The position numbers and the translations under genes were made by a program. The notes under the pieces are model-generated. The model had not been told where the DNA came from. It saw only the letters and a program-made list of their open reading frames with translations, and ran no database searches. This document shows positions 1 to 64,000 of a stretch of DNA of 64,000 nt, piece by piece. Every line of letters starts with the position of its first letter. Position 1 is the stretch's first letter. Origin of the DNA: Octopus vulgaris (lineage: Eukaryota); assembly GCA_951406725.2 (NCBI GenBank), contig OX597818.1, positions 57,846,001 to 57,910,000 of the forward strand, given 5' to 3'.

Positions 1-300
1 TAATACGTACTAATACATACTAGTACATACTAATACATACACCAACCCTATACATACACACGTCCAGACCCCGCATACGCACTTATACTCTCTCATACAC
101 ACACACACTTATACATACCAATACGTACTAATACATACTAATACATACTAATACATACACCAACCCCATACATACGCACGTCCAGACCAATCCTACGCAC
201 TAATACTCTCTCATACACACACACACACACACACACCCTTATACATACTAATACATACACCAACCCTATACATACACACATCCAGACCCCTCCTACGCAC
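1..300. repeat. Imperfect ~118-bp tandem repeat (about 2.5 copies, may extend beyond window start)
   Basis: Block 'taatacatacaccaaccc..tacatac.cac.tccagacc...tacgcact' recurs at about 31, 149 and 249, with TAATACATAC sub-repeats and variable CA tracts. Confidence 0.8.
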
Positions 301-389
301 TATTAGCTGGTCCCTCAACCCTTTTATCAACCCTATTATCTCCCCTTATTTCGCTCTCGCGTCTCATGTTTGATCTTTGACCTCTGGCC

Positions 390-608
390 GAAATCAGATC
401 GCCATGTTGATTCGTTAGCTACTGCACGCATTTTTTTTCTCTCCTTCTTTCTGTGTTTTTCTCTCCCTGTGTATCTTTCTGTTGAAGAGCGTAGGCTCGA
501 AACGTTAAAGACTTGTTTTATTTATATTTCCTGAGCGCCATACTAATACAATTGTTCGTTTGTTTTCCACCTGCCTTCGTCTTTTGTTTATTTTCATAAA
601 GCTTCCCG

Positions 609-610
<2 letters not shown>
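390..610 (+). mobile_element. Penelope-like terminal repeat (pLTR) fragment with minimal hammerhead motif, abutting (TA)n
   Basis: Homologous to 44961-45188. Contains tcttt-CTGTTGA-a-gagc(gtag)gctc-GAAA-cgt-t-aaaga at 474-511 and is followed directly by a (TA)n tract. Confidence 0.6.
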
Positions 611-656
<46 letters not shown>

Positions 657-825
657 GTAGCACGGAATTTTGTCAGCGAACAAATTCCATTTAAATGTTG
701 AAGTGAATCTAACGGATTTTGTGTGTTCCTTAAATGACTTATAAACAACTTCCACGCTGCAATTGTTTTCGTTCCAGCAAATGATCTCAGATCAGGTCAC
801 TTGCTATGTAAGTACATCTCTGTAA
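657..825 (+). mobile_element. Interspersed repeat fragment (same family as 41673-41886) embedded in TA/TACA microsatellite
   Basis: 'tgaagtgaatctaacgg..tgtgtgtt.cttaaatg.cttataaaca.cttccacgctgcaattgttttcgttccagca' matches both arms of 41673-41886. Confidence 0.7.
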
Positions 826-842
826 TATATATACACACATAC

Positions 843-909
<67 letters not shown>

Positions 910-1083
910 CATACATACATACACACATACAATCATATATACATACATACATACATACACACATACATATCATACATACATACATACATACATACACACA
1001 TACAATCATATATACATACATACATACATACATACATACATACATACATACATACATACATGCATACATACATGCATACATAC
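826..1083. repeat. Compound (TA)n/(TACA)n microsatellite
   Basis: Direct inspection. The IY/HTY-rich ORFs in the track derive from it. Confidence 0.95.
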
Positions 1084-1382
1084 GTAGCCTTCTACGTCAT
1101 CTCGTCATACCTGCTCCCATGATATCCCCATAAAAGCAAACCACTCTATGTTTTATCCTTTATCCTCCTCCAGCAATGATCTTGCCTTTCTGCTTTAATT
1201 CCTTTTGCTTTGTTTGTTTTTCCTTCGCTTATTTGCATTTGTGTAAATGCTTACATCTGTTATATGCTATTCTAATTACTTGCAATTCCTTATTCTTGAA
1301 ATTATCTAATCATATTCTGTTAATGTTTTTCTCCCGTACTTACAGATATGCTTTTCTTTTTCTTAAAGATATGCTTTTCTCA

Positions 1383-1786
1383 AGGCGGCGAGCTGTCAGA
1401 AACGTTAGCACGCCGGGCGAAATGCTTAGCGGTATTTCGTCTGCGTTACGTTGTGAGTTCAAATTCCGCCGAGGTCGACTTTGCCTTTCATCCTTAAATT
1501 AAGTACCAGTTACATACTGGGGTCGATGTAATAAACTTAATACCTATGTCTGTCCTTGTTTGTCCTCTCTGTGTTTAGCCCCTTGTGGGTAATAAAGAAA
1601 TAGATATTTCGTCTGTCGCTACGTTCGGAGTTCAAATTCCGCCGAAGTCGACTTTGCCTTTCATCCTTTCGGGGTTGATAAATTAAGTACCAGTTACGCA
1701 CTGGGGTCGATGTAATCGACTTAATACCTATGTCTGTCCTTGTTTGTCCCCTCTGTGTTTAGCCCCTTGTGGGTAGTAAAGAAATA
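1383..1786 (+). mobile_element. tRNA-derived SINE family A, head plus two tandem bodies
   Basis: Head 'aggcggcgagctg.cagaaacgttagc', B-box-like 'gagttcaaattc', core 'gcctttcatcctttcggggt.gataaattaagtaccag'. A second headless unit starts at about 1603. Confidence 0.9.
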
Positions 1787-2454
1787 GATATGCTTCTCTT
1801 TGCGTAAAATTTGTTAATTCAACTATTAATTCCCCTTCCATCTTACTTTTCATCGTTATTCTAAAATTAGTTCCTGAATCAGTTTTCGTTGCTCAGTCAT
1901 GGAATTGGTATCCATAAACACATATATTTACTCATATTTTTTTTATAAAACATTTGATTTCTCTATTTTACTACAACTGTCTGGGGAACGGTTACGTGCA
2001 ACCACGAGAAACTTTGTGAAGTATTTTGTCGGCTCCAATTAAACAAACTCTTACTTTCCTTTTGGTTCAAGTTTCGCTTTTGCACCGATGTGCTTTCTAC
2101 AAAATTTTGGACTCGTCCGTCGTATGAATGCCCCTCAATTTCTTGGTTGAACACCCCACAAATGTACTTGGGATTTGCTTACACAAATTCTCTCCTTTCA
2201 TCCAATTATGATAGGCGAAAACAGACGAGTAAGTGTGCCACACATCAGATGTGGATTTATCCACAGATCAAAGGGAAATTCAGTGTTTTCTACTAAATAC
2301 CACAACGTGTATGTATGTAGGTGTGTATATACAGGTCTTCTGTGAATCTTGCAACCTGTGACACATTTTTCGTAACTTGAAAGAGAAGAGGAATCTCCTC
2401 GTCAACTTATCTTCCTAAAACTACTGATTGTAATTATGTGCAATTAAATAAATA

Positions 2455-2609
2455 CAAACACACACACACTGACATACACAGACACACATGCACACACACA
2501 CACAGACACAGGCTCGCAGAACCGCACGTACACACATACACTCACAATTACATACACACCATATATATGTGTGCGTGTGCATATATGTATATATATATAT
2601 ATATATATA

Positions 2610-2695
<86 letters not shown>

Positions 2696-2726
2696 GTATA
2701 TATATATGTATATATATATGTATATA

Positions 2727-2769
<43 letters not shown>

Positions 2770-2792
2770 ATATATATGTATATATATATATG

Positions 2793-2824
<32 letters not shown>

Positions 2825-2839
2825 CACATATATATATAC

Positions 2840-2904
<65 letters not shown>
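2455..2904. repeat. (CA)n/(TA)n microsatellite, left flank of the hammerhead element
   Basis: Direct inspection. Confidence 0.95.
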
Positions 2905-2905
<1 letters not shown>

Positions 2906-3752
2906 ATAATTAATCAATATAGGGTGGCAAAAAAATTTTGTAGAATTCTTTTGCCACCAGCGGCCTAGTAGGAAAAAATTAAATAGTCATAAACCATTTT
3001 TACGTTCAACATCACAATCAAGGAACGGCCATAATAGGCCATTCACCCACTAGAAATAACAGCCAAGAGCTTTAACCGCAAAATAACATTAATACCGTAA
3101 GCCAGGAGAAAATTGAAAAACTTTTACCCTGTAATTTCTTAGACGATGCACCGTTTCATCTACCGTTTAATGGTAAACTAACCTGATTAAATTAAATCAA
3201 GCCAATCCACCATAGGCCCTTAGACTCATCAGTAAGAAATAGCCAAATCGGAACAGATATTTTTCACGAGGCATTCCTCTTGCTACCTCGGCAATATCTG
3301 ACCTAAAATTTTCAAATCGTCGCACTCGCGCCAAATTTATCGGCAGCAAATAAATATAAGCCACCGATTCCTTTACGGAATTAACCAGAAAATTCATAAT
3401 TAATCAATATAGGGTGGCAAAAAAATTTTGTAGAATTCTTTTGCCACCAGCGGCCTAGTAGGAAAAAATTAAATAGTCATAAACCATTTTTACGTTCAAC
3501 ATCACAATCAAGGAACGGCCATAATAGGCCATTCACCCACTAGAAATAACAGCCAAGAGCTTTAACCGCAAAATAACATTAATACCGTAAACCAGGAGAA
3601 AATTGAAAAACTTTTACCCTGTAATTTCTTAAAGGGTAAAAGTTTTTCAATTTTCTCCTGGTTTACGGTATTAATGTTATTTTGCAGTTAAAGCTCTTGG
3701 CTGTTATTTCTAGTGGGTGAATGGCCTATTATGACCGTTCCTTGATTGTGAT
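2905..3752 (-). mobile_element. Non-autonomous hammerhead-bearing retroelement (retrozyme-like / PLE-derived): 490-bp unit x ~1.5 plus 120-bp inverted copy
   Basis: 2905-3141 equals 3395-3631 (period 490; one mismatch, G3101 vs A3591). 3633-3752 is the reverse complement of 3501-3620 (two mismatches). No meaningful ORF; (TA)n on both sides; intact hammerhead at 3134-3240. Confidence 0.85.
3134..3240 (-). ncRNA. Type I hammerhead ribozyme with extended stem II
   Basis: Minus strand reads ATTTCTTA [stem I] CTGATGA GTCTA...TAGAT [stem II] GAA ACGG(TGCA)TCGT [stem III] C^ TAAGAAAT [stem I']. All core nucleotides are canonical, the triplet is GUC, and stem I is a perfect 8 bp. Predicted cleavage is between 3142 and 3141. 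Confidence 0.92.
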
Positions 3753-3924
<172 letters not shown>

Positions 3925-4800
3925 ATTTCGGTATGGTCATTTTTTTGCCAAATAAACACACGCACTATATATTTGTTCGTCACTCGTTTATTACTGTTCT
4001 TATTTTATTTTTATTTTTATTTTAGCTCATGTTCATTGACCGGAAAACTGTGGTTACACATCTGTGACCTCTTCAGCGACACTTTTAATTTTCGTGTATG
4101 CTCTTGCTCTACTTACTCCATTCTGTTCTCCTAACATGGGTATGCTTAAGTGCGCATGCGTCTGTGTCTCTGTGTGTGTGCATGTGTGTGTGTGTAAGTG
4201 TGCCTGTTCTTAACAGCAGTATGGCTTTCCCTCAGCCACAGCCTCTCACCCCATTGTACCCATGCTGTCCTAAGACCCGAAAATTTGCGACAGTTCCTGT
4301 CATCAATACATCAGCTGATTATGACATGGATCCAGCAGGCGATATGCATAGCTGTATTCACAAAGGAAAATCATCATTTATAGTGTACGTAATTTGCATA
4401 ACTGTGACCGGTGAATATGAACCTTAAAGGCTGATATATTCTGCACAAGATAAAATTTCCATTGTATCGAAATTAGCTTTACTTTATGGATATTATCTCA
4501 TGACTAGTAGCTATCATGAGATAATTGACGATGACTGGTAGCAGTCATGAGATAGCAGTCATGAGATATTCCGAATGAGGTACTGAAAAAATCTAACACA
4601 AGGAATGTTTCGAAATTAGTATGATATTAATTAAAGATGTCTCATTGTCTGGAAACAGGGAAGCAGTTCTGAGACGCGGTTTCATCATCAGAATGCTTCC
4701 TTTTCCACTTTTAGTTTATATCCATAAAGTTTCACCTCGTGTAACGTTGTAGTTTAAATTTAACAAACATATAATTGTGTGTTGGGAGAATCATTACACC

Positions 4801-4876
<76 letters not shown>

Positions 4877-4877
<1 letters not shown>

Positions 4878-5218
4878 GTAGTGGGGGAGCATCATAGCCA
4901 TGTGTTGAAAGGGATTCTTTGGGGATTGGATAAGTCACCTTTGGAAACATAGGTGTTTCGTTTAACATCCTTAAACAATCCTTATTCAGGGACCTTTTGA
5001 GCAGGATGGGCTACTCGACCTGAAGAAAATTCTAACTGGGCCCGACCTGCAAGATCATGTGCTGTTTATCTTGATATGAAGTCACCATGTTGCGCACATA
5101 TGGTTGTGATGCATGTGCCTAGTGTACCCTTATCAGACGGGTAGTCCTGATAGGTATACTGGGTTTTGTATATTTTACCCCAGTGTCACTTTGATGGCAT
5201 GCATTACTCTCTCACTCA
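4877..5218 (+). mobile_element. 5'-truncated 3' UTR of R4/Dong-like LINE inside (TAA)n
   Basis: Reverse complement of part of 14707-15120. Ends 'ctctctcactc' followed by (AAT)n, with (AAT)n also on the left. Confidence 0.7.
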
Positions 5219-5344
5219 ATAATAATAATAATAATAGCACACGTATCGGTTCAGTTCCACTTTTTTCACTCTTAGTCTATTTGTTTAATATCTCTCGTTG
5301 ACGAACAAAAATGCGATTGACTATTTCACCAAAAAGTCAAACAA

Positions 5345-5730
5345 GGCGCAGGCGTGACTGCGTGGTAAGAAGCTTGTTCGCAAACCACATGGTTCCGGGT
5401 GCAGTCCGACTGTATGGTCTCCTGGGCAACTGTCTGTTACTGTAGTCTCGGGCCGACCAAAGCCTTGTGAGTGGATTTGGTAGGCGGAAACTAAAATATG
5501 CTTGTCGTACATACATATGTATGTTTGTGTGTCTGTGTTTGTCCCTCCCACCGTTGCTTGACAAACGATGTTGGTGTGTTTACGTTCCTGTAATATAGCA
5601 GTTCAGCAAAAGAGAACGATAGAATAAGTACTAGCCTTACAAAGAATACGTCGTGTGGTCGATTTGTTTGACTAAAGGCGGTGCTCCAGCATGACCGCAG
5701 TCAAATTACCGAAACAAATTAAAGAATAAA
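5345..5730 (+). mobile_element. tRNA-derived SINE family B
   Basis: Head 'ggcgcagg.gtg.ctg.gtggtaag.agcttg', B-box-like 'gggt.cagtcc', body 'ggccgaccaaagccttgtgagtggatttggtag', tail 'ggtgctccagcatg.ccgcagtcaaat'. Confidence 0.9.
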
Positions 5731-6791
5731 ACAATAAAGGAAAAACAGACGATTACTTAGATTGTTTGGTATTTAACCAATTGACTAATAATAAAGAAGT
5801 GGAATTGAACCAGTGTATGTGTTTTATTATTATTGGCGTGATGACTCTCCAAAGAAAAGCGAAATTAGTTTTAACACCCGAATTTATATCAGGAATTTTG
5901 CAAACCAAATACGAATATGTTTTCTACTCTTGGTTGCGTATGTCTAAATATCTCGTCTTTTGGTATCACTGATCGTTAATGTGCGTATATTAGTGTGAGT
6001 ACAAATTTAAACATCAATTTAATACAATCATTGCGAACGCGCGAAGTATGTAAATAAAGGTTATTTTATAATTAGCAGGACATAGTTTGAACATATAAAC
6101 AATTAATATTTATTCCCTAAACAACAATTATTCAAGATGCTATTTATCGATGTGATCTAGCGTATGCTTAGGGAGAAAATGTTTAGACAAAGTGTAGTCA
6201 GTTGAGATAATTTTTTCAGAGTATGAATTAAACTTTACAAAAGAAATCATTTGGGACGGATAAAGCGTGAGTGAAAAGGAAAAAAAAATGTTAGAGGTCA
6301 GATGCTGGTTTATATATAGGAGGAAAGAATTGAATGGAAGCACAAATAAAATCAGGGATGTTATTATCTCGTTTTTAGACAATAAGAATTCTCCGACGCC
6401 AATTTACGTCATATAACGATAGAAATGGTAATATATTCCCAGTGGGGTGTTTGATTTAGCCATAGTAATTCTAGCGTGAATTACACTTTAGAGATGAATA
6501 AAGGACTATGACAAATATACATACCAGCCTATAGATACATATCTACATACATACTTGTACCCACACATACACACACATATTTATGCATGTATACATATAT
6601 AAGATATATATATGTAAGTGTGTGTGTGTATAAGTATGTACTATATATATGTAGATATGAGTATATTTGCATATATATATATATACATACACACGCACAA
6701 ATATATATATATATATATATACATATATATATAACTACATATATAACTATGTATATATATATATATCATATACGTATAATACAAATATTAT

Positions 6792-6825
<34 letters not shown>

Positions 6826-6986
6826 GTGTGTGTTTGTATATGTAAGGAAAAAGTAAAAAGAAAACAAATAAAATGCACATTAAATATAAAAATAAATGCT
6901 TTTTAAAGATATATACATACAATTAGATGATTTGAAGGGGAATTATGAGGTTTAAAATTCATTATTAAGAATCATTATTTAGATTA

Positions 6987-7730
6987 AAAGTCATACCGGT
7001 ATCGCCAGAAGCATTGACTTTGAATGAACACCGATTTCCAAACGGTGTTGGGTCTAATAGTACGTGAGTGAAAAGATTATATGGAAGGGAAGTAAACAGT
7101 TCTGGAAGTGATGTAATTAGGGTTGATAGAAATAATGGAATATGAATGGTGTATGAGATGCATAGAAATTATTGGTATTATTTGTAAGGCTTGTAGTGCC
7201 CTCTATTAAGTTATGTGCTCATGTTGACCTGTGGATGATAATTATTAATGAAAGTTTCCTCTTTATTTAATCTTTGCTGTACTGAGGTGTCTCTGTACAT
7301 TGGCACAAGGGGAAAATTAGGAAATTAGGATTAAGATTCCTAGCACATCTTTCTATGAGTTCACTGACCTGTATCTGTCGGTAATGCTGGTGAAGAGTTG
7401 TTCTTCGTCGGAGTGACATTCCTGTTTGGCCTATATAGTGGATTCCACACCCTAAGCATGTAATAGCATCGATTACGTTTCAAATTTGATTATATCACCT
7501 CGTTTGAAGAGAAATGCTGTATAGCCCTCCCCCCGCATTTTTTCACTTTTGTTCCGTTGTTAGTGGATATAGTATTGCGCTGGTTAATATTTTTTTTCAA
7601 TGATTTCGATTGCATTGTGCTCTTGATAATTTTCTGTGAGCCTAAAATTTTATTCATTATTCTATCTCCAGTGAAATGGGAAGATTTTGGATGATGATGT
7701 TGAAGACCACATTGCTTCTAGGGTTGAGGC
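6987..7730 (-). mobile_element. Decayed Penelope-like element (Neptune-type) 3' part: linker, GIY-YIG endonuclease and pLTR remnant
   Basis: Manual minus-strand translation of 7479-7211 gives NVIDAITCLGCGIHYIGQTGMSLRRRTTLH...FLIFPLCQC...QRLNKEETFINNYHPQVN (with a frameshift), homologous to the 9538-9894 ORF. Upstream pieces read NPRSNVVFNIIIQNLP and IIKSTMQSKSLKK. Confidence 0.75.
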
Positions 7731-8558
7731 TTTCAACATCGTCATATATATAATTTTTCTCCTCATTCGACGTTTCAAATTCGATCTCTCTCATCATTCA
7801 TCTATTTTCGTCTTTAACGATTTCCTAACCTACGATGTTGACCAGACTTACAACATGCAAACCCCAATCAAATTGACGGATTTGTGCACTGAAACTTACT
7901 TGGAAACTTATCCACAATATTTACGTATTGAAAGTCATTTGTATTCATTTTACGAAATTTATTTATTTTACAAAATGGCGACAAAAGCGCACACTCTTTA
8001 ATCAAAACGCCTTAATGGTAAAAAAAAATCTTAACGCATGTCAATGTATTTAATCCTAGCTTACTCGCGATTGACCAGAGGTAGGATCAATGTCTTTTTT
8101 AGTCATGGCCGACTGGATTTTAGTTTCTGTAGCAATATTTTATCTAATCTGATCATTTTAAAATTCTATTTCAAGAGGTTTGGTTTAGAAGACAATGTTC
8201 AGAAACATATTTTTGTCGTTGCTGAATTATACACAGATACATGTGTGCTTGATTTATAATCTATTTCATATATGTGTAATACCATTATATCTAAGGTAAT
8301 TGGAAGAGCTATAAGCTGTCGAAGTTCTCCTTTTTGAATACTAAGAGAAAAAGCCAAATGTGATGAAGAATCATTATATTATAGACAGCTGTAGATTCCC
8401 TCAGTATAGATTGTAAATGAATGCATTGCTGGTAAAGGTGCGTGTTAATTAAAATTAAGATATTTTCCTTGCTCTTTCTCATAAACATAGCATATTAACT
8501 CTGTTTTCTATATTATTAATTTGTCTATTTCTGTCTTCCTTTCTTTCCTTGTTACATA

Positions 8559-8693
8559 GGCGCACGAGCGGTAAGTAGCTTCCTTACCAACTACATGGTT
8601 CCAGGTTAATTTTCACTGCATGGCACCTTGGGCAAGTGTCTTCTACGATAGATTCGTGCCGACAAAAGCCTTGTGAGCGGATTTGGCAAACTC

Positions 8694-8739
<46 letters not shown>

Positions 8740-8935
8740 CTGTGTTTCTCCCCGCCACCATCGCTTGACAACCGATGTTGGTGCGTTTACGTCCCCGCGA
8801 CTTAGCAGTTCAGCAAAGAGACCGATAGAATAAATACTAAGCTTACAAAAATAAGTGGTGGGGTCGATTTGTTCGGCTAATGGCGCTGTTCCAGCATGGC
8901 CGCAGTCAAATAACTGAAATAAATAAAAGAATAAA
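8559..8935 (+). mobile_element. SINE family B
   Basis: Same head, body and tail as 5345-5730, with an internal TA/TG microsatellite. Confidence 0.85.
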
Positions 8936-9314
8936 ACGTACGTATATTAAATACAGTTTTATTTATTTATTTATTTATTCATATCGTATTTTTATTATTA
9001 TTTTAATTCGTATTTTCATTCAGCCCTATTTGAGCATAAGCAAAGTTTTGAGTTTTAATGTAAGTAGTAATATATTTTGGCTTAAATATCACTAAGATAA
9101 ATATTTCAATTACCTGAAGATTGACTGTAACCATAACTCGAATTATTACGAATTGGACAGCCATGAAACGATCGTAGTGTTTTACACATTATCTTTTATT
9201 AAATTTTTAATACTTTTCATATATATTTAAAATAATATAAATTAATTAATTTTATGTATTGGCTTAAGTTTTTCATTGTTTGATTTGCCTAATAGTGGTT
9301 TTATCTCTAATTTA

Positions 9315-9360
<46 letters not shown>

Positions 9361-9537
9361 ATGTTTGGTTCTTGTATATTTATATAATTATTTGCATGCT
9401 ATTTCTTCACAGATACTTACATATTCTTATTATGTATTAGCGTAAATATATATGTAGGTATATACACAAGATGTCGGTGTGCCCATTTATTTTCTATTCT
9501 GTACACTTTATTTTATATATTCTTGTGTATTTCTATA

Positions 9538-9894
9538 CGTATACAAAAATTCAAGATCAAATCTTGTGCTTCTGAAAATATAATTTATGTCGTAAGATGC
9601 TCGGGCTGCCACCAAAACTACGTGGGGTCTATGGGACTATCACTCAGACGTAGATGCACTCTGCATCGACAACAGATTGCATTCCCAGAATGTAGAATGA
9701 TACCCTTTAATGAGCATATTGAGAAATGCACAAAGCAACTACTACCACAATTTTTAATATTTCCATTTTATCAATGTGCTATTGGAACACCAACACAAAT
9801 TAGACTAAACAAGGAAACATTCTTCATTGAAAAATATAAGCCCAAACTTAACCACTCTAACATCTTATACAGAGAAATTCACCCCATTAAATAA
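9538..9894 (+). mobile_element. Penelope-like element GIY-YIG endonuclease fragment (5'-truncated)
   Basis: SCASENIIYVVRCSGCHQNYVGS.GLSLRRRCTLH...EH...RLNKETFFIEKYKPKLN matches the PLE GIY-YIG pattern (IY-x-C-xx-C-YVG...R...H...E...P.LN). GAAACCGGTA follows at 10027-10036. Confidence 0.8.
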
Positions 9895-10155
9895 AAGGGA
9901 AAAAAAATATAAAGCGATTATCTCCCTTATAAAAATCGCTTTTTACCTCCCCCTACCTGGAACTCTTCTTTGCACTTCATAACGAAGACATAACACGATG
10001 TTTTGAGAAATTTGAAAAGTTAACACGAAACCGGTAATTTCTTCAAAAATTATGTAACTGTATGAAAAAATGTTATAACAATCTTCTGACATTATGACTC
10101 AAATATATTTTTTAACCGTTTAAAACAAGCCTTCTATAGTTTTTTCACTTTTTAC

Positions 10156-10240
<85 letters not shown>

Positions 10241-11502
10241 ATGTATTACTTTGCCCATTTTATTTTATTATTTTTACTTACATATTTATATACACTTATT
10301 ACATGATTTTATATAAATTTCTAAAACTATATTTACCATAATAATACTATTATATTTAATTAGAAGGATAATTACTAAATATTGTTTATTTTTATACTTT
10401 TTAATGACAACTCAGACTATATTATATTACTTAAATTTTAATAAATATATTTAGCGTTATATTAATTGCATAATAAAATATGCGGTTTATTACTATATTT
10501 TAATTCACATTATACTATAAATATTTGACCAAGCGTATTATATTATGCCTGGATAAACACACAGACACTCACACACACACACACGCACATAAATATATAT
10601 GTATGTGTGTGCGTAGAGAATGTGAGAGAGCGAGAGAAAATAGCACACACACATATATTGAGGTTGGTATATATGTATATACGTGGGGGTATTTATATTG
10701 GTAGGATCGAGCTTGTATATGCAATGAAGAAGTATATTATATTATAAAAGTTTTTTTGATTGTAATTTTGATAGAATATTTGAAGCGAAGTTTGAAATAT
10801 TCTTTCAAACCTTTTACACCGGTCACGTCATTATTTTAGTTATGTTTACAGTTTGTTTTTAAATATCAATAAAAAGCCACTTTTACTCTATAAACACTGG
10901 TGTTCAACGAATATTTTTTCTCAATTGCTTACTTCTTCGTACCTTCAATATTTCCTTAAACATTAACGTAATTTCAAATTTCCGTTCTTGGAAATGTATC
11001 TGTGGGGATTCAGCATTTACAAACCACCAACCCCTTTTCTGGGATATAATATATTTCTTCATTCAGTAGATGTATTAATGGTTGTGTTATAGTTATTCAA
11101 TAATTACCTGGTTCCAGTAAAATTTGATATTTTCTTCAGTGGAATCCCTAACATGGAAACAACTATTCATTTGGTTATTACATGGTACCGAATACAAAAC
11201 ATTACTTCCAGTTTAACTTCATTTCAAAATAATAATATACATTTGTATATGCGTGTGATTTTGTTATCTGTTAAATACACATATATTCTTATTGCACTTG
11301 AGTTTGCGGTTGCTTACTTATGTATTAATTACATATCAAAGACAATGTAAAATTCGCAAATGTGTTTTAACTAAACATGAAAAATTACGTAAATATCTGG
11401 AATGAAGCAAAATCGGAGCGAGATCCCTTGATATTCAAATCGTTTACGATGAAACATATAATATTTTAATGTGAAATATGCAAAGTGTCCCGGAGAGCTG
11501 CA

Positions 11503-11538
<36 letters not shown>

Positions 11539-12553
11539 AGATGACATACAAATATAATATTCAAGCGTTAATATACGCGTTTTGTTTCAGAACATATACA
11601 TGGTTCTTAAAAAAATGCTCGTTTGCTACCATTAGGAAATCTAGATTGTCAACATCTCGTAAGCTTGATCTCGGTATACAAGTCTTACAATGAGGATATG
11701 GTATTATTCAAAAACAAATGTAATCGTTAACAGTTTAATTGTGTCTAATTTCAATTTATTCTAAATTTGTGGAAAATTGGGCAATAATTTTTATTACGTT
11801 TTTAGATGAGAGATACGTTTAACACGTTTTTGAACTTAACACTATATTAATCTAATGGGGGATCAACATATAAAGACAAACATACAAAAACTGTTGAAAA
11901 GTAATAAGTTCACAAAATTAAATTCTTAAAATGTGGATGTACAACTCATTTGAATAACCTGTTGCCCTTAAATTACTGTTCGAAACAGAAAATAAAATTT
12001 ACACGACCTCTCTTACTCCAAATACCTCTCACATGGAGGAATATCATTAAGATTTTTAAAAATTCATTTACGGAATTACACCATAAACTATTCGATTTTT
12101 GAATCACGAAAGAGCTTCAGATAAATCTAAACATGGAATTACTCACTGCATTTTGTACAAAATGCTAAGTAGTGTATGAGAGGATTCACTTTGATGCCCT
12201 CTTTTCAAATCGTTTAGCGAGGAAAATGAGGTTCAATATCAAACAGAATTATGCATGTATGAGTCTTTACCCATACTTTCGCAGTTCGGAGAAATATGTT
12301 TTAATAGAGTTCCTATATTTCAGATATAGCTACAAAAGTATTTGTAACTCATAAGCACGGAAGCATATCTAATCCCATCTTAACATTGAAAATATCAAAA
12401 TGATATGTACATATATTAGATATATTTCTCTATCCTAGATAGAAATTCAGCGTATAACATTAGTTATTTATAAAATACCACGTGTGTACACATGCACATG
12501 TGTGTGCGTGTGCGGCCCTGATTACTGTCAAGAAAAAACAAGAGTTTAAAAAA

Positions 12554-13053
12554 TGTTATGGTATAGGAGGAATTTCAACCGTGTTTCGTGGTCTGCTACC
12601 ACAACAGCTCCTTTATAGGATCCAGTTAGTTCAAGATATCATCAGGAGGAACTACGTCCGGTTTCGGCCCTTACTCCTCTACCGTTTTGGTGTGGCCAGC
12701 CCCCCTCTTTCGGAGGTGTCTTCAGCTGTGGTATTGGGTGCATGTCTTCTTTCTTCTTCTTTCTTCTGTTCCCTGGTCTCTTCGACGTAGCGTCCACGAG
12801 TGTCAGTGGGCGACTGACTGTCTTGTGAAATTCTTTCCTTTAAATACCTGCTTGCAGGCTCCAGCAGGCCGCCCCAACAAATTGTCACTTGACACTGTCG
12901 CAACTTTAACTGACCAATGAAGCCGCGTCGTCTCAGCCCACGCATTCTCTAAACGATACCGTCATCTGTCAGTCAGCAAAGCTATTTCAGTGTGGCGTGT
13001 CTCACCTAGTGATATTATTTTCCGCCGACATGTTATTGTAAAATATATTAACA
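12554..13053. mobile_element. Possible solo LTR or other ~500-bp GC-richer insertion
   Basis: Starts TGTTA, ends TAACA and is visibly GC-richer than its flanks. No target-site duplication seen. Confidence 0.3.
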
Positions 13054-13934
13054 GATTCTGAGTAAAAATGCGTCATTTATATGGATATAAAATGGATTTT
13101 TGATAGAATACGCAAACATTAGAATTCATTGCTCATTAAATATTTCTGCAAGCGATAAACACTCTAGAATTTCTACGTCCTTGTTAAATAATAATCTATA
13201 TCTTATTCATGATAATGTTTTCCTGTTCAAAATAAGCAATCTCATTAACTATATAATATATTTGCAAAAATCATAATCATTCTCATTTGCTGATAATTGG
13301 ATTCATGCAACATCATTTTATTGCATATAAATTGAATACCATTATGTAATAATCTGATATCTAACTGCATTTTCATAGATTACTAATTCAGTAATGTAAT
13401 ACGTAAGTGTATTAATAATTAGTTAATTATGTTTATCGTTATAAAATACGTACATAAAAGTAACATGTAACTCTAAACAAACCTTTGCGTAATTCTTAAT
13501 GTGTATATTTGAATAATAAAATTCAAACAAAATATTAAATTCTTTGTTCTTCTATAGAAACAATGCATTTACCGGAGTATACTCCACACATTACTGTTAT
13601 TAAAAAAAATTATTTTCGCAGCATATATTTATAGATCTGTTTAGTATATAAAAATCATTCCACGTACATTATAATATTTCTTGGCCTCACAATTCATAAA
13701 CAAATAAACTATTCGGATTGTAGTTGTATTATTCGATGCAAAAAGTCAACAATACAGGCGCATTGAATTGCCTTGTTGCACGTGATTTACGTAAGGGCCC
13801 TATCATTTGAATTAATTGAATGACTATACACAAGTTACTCTCAGGCAATAGAATAATATACTTCTTGGAATCTGAGAGAAGTAATAATAATAATGAACAA
13901 TAATGGTTTAAATTTTTTCCACGAGTGCAAACTT

Positions 13935-14425
13935 TTTGGGGAAGGCGGGGAGTCAATTACATCGACCAGCAGTGTTTATCGACCACGAAAGGTGGAAGGG
14001 CAAAGTCGATGTCGGCAGAATTAGCACTCAAATCATGAAGACCGACTTAAATACCTATTTCTCTACTACCCACATGGAGCTAAACATAGAGGGGACAAAC
14101 AAGGACAGTCAAACGGATTAAGTCGATTACATCGACCCCAGTGCGTAACTGGTACTTAATTTATCGACCACGAAAGGATGAAAGGCAATGTCGACCTCGG
14201 CGGAATTTGAACTCAGAACGCAACGGCAGACGAAATACCTATTTCTTTGCTACCCACAAGGGGCTAAACACAAAGAGAGCAAAAAAGGACAGTCAAACGG
14301 ATTAAGTCGATTCGATCGACCCCAGTGCGTAACTGGTACTTATTTAATCGACCCCAAAAGGATGGAAGGTAAAGTCGAACTCGGCAGAATTTGAACCCAG
14401 AACGTAAAGACAGACAAAATACAGA
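13935..14425 (-). mobile_element. SINE family A, three tandem bodies
   Basis: Repeated 'cgaaaggatgaaaggcaa.gtcgacctcggcggaatttgaactcagaacg' with 'aaatacctatttct' junctions at about 14055 and 14240. Confidence 0.85.
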
Positions 14426-14486
14426 CATTTGAATGGATAATTGTATGGATATGATTTTTCTAAGGGCAGTACTTGTCAGCATAATT

Positions 14487-14601
14487 CTTCTTGTTCTTCT
14501 TCTTGCTCTTCTTCTTCTTCTTCTTCTTCTTCTTCTTCTTCTTCTTCTTCTTCTTCTTCTTCTTCTTCTTTTACTTCTTCTACTTTCTTCTTCTTCTTCA
14601 A

Positions 14602-14640
<39 letters not shown>

Positions 14641-14706
14641 GTTATTATTATTATTATTATTGTTATTATTATTATTATTGTTATTATTATTATTATTATT
14701 ATTATT
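14487..14706. repeat. (CTT)n followed by (ATT)n trinucleotide arrays
   Basis: Direct inspection. Confidence 0.95.
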
Positions 14707-15117
14707 GAGTGAGAGAGCAGTTCATGTCATCAAAGTGACACTGGGGTAAAATATACGAAGCCCAATATACCCATCATGACTACCCGTCTGATAAGGGTAC
14801 ACCAGGCACATGCATCACAACCATATGTGCGCGACATGGTGATTTCATATCAAGATAAACAGCACATGACCTTGCAGGTGGGGCCCAGATTGAATTTTCT
14901 TCAGGTTGAGTAGCCCATCCCGCTCAAAAGGTCCCTGAATAAGGGTTGTTGAAGGATGTTGAAAGAACCACCCATGTTTCCAGAGGTGAATTATCCAAAT
15001 CCCAAAGAATCCCTCTCAACACAAGGCTATGATGCTCCCCCACTACTTCTGTTCGTGATCAGAGATGCACATATCGTCAGCCACCTAGGGACATGCTCAA
15101 CTGGTTAAGGTCAAGCA

Positions 15118-15120
<3 letters not shown>
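14707..15120 (-). mobile_element. R4/Dong-like LINE 3' UTR copy between (ATT)n tracts
   Basis: Homologous to 15177-15545, which is contiguous with an RLE-LINE C-terminus. Flanked on both sides by (ATT)n. Confidence 0.7.
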
Positions 15121-15176
<56 letters not shown>

Positions 15177-15178
<2 letters not shown>

Positions 15179-15900
15179 GACAGAGCAGCGCATGATATCA
15201 GAGTGGCACTGAGGTACAAATATATGAAACCTTATATATCTAAAAATACAACATGTCTGATAAGGTTACACAAGGCACATGCATCACAACCATATGTGCG
15301 CAACATGGTCGCATGACCTTGCAGGTAAGGCCGTGTAGCACATTCCGCGCAAAATGTCTGTGAATGAAGCTCATTTAATGATGTCGAACTAAACACCCAT
15401 GTTTCCAGAGTTGCATTATTCAAACCCCAAAGAATTCCACTCAAGATATGGCTATGATCCACCACTACTGCCTCTGCTCTTGATTACAGGTGCACATATT
15501 GTAAGCCATTGAGGTGTACGCTGAACTGGTTAATCTCAGGTAAATGACAAGCAAATCTGTGGTAATGAGCAGAATATTGGCTGTAACCCATCTTTTATTT
15601 GACTTTGGTTCGTTCTTATTCTGGTAGTATTTATGTGGAAAGTGGGTTACTACGTTTACCTGTACCTATCCACAAGCTTTCAATGGGCTTTCAAGTGTTT
15701 AAAACCTTCCTGATAATCTTTCATGTTCCTAAAAGCAAACTTTCTGTAGAAACTCTACAGGACATTCTATTCCAATCTTCCTCAAACATTTTCTATAGCT
15801 TTGCTCACAGTGTCTAATTCAACGATTATTACAGGCACAGCCTTCCCAATTTTCATGCATCAAATAATTGAAATTTCAGATTTTACGGATTATATAATCA
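15177..15900 (-). mobile_element. R4/Dong-like LINE 3' end (ORF C-terminus, ~500-bp 3' UTR, (TAA)n)
   Basis: Minus strand about 15870-15691 gives ...AVPVIIVELDTVSK...KIGIECPVEFLQKVC..GT*KIIRKVLNT*, then UTR ending at (TAA)n. Confidence 0.7.
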
Positions 15901-16665
15901 TTCTTTCATAACACGGTGTAGGTAAAAATGCACCGGAGTCTTTAGTCATCCGTCAAGTCACAAGGACCTCAGTCAAATAATACTCTCTTTAAGATGTGCG
16001 CTGTGCTCAATTAGGCTGCTTTTTGCAAGACATCAATCTTGCATGGGCCTTCCAGTTGCCTTAAGAAGTATTGAAGTTTCAATGGGATTGAGCACAACGC
16101 TCAGATCAGCACTGGCATCACTTTTACTTGCCCTCTCGCGTTCCATACTGTCTTGCCAATTCCACTTTAAAATCGGAGTACGTGGTGAAATTTCGACCTT
16201 TTTACTCACAATATTCATGTCATTTGGTATGGCTACATCAATGATCTGATAGTATTGGTCACTCTTATTCAATATGACAATGTCCGGCCGACGGTGTTCG
16301 ATTACACGATCCGTCTGAAAATCATAATCCCAGAGTAGCGTTACTTTTCCGTTTTCCTGCATAACTTTACTTGGTACATGTTCATACCAGTTCTCTCGTA
16401 CCTCCTATTGGTATTTACAGCATAAGAACCAATGAAGATACACTTAACCCATGCCCACGATGCTGTATTAACGTCCTGTGTATTCATTTCAAGTAGGTCT
16501 TCTGTTCTCTTCTCCTCCGCTCTTTGGTTATACTCTTCATTTCCCATAATTTCATTTGCATTTACACCCATAAATTTCGCGGCATATGGCAGCATGTCTT
16601 CATCACTATTTATCAAAATATTTGGCAAGCGTTCTCCTTTCTCTCTTTATACAATGCCTATACTG
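15900..16665 (-). mobile_element. R4/Dong-like LINE fragment with restriction-like endonuclease (RLE)
   Basis: LLWDYDFQTDRVIEHRRPDIVILNK...IIDVAIPNDMNIVSKKVE is the RLE PD-D motif. The C-terminus reads DVLQKAA*LSTAHILKRVL. Frameshifted. Confidence 0.85.
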
Positions 16666-16666
<1 letters not shown>

Positions 16667-16704
<38 letters not shown>

Positions 16705-16716
16705 ATTATTATTATT

Positions 16717-16748
<32 letters not shown>

Positions 16749-16824
16749 TATTACTAGCACTAATAGTAGTAGTAGTAGTAGTAGTAGCAGCAGCAGGAGC
16801 AGCAGTAGCAGCAGTAGCAGCAGT

Positions 16825-16890
<66 letters not shown>
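16667..16890. repeat. Compound (ATT)n/(ATC)n/(AGT)n/(AGC)n trinucleotide array
   Basis: Direct inspection. Confidence 0.95.
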
Positions 16891-17690
16891 TTATCATATT
16901 TGCACAGCTTCTAACGCTGGAGATGTACTACGGTGTCAGCTGTTCACTACCTGCAATCTAAGGCAACACCTCTTATTTTCCGAGCACCTTCCGGAGTATT
17001 CGAGTGGTTCCAAGAAGTGCTGTTTTCTGCAAGTGCTCCAACCTTATTGCAGCCCGTTTGTTCCATGTACTTCTCAAGATTTTTATTCACTGTTCCCTGG
17101 GCTCCGACAATTATTAGTAATACTATTACGGTTTTCAGCGACCACAACTGCTTAACCTCCCAAGTTAACCTGTCATATTTATCGACTTTTCTTTCTTCCT
17201 TATTGCCTATCTTTTTGTCAGCTAGGCATACTGTATATATGATCCAATGCCATTTGCTTTCTTTCTTAATTTATACTATGTCTGGTTTCTTTTCCTCTAT
17301 CTCGTGATCGCATTGAATCATAAAATCCCATAGAATCTTTGCATTATCATTTTCAATGATGCCTTCGGGCTTTTGTTTCCACAACTGTTTTCCATGTCAA
17401 GTCCATACCTATTGCAAAGTGTCCAGTGGACAATCCTTGCTATGTTGTCATGACACCTCTTATATTCTTTCTGGGCTAGTGGCATACATTGACTGGTCAT
17501 ATGCCATACGGTTTCATCATTTTATCCGCGCATTCTACACGTACCACTTTCAGTTATGGTGTCTATTCTGTATTGTATATAATTGGTTCTTAACGCTTGC
17601 TCTTGGACAGCACAGATTAGAGCCCCCGTTTCCGGTTTTAAATATTTTTACTCTGTCATATCTTCAACATCTCTATGAAATTCTCCATGC
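16891..17690 (-). mobile_element. R4/Dong-like LINE fragment (zinc knuckle plus RLE), second subfamily
   Basis: Minus-strand pieces: QEQALRTNY; ETVWHMTSQCMPLAQKEYKRCHDNIARIVHWTLC; KILWDFMIQCDHEIEERKPDIV; KYDRLTWEVKQLWSLK..IIVGAQGTV; LLGTTRILRKVL. Confidence 0.85.
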
Positions 17691-17696
17691 ACGAGC

Positions 17697-17870
17697 AGGC
17701 TGAATAGTTTGTTGGCAGAATCGTCCTGAGTTCAAATTCTGCCGAGGTCGACTATGACCTTCATCCTTTCGGGATCGATAAATTAAGTACCTATGAAAAC
17801 ACCGGGGTCGATATACTCGACTACTTTCCTTTCTCAAAATTTCAGGGCATGTGCCTCCAGTAGAAAATAT
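17697..17870 (+). mobile_element. SINE family A, diverged, old-type tail
   Basis: 'gagttcaaattctgccgaggtcgac...catcctttcgggatcgataaattaagtacc'. Confidence 0.75.
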
Positions 17871-18069
17871 TCTTCTTCTTCTTCTTCTTCTTCTTCTTCT
17901 TCTTCTTCTTCTTCTTCTTCTTCTTCTTCTTCTTCTTCTTCTTCTTCTTCTTCTTCTTCTTTTTCTTCTTCTTCTTCTTCTTCTTCTTCTTCTTCTTCTT
18001 CTCCTCCTTCTTCTCCTTCTCCTTCTTCTACTTATTTTTATTACAACTATAATCATCATCAGTATCATC

Positions 18070-18109
<40 letters not shown>

Positions 18110-18195
18110 CCATCATCACCACCACCACCACCATCAACACCACCACCACCACCACCACCACCACCACCGCCACCATCATATCTACCATCATCATC
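17871..18195. repeat. (CTT)n, (CAT)n and (CAC)n arrays
   Basis: Direct inspection. Source of the poly-R/S/H/L ORFs in the track. Confidence 0.95.
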
Positions 18196-18705
18196 AATAG
18201 TATTTATTTCCTGGGAGTAATAATTGACAAATGTTATTTACACTCGCTGACTTTGCAGGAAGAATTGAATGCCGCTAGCCCAATAGGATCTGCTTCTAGT
18301 AATGAACTCCAAGCTTAACCGAATTCTTCATCTCTAAATGAAAATTGACGAATTTAAATTTCCTTTACCATACCGATCGTTCGTTTGGAGGTTAAATGCA
18401 TTCAAACTCATTTGGCTGTGGATTTACAATTTGATATTTTTGAAATCGAAATGACGCAGGCTTAAAGTCATAATCCAAACGTTAAGGGATCACACTTAAC
18501 ATGCATGATTTGTAATTAAGGACTACTGAGATTTCAAATTATTAAATCAAATTTGTTTAACGATTGCAAACACTCGGTTCGTTTAAGCTTGCGATTTTTT
18601 TCATCTCCTGAATGGTTATTACTTCGTTTGTTATTGTAGCATATATTCATACGCGAAATATACACACATACATACATATATACATACATATGACTAAATA
18701 GATAA

Positions 18706-18787
<82 letters not shown>

Positions 18788-18791
<4 letters not shown>

Positions 18792-19084
18792 GGAGTGGTT
18801 GTGTGGTAAGTAGCTTGTTTACAAACCACATGGTTCCGGGTTCAGTCCCACAGCGTGGCACCTTGGGCAAGTGTCTTCTACTATAGCCTCGGGCCGACCA
18901 AAGCCTTGAGAGTGGATTTGGTAGAGGGAAACTGAAAAGAAGCCCGTCGTATATATGTATATATATATATGCGTGTACTGGGCTTACAAAAGAATAAGTC
19001 CCGGGGTCGAGTTGCTCGATCAAAGGCAGTGCTCCAGCATGGTCGCAGTCAAATGAGTGAAACAAGTAAAAAAATAAAAGAGTA
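18788..19084 (+). mobile_element. SINE family B (internally deleted)
   Basis: Family B head and tail are present. Confidence 0.85.
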
Positions 19085-19115
<31 letters not shown>

Positions 19116-19131
19116 AGTGCATATATATATC

Positions 19132-19507
19132 GGTGCAGGAATGGCCGGTATGAAGCTTGCTTACCAACAACGTGTTTCCGGGTTCAGTCCTCACTGAGTG
19201 ACACCGTGGGCAAGTTTCTTCTACTATAACCTCTGGCTCACTAAAGCCTCGTGGGTGGTTTTCGTAGACGGAAACTGAAAGAAACCCATCGTTTATACAT
19301 GTATGTATATGTGCGTGTGTGTGTCTGTGTTTGCTCTGCCAGAATCGCTAGAGAAACGACGCTGGTGTGTTTACGTTCTCATAACTTAGCGGTTTGGCAA
19401 AAGAGAACGATATCTTAAGTACTAGGCTCACAAAGAGTAAGTCTCAGCGTCGATTTGCTCGTCTAAATGCGTGGCCGCAGACAAATGACTGAAACCAATA
19501 AAAAAGT
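19132..19507 (+). mobile_element. SINE family B (diverged)
   Basis: Head 'ggtgcaggaatggccgg', 'gggttcagtcc', tail 'aaatgactgaaac'. Confidence 0.8.
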
Positions 19508-19514
19508 ATATATT

Positions 19515-19690
19515 CTTATTCTTTTTCTTTTATTCTTTTACTTGTTTCAGTCATACTGCGGCCATGATTGAGACCCACCTGTAGAGGAAAAATCAACTCC
19601 AGGGCTTATTCTTTGTACGCCTAGTGCATACTCTTTCGGTCTGTTTTACCAACATTGGTTGCCAAGTGGTGGTGGGGAGAAACACAGGCA
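19515..19690 (-). mobile_element. SINE family B 3' fragment
   Basis: 'tctttta cttgtttcagtcat..actgcggccatg' is the reverse complement of the family B tail. Confidence 0.65.
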
Positions 19691-19694
19691 CCCA

Positions 19695-19744
19695 AATACA
19701 TACATATATATATAAACACAGACAAACTCACCCCACCCACACAT

Positions 19745-19775
<31 letters not shown>

Positions 19776-19789
19776 CATACATACATACG

Positions 19790-19839
<50 letters not shown>

Positions 19840-19860
19840 ATATATATACATATATATATT

Positions 19861-19892
<32 letters not shown>

Positions 19893-19904
19893 TACATACA
19901 TACG

Positions 19905-19958
<54 letters not shown>

Positions 19959-20050
19959 CATAAGTATATATATATATATGTTTATGTATTTCAGGCTATA
20001 TATCTCTCTTTCCGTACACACAGAAACGCATGAACGCACATACGCACACA
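19695..20050. repeat. Long (TA)n-rich microsatellite
   Basis: Direct inspection. Confidence 0.95.
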
Positions 20051-21107
20051 CTTTCTCAGTAACATATTGGTTTTGCAAAGTCAACTTTTTTGCCTGTATA
20101 TAACTGAGTGTGTGTATAACTGTACTTCACTTTAAGCACATATTTTTTATTATAATAAAAAAATGTGGAGAGAAGCAAACAAAATACTCAACCAGAAGAA
20201 AACAAAAAAAATATATATATATATTCTGCCAACAGTATTCTAGCATTTCTTTCAATGAATATAAATGTCTTATGGTAATTTGGAACTTTATTTACACATG
20301 ATACCAATGGAAATCTTACTGATAGTTAATGTTACAATATATGCATGAAAAACATATAGAATAATAAATTTATTTAAAAATTATTATTTTACATTAAGAT
20401 CACAGAAATATATTTTAATATGAAAAAGAACATAAATGGTAAGCATTATAACAGAATACATAACCGTTTTCTGAATGATGAGTAAACAGATATTTATATA
20501 TGGCAGATAATTCACAGCCAAAATTGATGATATTTCATTAGGAGTGTAGAGGATTCATAAAATATATATACATTAATTATATATATTTATGTTTTATGCT
20601 GTTTGGAAATACATTTTAAAATTTATTTGACTGAAATTGAGACATTTCATTTAGATATTGATTATGTATTCGATTTTTTAATTAACGATTTTTGAGTAGG
20701 TTTTTATACATAGATGTATATTTAAAATAAAGTTATTTCGTCGCTTATTCAAGTTTAGAATAAGAATCACCGAAGACGCTAAATGATTGAGAATATACTA
20801 ACATGTTACAATTGAAATGAAGAAAATATCGGAAATATATATTTCTAAATATAGCGATTTAATATTAATATTTTTAATAATAACAATAATATTTCATCTC
20901 CCTTATATCTAAATGAAACACCTTATTACGAATTCTATAAATATTATCGATTCAAATATGAATTGAGAAATAATTCAAATATCTGAAAAGACTTTACAAG
21001 AATAGCTTCCTATTTCTCTATTATTTATTGAATTGTAATCTTTTATTCATCATCAAAGTGTTGGTTGCTTTTTTTATGGTTTTGACTCCGTGTGTTTTTG
21101 TCTCTCT

Positions 21108-21474
21108 CTTTTTACTCTTTTACTTGTTTCAGTCATCTGACTGCGGCCATGCTGGAGCACCACCTTTTTTAGTACTTATTCTATCGGTCTCTTTTTGCCG
21201 AACCGCTAAGTGACGGGGACGTAAACACACCAGCATCGGTTGTCAAGCAATGCTAGGGGGACAAACACAGACACACAAACACACACACACATACATATAT
21301 ATACATATATACGACAGGCTTCTTTCAGTTTCCGTCTACCAAATCCACTCACAAGGCATTGGTCGGCCCGGGGCTATAGCAGAAGACACTTGCCCAAGAT
21401 GCCACGCAGTGGGACTGAACCCGCAACCGTGTGGTTGGTTAGCAAGCTACTTACCACACAGCCACTCCCGCGCC
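21108..21474 (-). mobile_element. SINE family B, young subfamily
   Basis: Near-identical in the head and body to 29607-30062, sharing 'aaggcattggtcggcccgggg' and 'ccaagatgccacgcag'. Confidence 0.9.
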
Positions 21475-22934
21475 TTATTCTATTTATTTATATTATTTTT
21501 AATATTTCTTGAATATGCTTTAGTTATGAGGAGAAAGTAAATACAGCGTTATACGTTGATGTATTGTTTAAGGGTGAAAGAAACAGAAATCAAAGAGAAA
21601 TAATGTAGACGTAATGAATATGTCTATACTGATTCGAACGCTGATGTGTAGCTCTAATTAGAATTCCAATTTTACAATATTTACATATTAATTAAGTGAC
21701 GATAATTATAATAACTGACGCACATTTGACACATAAGGTATAAATATTAATTCTCCGTAACACGGGAAACCACATGTACACACAAATACATCTCTTCATC
21801 CGAAAAGAGATGTTTGCACATAATCAACACTTTTGGATTATATATGCATTTCGGCATCTAATACGGCCATCCTAAATCTATCGAAATCTTGTTAACAGAA
21901 GCAATTGCAAGAGTAATAATAATTGCATAAAATATTGATAAAATATCAGCAATGATAGTAAAAGACACCGGCACCATTGCTCAATTGATACTTATGTTAC
22001 CGACCGTCAAGGAGTGAAGGAGAATAACGACAGGTATAAAAACTTCTAAAATTAAGAAAAAAAACACGATATAAGAACTATCCTTTAAAATGTTTCAGCC
22101 CGAAGGCTGCGGCCATGCTGGGGCATCACCGCTACTATATTGATACTTCTATTATTTTACCCCGAAAATGAGGAAATGCAGTGTCAATCTTACAGAGATT
22201 TGAACTCAGAGCGTAAGGAGGAGAAATCAGGCAGGGCTTTTCCTCGATGTCAAGCGTGATTAAAATCCAAAGTTGATAAAAGCATTTTCTTCTGAATCCT
22301 ACGGTAAATATCTTATACAAGTATCATGTACATAACTTGCACTAATCACATATAAGATTGTGGTAATAACTGATGAAAGGAAAATTAGTTGATGGCATAA
22401 AGAACACAATACAACATAAAATGAATCCAGTTAAACGATTTATCTGCTAAAGATAATACATTATTGTGCACGATGACAAGAGACTCTTTAACTCCTGAAC
22501 AATGTTATAATTTGACTTCACTCAGCCATCCTAAAAACCCATGTCACCAAAATTAATTAGCTTTCTTCAGAATCCTAAGTATTTCTCCGAATATGTGTAG
22601 TATTTATAAATATGTATAGCTTTTTTTCCTGTTTATTTCATTCATTTCTTTATAGCATTCCATATTTTAGCATATTATGTTTCGCTCTCTACAATCATAA
22701 CGTGATTAAGTTTATTGTTTGTTCTATATCCATCAATAATGAAGCATCAAAAAAGAAGAACAAACGCGGCTACATATACCCACCCTGTCCAAAATGTCAC
22801 TCTCACAGTTCTTATAATACGCACAAACTTTAAAGAATAAATTAATATTAATATACATAATGTATTATATATTTTCACTTTCATAACAGTACGAACGTTT
22901 GATATATTAGTTTTAGATATTGATAGAAGTCTAG

Positions 22935-23360
22935 CAGTTTCGGGGGAAAGAGAAGTGTTTGCACCGGACACAATGCTTCCCTGATATTACAGACACCGGA
23001 ACGGTGAAAGGCTAAGATTGATCTCGGAGAATTTGAAATTAGAACGTGAAAATAGGCGGAATGCCGCGAAGCATTTGGTGCGGCGCGTAAACTATTAAGC
23101 CAGCTCACCGTCTTATCCACATTTAATATATTATGTATTATAATATGATACATAAACTGTGCAAATTGTCAGCACATCGCGCAAAATGCTTAGCGACATT
23201 TCACCCCTATTCATGTTCCCAGTTCAAATTTCGGACAAGCCGACTTCTCCTGTCATGATTTTGTGATCAATAAATTATGCACCAGTGGATCGCTGGTATC
23301 GATGTAATCAATTTAAATCGACCACCATATTTGCTGTCCTTCTACCAAAATCTGAATCTG
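22935..23360. mobile_element. Two old SINE family A relics in opposite orientation
   Basis: Minus copy at about 22935-23112 ('ggagaatttgaaattagaacg'). Plus copy at about 23165-23360 ('aaatgcttagcgacatttc...agttcaaattt'). Confidence 0.6.
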
Positions 23361-23968
23361 CTACAAACACTAATTTTCCGTACCCACCCCCATATATATT
23401 AATAGAAAAATAGCACTCTAAATATGCTATACTGTGCAGTCTAGGATGTCTTATGATTGCTTGCAGTTACAAATTAATCTTTATGGATATTTGAAATACT
23501 AATTGTAAAAGCATTTGTAATATTTGAATATGTTATTATAGATATTTATCTCATAATACCTGATAAATATCTGTTTATTTTGCACCATAACAAAATGTAA
23601 CATTATAGATCTGTAATCTACAGATTGTTTATGAAATGCGTAAATTAATATACCTCATTAAAATTGGTAGATTAAAAGATATACTTTATTACGTCTGGTT
23701 TAAGTATGCAAAATAGTTTAGTTATTAAATATTCTAATTTCTTTTACGTTATGTATTCAAATAATACTAACGTTCTTTTTATAAATGTCTTGAAAATTCC
23801 ATACAGCCTTGGCTTTGTTGTCGCATTTTATTTAACATATACATGCTCATACAAGACCGGCAGTAGATTCCTCACTCGTATCATTATCGAACCGAGAGTT
23901 TAACAGCAGTCTTTCCATAGCACTTACATAGCCTTACCTGCCACCTTGAGTCTTCTAGATACCAATAC

Positions 23969-24015
<47 letters not shown>

Positions 24016-24943
24016 CAACTTTTCTCAGCCGGGTTGTATTTATTATTATTTTAGTTATAGACAATGTCATTCTCATCATTCCATAAGAAATTTCGCAATT
24101 TATATAAAGAAGCAACATCTATTTTGACCAGAACGCATTGAGTATACGCAAAACGTCTTTCCTTGTCATAATTATAACCAATATAGGATATTATACCTTA
24201 CCTTATAAAGTCAATACCTGCATATCAAAACAAAAGGGAAATCAAAGTTAAGTGGTTTTCAGCTTAAATTTGTTTTACGAACCTGGATTATAAGACCGAT
24301 GGTAGTTAGAAAATAATGAAAATTTCACGACGTAAATAATGTTTTTGATCACTAATATTATCTTAACCAAAAATAAATAAAAACAAAAATCCGATATTCC
24401 TTAAATTAAAATTAGTTTTCTATATATTGTCAGATTGTGTTTTGAGGATAATGATTTTAAAAATTAACGACCACTTGACATAAAGCAATGCTAGAGGTGT
24501 ACATTCCAGATATTGACACAAAAAATTCATTTCATGGTACGCCAGTGTAAGTCTTTATTTCCTATGCGTAATAATGTGCTCAACAGTTTATAGGGCTGTT
24601 ACAAGATTTGCTGCAGCGAATGTTATATAAGGATAATATATACCACCCCATCATCTCATTTGTAGTAATTGTTCTTGTATCCTTACAAATCATGACTTGC
24701 ATAAAACTGAAGTGTCCCGATGCGTCGAAATATCGGTTCATAACATTTATTCAACATAATCAAGTTTATAGGGATAAAATAAGTGAAATGCGACGGTAGG
24801 GATAAAGGAAACTCTAAACTAGCATCAGGTAGTTCCATCATTAAAATACATCAGAAAGTTGTATGTCTATGGCATGTGAGAATATGATTACGTATTTTTT
24901 ATCTTACATATTTCAACGGTTTTTGATTGCGTCTATTACCATT

Positions 24944-25004
24944 AATAGCCGACGAGAATGCATCGTAGCTCTTCGCTCTGGCATTTGAAACTCCGAGTAA
25001 TATA
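24944..25004 (+). ncRNA. Degenerate type I hammerhead-like motif
   Basis: CCGACGA (U4>C), stem II gaatgc...gcattt, GAA, ACTC(c)GAGT, A. Stem I is poor. A (TA)n tract begins about 100 bp downstream. Confidence 0.45.
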
Positions 25005-25108
25005 CTCGCAACTTACTGATTGTTCTGAATTATGAAATATATAAATAATCCTCAAATTACCTAATACCGAGGCTTCAATCTTTTGTTGCGACTTTTTATT
25101 ATTATTGC

Positions 25109-25172
<64 letters not shown>

Positions 25173-25314
25173 GTATATATATCTGTATATATATACAGAT
25201 AATCCGAAGATTTTTAAACATGCCAGCCCATAAGTTTTAATTCATTAATATCAATTTCTACCCTTATTAATTAATGTTATATATACAGATAGATAGATGG
25301 ATAGACGGGTAGAC

Positions 25315-25360
<46 letters not shown>

Positions 25361-25790
25361 ATATTTACATATACACTATATTCTGTGTATATTTATATAT
25401 ACATACTTGCATGTATTAGTTCAGGGAAAGCATTTAAGAAAGGTTAAAAGCGGTACAATCTATTCTGGAAGGTACCGAATACTCAACATTAAAAGATCTT
25501 CAAATAAACGATATAAATATCTGTGTGTGTATGCGGCTATGATTTTATGTTTCACGAATGTTTTCTACACGAAAGGTTGTAAGTTCTTTATATTAGAAAA
25601 TGTTATAAAAAATCCTTAAAATACAAATGAAAATATGAAGAAAAAGTCACCATAGCATTTATTTCAAATTTTATGTTTGTACTGCCGGGTATTTCCTGAA
25701 TATTTAGCAGTAAAATCTACCGGGGAGCATCAACTAGAGTACTTTAGTGTATGTGTATGTGTGCGTGTGTTTGCGTGTGTTATGTGTACG

Positions 25791-25833
<43 letters not shown>

Positions 25834-28800
25834 ATGCATTGAAACATATTACGGGAATATATATGATGAAAGTTAAAAGGTCGAAGCTATCAGTTAACAT
25901 TTATTTACTATAGTATAACGTAATAACTAGTCCTTCAGTTTAATGTTTAATGGTTTTTGATATAAAATTCGATACAAAAACGAACATTAATGTATTTGTG
26001 TGTGTGTTTGTATGCACGTAAGTTTTAGAAAAGAAATGAAGAAAGGCGCTATTATTTTTGGCTAATATCTTCACTTTCAATTTAATATTCACAAGTAGTG
26101 TTCGATAAAGTAATATTAAAAATAAATTTTGATGACCATCATATACAACAGAAATGCCTCGCAACGTGTTTTCAAGATTCCTTTGAATCTTGGTGATTGA
26201 ATGCCGGGGAAATGAGAGACCTATTTTTGTGTACATTGCAATGATTGTTAGTTTCCAAAGAAAATGTTTTCAAACAATAATCTGAATGAATACAGACGGT
26301 TCTTAGAAAAGTACATATTGAAAAAAAAATATGAATGACAGCAATTGAATATAACTTACCAAATTTTAAAAATATTTTTTATAAACATAACATTTAAAAT
26401 ACATTCTGTAAATTTGTAAAATGCATTTACGATAAACAAAAAATAATTTTAAAAAAGAAATAACTTTTTATTTAAGGAACAAAGTGCCACTATATTCGTT
26501 TTGGTTTCGGAAAAAACATTCAGAATCTATCATTTTTACATTGATTTTTTTTTGATGATTAGTAATTTTAAGTCTAGCTTTACACTTCTGAAGCTGATAT
26601 CAGTAGTCAGCTTTAAACCTTGAATCATGAAGCGATTGGACTTTGTTTTAATATGAATGACATGGCTGTTGAATCGAAATTTATATTTCATATGATATGA
26701 ATGATGCAAGCATACTATACATCGCATCTTATTCCTAATTTCATTTGCTGATCTCTGGGCGATATAAGTCTATAAAAAGAAATCATAATGAAGAATATTT
26801 AAATGGAAAAAAAAGACAGGCTTTCATATGTTAAATAATTATGAGAGATAACTCGTAAAATAAATTCAGGTAAAATAAAAGTTCATGTTCAAAACACATA
26901 TATAACAGTTGTAAGATTCCATATGTGTTGAATAAAAATTTGAAAGACGCATGCATATGATAAACACACCATATACTTTCTGACATAAACAGCGAGCACC
27001 TTTGGAATTATAGAAAAAAGTTGTCGGTTTGAAATCAATTGATTCAAATTATTAAAGAAGGAATTAAGTGGCACACATAAATATTACGTTCAGAATAGTT
27101 GGTGAGATTATACTCAACAAAGTATTATTATTTTATTTCAGAATATTTTCATCTATTGTTGGAAGAACCAGTACAAACCAGTACATATATACGCACACGC
27201 ACATATATCTATATACAGATATACGTACATACACTCACACACGCGCACACATACAAATATGAATATTTTATGCTTTTCGCTCTTTTTCAATGAAAATTTA
27301 TTAATATACATATCAAAGACATAGGCAATACATATGTGTATACATTTTTGTTATGACAGTTTCAACAGTTATTATCTAAATGAAATATTCATTGAAATAT
27401 ATCTGGAACATGATGTTCTATTCAATTTTCAAGAACATATTATTTTAAAGGAAACAGAATTTTGCTTTTTCCCATATAAATTCAATATAGAAATTAAATG
27501 CTTCCCATTCATAGATGCAATAGTTGAATTTGACCTCATTTTCCAAAATGTCCGCACAATATATTCAAATAGCCAATTGTATATCTTCAGGTATTTACAG
27601 TTTATAGCTCAATTAATAAACAGAAAATATTAAGAAATCGCAGTAGATAGGAGATTAAATGGAAAAAGTATATTGTATTAATGTATCTGCTTTTGTGAAT
27701 ATGTCTTCAGAGATTATGTAACGTTGTTTCGTTTGTAAATAACTATTCATTTTAATTTGTTTTACATTAATATTACTTTTAGCTGTTTTTAGTGGCTGAA
27801 ATAAAAATAAAATCACATTATGTTGTTACGAAGAGCCTGAATGGCTAAAAAGGAAATGATTGTAAGAATTATTTCATTTAGCAATCATTGATGAAATATA
27901 TTTTTTCGTATGAGCGTCGTTTTACATGTAGAGCATGGTAAAAACAAGATGGCCAAAATGTCATTGCATATCATCTAAGCTGTTCTCAAGAAAGTAATTT
28001 ATGAAATCATTTAAACAATCATCGATAATATTAGTCAGAAAATGTTTCGTTTCGCAGTAATTGGAGAAAATGCTTATTAAATAACTTAAATCAAACATGT
28101 TTTTCATAACTCATATTTACTGTACCAATACTTCTGAAGGATCAATAATCATTCGATTAAAATATTAACCTTGTAATCCTTTTGTCGTTACATTTCACTT
28201 CTGATGAGATCTGCTGACATCTCGGTTCATCTAACACCGCAAATTGTTCTGTATTTCTAACTATCAAACCGCATTAGTGATACTTTAAAACAGTAAGTTT
28301 TAAAATGTGCAAAATCCGCCTAAATATATCATGGAGGTGCCATATTATATTGTTTCTGGAACTTCTCGTTGCAGCTTTCTAAATGTATCTATGCATTTTT
28401 TTCATTTTCGAGAGCAAAATAGACTAGAATGAATAGAAAGTGAAATAGTTTTTCATTACAGCGTCGCCAGTCGAACTTCAAAAACCATTGTTTACCTATT
28501 TCTGCCTATAAAAATGTAGTTTCGCACAGACGGTCTGTATCCTATAAGTTCTATTGAAAAACAATCAATTCCTGCACTTTTCAAATTATCTTTCTTGTCA
28601 TAATGATGAGAAAATTTATTTGAATGTTCATTGTACTTAAAGGAGAATTTAAAACAAATAATAATATTTCAAAAAGATATGGAATACAAATTTCATAATT
28701 TATTTTTACAAGAAAAATTCTTTTCATATTTTGTAAAACAATGCGTGGCTTGTATGTTCACATGGACGTTAAATGGCGTCATTGTTCAATATTCTTCTGA

Positions 28801-29606
28801 GGGGAAACCAACCTTTCAGTCAAATTTTATTAAGAGGGTGTGTGTCATTTTTAAGCCATGCTATCACTTTGAAAATCTGGTTGCAGATGTTAAATTGTAT
28901 TGATCCTCGCTTTACGGCAATACACTCTGCGCAAAATATTCAACAATGACATTAACATCCAGAAAAGAAATACAAGCAGCAAAATCTATTTTGTGATCTC
29001 TGTACCTAATGGATATTATGTAGAAAGTGCAAATTTGTTCTAGAATATTGTGTGAATATATTAATCTCTTTAATTAACAAATTAACAGCGTCAGCATACA
29101 CCTCATCATCACCAGCCTTATCGCCCTCCTCTTCACCATTATCATCATCAACACCACTACAACATGCATCAATATACTTGTCATTGTCATGAATATCAAA
29201 TTTATAATATATCAATTGGTGTGAATTTCACTCAATTCTAAGTAATAGAAGACTAAACTCGAAAGACCGACGACACCATCGTTATATGAATCTTTATGGT
29301 TAATATCATTATGTTGATTTTCTTCCTCCTCCTCCCCCCCCATTTCAGCATCAGGATTAGCATCATAATCCTCCTCGATGTTGTCGTTTAGTCATCTAGT
29401 TCTCTTTTTTTTTTTTATCACCAATTTTATATAAGTTATGACACTTTTATATATACAGGAAGTTAAATTTACAAACAAAAGAGAAATCAATTATGTTACA
29501 TTAACAACCACCGACAATGTTGTTTCATTAAGATCAGATTAACAAAAGACCAAAAGAAATATATAAAACATAATTAAAGCATTCTCACCTGAAGAACGTA
29601 ACAGAA

Positions 29607-29825
29607 TTACTCTTTTACTCTTTACTCTTTTACTTGTTTCAGTCATTTGACTGTGGCCATGCTGGAGCACCGCCTTTAGTCGAGCAACGCGACCCCGGAA
29701 CTTATTCTTTCTAAGCCCAGTACTTATTCTATCGGTCTCTTTTGCCGAACCGCTAAGTGGCGGGGACGTAGACACACCAGCATCGGTTGTCAAGCGATGC
29801 TTGGGAGACAAACACAGACACACAA

Positions 29826-29899
<74 letters not shown>

Positions 29900-30062
29900 G
29901 ACAGGCTTCTTTCAGTTTCCGTCTACCAAATCCACTCACAAGGCATTGGTCGGCCCGGGGCTATAGCAGAAGACACTTGCCCAAGATGCCACGCAGTGGG
30001 ACTGAACCCGCAACCATGTGGTTGGTTAGCAAGCTACTTACCACACAGCCACTCCTGCGCCT
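29607..30062 (-). mobile_element. SINE family B, full-length young copy with internal (TA)n
   Basis: Complete head (forward 'gccactcctgcgcc') through to the (TTTTACTC)n tail. Confidence 0.92.
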
Positions 30063-31857
30063 ATTGTATGTCTTTTCAATATCACATACACTTAGCGGAG
30101 AGCCAATGAATATATCCTTTTAAGGTTTGCATTCGAACATGTATTCGACAGCTACTGTTGTGAATGGAGATCACACGCTCGTCCACACACACACATGCAG
30201 ACATATACAGTTATATTTGTATACACGAGAAACAGTCTTTGTTTTATGAATGTTTACACGCATGTGCAAGTTTTGGTCTTATATTTTATATTTTTAAAAT
30301 TTTCTTTACAATATTTGGGAATAATAGATTTGGTAAATATATTTGGCATCAATGTTGTTTCTTAAATTCTAGTTACATTTACATAACGTATATTTTCTCG
30401 CTAAATATTTATGAGATTTAGCTCCATGAAATAACGAGTTTACTCTGAGATTTACGCTGTTTCTATGACAGTAGCTATGTTTTAACTATTTTGACGAGTT
30501 TGCATAAGTTCTAATTTTGGTATGGTATTGCGATTTGAATATCGTCTCCATAGCGATAAAGATAAAGATTTCATTTATACATGTAAAAAATTACGCCTTT
30601 TGAGGGAATTACAGTATGGTTAAATCGTTGACATCCTACGCAGTGAACTGCCGATAGTGAACTGATGTGTTACGTTCGTCGGTGTGTATACACGCACACA
30701 TTAAATAACATAATTTTAGCCATGAGTTGGTGAGTTATGCGGTGTTGTCCACCTAACCGCAAAATACACCAGCGGTCACACTGTAAACATTTGTGGGAAA
30801 TAGGACACCTATACAAATCAGCCTCAAAAGGAGTAACTTCTAATATAAGGGAATTAACGTTCTTGGTTATATATTTGTATTTATCAGAGATAATTACAAA
30901 CATATAAACAAATTGAAAAATTAATAGAGCGATTTATCAAAATCTGCCATTCACTTGTAATCCTAGAGAAACATTATCTGTATGGAATTCCAATAATACA
31001 TTAAACATATCTTCAATGCGAATTTATATTACGTTATAATCCTTTAGAATATCTGAAACAACCTGTAACTTTCTGAGATAAAGTGTACATACCTAGCATT
31101 CGGCGCTTTAATAGGAAGAATAGGCCCACAGAAAAATGAATTCTAACTATCTGTACTTTATTAACAACCATTAATACGGTAAGAATTTAGACATTAGTCT
31201 CCACTAATTAGATTTACTTAACGATAAGATTCTAAACTTTAGAAGCAGGTACAAAGAAAGCTTAATACCTATGGCAACGTCTTAACACGTAAGTTAACAA
31301 TATTAACTGTGGCTGACTACTCATGCAGCCATATCGTTGCACTTCGTGTTCAACGTATCAAACAAAGTGGAATGGATAGCATATGAAGCAGGAATCAATT
31401 AATGTAAATGGAGCACCAACAGTCATGTAAGTTTCTGCATTGGAAGTTGGATATCTTCAAAAGTAAAATATCTTTCAGAAAAGACTAACGTTGACAAAAA
31501 GATATTTAGATGAAGTGGAACATGAAAGTTCAATACACGCCGTATATTAATGTGACAAAAATATAATACAAGGATATCTGTGAAAATGGTTGCACATTAA
31601 AGAAATTCAATTATACTATGAATTATTGATGTATAAGATTAGAATTTCTCACTACATGGATATGTAACTGACAAATATTTCGAATTATGTACTTATACCA
31701 AATAGATTAGTCGAACATGGAAAGAAATATCACACAGATTCATTATATTATTAATTTTAGGGCTTCTTTCTAATGTATATTTTGCTCACAATATTTTATT
31801 CCAACCCCAAAATTAATACGTTTTCTCATACTTTTACTACTATTAGTAATTTATCTT

Positions 31858-32742
31858 CGAATGACATCTAAAGAAACCGGAATTTTGCACTATTATTTTA
31901 TTCATTTAGTGTTACAGGTTTACACTTTTATCGCCTTCAAAGTATTCTCCGTTTGAAGCAATGCGTCGGTCCAGTTGCGTTTAACACTTTTCGAAGCAGT
32001 GCTGGAAATCTTGTGAAGTAATGCCTTTCAACGCCTTCGTCATTTTCTTCTTTTCCTCTTCTACATCTGCAAATTCCGTAGTTCCAGTTTTCGCCACCAG
32101 CGATGTCCTTCCAAAAAAAGGTCTGGAACAAATTCCAGCTGTACTTTTAATTCACGACACGTATTCAGTCGTGACTACTTTTGATCTTCCGTGAACAAGC
32201 GAGGAGCAAATTTTGAGTAACTCTATTCATTCGCTATTCCTCGCATAAAATTCGTCGGTAGGAATTCCAGGGCACGCCAGTCAAATCAGCGAATTCATTA
32301 ATTGTTTGGTGACGACGCTTTCCATGCTGTTTTCATTCGCTAGGGAGGTTGACGGTCGTCCTGAAAGAAGTTGGTCTTCATGCGACAAGTGACCATTCCT
32401 AAAATGTGAAAAACATTCGTAAGCCTGTGTTTGGCGCATGGCATCGTTTTTCTAAGCTATTTGAAGCAGGACAATTGTTTCGGCCGCCTGTTACCCCAGC
32501 GGAAAGCAGAATTTCACGGAAGCGCTTTGTTCCTTCGTTTCAGCCTCCGCGAAAATCGACGAGCAGGGGAGAAGCCCTGCAAAATAAAAACGCACCACAT
32601 GGCAGTACGAGTTCCGTGGACGCTGCCGACCGGCAGACTGATGCTGAGGGTTGCATCATTTTACTTCCTGCGGCGGAAACCTAAACTACAAAGGCTTTGT
32701 CCCATAGAGAAAGTTTCCGGTTACATTTGGGTACCCTTCGTA
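31858..32742 (-). mobile_element. Internally deleted mariner transposon relic
   Basis: Minus-strand pieces EDQLLSGRPSTS, KFAPRLFTEDQK and C-terminal ALKGITSQDFQHCFEK...IASNGEYFEGD. The catalytic middle is missing. TIR-like 'ta-cgaagggtacccaaatgtaaccggaaa' at 32714-32742 has a degenerate partner at about 31858-31884. Confidence 0.75.
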
Positions 32743-33033
32743 TGTGTCATATTTTTCCTTATAATTATCTACAAAATATATAAATACTTATGCTGCTGAC
32801 AATACCGCAGACGCGTCCTAAACCTCCCGGAATAATTTCGTAATGGTTCTGTCACTTGTAACAACACATATACAAACCTCATGGCTGGTGGCACGATAAG
32901 TGTCTGGTAACATGAAACAAGTCCATCCTCTTGGTAGAATATGACAAATATAGACTGATGAATGTCTGCAGTGTTTGTGTGTTTTCAAGCATGTGTAACA
33001 GTGTCTCAATATATATTTTGGCTATACAAATAC

Positions 33034-33453
33034 CTGTTTCTTTACTACCCACAATGGGCCAAACACAGAGGAAAAACAAGGACAGACAAACGGATTAAGC
33101 CGAGTAATCGACTCCAGTGCATAACTGGTACTTAATTTATCGACCCCGAAAGGATGAAAGGCAAAGTCGACCTCGGCAGAATTTGAACCCAGGACATAAA
33201 GACAGACAAAATACTACTAGTATTTCTTTACTACCCACAAGCGGCTAAACTTAGAGAGGACAAACAAGGACAGACAAACGGATTAAGTCGATTATATCGA
33301 CCCCAGTGCGTAACTGGTACTTAATTTATCGACCCTCGAAAGGATGAAAGGCAAAGTCGACCTCGGCGGAATTTGAACTCAGAACGTAACGGCAGACGAA
33401 ATACCGCTAAGCATTTTGCCCGGGGTGCTAACGTTTCTGCCAGCTAGCCGCCT
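33034..33453 (-). mobile_element. SINE family A, head plus two tandem bodies
   Basis: Family A consensus, with a junction at about 33220. Confidence 0.9.
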
Positions 33454-33455
33454 AC

Positions 33456-33604
33456 CAGTTTCTGTCTGCCAAATCCACTCACAAGGTTTGGTCGGTTCGA
33501 AGCTATAGTAGAAGACACTTGCCCAAGGTGCCATGCATTAGCACTGAACCCGGAAGCATGTGGTTCGTAAGAAAGCCACTTACCACATTGCCACTCCTAC
33601 GCCT
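33456..33604 (-). mobile_element. SINE family B 5' part
   Basis: 'ccaaatccactcacaagg...gaagacacttgcccaaggtgcca...ccactcctacgcc'. Confidence 0.8.
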
Positions 33605-34598
33605 TTAACATTTTTTTTTATACAAGCGTGTACGAAATGATGTGTTGAAAATTCTTTTTTGGTGAATTCATTAGGCTATTTCTTTAAAAGTTTAATCGAA
33701 ACGAATTAATTAATAGTCTCTAAGATTATATGAAGATATTTTGATTCATAGATTATTAAAGTCAAACGATTTTTCATTTTATTTAATTCTTTTTTTAGAG
33801 TTTGTTTCTCTGCTCACAGCCATTAGTTTTTTTTTTCTATGAATGCAAGTACGGATGGCGAAATAGTTCTGTTTAGTAGTTTAATATTCCTCACCATTCT
33901 ACTTAAACTGGAAGAAACATTTTTCTTCGTATCTTATCATTGAATCGCTGGCGAGTAAATTTTAAAAGATTAATGGATTTTCTTTTTTTTGAAGACAGTG
34001 AAATGGACCGTATTTTCTCGAGTCAATGGTCACTCGAATGAACATAATCCGATATCTTTCCGGTGTTTCAGTTTTCTGTTTTTGCAGAAACCATTATTTT
34101 GCTAGGGATCTTGCTAGGTCTCCGATCCAAATTTTATTTCCCCATTATCCAGTCACATAAACGCTTCTTTTGTCTTTGTATTAACGATGGCAAGAATTAC
34201 ATAATATAAGACAGGGAGAAACATATTAAGCTCTTACATAACTGAACGGTCTATATAGTAACAGTTTCACTCCAAACTCTTGGATCATGTTCTGTTTAAT
34301 AAGAGTAATGTTTCCCAAAATAAAATATAAACACTGATAATACAACATCTCGTATTTGGGTTCGTATATCGGCATCTCCTTACCTTAATCTGCTTAATAA
34401 TGCAGCGCTAAATAATTCTAAATATATCTGTGTCATTTGGAGATTCCAACACATGCATCTATCTATCTATCTATCTATCTAATTTATCTATCTATCTATT
34501 CATACACATGTTTAAATGTACACTATTTTATACATATATATGTATATATGTATGCGTGTCTGATAATGTGTGTTTGTGCGTGTGTGTAATTCTATATA

Positions 34599-34839
34599 TA
34601 TTTCTTTATTGCCCACAAGGGGCTAAACATAGAGGGGACAAACAAGGACAGACAAATGGATTAAGTCGATTACATCGACCCCCCCCACCCAGTGCGAAAC
34701 TGGTACTTTATTTATCGACCCCAAAAGGATGAAAGGTAAAGTCGACCTCGGCGGAATTTGAACTCAGAACGTAACGACAGACGAAATACCGCTAAGCATT
34801 TCGCCCGGCGCGCTAACGAGTCTGCCAGCACGCCGCCTT
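34599..34839 (-). mobile_element. SINE family A monomer
   Basis: Full head through tail. Confidence 0.9.
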
Positions 34840-34907
34840 AATTCTATATATGCATATATATGTATATTTGTTTTTGCATGTCTCTATAATGTCGAGTGTG
34901 TGTGTGT

Positions 34908-34966
<59 letters not shown>

Positions 34967-35326
34967 CGAATACTGTTTTTCTGAGATCTCCCAAATTTCA
35001 ACAGTATCTTTACTGATTTCAAGACGACAGATTATATACAAATGAAGTTTTACAATCGATACATGCTTTTTTTTCTCTCTGCAGTACCTTCTTCGCTGCC
35101 CCCTCTCGTTCTCCTTCTTTACAATTAGACATCTAGTACAGCTTTATTTTTTCCCAGAAATTATTTAGCTCTGACGACTGTCGGATGAACACACCTCATG
35201 GAAAAATAAACTGCGATGCTAATGAACCCGTGCAATGATGGTTGGTGTAACAACACTCGGGATAACAATAAAGATCAACGATCATCACAGAAATATGAAC
35301 ACGATAACAACAACAACAACAACAAC

Positions 35327-35359
<33 letters not shown>

Positions 35360-35360
<1 letters not shown>

Positions 35361-36414
35361 CTTTCAACTTTTTGCAGAAAGCCAGCAATATCGGGGAAGG
35401 ACTAAGTTGACCCCATCGGCCACAGTGCTCACCCGATACGTATTTTATAGACCTCGAAAGACGAAAGGTAATGTACACCTAGGCGGAATTTGAACTCAGT
35501 ACGTAAAGTCGGACGAAATGTTGGTATCAGTTTTGTATGACCTGCCACCTTCACAACACGAATAACAACAGCAACAATAAGAATAACAATAATAATGATG
35601 ATAATAACGATAATAATAATAATGAGAATAATGAAATAAATATCAATAATTAACAGTATTAACGTTAAGTATGATAACAGTAACAGGATCTGCATCAACG
35701 AAAAACAAAAATAACAATATTCGTCGCTAAGGCAACAATATGAACCGTAACCACCACCACCATAACAACAACAACAATAACAACAACAACAGCAACAACA
35801 ACAATAATAACAATAATATTATTATCGTTTCTAATGTAGACACCAGTCCTCAAATTTTGTTTGGGAGAGATTTAGTTTACACCATTGAATAGAAGATTTG
35901 ACTGATTTTATCTGATTGATTTTGAATAGATGAATGTCTAAGCTGACCTCGGTGGAATGTGTACAACAAAGAAACGGGAACGAACGTGGCAAGTAATATA
36001 TATTTGATTGTTTAAGTATTTGGTTGGCTCAACGGCTTAAACAAAAAAAACCATAACAATAGCAATAATAATTGTGATTTCAAATTTTTGTACACAGCCA
36101 GTATATTTAGGGAGAGGGCTTTAGTCGTTTCTTTCAGTCGTAGAAGTATCGCTTTCGTAGATCACGAAAGAATGAAATGTGGAGCCGATCTTGATGTAGC
36201 CAAGTGTTTTCTTCGTCTCGCTAACGATCGCCCAAACATAAAACCTTCTATTAGCTAGGAAATTTTGGTATGGTGTCTGGTACACGTTTTATCGACCCCA
36301 AAATGTTGAAAGGCAACGTAGACCCCGGCGGCATTTGAACTCGAAACGTAAAGATAGACGAAATGCCGCTAAGCAGTTCGCCCGGCTTGCTAACGATCCT
36401 GCTAGCTCGCCGCC

Positions 36415-36415
<1 letters not shown>
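35360..36415 (-). mobile_element. Cluster of four diverged SINE family A copies separated by (AAC)/(AAT) arrays
   Basis: Core remnants at about 35450, 35930, 36165 and 36300. The last retains the head 'gctagctcgccgcct'. Confidence 0.6.
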
Positions 36416-36474
<59 letters not shown>

Positions 36475-36512
36475 TAATTATTATTATTATTACAATTATT
36501 ATTATTATTATT

Positions 36513-36550
<38 letters not shown>

Positions 36551-36589
36551 TAATTCTTATTATTATTACAATTATTATTATTATTATTA

Positions 36590-36754
36590 CTTGTCAGTTG
36601 TTTGACCGTAACCAGTTGAGCATGTCCCTTAGAGGCTGACGATATGTGCGTCTCTGATCACGAGGAGAAGTAGGAGGGGGGGGGCATCATGGCCATGTGT
36701 TGAGAGGAATTCCTTGGGGATTGAATAATACACCTCTAGGAACATGGGTGTTTC

Positions 36755-36756
<2 letters not shown>
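36590..36756 (+). mobile_element. R4/Dong-like 3' UTR fragment inside (TAA)n
   Basis: 'ttgaccgtaaccagttgagcatgtccctt...ctgacgatatgtgc.tctctgatcacg' is the reverse complement of 14970-15120. Confidence 0.7.
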
Positions 36757-36785
<29 letters not shown>

Positions 36786-37469
36786 ATAATAATAATAATA
36801 ATAATGCGATCTAAGAAAAGCTCAGAAACAAGAAATATTTTGGTCTTTAGGAACAGTTGAATAAATCGACTTCCCTTCATGACTGGTGGTTTCATTTAGG
36901 TAAATTCGAAAGTATGATAGGCAGCATTAACCACAGCACAACATCATATAAGACCGTAGACACGAAACGAAACATAATACACGTTGTTATATGGCAGTCC
37001 TTTTCTCCTACCAGTACAGCACCTAATATACAAAATATCTGGAGCTGAGAGCTATGCAAACTCGTATTCATTTGATCAAAGCGTTGTATTACAAAACAAA
37101 TTATATTTTCGGAAGTATATCATTAACACTGAGCACTCCAACCTTCACATATGCAATACTCAGATGGATAAAAAGAAGGAGGCATCTAGGAACTTGTGTT
37201 TACTCGATTCTAATTTCAGAAGTTCCTACAGATTAATAAAGTTCGTTTGTACTGGGATTTAACAAGGAAACAATATATACATATGTTCTCTCTCTCTCTA
37301 ATACCCTCACACACACACACACGTATATATGTATATACTACAAGCGAAGTGGGAGACTGGGAAAGTTTTCTGTGTGTAGATGATTTTGAAAATGTAGTTT
37401 GCCGTTATAAGTAAGAATCTAATGCAACTTTTACACACATGCATAAACACACATGCATAAACACACACA

Positions 37470-37500
<31 letters not shown>

Positions 37501-37776
37501 AATATATCACAATATAATGTGTATACAATCTGATATTATTCTTAATTAGGAGATTTATATTATGAAACAACATTGTCAAATGCGATATATCAATGTTAAA
37601 AATTAGATTATACATAAATATTTGTGCTTTTACACGGTAATAAACATCAATAACGTAATAACGACAACATTCTAATTGTTTTGTTAAAATTTCAGAAAAA
37701 AAAGAATTTTACATGGTAATACATAAAGCAATGTAAACATGGAAAATCTGAGGAGGAGAAAGATATTTCTAGAATG

Positions 37777-38877
37777 TCATACATTGATTCCATGTGACAT
37801 GGTATTCATGACAATAGTATTTTGTTGGGTTTCTGTATTATTTCGCTTTGGTTCAAGGAGGGCGTGTCCAGTTCGACGATTCCATTTCTTTTTCGAGTTA
37901 TCAAATAATAAGCATATTTCTTTTTTGAAGTTATCATTTAGCCATCCATAGAGAAAAGGATTGATGCATGAAGAACTCATGGCAAAACTTTTAAGAAACA
38001 AGTCTGTTACTTTGAAAAACTTCCCTTTCACAAGATCGGGGTCAAATTCAACAAAAAGACTGAAAATATTCCATGGAAGCCAGCATATTGTAAAGAGTGT
38101 AACTATAGATACAAGAATCCGATTGGTCCTCTGACTTCGTCTATGCTCAGTTTTTTTCACTGGCCTGTTTTTCAAAACAGTATAGATACGGCTGTAGAGA
38201 ATTGAAGTAGCAATAATGGGAATGCAGAACTGCAGCAGAAATACAGACACTGTGTAAACTCTCCTGATTACTTCTGAAGGCCATTCTTCGCCGCATAGTA
38301 TTTTATCAAGTTGTATAGCTGGTATATTCAATACAACAAGCTTACTGTATATCACCATAGGAATAGCAGGACCAATTGCCAGAAGGGCAATCAGTAGCGT
38401 TAAGCGAAGCGCCATTTTGTTACTCATCCGCTTTCTAAAAGGATAAACAATTAGAATATAGCGATCAATTGCAATCATTAAAATACACATAGTTGAATCG
38501 TATATGGGGATAGCAAAAGAGGAATTAAATACAGTACACATAATATTGCCAAATACCCAGTTGTCGCTGAGTTGATAATGAAGCTGAAAGGGTAAATTAA
38601 AAATACACATGCCAATATCCGAGATAGCTAGGTTGGCAATGAAAATGTTTGTGACTGAATGAAATTGTTTGTTAGTCATTATTATTAAAGCTATAGTTAT
38701 GTTTCCAAAAATTCCAATTAACATGATTAGTACGTAGACAAATATTATCACAATTTTCCATTGTAATTTTTGTGTATAGTCATATTCCATCTTAATGGTG
38801 AAATTATTATCTTCAAAATAATCTTCGGATAAATTAAACTTTTGTAAAAATTCATTATATTTCAGCATGTTATCCAT
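37777..38877 (-). CDS. Class A neuropeptide GPCR, sNPF/prolactin-releasing-peptide/NPY-receptor-like, 366 aa, intronless CDS
   Basis: Seven hydrophobic segments with GN (TM1), NLAISD (TM2), W.FG..MC, IAIDRY, C.EEWPS (ECL2), CWLP and AMSS.C.NPFLYGWLNDNFKKE. N-terminal sequons NLS and NFT. First ATG at 38877 lies in a strong accATGG context; the ORF-track start at 38910 is TTG. Confidence 0.93.
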   Translation of the reverse strand: MDNMLKYNEFLQKFNLSEDYFEDNNFTIKMEYDYTQKLQWKIVIIFVYVLIMLIGIFGNITIALIIMTNKQFHSVTNIFIANLAISDIGMCIFNLPFQLHYQLSDNWVFGNIMCTVFNSSFAIPIYDSTMCILMIAIDRYILIVYPFRKRMSNKMALRLTLLIALLAIGPAIPMVIYSKLVVLNIPAIQLDKILCGEEWPSEVIRRVYTVSVFLLQFCIPIIATSILYSRIYTVLKNRPVKKTEHRRSQRTNRILVSIVTLFTICWLPWNIFSLFVEFDPDLVKGKFFKVTDLFLKSFAMSSSCINPFLYGWLNDNFKKEICLLFDNSKKKWNRRTGHALLEPKRNNTETQQNTIVMNTMSHGINV

Positions 38878-39332
38878 GGTTATAGTTACGGTAAGCAAAG
38901 AACCAATCAATCAATCAATCAATCAATCAACCAATGTCTTCTCAGTGGCTCCTTTGTCAAATCTTTCTGAAATTTATGTAGCCATATATTTTTTCTGAAT
39001 TCTGGAAAACAGTCAATTAGTGTGCTATCCGGAATATAATAACGATATATCATCAATATAATAACGAAACCAGCGGTATTAGGATGATAATTACATAAAT
39101 ATTGTTGTGTTAAAATTTTATTCAAAACAAATGTCAAAATAATGAATTATGAAAGGTTACCTTTACATTTGTATACGCGTCGGTCGTCCGAATTGCGCGT
39201 AATACAGAAACTTTCCGGTACGATATATATTGTTATTTAACATTTGCATTTGTCGATAAAAATTGAAACCAAAATAGCAGGGATGTTATTAATTCTTGAT
39301 TGGATTAACCTGCCTAAATGATTTCATAAGTG

Positions 39333-39374
<42 letters not shown>

Positions 39375-40566
39375 GTATATGTATATATATATATCGGCTA
39401 GATCAACCTTGTAATGTTTTGCACTTATCGTTTTATAATCGACCCTCTTTCGAGCAATTTGTGCTGTGACATATCATGACTTTTCTTGTTATCTTGTATT
39501 GGAGAGTGTATATATTTTATTCCGTAGTAACATATTGATATCTGAATTATTTGGCAAGTTGTTAAATGTCGGGATATGTAAAGTTATGAATGGTTGTATA
39601 TAGCATTTCTTTCTTGGTATGAAAGAAAATACCTTTCATCGTATTGCATTTAAAGTGAACTGACAGATTTTCGGGAAACCGAGTAACATTCAGTTGATGG
39701 TAAGTTTAGAGTGAATCAACGTCTAAATGTATCATGTATTTATTGTAATCCTTGCGCGTAACAGTCTGTTTTCGAGGTTATGAAACATATGTGAAAATCT
39801 TTTAAATAATATAACATTCACGTTCTTGTAATAACGTTAATGATTCTGAAATATAAGTATTTGGAATCGTTTATTCTGTGAATATGAGACACTCTTGTGT
39901 AAAAATCATATGCTGACTTGCAAAGGAAATCAATTTAAAAAAACGAAGATACGTATGGATTTATGGAAAACACGTCAGAGAATGCAGTAAAAAGAATGAT
40001 AAAAGTTAATTGTGATACGTCAACAAGTAATCTATGAGGATTTGATGAATAATATTCAATTAATTGTTCAATTAGGTGCAAATCCAGGATTTCAGGTATT
40101 CAAGGTAGGATCATTCACAGGGATTTAGTTCTGAAATAAAAAAAAGAGAGAATAGAATAGGATAATAAAGTTTTAAAATGCCAAAAAATGTAAAAAAGGA
40201 ATTTTATATTATCACGATTAAGGATCACATATAAGATTGTATATATGTGTATATACATGCATTTAGATCAGTGCATATTGAAGACTCTCAGGTGTTGCGA
40301 TGTTTCAAATTCAGCTTCTCTGAAGGAGTGTTCGATAAATTGAGACTAAATTATGAATTGCCACAATATTAATATTTATAACTCTAGTCTGTTTATATAA
40401 GACACTGCGACTAAAATAAATACACACAACATACCTCAAAACAGGAGAGTAATATATATTATGAAAAGAACACATTGACAACAAAGAAAAAATACTGAAA
40501 CATAATACTGCACGTGTATGTGCTATACATACATACATACACATACATACATACATACACACATAC

Positions 40567-40629
<63 letters not shown>

Positions 40630-41087
40630 ATATTAGGAATAAATGCAAACTTACTAATTTTATGTATTGGCTTATGTTTTTCACTGTTTGATTTACCTAA
40701 TGGTGGTTTTATCTCTAATTTAATATTATATATATATACATTAACAAAGATGTACAGGTGTCAGTTTATTAAGGTCGTTTCAAGCGGCTCCATTCAATTG
40801 ATTAATGAAAACATTACATCGATTTGAATTTGAAAGACACCATTCTCGTCAGATGAACGCACAGACTTCAAACATAAACGATAAAACATTTTTAGCAAAT
40901 TTACATTAATAATAGAAACCAGAATATTTACATTGGTTCCGTTTGTTATATCTTTACCAGCAGGAGATTAGAAAATAATGCATGCATTGTGAAGCCTACT
41001 ACAATTTAGAGGATTAGTTGGAGGGGGCAAGATGAAAAAAGTGGTGAGGTAGTTACTTATATTTAGAAGACTTCGACTATTAGAACT

Positions 41088-41321
41088 AAAGCGGTGAGCT
41101 GGCAGAAACGTTAGCACGCCGGGCGAAATGCGTAGCCGTATTTCGTCTGTCGTTACGTTGTGAGTTCAAATTCCGCTGAGGTGGACTTTGCCTTTCATAC
41201 TTTCGGGGGTCGATAAATAAAGTACCAGTTACGCACTGAGATCGATGTAATGGACTTAATCTTTTTGTCTGTCCTTGTTTGTCCCCTCTATGTTTAACCT
41301 CTTGTGGGCAATAAAGAAATA
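41088..41321 (+). mobile_element. SINE family A monomer
   Basis: Full head through 'aaagaaata' tail. Confidence 0.9.
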
Positions 41322-41672
41322 TATATTCATTGGAATTCATCAACTGTACTCTAGTTAATGATGATAAATCAATTAAAGTTAGAAAATCTAATAGACTCTC
41401 ACTGTTCTGGAACCATATATGTAGCTTTATCTATCTACATAGAAGGGTAGGTTGCAAGGTTGGTAGTAAGAAAATGTCTGATGCGGAAAATGATGGTTAC
41501 TGGGAGGAAGAAGGATAGGTGTGGTCTGTACTTATTTAGATTATCAAATAAAGGGGAATATACTTCTTAGATATGTTTTTATTATAAAGACAATATAAAA
41601 TAAAAATATATGTATCAGATATTAATTACAAAAATTAAAAATAATAATACTCATGGAAATGAGTTTATAGAC

Positions 41673-41886
41673 AATTGCAGCGTGGAAGGTGTTTATAAGC
41701 CATTTAAGAAACACACAAAAACCGTTAGATTCACTTCAAAATTTAAATTTAATTTGTCAAAATATTTCCGTCGTATTGAGACCGCGATCTGTTCACTGGC
41801 TTATAAACACCTTCCACACTGCAATTGTTTTCGTTCCAGCACACGATATCAGTTCAGGTCACTTGCTATGCAAGTACATCTCCGTC
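41673..41886. mobile_element. PLE-type insertion with inverted segments and 14-bp target-site duplication
   Basis: ATGAGTTTATAGAC occurs at 41659-41672 and 41887-41900. A ~32-bp internal inverted repeat lies at 41671-41702 / 41797-41828. Homologous to 657-825. Confidence 0.75.
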
Positions 41887-42219
41887 ATGAGTTTATAGAC
41901 TGTCTCTTAAATACATTATACACATTGATCTCGGTGGAATAATAACAGATCCTAGGTGTTATATCCTATATTTAGGGGAGGTGCAAGTTTTAGCAATCAT
42001 TGTTAATTTATATGTTATACACACTATGAGGAAGGAGAATTTCAGTTTTGAAGGGGTAAGTGTATAATATAATTATTGAAATATTACAGATCAAAGGGGT
42101 TAAGGGGAAGTAGAAAACAATACTACATAGATTTCGAGATAATAGAGGGTATGCTATGAATGATATGACACCCCGGATAACTCGTGCTACGAAATCATAG
42201 TATGATATATTTATTATTA

Positions 42220-42505
42220 ACTGCTTCTAAAGTATCTAAAGTTACGAGTAATCCTATGAACACAGTATATTTTAAGATTTAATAATGAATTAGGTTTTGT
42301 TTATCTCTATATTTGAATATTTCATATATCCCCATGCAACATAGTTTTCATCAATATCGGCTATTTGTGTATGGCTGAGCTCCACGTATTATATCCCATT
42401 TTAGTCTGAATTTACTATTAGTATCATTGAGTTCTCAGATTTTCAAAGACACCGAGGTACTGTTGGTTTTATGCCTAATTCTAAAGGATGAAAAATGGTT
42501 ATTTG
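42220..42505 (-). mobile_element. Decayed PLE GIY-YIG C-terminal fragment (Naiad-like, tentative)
   Basis: NNHFSSFRIRHKTNSTSVSLKI*EL...LKWDIIRGAQPYTNSRY**KLCC...EIF.../YCVHR resembles the H..SFR...T.LS..IW.L...W.I...A.PY....CxLC...CxH pattern. Confidence 0.6.
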
Positions 42506-42764
42506 GACTCAGAACGTAGCGGCAAACGAAATACCTATTTCTTTACTACCCACAAGGGGCTGAACACAGAGAGGACAAACAAGGACAGACAAACGGATTA
42601 AGTCGATTACATCGACCCCAGTGAGTAACTGGTACTTATTTAATCGATCCCGAAAGGATGAGAGGCAAAGCCGACCTTGGCGGAGTTTGAACTCAGACCG
42701 TAGCGGCAGACGAAATACCACTAAGCATTTCGCCTGGCGTGCTAACGAATCTGCCAGCTCACCA
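42506..42764 (-). mobile_element. SINE family A monomer plus start of a second body
   Basis: Family A consensus; junction 'gaaatacctatttc' at about 42528-42541. Confidence 0.9.
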
Positions 42765-43000
42765 ACTAATGGTATATATATTGATAACATATCTAAGAAC
42801 TCTTTTCAGTATACCAATATAATTTATATCATAATTTTATGATTTATAAAATAATCCTTATAATATTTATATTTTGATTCATCTTTATTTTTGTCTGTGT
42901 TATACCTTTCACATGAATCTGCAAAGAAATATTTTATTACAGTTTTATAATTTTTTAAATATATTTTGTAATTCATATTATTAAATTTATATTTTGCAAT

Positions 43001-43051
<51 letters not shown>

Positions 43052-43140
43052 CATTTATAACTTATAATATAGTTTTTAATCTCCTTCTAAAACTTACTGT
43101 ATAATACAGTATTAAATCTTTTATTTTCATAATTACACAT

Positions 43141-43520
43141 GTGGCTGTGTGGTAAGTAGCTTGCTTACCAACCACATGGTTCCAGGTTCATTCCCACTGC
43201 GTAGCATCTTGCGCAAGTGTCTTCTACTATAGACTCGGGACGACGAAAGCCTGGTGAGTGGATTTGGTAGACAGAGCTGAAAGTAGTCCGTAATATATGT
43301 ATATGTTTATATGTATGTGTATGTATGTGCATATATATATATATATGTTCGTGTTTTTCCCCCAACATCACTTGACAAGCGATGGTGGTGTGTTTACGTC
43401 CCGGTAAACCTTAGTATTATGCTTACAAAGAATTAGTCCTGGGGTCAATTTGCTCGACTAAAGGCAGTGCTACAGCATGGCCACAGTCAAATGACTGAAA
43501 CAAATAAAAGAGTAAAAGCG
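43141..43520 (+). mobile_element. SINE family B
   Basis: 'gtggctgtgtggtaagtagcttgcttaccaaccacatggttcc' through 'aaatgactgaaacaa.taaaagagtaaaag'. Confidence 0.88.
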
Positions 43521-44609
43521 TTACACATTATACATTATGGATCTGGATCCGTCGCCAGAAAATGTTTCACTCCAGTGACGGCAATTTTATCAGAATCTGC
43601 CGTGCATCGTTAACCAGCTACAGAAGATGTCCTCTTGGGGTTAAAACATCGCAGTAGATCCTCTTAGAGAGATTTTAAAACTAGCAGTTTAGCTTGTCAT
43701 AATACATGTGTCCGGGACAATATCCATTTTATGAAACATATAATGTTTGAATTTTGTAAAGAATTTGCTTCAATTAAATTTCCGTCTTCAAGATGATCCA
43801 TAAAAACCGTGTGTATAGCTGTTCTTCATACATAATTTCATTACGAAAATATTTGTATATCTCTATGACATGTTTTGAAATACATTTAATATAAGGTAGA
43901 AATGGAGAATATTGAAATTAATTTTAAAAGCGTTTCACAGGAAGCTCGGCAAATAGTTCTAATTTAATTACTTTGCGGCTTATCATTTCGATTAGAGTGA
44001 AATTTGCCAAATCTAAGATTTCAAATACATTGATAATATAAGGTATCACAAACTGCCAATTTTACTGAAAAAGGAAATACGAAAATATAAAGGTTAGCGG
44101 TTTATACGAGTTTTGAAGAGATTGCAGCAATAATTGTGTAGTCTAATGCTAGCGTCAGTGGTAGTAGTAGTGGTGGTGATGGTGGTGCAGATGACGATAA
44201 ATATCCGTCAAATGTAAATAAGGTAAATAATGTAAGTAATGCACATAATTCCTGATCACTTAAATCTAGAACTGATTAAGATTTGTTCGATATTTGGGTC
44301 ACTTGTTCATTGAATATGTATTTTAATATAACCGCAAAATGTTCAGCCTAGATAGATATGAAAATGAATGTATTTTAAACCACAAAACCTGGGAAAATCG
44401 CGTGTTTTACGAATGGCAAACACTGTAAAGGGAGAAGAATTTGGAGATATGGAAGAGGAAGTAATGATAAGTTCTATCTGGTGACTATGAAATATATAGA
44501 AACGTCGAGGCATCTATACAGAAATGTACACAGGCGCACACACGTACATATATGCGTGTATACTATGTTTGATTATACGTGATATACATATTCCATATAG
44601 GTGTGTATA

Positions 44610-44686
<77 letters not shown>

Positions 44687-44699
44687 CGTGTGTGTGTGC

Positions 44700-44929
44700 G
44701 GAGGTACAATGGCCCAGTGGTCAGGGTTGTGGACTTACGGTCGTAGGATCACGGTTTCGATTCCGAGACTGAGTGTTTATTGAGTGAAAACACCTAAAGG
44801 TCCACGAGGCTCTGGCAGGGGGTACTCTTTCACCAGTACTTTCTCACACCCTTCCTGTTTCTGTTGTGCATGTATTTCAAAGAGCCAGCCTTGTCACACT
44901 CCGTGTCATGCTGAATCTCCACCGAGAAG
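44700..44929 (+). mobile_element. tRNA-derived SINE family C, 3'-truncated at (TA)n
   Basis: A-box 'tggcccagtgg' and B-box 'ggtttcgattcc'. The body matches the reverse complement of 49532-49919. Confidence 0.8.
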
Positions 44930-44960
44930 ATATATATATATATATATATATATATGTATT

Positions 44961-45183
44961 ACTGAAAAAGATTTATCAGTCGCCATGATAGATCGGTAGC
45001 CACTACATACATTTTTTTTCTCCTTGTTTCTCTCCTTGTTTTTTGTTCTGCGTCCCTTATCTGTAGAAGAGCGTAGGCTCGAAACGTAAAAGACTTTCTT
45101 TATTCCTGTGCTTTATACTAATACATCTGTTTGTTTTGTACACCACCTGTCTATGTCTTTTGTTTTTTTTTCGTGAACTCTCC

Positions 45184-45188
<5 letters not shown>
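44961..45188 (+). mobile_element. PLE pLTR-like fragment with minimal hammerhead motif between (TA)n tracts
   Basis: Homologous to 390-610. CTGTAGA-a-gagc(gtag)gctc-GAAA-cgt-a-aaagac at 45061-45094. Confidence 0.6.
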
Positions 45189-45246
<58 letters not shown>

Positions 45247-46332
45247 ATTGCATGTATGCAATATATACATGCATAACCACGTACAACATAGCATACACGC
45301 ACACAATAGCTTCGTATACACCCGCGTAAGGTCTTTCACAAACAATCGACGGATTGTTTAGCCAACACATTAAACAAACGACCGATTGGTTAGTCATATA
45401 TTTAACAGCTTGACTAACACTAAAGAAGTAAATGGAAACAGCGCATGTGTTTATCATTAGTGGCATAATGACCCTCCAAGACAAAAATGCATTAAGAAGA
45501 AAGTGTTCCTAAAATAACAAAAGTAAATACGTATTTTACAGCGCAGAAGCGAATATTTCTGAAGGAAAATTACAGCATTTGATTAAGCAATAGGGTAATT
45601 TCGGTAAGGATGAATTATTTTAGATAGGATCATGTTCATTTTCCTATATTTCATCGAATGCATAAAATTAATATTTAGAGGGAAAACATTAAATTTGATT
45701 GTGTGAAAGGATTGCAAAATAAAAATAATTTCAGAACAAAAATTTAAATCCCTGCTAATATTAAGAGATATGCAAAAATAACTCATTGTTTTTGCTTGAT
45801 TTCTAAAAGTCATCCAGGAATTTTCGAAACGATCATAAATCACATTTGCTGTGTCATCATCATAATAAATACATTAATATAAAGACACAGAAGTATAATT
45901 TAATATAACGGTGAAAAATGAGGTGACATATATTGCATTATCTTAGCATCGTACGAGATGGAAAGGTCGTCACATAAATTGCTGAATGAAGTATATGTTT
46001 AAAATGTCCTACGGGGAGTTTTTCTTGGAATCTTGAATAATCTTTTACAAGGAAATAAATTAATTTTCTCTTTAAATGGTGGAAGAAATTAATGCTTTAA
46101 ACATCTGATGTATCGTTATTGCAAACGTGATCTGTCGTGATATAACGATCACTTAAGTATATTAATGTTTCTCCATGTCACCTTTAATTACATCAGAGTG
46201 ATGCTTACATAAATGTCATGCCTTTAAGACATTTAAATATCTAGGATACGTTTTCAAATATAAAGTGATATTTGTGAATGGAAATAATAATTATATACAC
46301 GTTCACGGCAAACGCACCCATGTGCACACATA

Positions 46333-46920
46333 CGCGATTTGATCAATAAGTATCCGGACTGTTGCCGTAGCAACGAATCTAAAGCACGCTGAGTGACGTC
46401 CATTGGCAAAGATTGACCTTACACTCTGCAGAACGTGTGCACTAAGTTTTAACATTCCAGCTCACTTCCGCTGTTTATAGCAGTGCTTGGAAGGAAGGTG
46501 TGTAAGGTGTTGTCGTCGTATTGACCATCACAGCGAACGTTGTCATAGCGATACTTTCTCAGAAGCTTGCGCAATGTTGCAAAAAGTGTATGGAGAGGTG
46601 TGTATAAGCCGCACACATGTGTACGAGGGGTTCACACATTTCCATCTTGGGTGGGAAAATGTCGATATCTTCGAACGTTCTGGAAAACATGGAACCAAAA
46701 GAAGTGAGAAAAAACATTGCAGATGCACATGCAGCTGTGTGGGAAAATCGTTGAACCACCATCAGAGGATGTGAAGATTAGTTTCGGTTTAGTGCAGTCC
46801 ATTATCACTCAAGATTTGAGAATAAGACGAGACTGCTAAGTTTGTGCCAAAACTGCTTTCAGCTGACCAAAGCGTCATCCGGGTTTCATTTAGTTGCAAA
46901 AGATCTTCTTGACTATGTCG
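46333..46920 (+). mobile_element. Mariner transposon 5' relic
   Basis: TA then a TIR-like 'cgcgatttgatcaataagtatccggac'. DTFSEACAMLQKVYGEVCISRTHVYE.F..F..G...V...ERSG and KFVPKLLSADQ match the mariner HTH and WVP-like linker. Confidence 0.75.
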
Positions 46921-47154
46921 GGAATGTGGGAAACGTTTTGATAATTTGCGTAGGCCTCTGAGCAAGTATTGCCAAGACTTTTGCAACCTTTGATGCAGAT
47001 TCTCTGCTCAGATCACGTATATGGCTAAGAAAGCCTAAAGCCTAAACATTTATATTGCAAAATGAGAGCATACATATATGAAGAACATATTTCATCTACA
47101 CACTCACTCCCTCTCTTTCTCTCTCACACACACATACATATATTCGACCCATGC

Positions 47155-47373
47155 AAGGCGGCGAGCTGGCAGACTCGTTAGCACGCCGGGCGAAATGCGT
47201 AGCCGTATTTCGTCTGCCGCTACGTTCTGAGTTCAAATTCCGCCGAGGTCGACTTTGCCTTTCATCCTTTCGGGGTCGATAAATTAAGTACCAGTTACGC
47301 CCTGGGGTCGATGTAATCGACATAATCCGTTTGTCCCTTCTGTGTTCAGCCCCTTGTGGACAGTAGTGAAATA
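47155..47373 (+). mobile_element. SINE family A monomer
   Basis: Near-consensus head and core. Confidence 0.9.
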
Positions 47374-47866
47374 CATATATTAGACCCACACTCACAAACA
47401 CACACAAATTTATCATGTGAAAACATAAAGAAAACCGAGCAGTTAATGTTATCACCTTTGTCTGAAAAGCTGAATATGGAACCACACGATATGTTGTGAT
47501 GTTAGAGAATCTTATTCATTTAATGACATACCGTGAACATGTATAATAACTAAAGCGCCGATGATGAACGAATAAATGCAGTATCACCAGACACCTTGTT
47601 CGACATAACGAACCCCCCCCACACACTCATACACATACACATATAAATATACATACATACATAATTATATATATATGTATGTGTATGTGTATATGTGTGT
47701 GTATGTAAATATATGTATGAACACACACACACACATGCATATATATGTATATATATGAGTATATGTATGTGTGTCTGAATGTATGTGTGTAAATATACAT
47801 ACATATTTATGTTTCTCGCTCTCTGTCTCTCTTTCTGTCTGTCTGTCTGTCTCTCTCTCTGTCTCG

Positions 47867-47917
<51 letters not shown>

Positions 47918-47980
47918 TATATATACATAAAAATATATGTGTGCATGTATATATGCGTATATATATATATATATACATAT

Positions 47981-48033
<53 letters not shown>

Positions 48034-48777
48034 AGAGAGAAGGAAAGAAAGAGAGAGTGTGAGAAAGTGAGGGAACCACCTCCACACAACATATAGAAAA
48101 CCTAAATAGATGCAAATCCCGATAAACATGTATTTAGTATTAAATTTGAACATATATGCAAAAAGAAGAAAAAAAAGAGAAAAAAAGACAAAAACACACC
48201 ATACATTTCCTCTTTCATAATCGCATCGATAAGTACTATCTCTTTCTCTTTCTCGTTTTAGAAAACAGAAAACAGAAAAAAAAAAAACAAAACCCGAAAA
48301 AACAACCGATTCTTTCTGACTTCCGCTCTCTCTATTCTTCAGTAATTTTCAAAATCAAGACGATATTGTTATTACAAACATAATATCGAAGCAAAGAACG
48401 TGATATCATGTAAACATTTCGCTGTTTAATAACTTTCCATCTTTAATCTTACTGTGTAAATATTATTTGATCATTATGTTGTTGATCTTTCAAAATTCAA
48501 TGTTTTGTGTTTTTTTAAAAATATTTTGTGGTTTTAGTTTCGAAATTTCAGATAAAGATTAAGAAAGTAAGTGCAGAATGGAAAATGTCATGGAATGTAA
48601 GTGAAGAATGCTATTATGTGTATTTATTTCTATGCACATATAATTCTGCATGTATATATATATAGGTGTACATACATATATATTATATATATGTGTGCGT
48701 ATATAAGTATATATGTGTGTATATATGTGTGTGTATAAGTGTGTTCATGTATATGTCTATTTCTATGCATGTTTATG

Positions 48778-48822
<45 letters not shown>

Positions 48823-48913
48823 TTATGTGTGTTTGTGTGTGTATGTGCGTTTGTGTGTTTGTGTGCGTGTGTGTGCGTATGTTTAGGCACATAAATCCGT
48901 ATGTATGTATATT

Positions 48914-48966
<53 letters not shown>

Positions 48967-49126
48967 CATACATACATATACACACATACGCACACACGTG
49001 AAGTTTCGAATAAGTGTGCTTATAAATACACATATACACACGCACACAAACACACAAACACACACATACAAACACATATACACACACGCACAGACGCACA
49101 CACACACACCTATACACACACACATT

Positions 49127-49187
<61 letters not shown>

Positions 49188-49531
49188 GAAAGTTTTCGCA
49201 AATGTCAGTGTGAGAGAGGAAAAGTTTGCGAATCGAATCTATCATTTCCCAACGATATATATTCTGCGGGGGTCAAGAATTTAATATCACTTGGCAATTA
49301 TCTTTTCGAAACAGGAAGATCTAAAAAAAATGATAAGAAACTTCCCGACAATTTAGATATTTTCTCTGTGTTTAAGATTGAGACTGCTGATCTTAATCAT
49401 TTTCTCTACGTTGAACTATATTCTGCAAACCTTAGGAATAATTTCAACATCTGATTTACCTTTGTAAATGCAATATTTAAATGGAATCTACAGGCTATTG
49501 TTCAGATGAAGTAGGTGAGTTGCACTATTAT

Positions 49532-49919
49532 TTGGAAGCACTCCGTCGGTTACGACGACGAGGGCTCCGGTTGATCCGAATAAACGGAACAGCCTGCTCG
49601 TGAAATTAACGTGTGAGTGGCTGAGCACTCCACAGACACGTATACCCTTAACGTAGTTCTCGGGGATATTCAGCGTGACACAGATAGTGACAAGGCCGGG
49701 CCTTTGAAATACAGGTACAACAGAAACAGGAAGTAAGAGAGTGAGAGAAAGTTGTGGTGAAATAGTACAGCAGGGATCACCACCATCCTTGCCGGAGCCT
49801 CGTGGAGCTTTTAGGTGTTTTCGCTCGATAAACACTCACAACGCCCGGTCTGGGAATCGAAACTGCGATCCTACGACCGCGAGTCCGCTGCCCTAACCAC
49901 TGGGCCATTGCGCCTCCAC
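49532..49919 (-). mobile_element. SINE family C, full length, with ~11-bp TSD
   Basis: Minus-strand head 'tggaggcgcaatggcccagtggttagggc...gtttcgattccc'. Flanks are tgcactattat (49521-49531) and tgtactattat (49920-49930). Confidence 0.88.
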
Positions 49920-50159
49920 TGTACTATTATACATCGCCAAAGAAATCACTTACAGAGTCAGCTATGCTCTATTCTCTTTCTGTTGGAACATTTCCTGTAA
50001 TGTATTTTATATTTTGGGCGGTATTAACTATTTAGGGCAGACACAACAGCTTTGAATGCCGAAATATCCACTAAGATTTGTCAAGATTTATGAGTATTGC
50101 TGATCAATGGACGTATATTCACTTACATGTAACTGAAGATGTAATCGTGAGTATATGTA

Positions 50160-51180
50160 TAAGTGTCTATACATTATTCAGAGAAGAATACAGTGTACAT
50201 TCAAACACATAAGAGATACCCAAAGAATAGGATATCTGATTCACTAGAAAGAGCAGTTAAACTCCAAGCCACTAATTGTTGTAATTCCGAAACTGATTGG
50301 AAATAAAAACTTTTACCTTATTATCCTAGACCCTGCAAGGTTTCTGCAGACTTTAACTACAGATTGACATAAAATAAGTTCAATCTATATCTGGTGCTGC
50401 TTCTTCAGCAGGTTGCCAGTATCGAACACAATTTATTTACTGCCGGTTGAGTTCCGCATTTGCGCGGTGAATTCGAAAAATTAGAGCCTATAGACACGTG
50501 GCTGATGTTTTTTTATTCCGCATCTATGGTACATGTTTCTGGGGCACGGCAAGCCAACGGTAGTTCTGTGTATTCACCTCTCAGGACGGACTCGAAATCC
50601 TCTCACTGACAGCTCTCAGTGATTTTCAACACAATAAGGCGTGTGACGGAAGGCTGTGTTAATGTACGACCGCTTTTCGTCAAGTTTCTTGTAGGCCTGT
50701 ATGGAACAGTGTCCAAATCGAGCGTAATATATAAAAAAGATAACTGTAGGAAGGTTGGTCTCAATTTGTAGCCTTAACATCAAGGGAGCCATGCATGAGA
50801 ATCAGGACCTTCCTAAGCCTGTCCAAAACGTGTCCCTTTGCGCCTCTGTGAATGGTTAAAGTATTATCTTTGTATATAGAAATATTTGACTGCCGAGACA
50901 TAGTTTATATAATCCTATGTAGTTGCAGTTAACAGCACTGTCATATGCTCCCATCGGCACGCCGAAACAGCCTATTGAGGCCGTCTGTTTGACTAAGGTC
51001 GAACCTTTCTGGAATTACAGGGTTTTCCTGGTGTGCATTATTATTTTTATATCACTATCATTGACACTAGTAATCAGACACTACCATCAGTAATAAGGTT
51101 ATGCACCGCTATCGAGATGGTTTGATAAATCAGAGTGCATGGCAAAACCTCCTCTAGGACCAGACTTCATACGACAAATC
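50160..51180 (-). mobile_element. Decayed PLE (Naiad-like, tentative): RT fragment followed by hammerhead-bearing terminal repeat
   Basis: Minus strand gives DIKIIMHTRKTL*F...CFGVPMGAYDSAVNCNYIGLY; SIYKDNTL (YxDD motif); LDRLRKVLI; ETNL...ITLDLDT...YIN...H.P. A hammerhead follows at 50325-50412. Confidence 0.75.
50325..50412 (-). ncRNA. Type I hammerhead ribozyme with extended stem II (slightly degenerate)
   Basis: CCTG [I] CTGAAGA a GCAG..tatagattga(loop)tcaatctgta..CTGC a GAA ACCT(TGCA)GGGT C^ TAGG [I']. There is an A-A mismatch at the base of stem II. Confidence 0.75.
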
Positions 51181-51599
51181 CCCTTAGATATAGTGCAAAA
51201 GAGGACCAAACCGCCTCAGTTATATTTTTGAAGGAACTGTACTAAAAAACAGCATACCCCTTTTCCGTTTCTTCCTTCTTACTTGTTTTAGTAATTAGAC
51301 TGCAGACATGCTGGGGCACTGCGTTGAAGAACTTTTAATCGAATGTATTGACCCCATAATTATATATTTATCTATATAAGACTTCGATTATCTGTAGGAG
51401 AATACTATCTACATAGGTAGTTTACTTTACTCGATCCTCTAAGCTGCTTCCGCTGCTATTCCAATGCGTTTGGTATTTTCTGTATTTCTAAAACACCATC
51501 TGACTCGGCACTCCAATGTTTCGTCATAAAAATATTGTCATGTATATATGTATGTTTGCATGTATATATGTATGCATGCGTGTATGTATGTATGAATGC

Positions 51600-51815
51600 G
51601 TGTATTTCAAAATGTAACCACATTTGAATCATTGAAGATTTTTTTCCTCAGTCTTCTTTTTCCGTTGGAATTTGCTCTGTTTCTGAAAAAGAGCTTTGTC
51701 CGAAACGTAAAACCCCCTTTCTTTCCTTCACTGAGCGTCTGCTAATACTCTACCTGTACCACGTCCTCGCGTTGATGTTTTATTTGTGTTTGTTCTTCGT
51801 TTTTTGGGGGGTGGA
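51600..51815 (+). mobile_element. pLTR-like repeat with degenerate minimal hammerhead (family shared with 55022-55245)
   Basis: gttt-CTGAAAA-a-gagc(ttt)gtcc-GAAA-cgt-a-aaac at 51679-51713. Shares 'ctgagcgtctgctaata...gtcctcgcgtt' with the other copy. Confidence 0.55.
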
Positions 51816-52309
51816 TTTACTGTTTTGTTCTCACTGCCCTGTTCATATTACCACTTTCAAACTCCGCAAAAAATCCCAAATTTTATTTAATTTGTTTTGC
51901 GGGAAGGACTGTATCAATGAAGTCGCGTATTGTCCTTGCCTTTGGAACGCGGACTAGATGAAACAGGAACAACTGAGGGAGGAGAATATTCTTTATGTTT
52001 CATGTCACTTTTCTCTGTTTGTTTTTTCGATATTCGAAAAAAAGGGCGTTTTCTATGTTTTTGCTTTTATGTTTTCGTTTCTCTTTGTGTTCCACGTTTT
52101 CTTGATGCCCTGTGTCCATATATGCATGCATATATATATGAATATATATGTAGGTATGTACATATATGTATGTATATATGTATATATTTATATATTATTT
52201 ATATTATTATATGATCGAACGCCACGCATCCTTTTCAGTGTATATAAGTTTTTAGCGCCCATACAAAAAACGTATATACATACCTGCTCACATATGTATG
52301 TATATATAT

Positions 52310-52591
52310 ATCACCCTGATCACCGTGACCGATCAGACTATCCGATGTTGTTATACATCGCTGGTCACAATGTGCTTCGCATTGTTTTAGCCTTCAAATG
52401 ACGCCACACCGCTGGCTAAACGAGCAGGCCAACAGAAGAAAGAATGAGAGAAAGTTGTGGCGAAAGAGTACACCACCCCCTGCCGGAGCCTCGTGGAGCT
52501 TTAGGTGTTTTTGCTCAATAAACACTCACAATGATCAGTCTGGGAATCGAAACCGCGAGCCCGCTGCCCTAACTACTGGGCCATTGGGCCT

Positions 52592-52594
<3 letters not shown>
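52310..52594 (-). mobile_element. SINE family C head and body with an alternative (RTE-like) tail
   Basis: 52445-52594 matches 49740-49918. 52334-52377 matches the LINE end at 58230-58273. Confidence 0.8.
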
Positions 52595-52629
<35 letters not shown>

Positions 52630-52644
52630 CCTCCAGAGGGACAA

Positions 52645-52682
<38 letters not shown>

Positions 52683-52712
52683 GTACATAAGAGATTATCC
52701 TTAATTGTTAAA

Positions 52713-52748
<36 letters not shown>

Positions 52749-53467
52749 CATACATACATGAAACTATACACACATATCAACTCATTTCTGAGCGATTATA
52801 CATTCTCGTTTATAGCCTAACTGAAAAGGCGAACAGCGTGATATACTAAAGTTTGTGGTTTGCCTGTATAGGCGAAGGTAACATGTGTTGTTGAAGCATA
52901 TCACGTTAGATCTAAAACATTGTCATCTAATCACAATTGTCAATGCATTCTTAGTCATTTTGCTACGATGTAATTTACTTGAATGTTTCTCAAGCAATAT
53001 TGTATAACAGAATTCGTAAATTGGAAATACGCGTACAATCTTTTTATTTCATGCTGGTAAATATATTTTCATTTCTGATTGTGTTGATTGCCGTAATCTG
53101 ATCTATCATATAAAAAATATCATTGGAGCGCGTGCCTTTCAAAAACAGTCACGAATGATCCCTGAGTTTTATCTCTTCTGCTTGGAAAAACAATTTATTC
53201 CATCTGAATTTTTTCAAACAATAAAACATGACAGACTCGATCAATTTCTAGATTCATCATATTTTACAATCATTAAGTTCATGTTGGAATAACCCATAAG
53301 ATATAAATTAGATATAAAAGTTACATCGAAGACACACACACACACACACAAACATATACACACAGCCACATACGCACACGCACGCCTACACAAGCACACA
53401 GATTCACACACGCACGCACATGCACGCAAAAACGCACACGCGTAAGGCCCTATGATAAACGAAATAT

Positions 53468-53696
53468 GAGGCAGCTGGCAGAACCGTTAGCACGCCGGGC
53501 AAAATGCTTAGCATTATTTCGTCTGCCGCTACGTTCTGAGTTCAAATTCCGCCGAGGTCGACTTTGCCTTTCATCCTTTCGGGGTCGATTAAATAAGTAC
53601 CAGTCATGCACTGGAGTAAAAATAATCGACTTGATCCGTTTGTCTGCCCTTGTTTGTCCTCTATGTGTTTAGCCCCTTGTGGGTAGTAAAGAAATA
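53468..53696 (+). mobile_element. SINE family A monomer
   Basis: Family A consensus. Confidence 0.9.
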
Positions 53697-54238
53697 GTAA
53701 TATGAGACAGTGTTCATAAAGCATTTAGTTTTATGCAAGTTCTGTTCTACATTATTTCTGCATGTCCTCAGTGAAAAGTCCCAATCCAAGATTCATAGAA
53801 AAATGATACAACTATAATAACACGAACAAGAATACACAAGCAGTACTAACTACTGGGAATTTGCCGCATACGTTAAGAATTGAATTGCATAGGACGAACA
53901 TATAGATATATACGTACGTTCACGTGTGAGTAGGAAGTTGTTAAATTTCGAATGGAAAGACGCGGAAACTTCAGGAACATTTTATTGTAATATGATGGTT
54001 TAATTGTCACACATCAACAGTTAGTGAAGCCCTTTTGTACGTATTGCTTGTGACCTTTATAAAGTATCATCATTGTACATTGAAAACATCTCCCTTTAAA
54101 TTTCACCTCGTTCTTAACGAGACCTACAACCCATAAGACTGGAACCTAATCCCGTCTCTTCAACATTTAAGCTACTGATTATTACAACACATTTGAGTTC
54201 AAATTCCGCTGAGTTTAAATTCCGTCGAGGTTGACATT

Positions 54239-54503
54239 AAATAATAATAAATAAATGCGCACTTTTAAAGCTTAGCCAGGCTCATGGGCCCGGTTTTCCG
54301 GTCTCTATGGCGTATGTGTTCCCCAGCTGGACGGGACGCCAGTCCCTCGCAGCGTTACTCATTTTCGCCAGTTGAGTGGACTGGAGCAAGGTGAAATGAA
54401 GTGTTTTGCTCAAGAACACAACACGTCACACGGTCCAGGAATCAATACCACAATCTTACGATCATGATACTGATACCCTAACCACTCAGCCATGCGCCTC
54501 CAC
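54239..54503 (-). mobile_element. tRNA-derived SINE family E nested in a family A copy (54192-54630), 13-bp TSD
   Basis: Head 'tggaggcgcatggctgagtggttagg', body 'gtgttcttgagcaaaacacttc...ctgcgagggactggcgtcccgtccag'. TSD cgaggtYgacatt at 54226-54238 and 54504-54516. Confidence 0.85.
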
Positions 54504-54942
54504 CGAGGTCGACATTGCCATTAACCATTTCGGGGTCGATTAAATAAGTAACAGTTAGACACTGGGCTCCATGTAATCGATTTAATGTGTTCCCCCAAAG
54601 TTGAGGCCTTATGCTTTCAGTAGAAAGGATATTAATACACATCACCATTGACAAGAATGCCGGCTTGCTTCATATTTGGCTGGCTGCAGAAAGCTGGGAA
54701 CGAGGTATTAATGTGAAATGAAAAATTTCGTTCAAGAACACAATGAACAGCTGGGCCAGGAATCGAAACCACAATCTCAAAATAGTGAGTTCAAGACCCT
54801 CAGAACTCTGACATGAAATCGGGAACAAGACAGAATGTATGAAAGACGCAAACTGAACCACTTTGGTTTAAATACGTCTATCTGACACCAAGCTTATTTA
54901 TATAGCAAATATTTCAATCACACACATAGAGCCAATATTATA

Positions 54943-54978
<36 letters not shown>

Positions 54979-55021
54979 TGTATGTATGTATGTATGTATG
55001 TATGTATGTATGTATGTATGA

Positions 55022-55242
55022 ATGTATTCAAAATGTAATGACATGTGAATCGTTGGCGATTTTTTTTTCCTTCGTCTTCCTTTTCACTTGGATTTTCCTA
55101 TATCTTTTGTTTCTGAAGAAGAGCTTTACTGGAAATGTAACACCAAATTTTTTTCGTTCCCTGAGCGTCTGCTAATAATTTACATGCATCAAGTCCTCGC
55201 GTTCTTGATTTTTTGTATTTCTTCTTCGTTTTTTTAAAGAGT

Positions 55243-55245
<3 letters not shown>
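55022..55245 (+). mobile_element. pLTR-like repeat with degenerate minimal hammerhead, between (TATG)n and (TA)n
   Basis: gttt-CTGAAGA-a-gagc(ttt)actg-GAAA-tgt-a at 55109-55139. Homologous to 51600-51815. Confidence 0.55.
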
Positions 55246-55297
<52 letters not shown>

Positions 55298-55312
55298 TGT
55301 ATATATACATAC

Positions 55313-55678
55313 ACAGGGGGGCGATGAGCAAATTACCGCCTTTTTAATTTTTATTTCGTGCATGCGAATGGTCTGTTTTTGATTTTGTCGATTATACAGT
55401 ATACTAGGATGTGTTGGCCACAATCCTTTGAGAACGAAACCACCATGACGCAGTTTACTCTGCGAGACATTTGGAAAGGACATGCTGCACTGCCTGGCAT
55501 TCGATCTGGAGCCTCAACTGAGAACATTTCAAAGTGTTGGGTGTCAATCTGAGTCTCGAAAACTATATGGAGAGTGATAAATATCAAACATCCAGTCGAC
55601 AACATGATGTTTGGAGTGATCACGTGTGATAGCGACGTTATGCTTTCATTCATCTTCCCACACGGCCGTAGGCTCCAA
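55313..55678 (+). mobile_element. Tc1/mariner-superfamily transposase relic
   Basis: 55587-55675 reads KHPVDNMMFGVITCDSDVMLSFIFPHGRRL, resembling the K.P..VMV.G.I...G....F region of DD37D/Tc1-type transposases. A 'cagggggcgatgagcaaatt' TIR-like start is present. Confidence 0.5.
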
Positions 55679-55749
55679 CCCGGAACCGTGTGGTTGGTGA
55701 GCTAGCTACTTACCACAATCCTTCCCTGTTTTTACTGCATATACTTTTG

Positions 55750-55961
55750 TTTGCCTCAGTAATTTCACTGTCGCCATGCTGGAGCGCCTCTTTAGTCGAA
55801 AACATCGACAACGAGATATATTCTTGATAAGTCTAGTCCTTAATCTATCGGTCTATTTCGCCGAAGCGTTAGGTTTCTGTGACGTAAACACACCAGCACC
55901 GGTTGTAGAACACACAGACAAACAAACAGACACAAACACACACACACACACACAGACACAA

Positions 55962-56005
<44 letters not shown>

Positions 56006-56134
56006 GAGTGCCTTCTTTCAGATTCCATCGATCAAAACTACACGCAAGATTTTGTCGATCCACGGCTACAGAAGAAAACCCGGAACCATGTGGTTGGTAA
56101 ACAAGCTACTGACCACATAGCCACTCCTGAGGCC
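55750..56134 (-). mobile_element. SINE family B (diverged)
   Basis: 'gccatgctggagc.cc', 'gacgtaaacacaccagca', 'ccggaaccatgtggttggtaa..agctact.accaca.agccactcctg'. Confidence 0.75.
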
Positions 56135-56199
56135 TTATATTTCATTTTTTTATGTATACCTGTAAGAAAAGATCTTTTGGCATCTTTACTCAATTTGTC

Positions 56200-56250
56200 A
56201 AATATATATATATATATAATAATGTAGCAAGAACTTTCTGTTTATTACAC

Positions 56251-56297
<47 letters not shown>

Positions 56298-56473
56298 AAT
56301 ATATATATGTATATATATAAATGTATATATATAAATGTACATGTATGTATACATATATTTATATATGCGTGTGTGCGTGTGCATTTATATTTATATGAAC
56401 CGTTTATACATACATACATGCACACACAATAATATATATATATATATATATTTACATGCATATACATATATCT

Positions 56474-56524
<51 letters not shown>

Positions 56525-56568
56525 TGTACATATATATTCATATATATATATACATATATGTACATATA

Positions 56569-56603
<35 letters not shown>

Positions 56604-56644
56604 TTATATACATATGAATACACATAATATATACATATACAAAT

Positions 56645-56709
<65 letters not shown>

Positions 56710-56724
56710 AGTGTGTGTGTGTGT
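56200..56724. repeat. Long compound (TA)n/(CA)n/(TG)n microsatellite
   Basis: Direct inspection. Confidence 0.95.
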
Positions 56725-57293
56725 AGAAATATATTACGACTACGTTTTGTTACTGCCTCCATTAAACATTTGATTATAGAGGCCATGCCTGTGGAAACGA
56801 CACTGTCATAGACAGATGCTATGCAAATGTCTGTTTCAGAAGCTTGCTGTTAGATTTATTCAAAGATTCTATATAACAAGAAAACCATTTACCAAGTACA
56901 ACATCCTTTAATTAATAGTTTCGAAAGTAATCGTATCAGTAGCTCGTTCAATATTATTGTTTTCACATTTAATTTTGTGAAATGAAATCCTCTCGTTACA
57001 GCCTTATATTGGAAGTGGTAAACTGACAGGAAAAGAGTTTCCAAAAGGGACATCATATTCGTTGCAACGTAGAAGAAATATATTTGGGCAGAACTCGAGC
57101 TGTCACTAAACTTATGAAAAGGAAGCGAAGCAAAATTCTGTCTTCCTCTCTCTCCCTTTCTCCGTCTCTCTCTCTCTCTCTCACTATGTATATATATAAG
57201 TTCAACAAAATTTAGATTCAGATGAATATGGTACTTAAGTTAAAGGCACCAGAATTTGGTATGGTAGTATCCATATAAATCAAATGGGGTGAT

Positions 57294-57522
57294 TATAATC
57301 GAAACAAGCAACAAGGATACCCAAGGTAGTGTAGTACAATCATCTTTAAATGCTTAAAAGTATAAAAATGTACATTGTCTATTTAATTGAAAAAATTCTA
57401 TATGTGGGTGAAGATTGCTCTACATTTTAAAACTGATGTAATACTTATATTGTTTAATAAAATGAAGTAGCATGAAACGTTTGTACTACACTACCTTGGA
57501 TATCCTTGTTGCTTATTTTGAT

Positions 57523-57526
<4 letters not shown>
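57294..57526. mobile_element. Short element with 46-bp inverted termini next to (TA)n (inverted pLTR or MITE)
   Basis: 57294-57339 versus the reverse complement of 57481-57526 is 43/46 identical. Confidence 0.7.
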
Positions 57527-57553
<27 letters not shown>

Positions 57554-58021
57554 CCACTCATGTTTATAATATAGTCAGATACAGCTTCAACTGGTCACAA
57601 GCATAAGACCGTTTTTCATCTTTTTTGTTTCATGAAGATTATCAGCAGATTCTGTAAGAGAAGCTTACTGAAATAGCCGGACGATTCTTTGAATTCTTAT
57701 CTCATACTACTAGTCATGAACACACGCACACAGACATACACACGCGCACGCACACGCACACACACATATGCAGAGACACATACATAATTCAAACTTAGAC
57801 TCCGATGTCTTTACGAGGGACCAATTCCGAGGGGAAAGTGGGGCTATGCGACGAATCCAGATGAGCAAATATGGAGGCAGTTACTCTTTAATCCGTGAAA
57901 GTGGTTCCTAGGAAAGACATTTGAGTCTAACTTCGAACCATTGGAGTGGTACGAAGTGTTTTCTATACCAAGAATTTCTTGATCTTGTCTGTTTACTACA
58001 CACGCACACACATACACACAC

Positions 58022-58105
<84 letters not shown>

Positions 58106-58127
58106 GTATATATATATATGTATATAT

Positions 58128-58201
<74 letters not shown>

Positions 58202-58209
58202 ATATATAT

Positions 58210-58455
58210 CATAGTATCATAGTATCAACCAGACTATCAGGAACTGTTATACACCGATGATCACAGTGCGCTTATAAATCTTTTTATATCGTTCCATTCA
58301 TTCCCATCTTGACCGAACCTCATTGAATAAATCGTCCGCTCATCGTCGTGGGGCCTTTCCAGCTTGCGTTTTCCGATCTTTTGTACTCCACAGCACGGGT
58401 TCACATCATGTGGGGCCCAACGGAATTTGAGCTTCCACTACCCTTGGATGCATGA
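58210..58455 (-). mobile_element. RTE-clade LINE 3' end
   Basis: Minus strand KLKFRWAPH...RKRKLERPT..ADDL resembles the RTE C-terminal RWAGH...KR..GRP..RW.DD. A short UTR ends in the tandem 'gatactat' repeat then (TA)n. Confidence 0.65.
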
Positions 58456-58587
58456 AAATCGTGCTGAAGCCCTTCAAATATGTTATATATTTAATTCAAA
58501 GCTTCATGTTCATATTTTGTTTTGGGCTCGTTAAATATGGAAATATGTCAAAGGTATATGTATCTGAATAACCCTGTTAACCAGATT

Positions 58588-59696
58588 GGTTTCAAATTTT
58601 GGTAGAAGGCCAGAAATATTGAGAGCGGGGTTAAGACGATTACATCGACCCCAACACTCAACTGGTACTTATTTCATCCACCCTAAACGTTATGGAAGAC
58701 AAAGTAGATCTCTGCGAAATATGAACTCAGAACATAAAGACGGACGATATGCAGGGGTAGTAACGATTCTACCAGATCACCGCCTTATCTCTTTATTCAT
58801 ATTTACAATCAAAGAAGGCGGTGAGCTGGCACAACCGGTAGCACACCGGACGAAATGCTTAGCACTATTTCGTCTGCCGCTACGTTCTGAGTTCAAATTC
58901 CGCCAAGGTCGACTTTGCCTTTCATCCTTTCGGGGTCGATAAATTAAGTACCAGTTACGCACTGAGGTCGATGTAATCGACTTAATCCGTTTGTCTGTCC
59001 TTGTTTGTCCTCTCTGTTTTTAGCCCCTTGTGGGTAGTAAAGAAATAGGTATTTCGCCCATCGCTACGTTCTGAGTTCAAATTCCGCCGAGGTCGACTTT
59101 GCCTTTCATCCTTTCGGGGTCGATAAATTAAGTACCAGTTACGCACTGAGGTCGATGTAATCGACTTAATCCGTTTGTCTGTCCTTGTTTGTCCTCTCTG
59201 TGTTTAGCCCCTTGTGGGTAGTAAAGAAATAGGCATTTCGCCCATCGCTACGTTTTGAGTTCAAATTCCGTCGCGGTCGACATTGCCTTTCATCCTTTCG
59301 GGGTCGCTGAATTAAGTACCAGTGAAATTCTGGGGTCGATGTAATCGACCACTCCACTCCCCCAAACTTCAGGCCATGTGACTATAATATAAAGAATATT
59401 TACGATTAACGGGAAGGTAGATCATCAGTATCATCAACTGTATGCCAAACGACGAAATGGATAAAAGCCCGAAAAAAATATCGATTTCAAATTTTTGGCA
59501 CAAGCCCAGCAAATTCGAATGATGGTATAAATCTGCTATGTCGACTCAGTGTTCAAATAGTACGTATTTTATCGACTTCGAAATTGATAAAAGACGAAGT
59601 TGACCTCGGCGGATTTGTAATCAGAATATAAAGACGGACGAAACGCTTCTAAGCATTTGGCCCGGCGCTCTAACGTATATGCCAGCTTGTCGCCTT
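58588..59696. mobile_element. SINE family A cluster: minus copy, plus-strand trimer (58816-59400), minus copy
   Basis: The trimer has a 184-bp period (Yatttcg at 58866, 59050, 59234). Diverged minus copies lie at 58588-58786 and 59483-59696. Confidence 0.88.
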
Positions 59697-60179
59697 ATCC
59701 CTGGTATACACTGTTACGAATAGCGAGTAGTGTCATCGTCTGAGCAATCAACTGAAGGGGAAACATCGAAACTAATAAAAGGTCGAAAATAATATTGCAG
59801 TGTTTTTTGTCTGAAAGCTATAAGAACATTTCACAAGGTGAAAATATATGAACTTTTCTTCATAAATGAAGAAAGCCTAAATATTTTTTTCCTCACAGTA
59901 TATTTATAAAAAATATAAAATGCTATAATAAATGTGCATTCCACCTATAAACGTTGAGGTTTTAGATTTGAAAAAAGCAAAAGAAAATAGAAAATAAAGA
60001 AAGGGGATGAAATAAAATGAACACAAAAATTGTATTCAATAAATTATAGAAGTTTAAATCTTATTTGGAAATGTTTCAAGTATATTTTGCATCAACCGAA
60101 TAATATTTATATTTCGTATAAAAATATGTTGTTGAGTCAAACGATTTTCTTTTCAACTCGCAGAATAATAGAAAGTGTC

Positions 60180-60192
60180 AGAGAGGGAGATG

Positions 60193-60244
<52 letters not shown>

Positions 60245-60480
60245 AGGAAAGAGATGAACAGAACGAGATGGAGAGAGATGTAGAGAGAGAGAAATGAAGA
60301 GGGAAATGAAGAGAGATGGTGAGAGAGAGACGGGGGAGATTGTGCGATAAAGACGGAGAGGGAGTAAGTGAAGGAGAGAAAGAAAAAGGGAATGAATGAG
60401 AGAAGGATAGGGAGAGATTGAGAAAGAGTGCGGAAGAGCGGGAGAGGGGGAGAGTCAGAGAGGAAGTAAGGCAGACAGAC
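60180..60480. repeat. (GA)-rich polypurine tract
   Basis: Direct inspection. Confidence 0.9.
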
Positions 60481-62888
60481 AAACGTACTGACAGACATGA
60501 AAAAGCAAAACAGACACTCGAACCGTTTCGAAGTCATTCCAGTAAAGATGTTGATATAGTCAACTCACTTTTAGCTTTGTTTATAATATTTATTGAAGTT
60601 ATTAGTTCTTGCTTTTCATTTAGCACGAAATATTCTAACCTTTACACTGACAATCTACTTAACCTCATGATGTAAAAGTGAGTTTATTTTACATTTTATT
60701 TTTAAAATTCCGGTTTCTTACGTTGAAATTTATTTCTCATTTTAGAATTACTATAAGGTGACACGGAACATTTCCTAGTTTTATTTCCAATGTTGTAATA
60801 TGTCAAAATATGATAAATGTATTTATTCACGTTGAAAAGCTTCCTGTAGGTAAAAATTAAATACCTATATTGAATGTGATGATTGTGGATAATTTCTGTT
60901 GAAGATATAAAATAATTATTTCTTCGGATAAACGTATTAAAATAATATAAAGACTGGAAGAGGTTTTTGAATTTAAAAGAAATAAAATTGAAAACTAAAC
61001 CTTATGCTATATTTGAAAATATACTATAATCTGCAGTTTAAATTTATTATTCAATACAATTTTAAACCTCTCATATTAACCATTCTATCGTGATTAATTA
61101 ATTATGTATGTTATCAATTCTCTCAAAATATTTGACGATATGGGCTAGAAATGAGTGCGATTAAAAAAACCTAATTCTTCTTTGTGGACATGACTTTAAA
61201 AACCAATACTTCTAATATAATTGAAACTGGAATGGCGCCACTGCTTCTAATTTCAATTCTGCTTTAAACATGGTGACTTGCGTCTACGAGAGAATGAGAA
61301 ATAATTTATTCTTTTAAATTTTTTACCATAGGATCGCCGCATAATAATACCTACTTCATCACTGAATGAGCTATTTGCTTCCTTTTTTTGTTTTGAATTC
61401 AATTAATTTCACTCTTAAGAATATTACACATGGAGTCGTTTTGTCGTAAAGTAGTAAAGAAGAAATACATTTAACTGAATTTTATATAACGGAAAAGGAA
61501 CCCATTAATAGAATGGAAATAAATATAAATAAATAAATGCTCTTACAATAAAAAATACATCGAAATTATTATCTCTAATATATATTTATAAAAAAAATAC
61601 GTTGTTATAAAAATTACTTTAGCCTCTTTTAGAACATGTTTGTCAATGTTTTATTAGTGTTTAATTATTAATTATACTAAACAGAAATATTGTACTTGTA
61701 TGACAAGCGATAACGCATAATGGCACCAGTGTTTGGTTTATTAAAAAGAAACATTAAGATGCAAGGTGATACAATTTAATGCGAATAAATACAGATGCAG
61801 GCAGATGAACACAGATACGGAAGGTTTGTTCTCAACATCACATTTTCGCTGACGCATATCCCTGATGCATAATAAAAAATGTGGAAAATATTTTCAAATT
61901 ATGAACCTCCGTTAAGAGGAAGAAATATTTAATATTTAGTAATTTACTGAAATATTAAAAAATGACATGATAAATGACTCAAGAAGCCGGGTCTATTTTG
62001 TACAGAACATAGTAAATTTTACCATTAATAGCAGACAATATGTGTATAAAATACAGGATCCAAATAACAATATTTTACCGATCCCATACGTTTCTGTAAC
62101 AGCATTATGCAGTATCGTGGGTAAATAATGTACTGGGCTTTATCTTGTTTTGGATTCTCATACGTACATCATTTTTTAACTATTTTCACAACGGCCGGCT
62201 GATATATCATTCTTGTTAAAGAAATTGAGGAGAGACTGAGGCTGTGGCAAGAGTCCTGGACAACTTCTGGAGCACTACGGCAAATTCATTGAAGTCAGAG
62301 GATCTTACTTTGAAGAAGAATAGTTATATGAACTTCTTTGAGGCTTCAAAAATGAAAGGAATTGTCTCACGAAAGTTTTGGAACGTCCTTTACATATTTA
62401 TATAAATATGAAGCATTGATAGAGTTTGTCGCTAATCATTAAATATCTGACATGTAAAGTTAATATATGTCGCAGTTTCTGTAAATTATTATAAGGTTAA
62501 CTACACAATTTAGAATATTATTATCATTATTATCAGGTTATGTTTGAATGTCTGTTCTCTAGCTTCATCCGGGTGAGATAGGTTTCAATTGAGAACATAT
62601 CCATTAACTTGCAGCTTTGCCTGGAATGTTGGCTTCGTAAACAGTGGTTGGTAATGCACTGGCATTTATTGAAGCTACGGTTTCTGTAGAGGTTCTACGT
62701 TGGAGAGAATTTGTATTCAGTGTTCATGATGAGCGTTCTGTCGCAACTCCACCCTTTCACATATGTGCGCTAAAGGGTTAAGTGAAAAGTAGGAGAAGGT
62801 GGCTGGCGTCTTGAACATTTTCCGTTGCACCCTGTCTTCTTTCAATGCAAATATATTTGAAACAATTTGTTAATAAATATGTAATTGG

Positions 62889-63092
62889 TAAGGTGGAAAG
62901 CTAGCTGAATCGTTAGGGCTCCGGACAAAATGCTTAGCTGCATTTCGTTCGTTTCTACGATCTGAGTTAAAATTCCGCCGAAGTTGACTTTGGCTGAGTC
63001 GATAAAATAAGTACCGGTTGAGTTCTGGGGTCGATGTATTCGCCTTACTCCTTCCTCCCAAATTGCTGGCCTTGTGCCAAAATTTGAAACCA
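62889..63092 (+). mobile_element. SINE family A, diverged, old-type tail
   Basis: 'aaatgcttagc.gcatttcg...gagttaaaattccgccgaagttgacttt...gtcgataaaataagtacc...ctggggtcgatgta'. Confidence 0.75.
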
Positions 63093-64000
63093 GTGAATAT
63101 GTAATTGGTGAAATTTGGAAACATTGTTACAAGAATTTACCTGTCTCTTCATATTTAAGTTATTTTACGAAAAAAATATGAAAATATCAGTATTGATATA
63201 TACCTATATAATATTTCGATCCAGGAAATCAGCATTCGTCAAATGATTCCACGTACATCGATGCGTAAATATCACCCCGGAAAACACAAATTAAGGAATC
63301 TAGAATATTCCTTGCTGTTCACGTAACTCGCAATATAGTATAATGTAAATATAGCAGATATTTTTAAGTGCAGGTTACTGGTTAATTTTCCGAAAGATTT
63401 ATCTTGAAAATCTAAGATTATTGTTGGAAAATTCTGATTAATCGATTCGCTTACGCAGATTTGCTTACAATGCTTAAAATTGTACGTAAATATATGTGCT
63501 GTAAAACAAATATATATTTTGGCTTCCTATCTATGCATTATTATAAGATTACAAAATATGTTGACAATAATTCTATTGTTTGTAAAGCCTTTCTTTTTAT
63601 AAAATATGAAATTTATCAATTTCCTGTTTTCAATTTTGTAGAACAATCGTTATTTGCGATGTCTTTATAATAAAATTCTTACCAAAGGGTAAAAAATTTA
63701 AAGAACAATGGGAATTTGCTGCTGCCTATTTCGATATATTAGAATTTATGATTTTGAAATAACATAACTGGATTGTAATTGAAAACATCATTTTTTTGTC
63801 GTTACGAACAAAAAATATTAAAAACAAAAACATTTGTTTTGAAAGATTAATATGAAAATAATTAAGAATCAATACTGTTGTTTATCAATTACTAGAAAAA
63901 ATATGTTTAAATAAAAGAAATTATAAAAATACAAATATAGAAAACAATATTTTGTAACGAAGAAGATATCGTAATCTTCAGCAATTTAATATCTCTTTGA

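Follow-up and report, generated by a model that had tools for sequence, protein, structure and literature searches.

The inverted repeat at positions 2905-3752 of a 64,000-nucleotide stretch of the Octopus vulgaris genome (contig OX597818.1, positions 57,846,001 to 57,910,000; hereafter the window) is an insertion of a new member of a retrozyme family. Insertions of this family likely record priming from both target ends, in the manner of Penelope-like elements, and, in a minority of copies, run-off of the reverse transcriptase (RT) from cleaved RNA. Across the family the 3′ ends of the insertions are fixed and paired, the two arms of an insertion are independent in content, each insertion carries one haplotype, and the inner ends of the arms pile up on one side, just 3′ of the predicted ribozyme cut. 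The value of these findings lies in the statistics of the family rather than in the single locus.

Anatomy of the window insertion

The sequence is predicted to be a type I hammerhead retrozyme on the minus strand, with a unit of 490 nt and an end at 3631, the first base 3′ of a GUC. A direct repeat with an offset of 490 (2902/2905-3141 versus 3392-3631) breaks at 3142 (G) and 3632 (A); a GTC lies at 3144-3142 on the minus strand, so that 3141 and 3631 are each the first base 3′ of the predicted cleavage triplet. We number the unit from nt 1 (3631) to nt 490 (3142). Read along the minus strand, the insertion begins with the inverted arm; after a single extra base come a full unit (3631-3142) and then part of a second (3141-2905), with (TA)n on both sides (the target microsatellite at 2581-2904 to the left and 3753-3918 to the right). 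The full unit, cut to cut, forms the inner half of arm A and is matched at 99-100% at many loci; the partial unit (nt 1-237, also minus strand) forms the outer half and ends, flush with (TA)n, at the long 3′ end of the family (~236). Arm B (3633-3752, plus strand) carries unit nt 12-131 in the opposite orientation and ends at the family's short 3′ end (131). Where the arms meet (3631-3633), arm A has its inner end at nt 1 (3631), base 3632 is extra, and the inner end of arm B is nt 12 (3633); a 1/12-13 arm junction like that of the window copy recurs at an independent locus, L259.

The first-pass annotation had described a repeat ending at 3631 at the predicted cut, a 12-nt spacer and a 120-bp inverted copy with two mismatches, and these coordinates are right: the arms at 3501-3620 and 3633-3752 pair over 120 bp with mismatches only at 3519/3734 and 3567/3686, and the spacer (3621-3632) is unit nt 1-11 plus the extra base. 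The two bases by which arm B differs from its partner are found in 0 and 1 of 163 family units. The inverted arm at 3633-3752 is the family's ordinary short arm and the locus is an ordinary family member, belonging to a minority class in which arm A went through the first cut site and ended at the second passage (5 of 34).

The unit and its predicted ribozyme

The predicted hammerhead (3134-3240, minus strand) comprises a stem I pairing 3240-3233 with 3141-3134, the motif CUGAUGA (3232-3226), a long stem II, GAAAC (3157-3153) and GUC (3144-3142); stem III is short and its loop palindromic. In unit coordinates the GUC occupies nt 488-490, and stem I forms between nt 392-399 and nt 1-8 of the unit that follows. 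The region scores better in folding than shuffled sequences (z -3.9), with a minimum-free-energy fold that mispairs the core, and an Rfam search at gathering and E-value thresholds gave no hammerhead match, its matches being only to the palindrome and TA tracts. Among the 163 distinct full units compared, C400, G402, A403, G405, A406, A476, A478 and T489 are invariant, N7 is occupied by all four bases, and N17, the cleavage base, is C or A only. This conservation of the core has the pattern that would be expected of a working hammerhead. Stem I yields no covariation, because it is invariant across units. The motif and the conservation of the core in 163 units support the earlier reading of the locus as a hammerhead retrozyme, cleavage being predicted from sequence.

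Older subfamilies have GUA in place of GUC (63/163 units). In 13-14 units the loop III palindrome (unit nt 483-484) carries a double substitution by which the palindrome is kept, as expected if the ribozyme works as a dimer.

The units are non-coding, low in GC and tandem, in arrays of up to 7 units per arm. The unit contains no ORF of at least 100 codons and the element no RT plus GIY-YIG ORF, so that the element is non-autonomous. Contigs of four sequencing runs that we guess to be RNA contain most of the unit; such contigs cannot show strand, ends or circles.

A dispersed family with two fixed 3′ ends

More than 1000 genomic copies of the 490-nt repeat are present, and many of those scored (the best 40 of 758 candidates, in a DNA search of the octopus's own 2.8 Gb assembly) are 98-100% identical to the unit. 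Exact 3′ junction patterns like those of the two window arms number 438 for the short end (nt 131) and 873 for the long end (nt 236). The copies are thus dispersed and recently mobile.

From these junctions we drew 200 listed places, chosen on the 3′ junction only, and merging of duplicates left a sample of 174 insertions, all on the first-listed contigs, C1-C4 (L031, L068 and L074, present only in other sets, were kept out). Two arms were found in 137 of the 174, the partner being an adjacent inverted 5′-truncated copy. Among 134 scorable partners, 118 combine a short with a long end, two pair like with like and 14 end elsewhere; the unselected partner arms end within 25 nt of (TA)4 in 118 of 118 cases. 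These frequencies, and the (TA)n target, support the suggestion in the first-pass annotation that the inverted terminus is of the Penelope type.

One haplotype per insertion

In young copies, mismatches at seven polymorphic sites amount to 3/845 between the arms of an insertion and 4/1212 within arms, compared with 27% between loci. Of the changes private to a single locus, 13, spread over 12 loci, are fixed in the two arms alike, and 120 are confined to one unit. Away from the cut, both arms end at the same place and in the same unit in 17 of 96 loci (2.7 expected, with a maximum of 10 in 5000 shuffles), while ends at the same place but in another unit are at the level of chance (6/96 loci, 4.0 expected). 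Such same-place ends fit two cDNAs running to one RNA end; the fold-back of a single cDNA, considered below, also predicts a shared haplotype and symmetric junctions. Equal synthesis length of the two arms gave no peak (7/118).

The template is not always one monomer, since L043, L045 and L049 hold mixed units; in L043 and L049 one intact unit each stands among units without nt 272-277. Such mixed arrays indicate that a heterogeneous multimer sometimes serves as the template, or that the RT moves from one monomer to another.

A step in the inner ends at the predicted cut

Inner ends were compared in 290 arms, from which cut-off partners and partners with ends of neither class were excluded; the first 40 loci, picked by best whole-unit match and biased toward ends near nt 1, were left out of this histogram and used in the haplotype tests. 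The first-pass annotation had proposed a histogram of boundaries across copies as a check, and in the family the ends prove non-random, with a step at the cut: 71 of the 290 fall in nt 1-30, where length at risk would predict 20.8 (subfamily-aware ends, an excess reported as 4.2-fold), as compared with 15 against 18.0 in nt 461-490 and 22 against 24.2 in nt 31-60. This excess is one-sided and upholds the proposed link to the cleavage site, but an end exactly at the cut is the property of a minority, most ends lying 5-29 nt downstream, and exact ends at nt 1-3 are not enriched in this sample (2/290, with 1.8 expected). A histogram of raw BLAST ends, with 11 ends in nt 1-3, was rejected, as most of these arms run 4-13 nt past the cut.

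Exact end patterns were also counted genome-wide in the young subfamily, together with 367 read-through junctions. Nine arm ends in seven loci fall at nt 1 (three of them abut TA, are ambiguous by 2 nt and may be nt 1-3), four at nt 5, six at nt 10 and none at nt 486; nt 489 and nt 490 have at most one ambiguous case each, that at nt 490 being L259, which is really a 1/12-13 junction. The background is 0.7-0.9 exact ends per position. Matches dropped as read-throughs were 3 of 12 at nt 1 (GUA), 2 of 6 at nt 5 and 2 of 3 at nt 489. Thus there is a step at the predicted cut and not a spike on it, nt 1 being no higher in kind than nt 5 or nt 10.

The stops also depend on how often the cut site had been passed and on what the partner arm did. 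Stops in nt 1-30 occur in 63 of 220 first passages versus 7 of 64 second passages (p 0.003), and they are coupled between arms: both arms stop there in 22 loci, one in 17 and neither in 79 (odds ratio 24), all 22 both-arm stops being at the first passage of both arms. This coupling at first passage is what a sub-population of cut linear templates predicts. Two loci, L057 (3318/3319) and L039 (1521/1522), are perfect loop-less palindromes centred on the predicted cut, with both arms running from nt 1; the L057 palindrome sits in a GUC array. The 118 arm joins comprise 45 overlaps (1-7+ nt), 17 blunt joins and 56 insertions, some of them visibly templated local repeats, and we take these joins to resemble those made by polymerase-theta end joining.

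Proposed mechanism: two-sided priming on partly cleaved templates

We think it probable that two cDNAs are primed from two sides on one RNA by a borrowed Penelope-type enzyme, that part of the templates are cut by the ribozyme, and that the ends are trimmed and joined. The borrowed RT/endonuclease would likely cut both strands of the (TA)n tract, and two separate cDNAs would then be primed on the one RNA, at nt ~236 for arm A and nt ~131 for arm B. A share of the templates, about a fifth to three tenths at first passage, may be linear RNA whose 5′ end was made by the ribozyme, and on such a template the RT would run off at nt 1; the cDNA 3′ ends would be trimmed and joined, with 0-30 nt lost in end joining of the microhomology type. 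For arms that read through the cut, the template could be a circle, an uncut multimer, or a nicked RNA across which the RT jumped. In the window copy, arm A would have read through one cut site and run off at the next, and arm B would have lost 11 nt.

We incline, by a smaller degree, to a broader proposal: that this genome holds a fossil record of the Penelope reaction, in which one complex copies one ribozyme RNA twice, from two fixed sites and onto both ends of the target, and the state of the ribozyme sets the product. Cut linear monomers would give the minimal two-armed insert (arms of ~nt 20-236 and ~10-131) or the blunt, cut-centred palindromes; circles, uncut multimers or jumps across a nick held together by stem I would give the tandem arrays.

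The main rival, which we regard as unlikely, keeps two-sided priming but has the RNA uncut. The RT would stall at stem I (nt 1-8) or at a hairpin at nt 9-40, A/T palindromes at nt 17-33 would favour joining, and the nt 1 end of the window copy would be one draw from the stall zone. The most frequent end positions, nt 8-10 in B arms and 19-24 in A arms rather than nt 1, are in keeping with stalling, which, as stem I is itself nt 1-8, would look much like run-off; cleavage is moreover dispensable in vitro according to passages of PMC11167929. However, a stall should act alike at each passage, yet the rate drops from 29% to 11%, and independent stalls should not couple between arms as strongly as the odds ratio of 24 indicates. 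Other strong hairpins (184-219 and the long stem II) have at most a weak excess of ends at their 3′ sides, and, with blunt 1/1 joins present and hardly any ends at 486-490, the edge coincides with the cut itself.

Fold-back, chance and artefact

The first-pass annotation had explained the inverted arm by self-priming, in which a single cDNA runs off the cleaved 5′ end and copies itself; in the version considered here, an endonuclease or repair would then trim the hairpin arm at nt 131. Several observations accord with this. Arm B is contained in arm A at 42 of 118 loci, among them the window locus, near-symmetric junctions are enriched, the arms share a haplotype, and passages of PMC8557442 suggest that the tail comes from endonuclease resolution. 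A self-primed arm must, however, begin with sequence that its partner holds and must not exceed the partner in length. At 47 of the 118 loci copying of either arm from the other is impossible (at 12 they have no unit position in common), and at 34 of the 118 the short-end arm exceeds its partner by more than 20 nt. Two independent primings are thus needed for at least 40% of insertions, and fold-back is refuted as a general mechanism.

Variants within the arms lead to the same view. Among 22 hand-picked loci, L151 and L205 have a variant common to both arms whose rank from the 3′ end is equal in the two, whereas fold-back would give mirror ranks; L046 and L063 are also non-mirroring, L130 fits both models and L045 neither. 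The blunt loop-less palindromes likewise speak against a hairpin. At the window locus taken alone, fold-back is geometrically possible and is made unlikely only by the pattern of the family: the folded-back copy would need to end at 131, the site fixed in the family, and its stem would be primed by ~1 base pair. The inverted arm does have, as was stated earlier, the A of the adjacent unit, but the argument from this as to its origin is void, since the A at the place of 3591 (T41 in the unit) is the allele of 163/163 full family units. G3101 reads A at full depth in the contigs of all four DNA runs and, as a private change, cannot tell the source unit of the arm. Taking these points together we hold fold-back to be improbable.

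We find it hard to credit that the nt 1 end is a coincidence within ordinary random 5′ truncation, which would agree with the lack of enrichment at nt 1-3 in the 290-end sample, given nine exact ends at nt 1 against a background of 0.7-0.9 per position and given that both arms of the window locus end inside the enriched zone. A fold-back read or assembly artefact is more improbable still: palindromes between TA tracts are hard to assemble and none of the read contigs examined bridges the 3631/3633 junction (uncovered stretches say nothing), but arm B reaches exactly to the fixed site 131, where (TA)n begins, it has two mismatches to its partner, and the right flank is not the mirror of the left; 137 of 174 sampled insertions are two-armed, L259 repeats the junction, and contigs of other runs join across the inversion points of other copies.

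Penelope-like elements and other neighbours

The window itself holds a 5′-truncated Penelope-like element (PLE) at 9541-10159 (plus strand), lying between microsatellites, with the GIY-YIG endonuclease end at 9541-9894, a degenerate minimal hammerhead, and a short 3′ end ~122 nt after its cut; 150 of 15545 candidates for this family were scored. Other members of this very large family have near-intact ORFs: in a longer relative, L296, a frame of 736 aa scores weakly for RVT_1 and GIY-YIG, in both cases below the Pfam cut-off, and L297 passes for RVT_1. By eye, PLEs of the L296 type have a minimal hammerhead and a CX4CxxC linker, which passages of PMC8557442 assign to the Neptune/Nematis type. 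In 8 of 10 scorable two-armed loci, among 38, this family has one short and one long end, lying +124 to +136 and +163 to +171 after the cut, respectively. It thus shows the same footprint, that of the Penelope type, but as the driver of the retrozyme it is only a candidate lacking DNA similarity to it: blastn gave no significant hit between the retrozyme and the pLTR of the L296 family in 39 PLE loci, and the local score against the L296 PLE was 40.5, compared with a shuffled mean of 52.

At L298 (4405-6748, plus strand) a minimal hammerhead-like motif lies just before a 727-aa frame, which has no Pfam match at E 0.01 and is 20% identical to the L296 protein over 293 aa. L298 is probably a second, distant PLE family and a further candidate driver.

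Two further arrays resemble the retrozyme. L303 (1745-3285) belongs to a second retrozyme-like family with a 528-nt unit and a GUA type I hammerhead motif, two-armed, with 3′ ends at ~281 and ~156; 39 nt of it are 77% like the long end of the 490-nt family (E 0.009, a weak match). L144 (4-2564) is an array of divergent 482-nt tandem units from the same superfamily, with a younger two-armed insertion lying 300 nt away. Elsewhere in the window, a repeat of ~184-190 nt, different from the retrozyme, forms short tandems at 1444-1791, 13975-14422, 33037-33404 and 58878-59349, in which a motif scan of the window found no hammerhead. An uninterrupted 377-codon frame at 37777-38910 (minus strand; Pfam 7tm_1, E 7.9e-53) is an intronless rhodopsin-family receptor gene.

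Relation to known systems

Metazoan non-LTR retrozymes, as described in passages of PMC7229834 and 10.64898/2026.07.22.740005, share with this family tandem units that are non-coding and low in GC and that all bear a type I hammerhead, dispersal as anything from monomers to multimers, and co-occurrence with PLEs. Their units are given there as 150-450 nt, in contrast to the 490 nt found here, and those passages favour a circular RNA intermediate, whereas for a sizeable class of the octopus insertions linear cut RNA looks to have been the template. The passages concerned do not describe inverted two-armed insertions, 3′ ends that are fixed and paired, or ends at the cut; the word "inverted" occurs nowhere in PMC7229834 and once, in a reference title, in 10.64898/2026.07.22.740005.

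The endonuclease-bearing PLEs treated in passages of PMC8557442 are alike in having 5′-truncated partial tandems, an adjacent inverted 5′-truncated copy, a tail at only one end and (TA)n targeting. Unlike them, this family has no ORF, has a tail of ~105 nt and not 30-40, and carries a hammerhead with a canonical core instead of a minimal one. The origin of the tandem and inverted ends of PLEs, and the role of their hammerheads, are called open in the same passages. For Poseidon PAc of Anolis, passages of PMC11167929 report that the purified PLE cuts and extends both target strands in vitro, that two internal RT start sites downstream of the hammerhead define the tail, and that cleavage was not needed for insertion in vitro, with no RNA reads ending at the cut. 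The start sites there are alike on both strands, whereas here the two arms almost always use different sites and the inner ends step at the cut. Retrozymes, inverted copies of PLEs, tails and two RT start sites are thus already in print, as far as these passages go; in searches of the open-licence literature we found no account of paired fixed ends or of a step at the cut site in retrozyme insertions.

If our reading is true, it would provide genomic evidence that hammerheads cleave transposition templates in vivo; the family also suggests cut linear RNA, in addition to circles, as a route by which retrozymes spread. For the study of Penelope inverted ends it would offer a protein-free substrate of 490 nt whose start and stop coordinates are predicted. 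The predictions that the family makes are at the level of single bases: one target end primed at 131 and the other at 236, run-off at nt 1, and a loss of 0-30 nt at the join.

A further parallel is twin priming of L1 elements: each target end supplies a primer, and the product has an inverted 5′ portion joined through microhomology. For L1, the internal site at which the second primer anneals varies, and there is no overlap between arms; in the octopus family, in contrast, both start sites are fixed and the arms overlap, often by several units.
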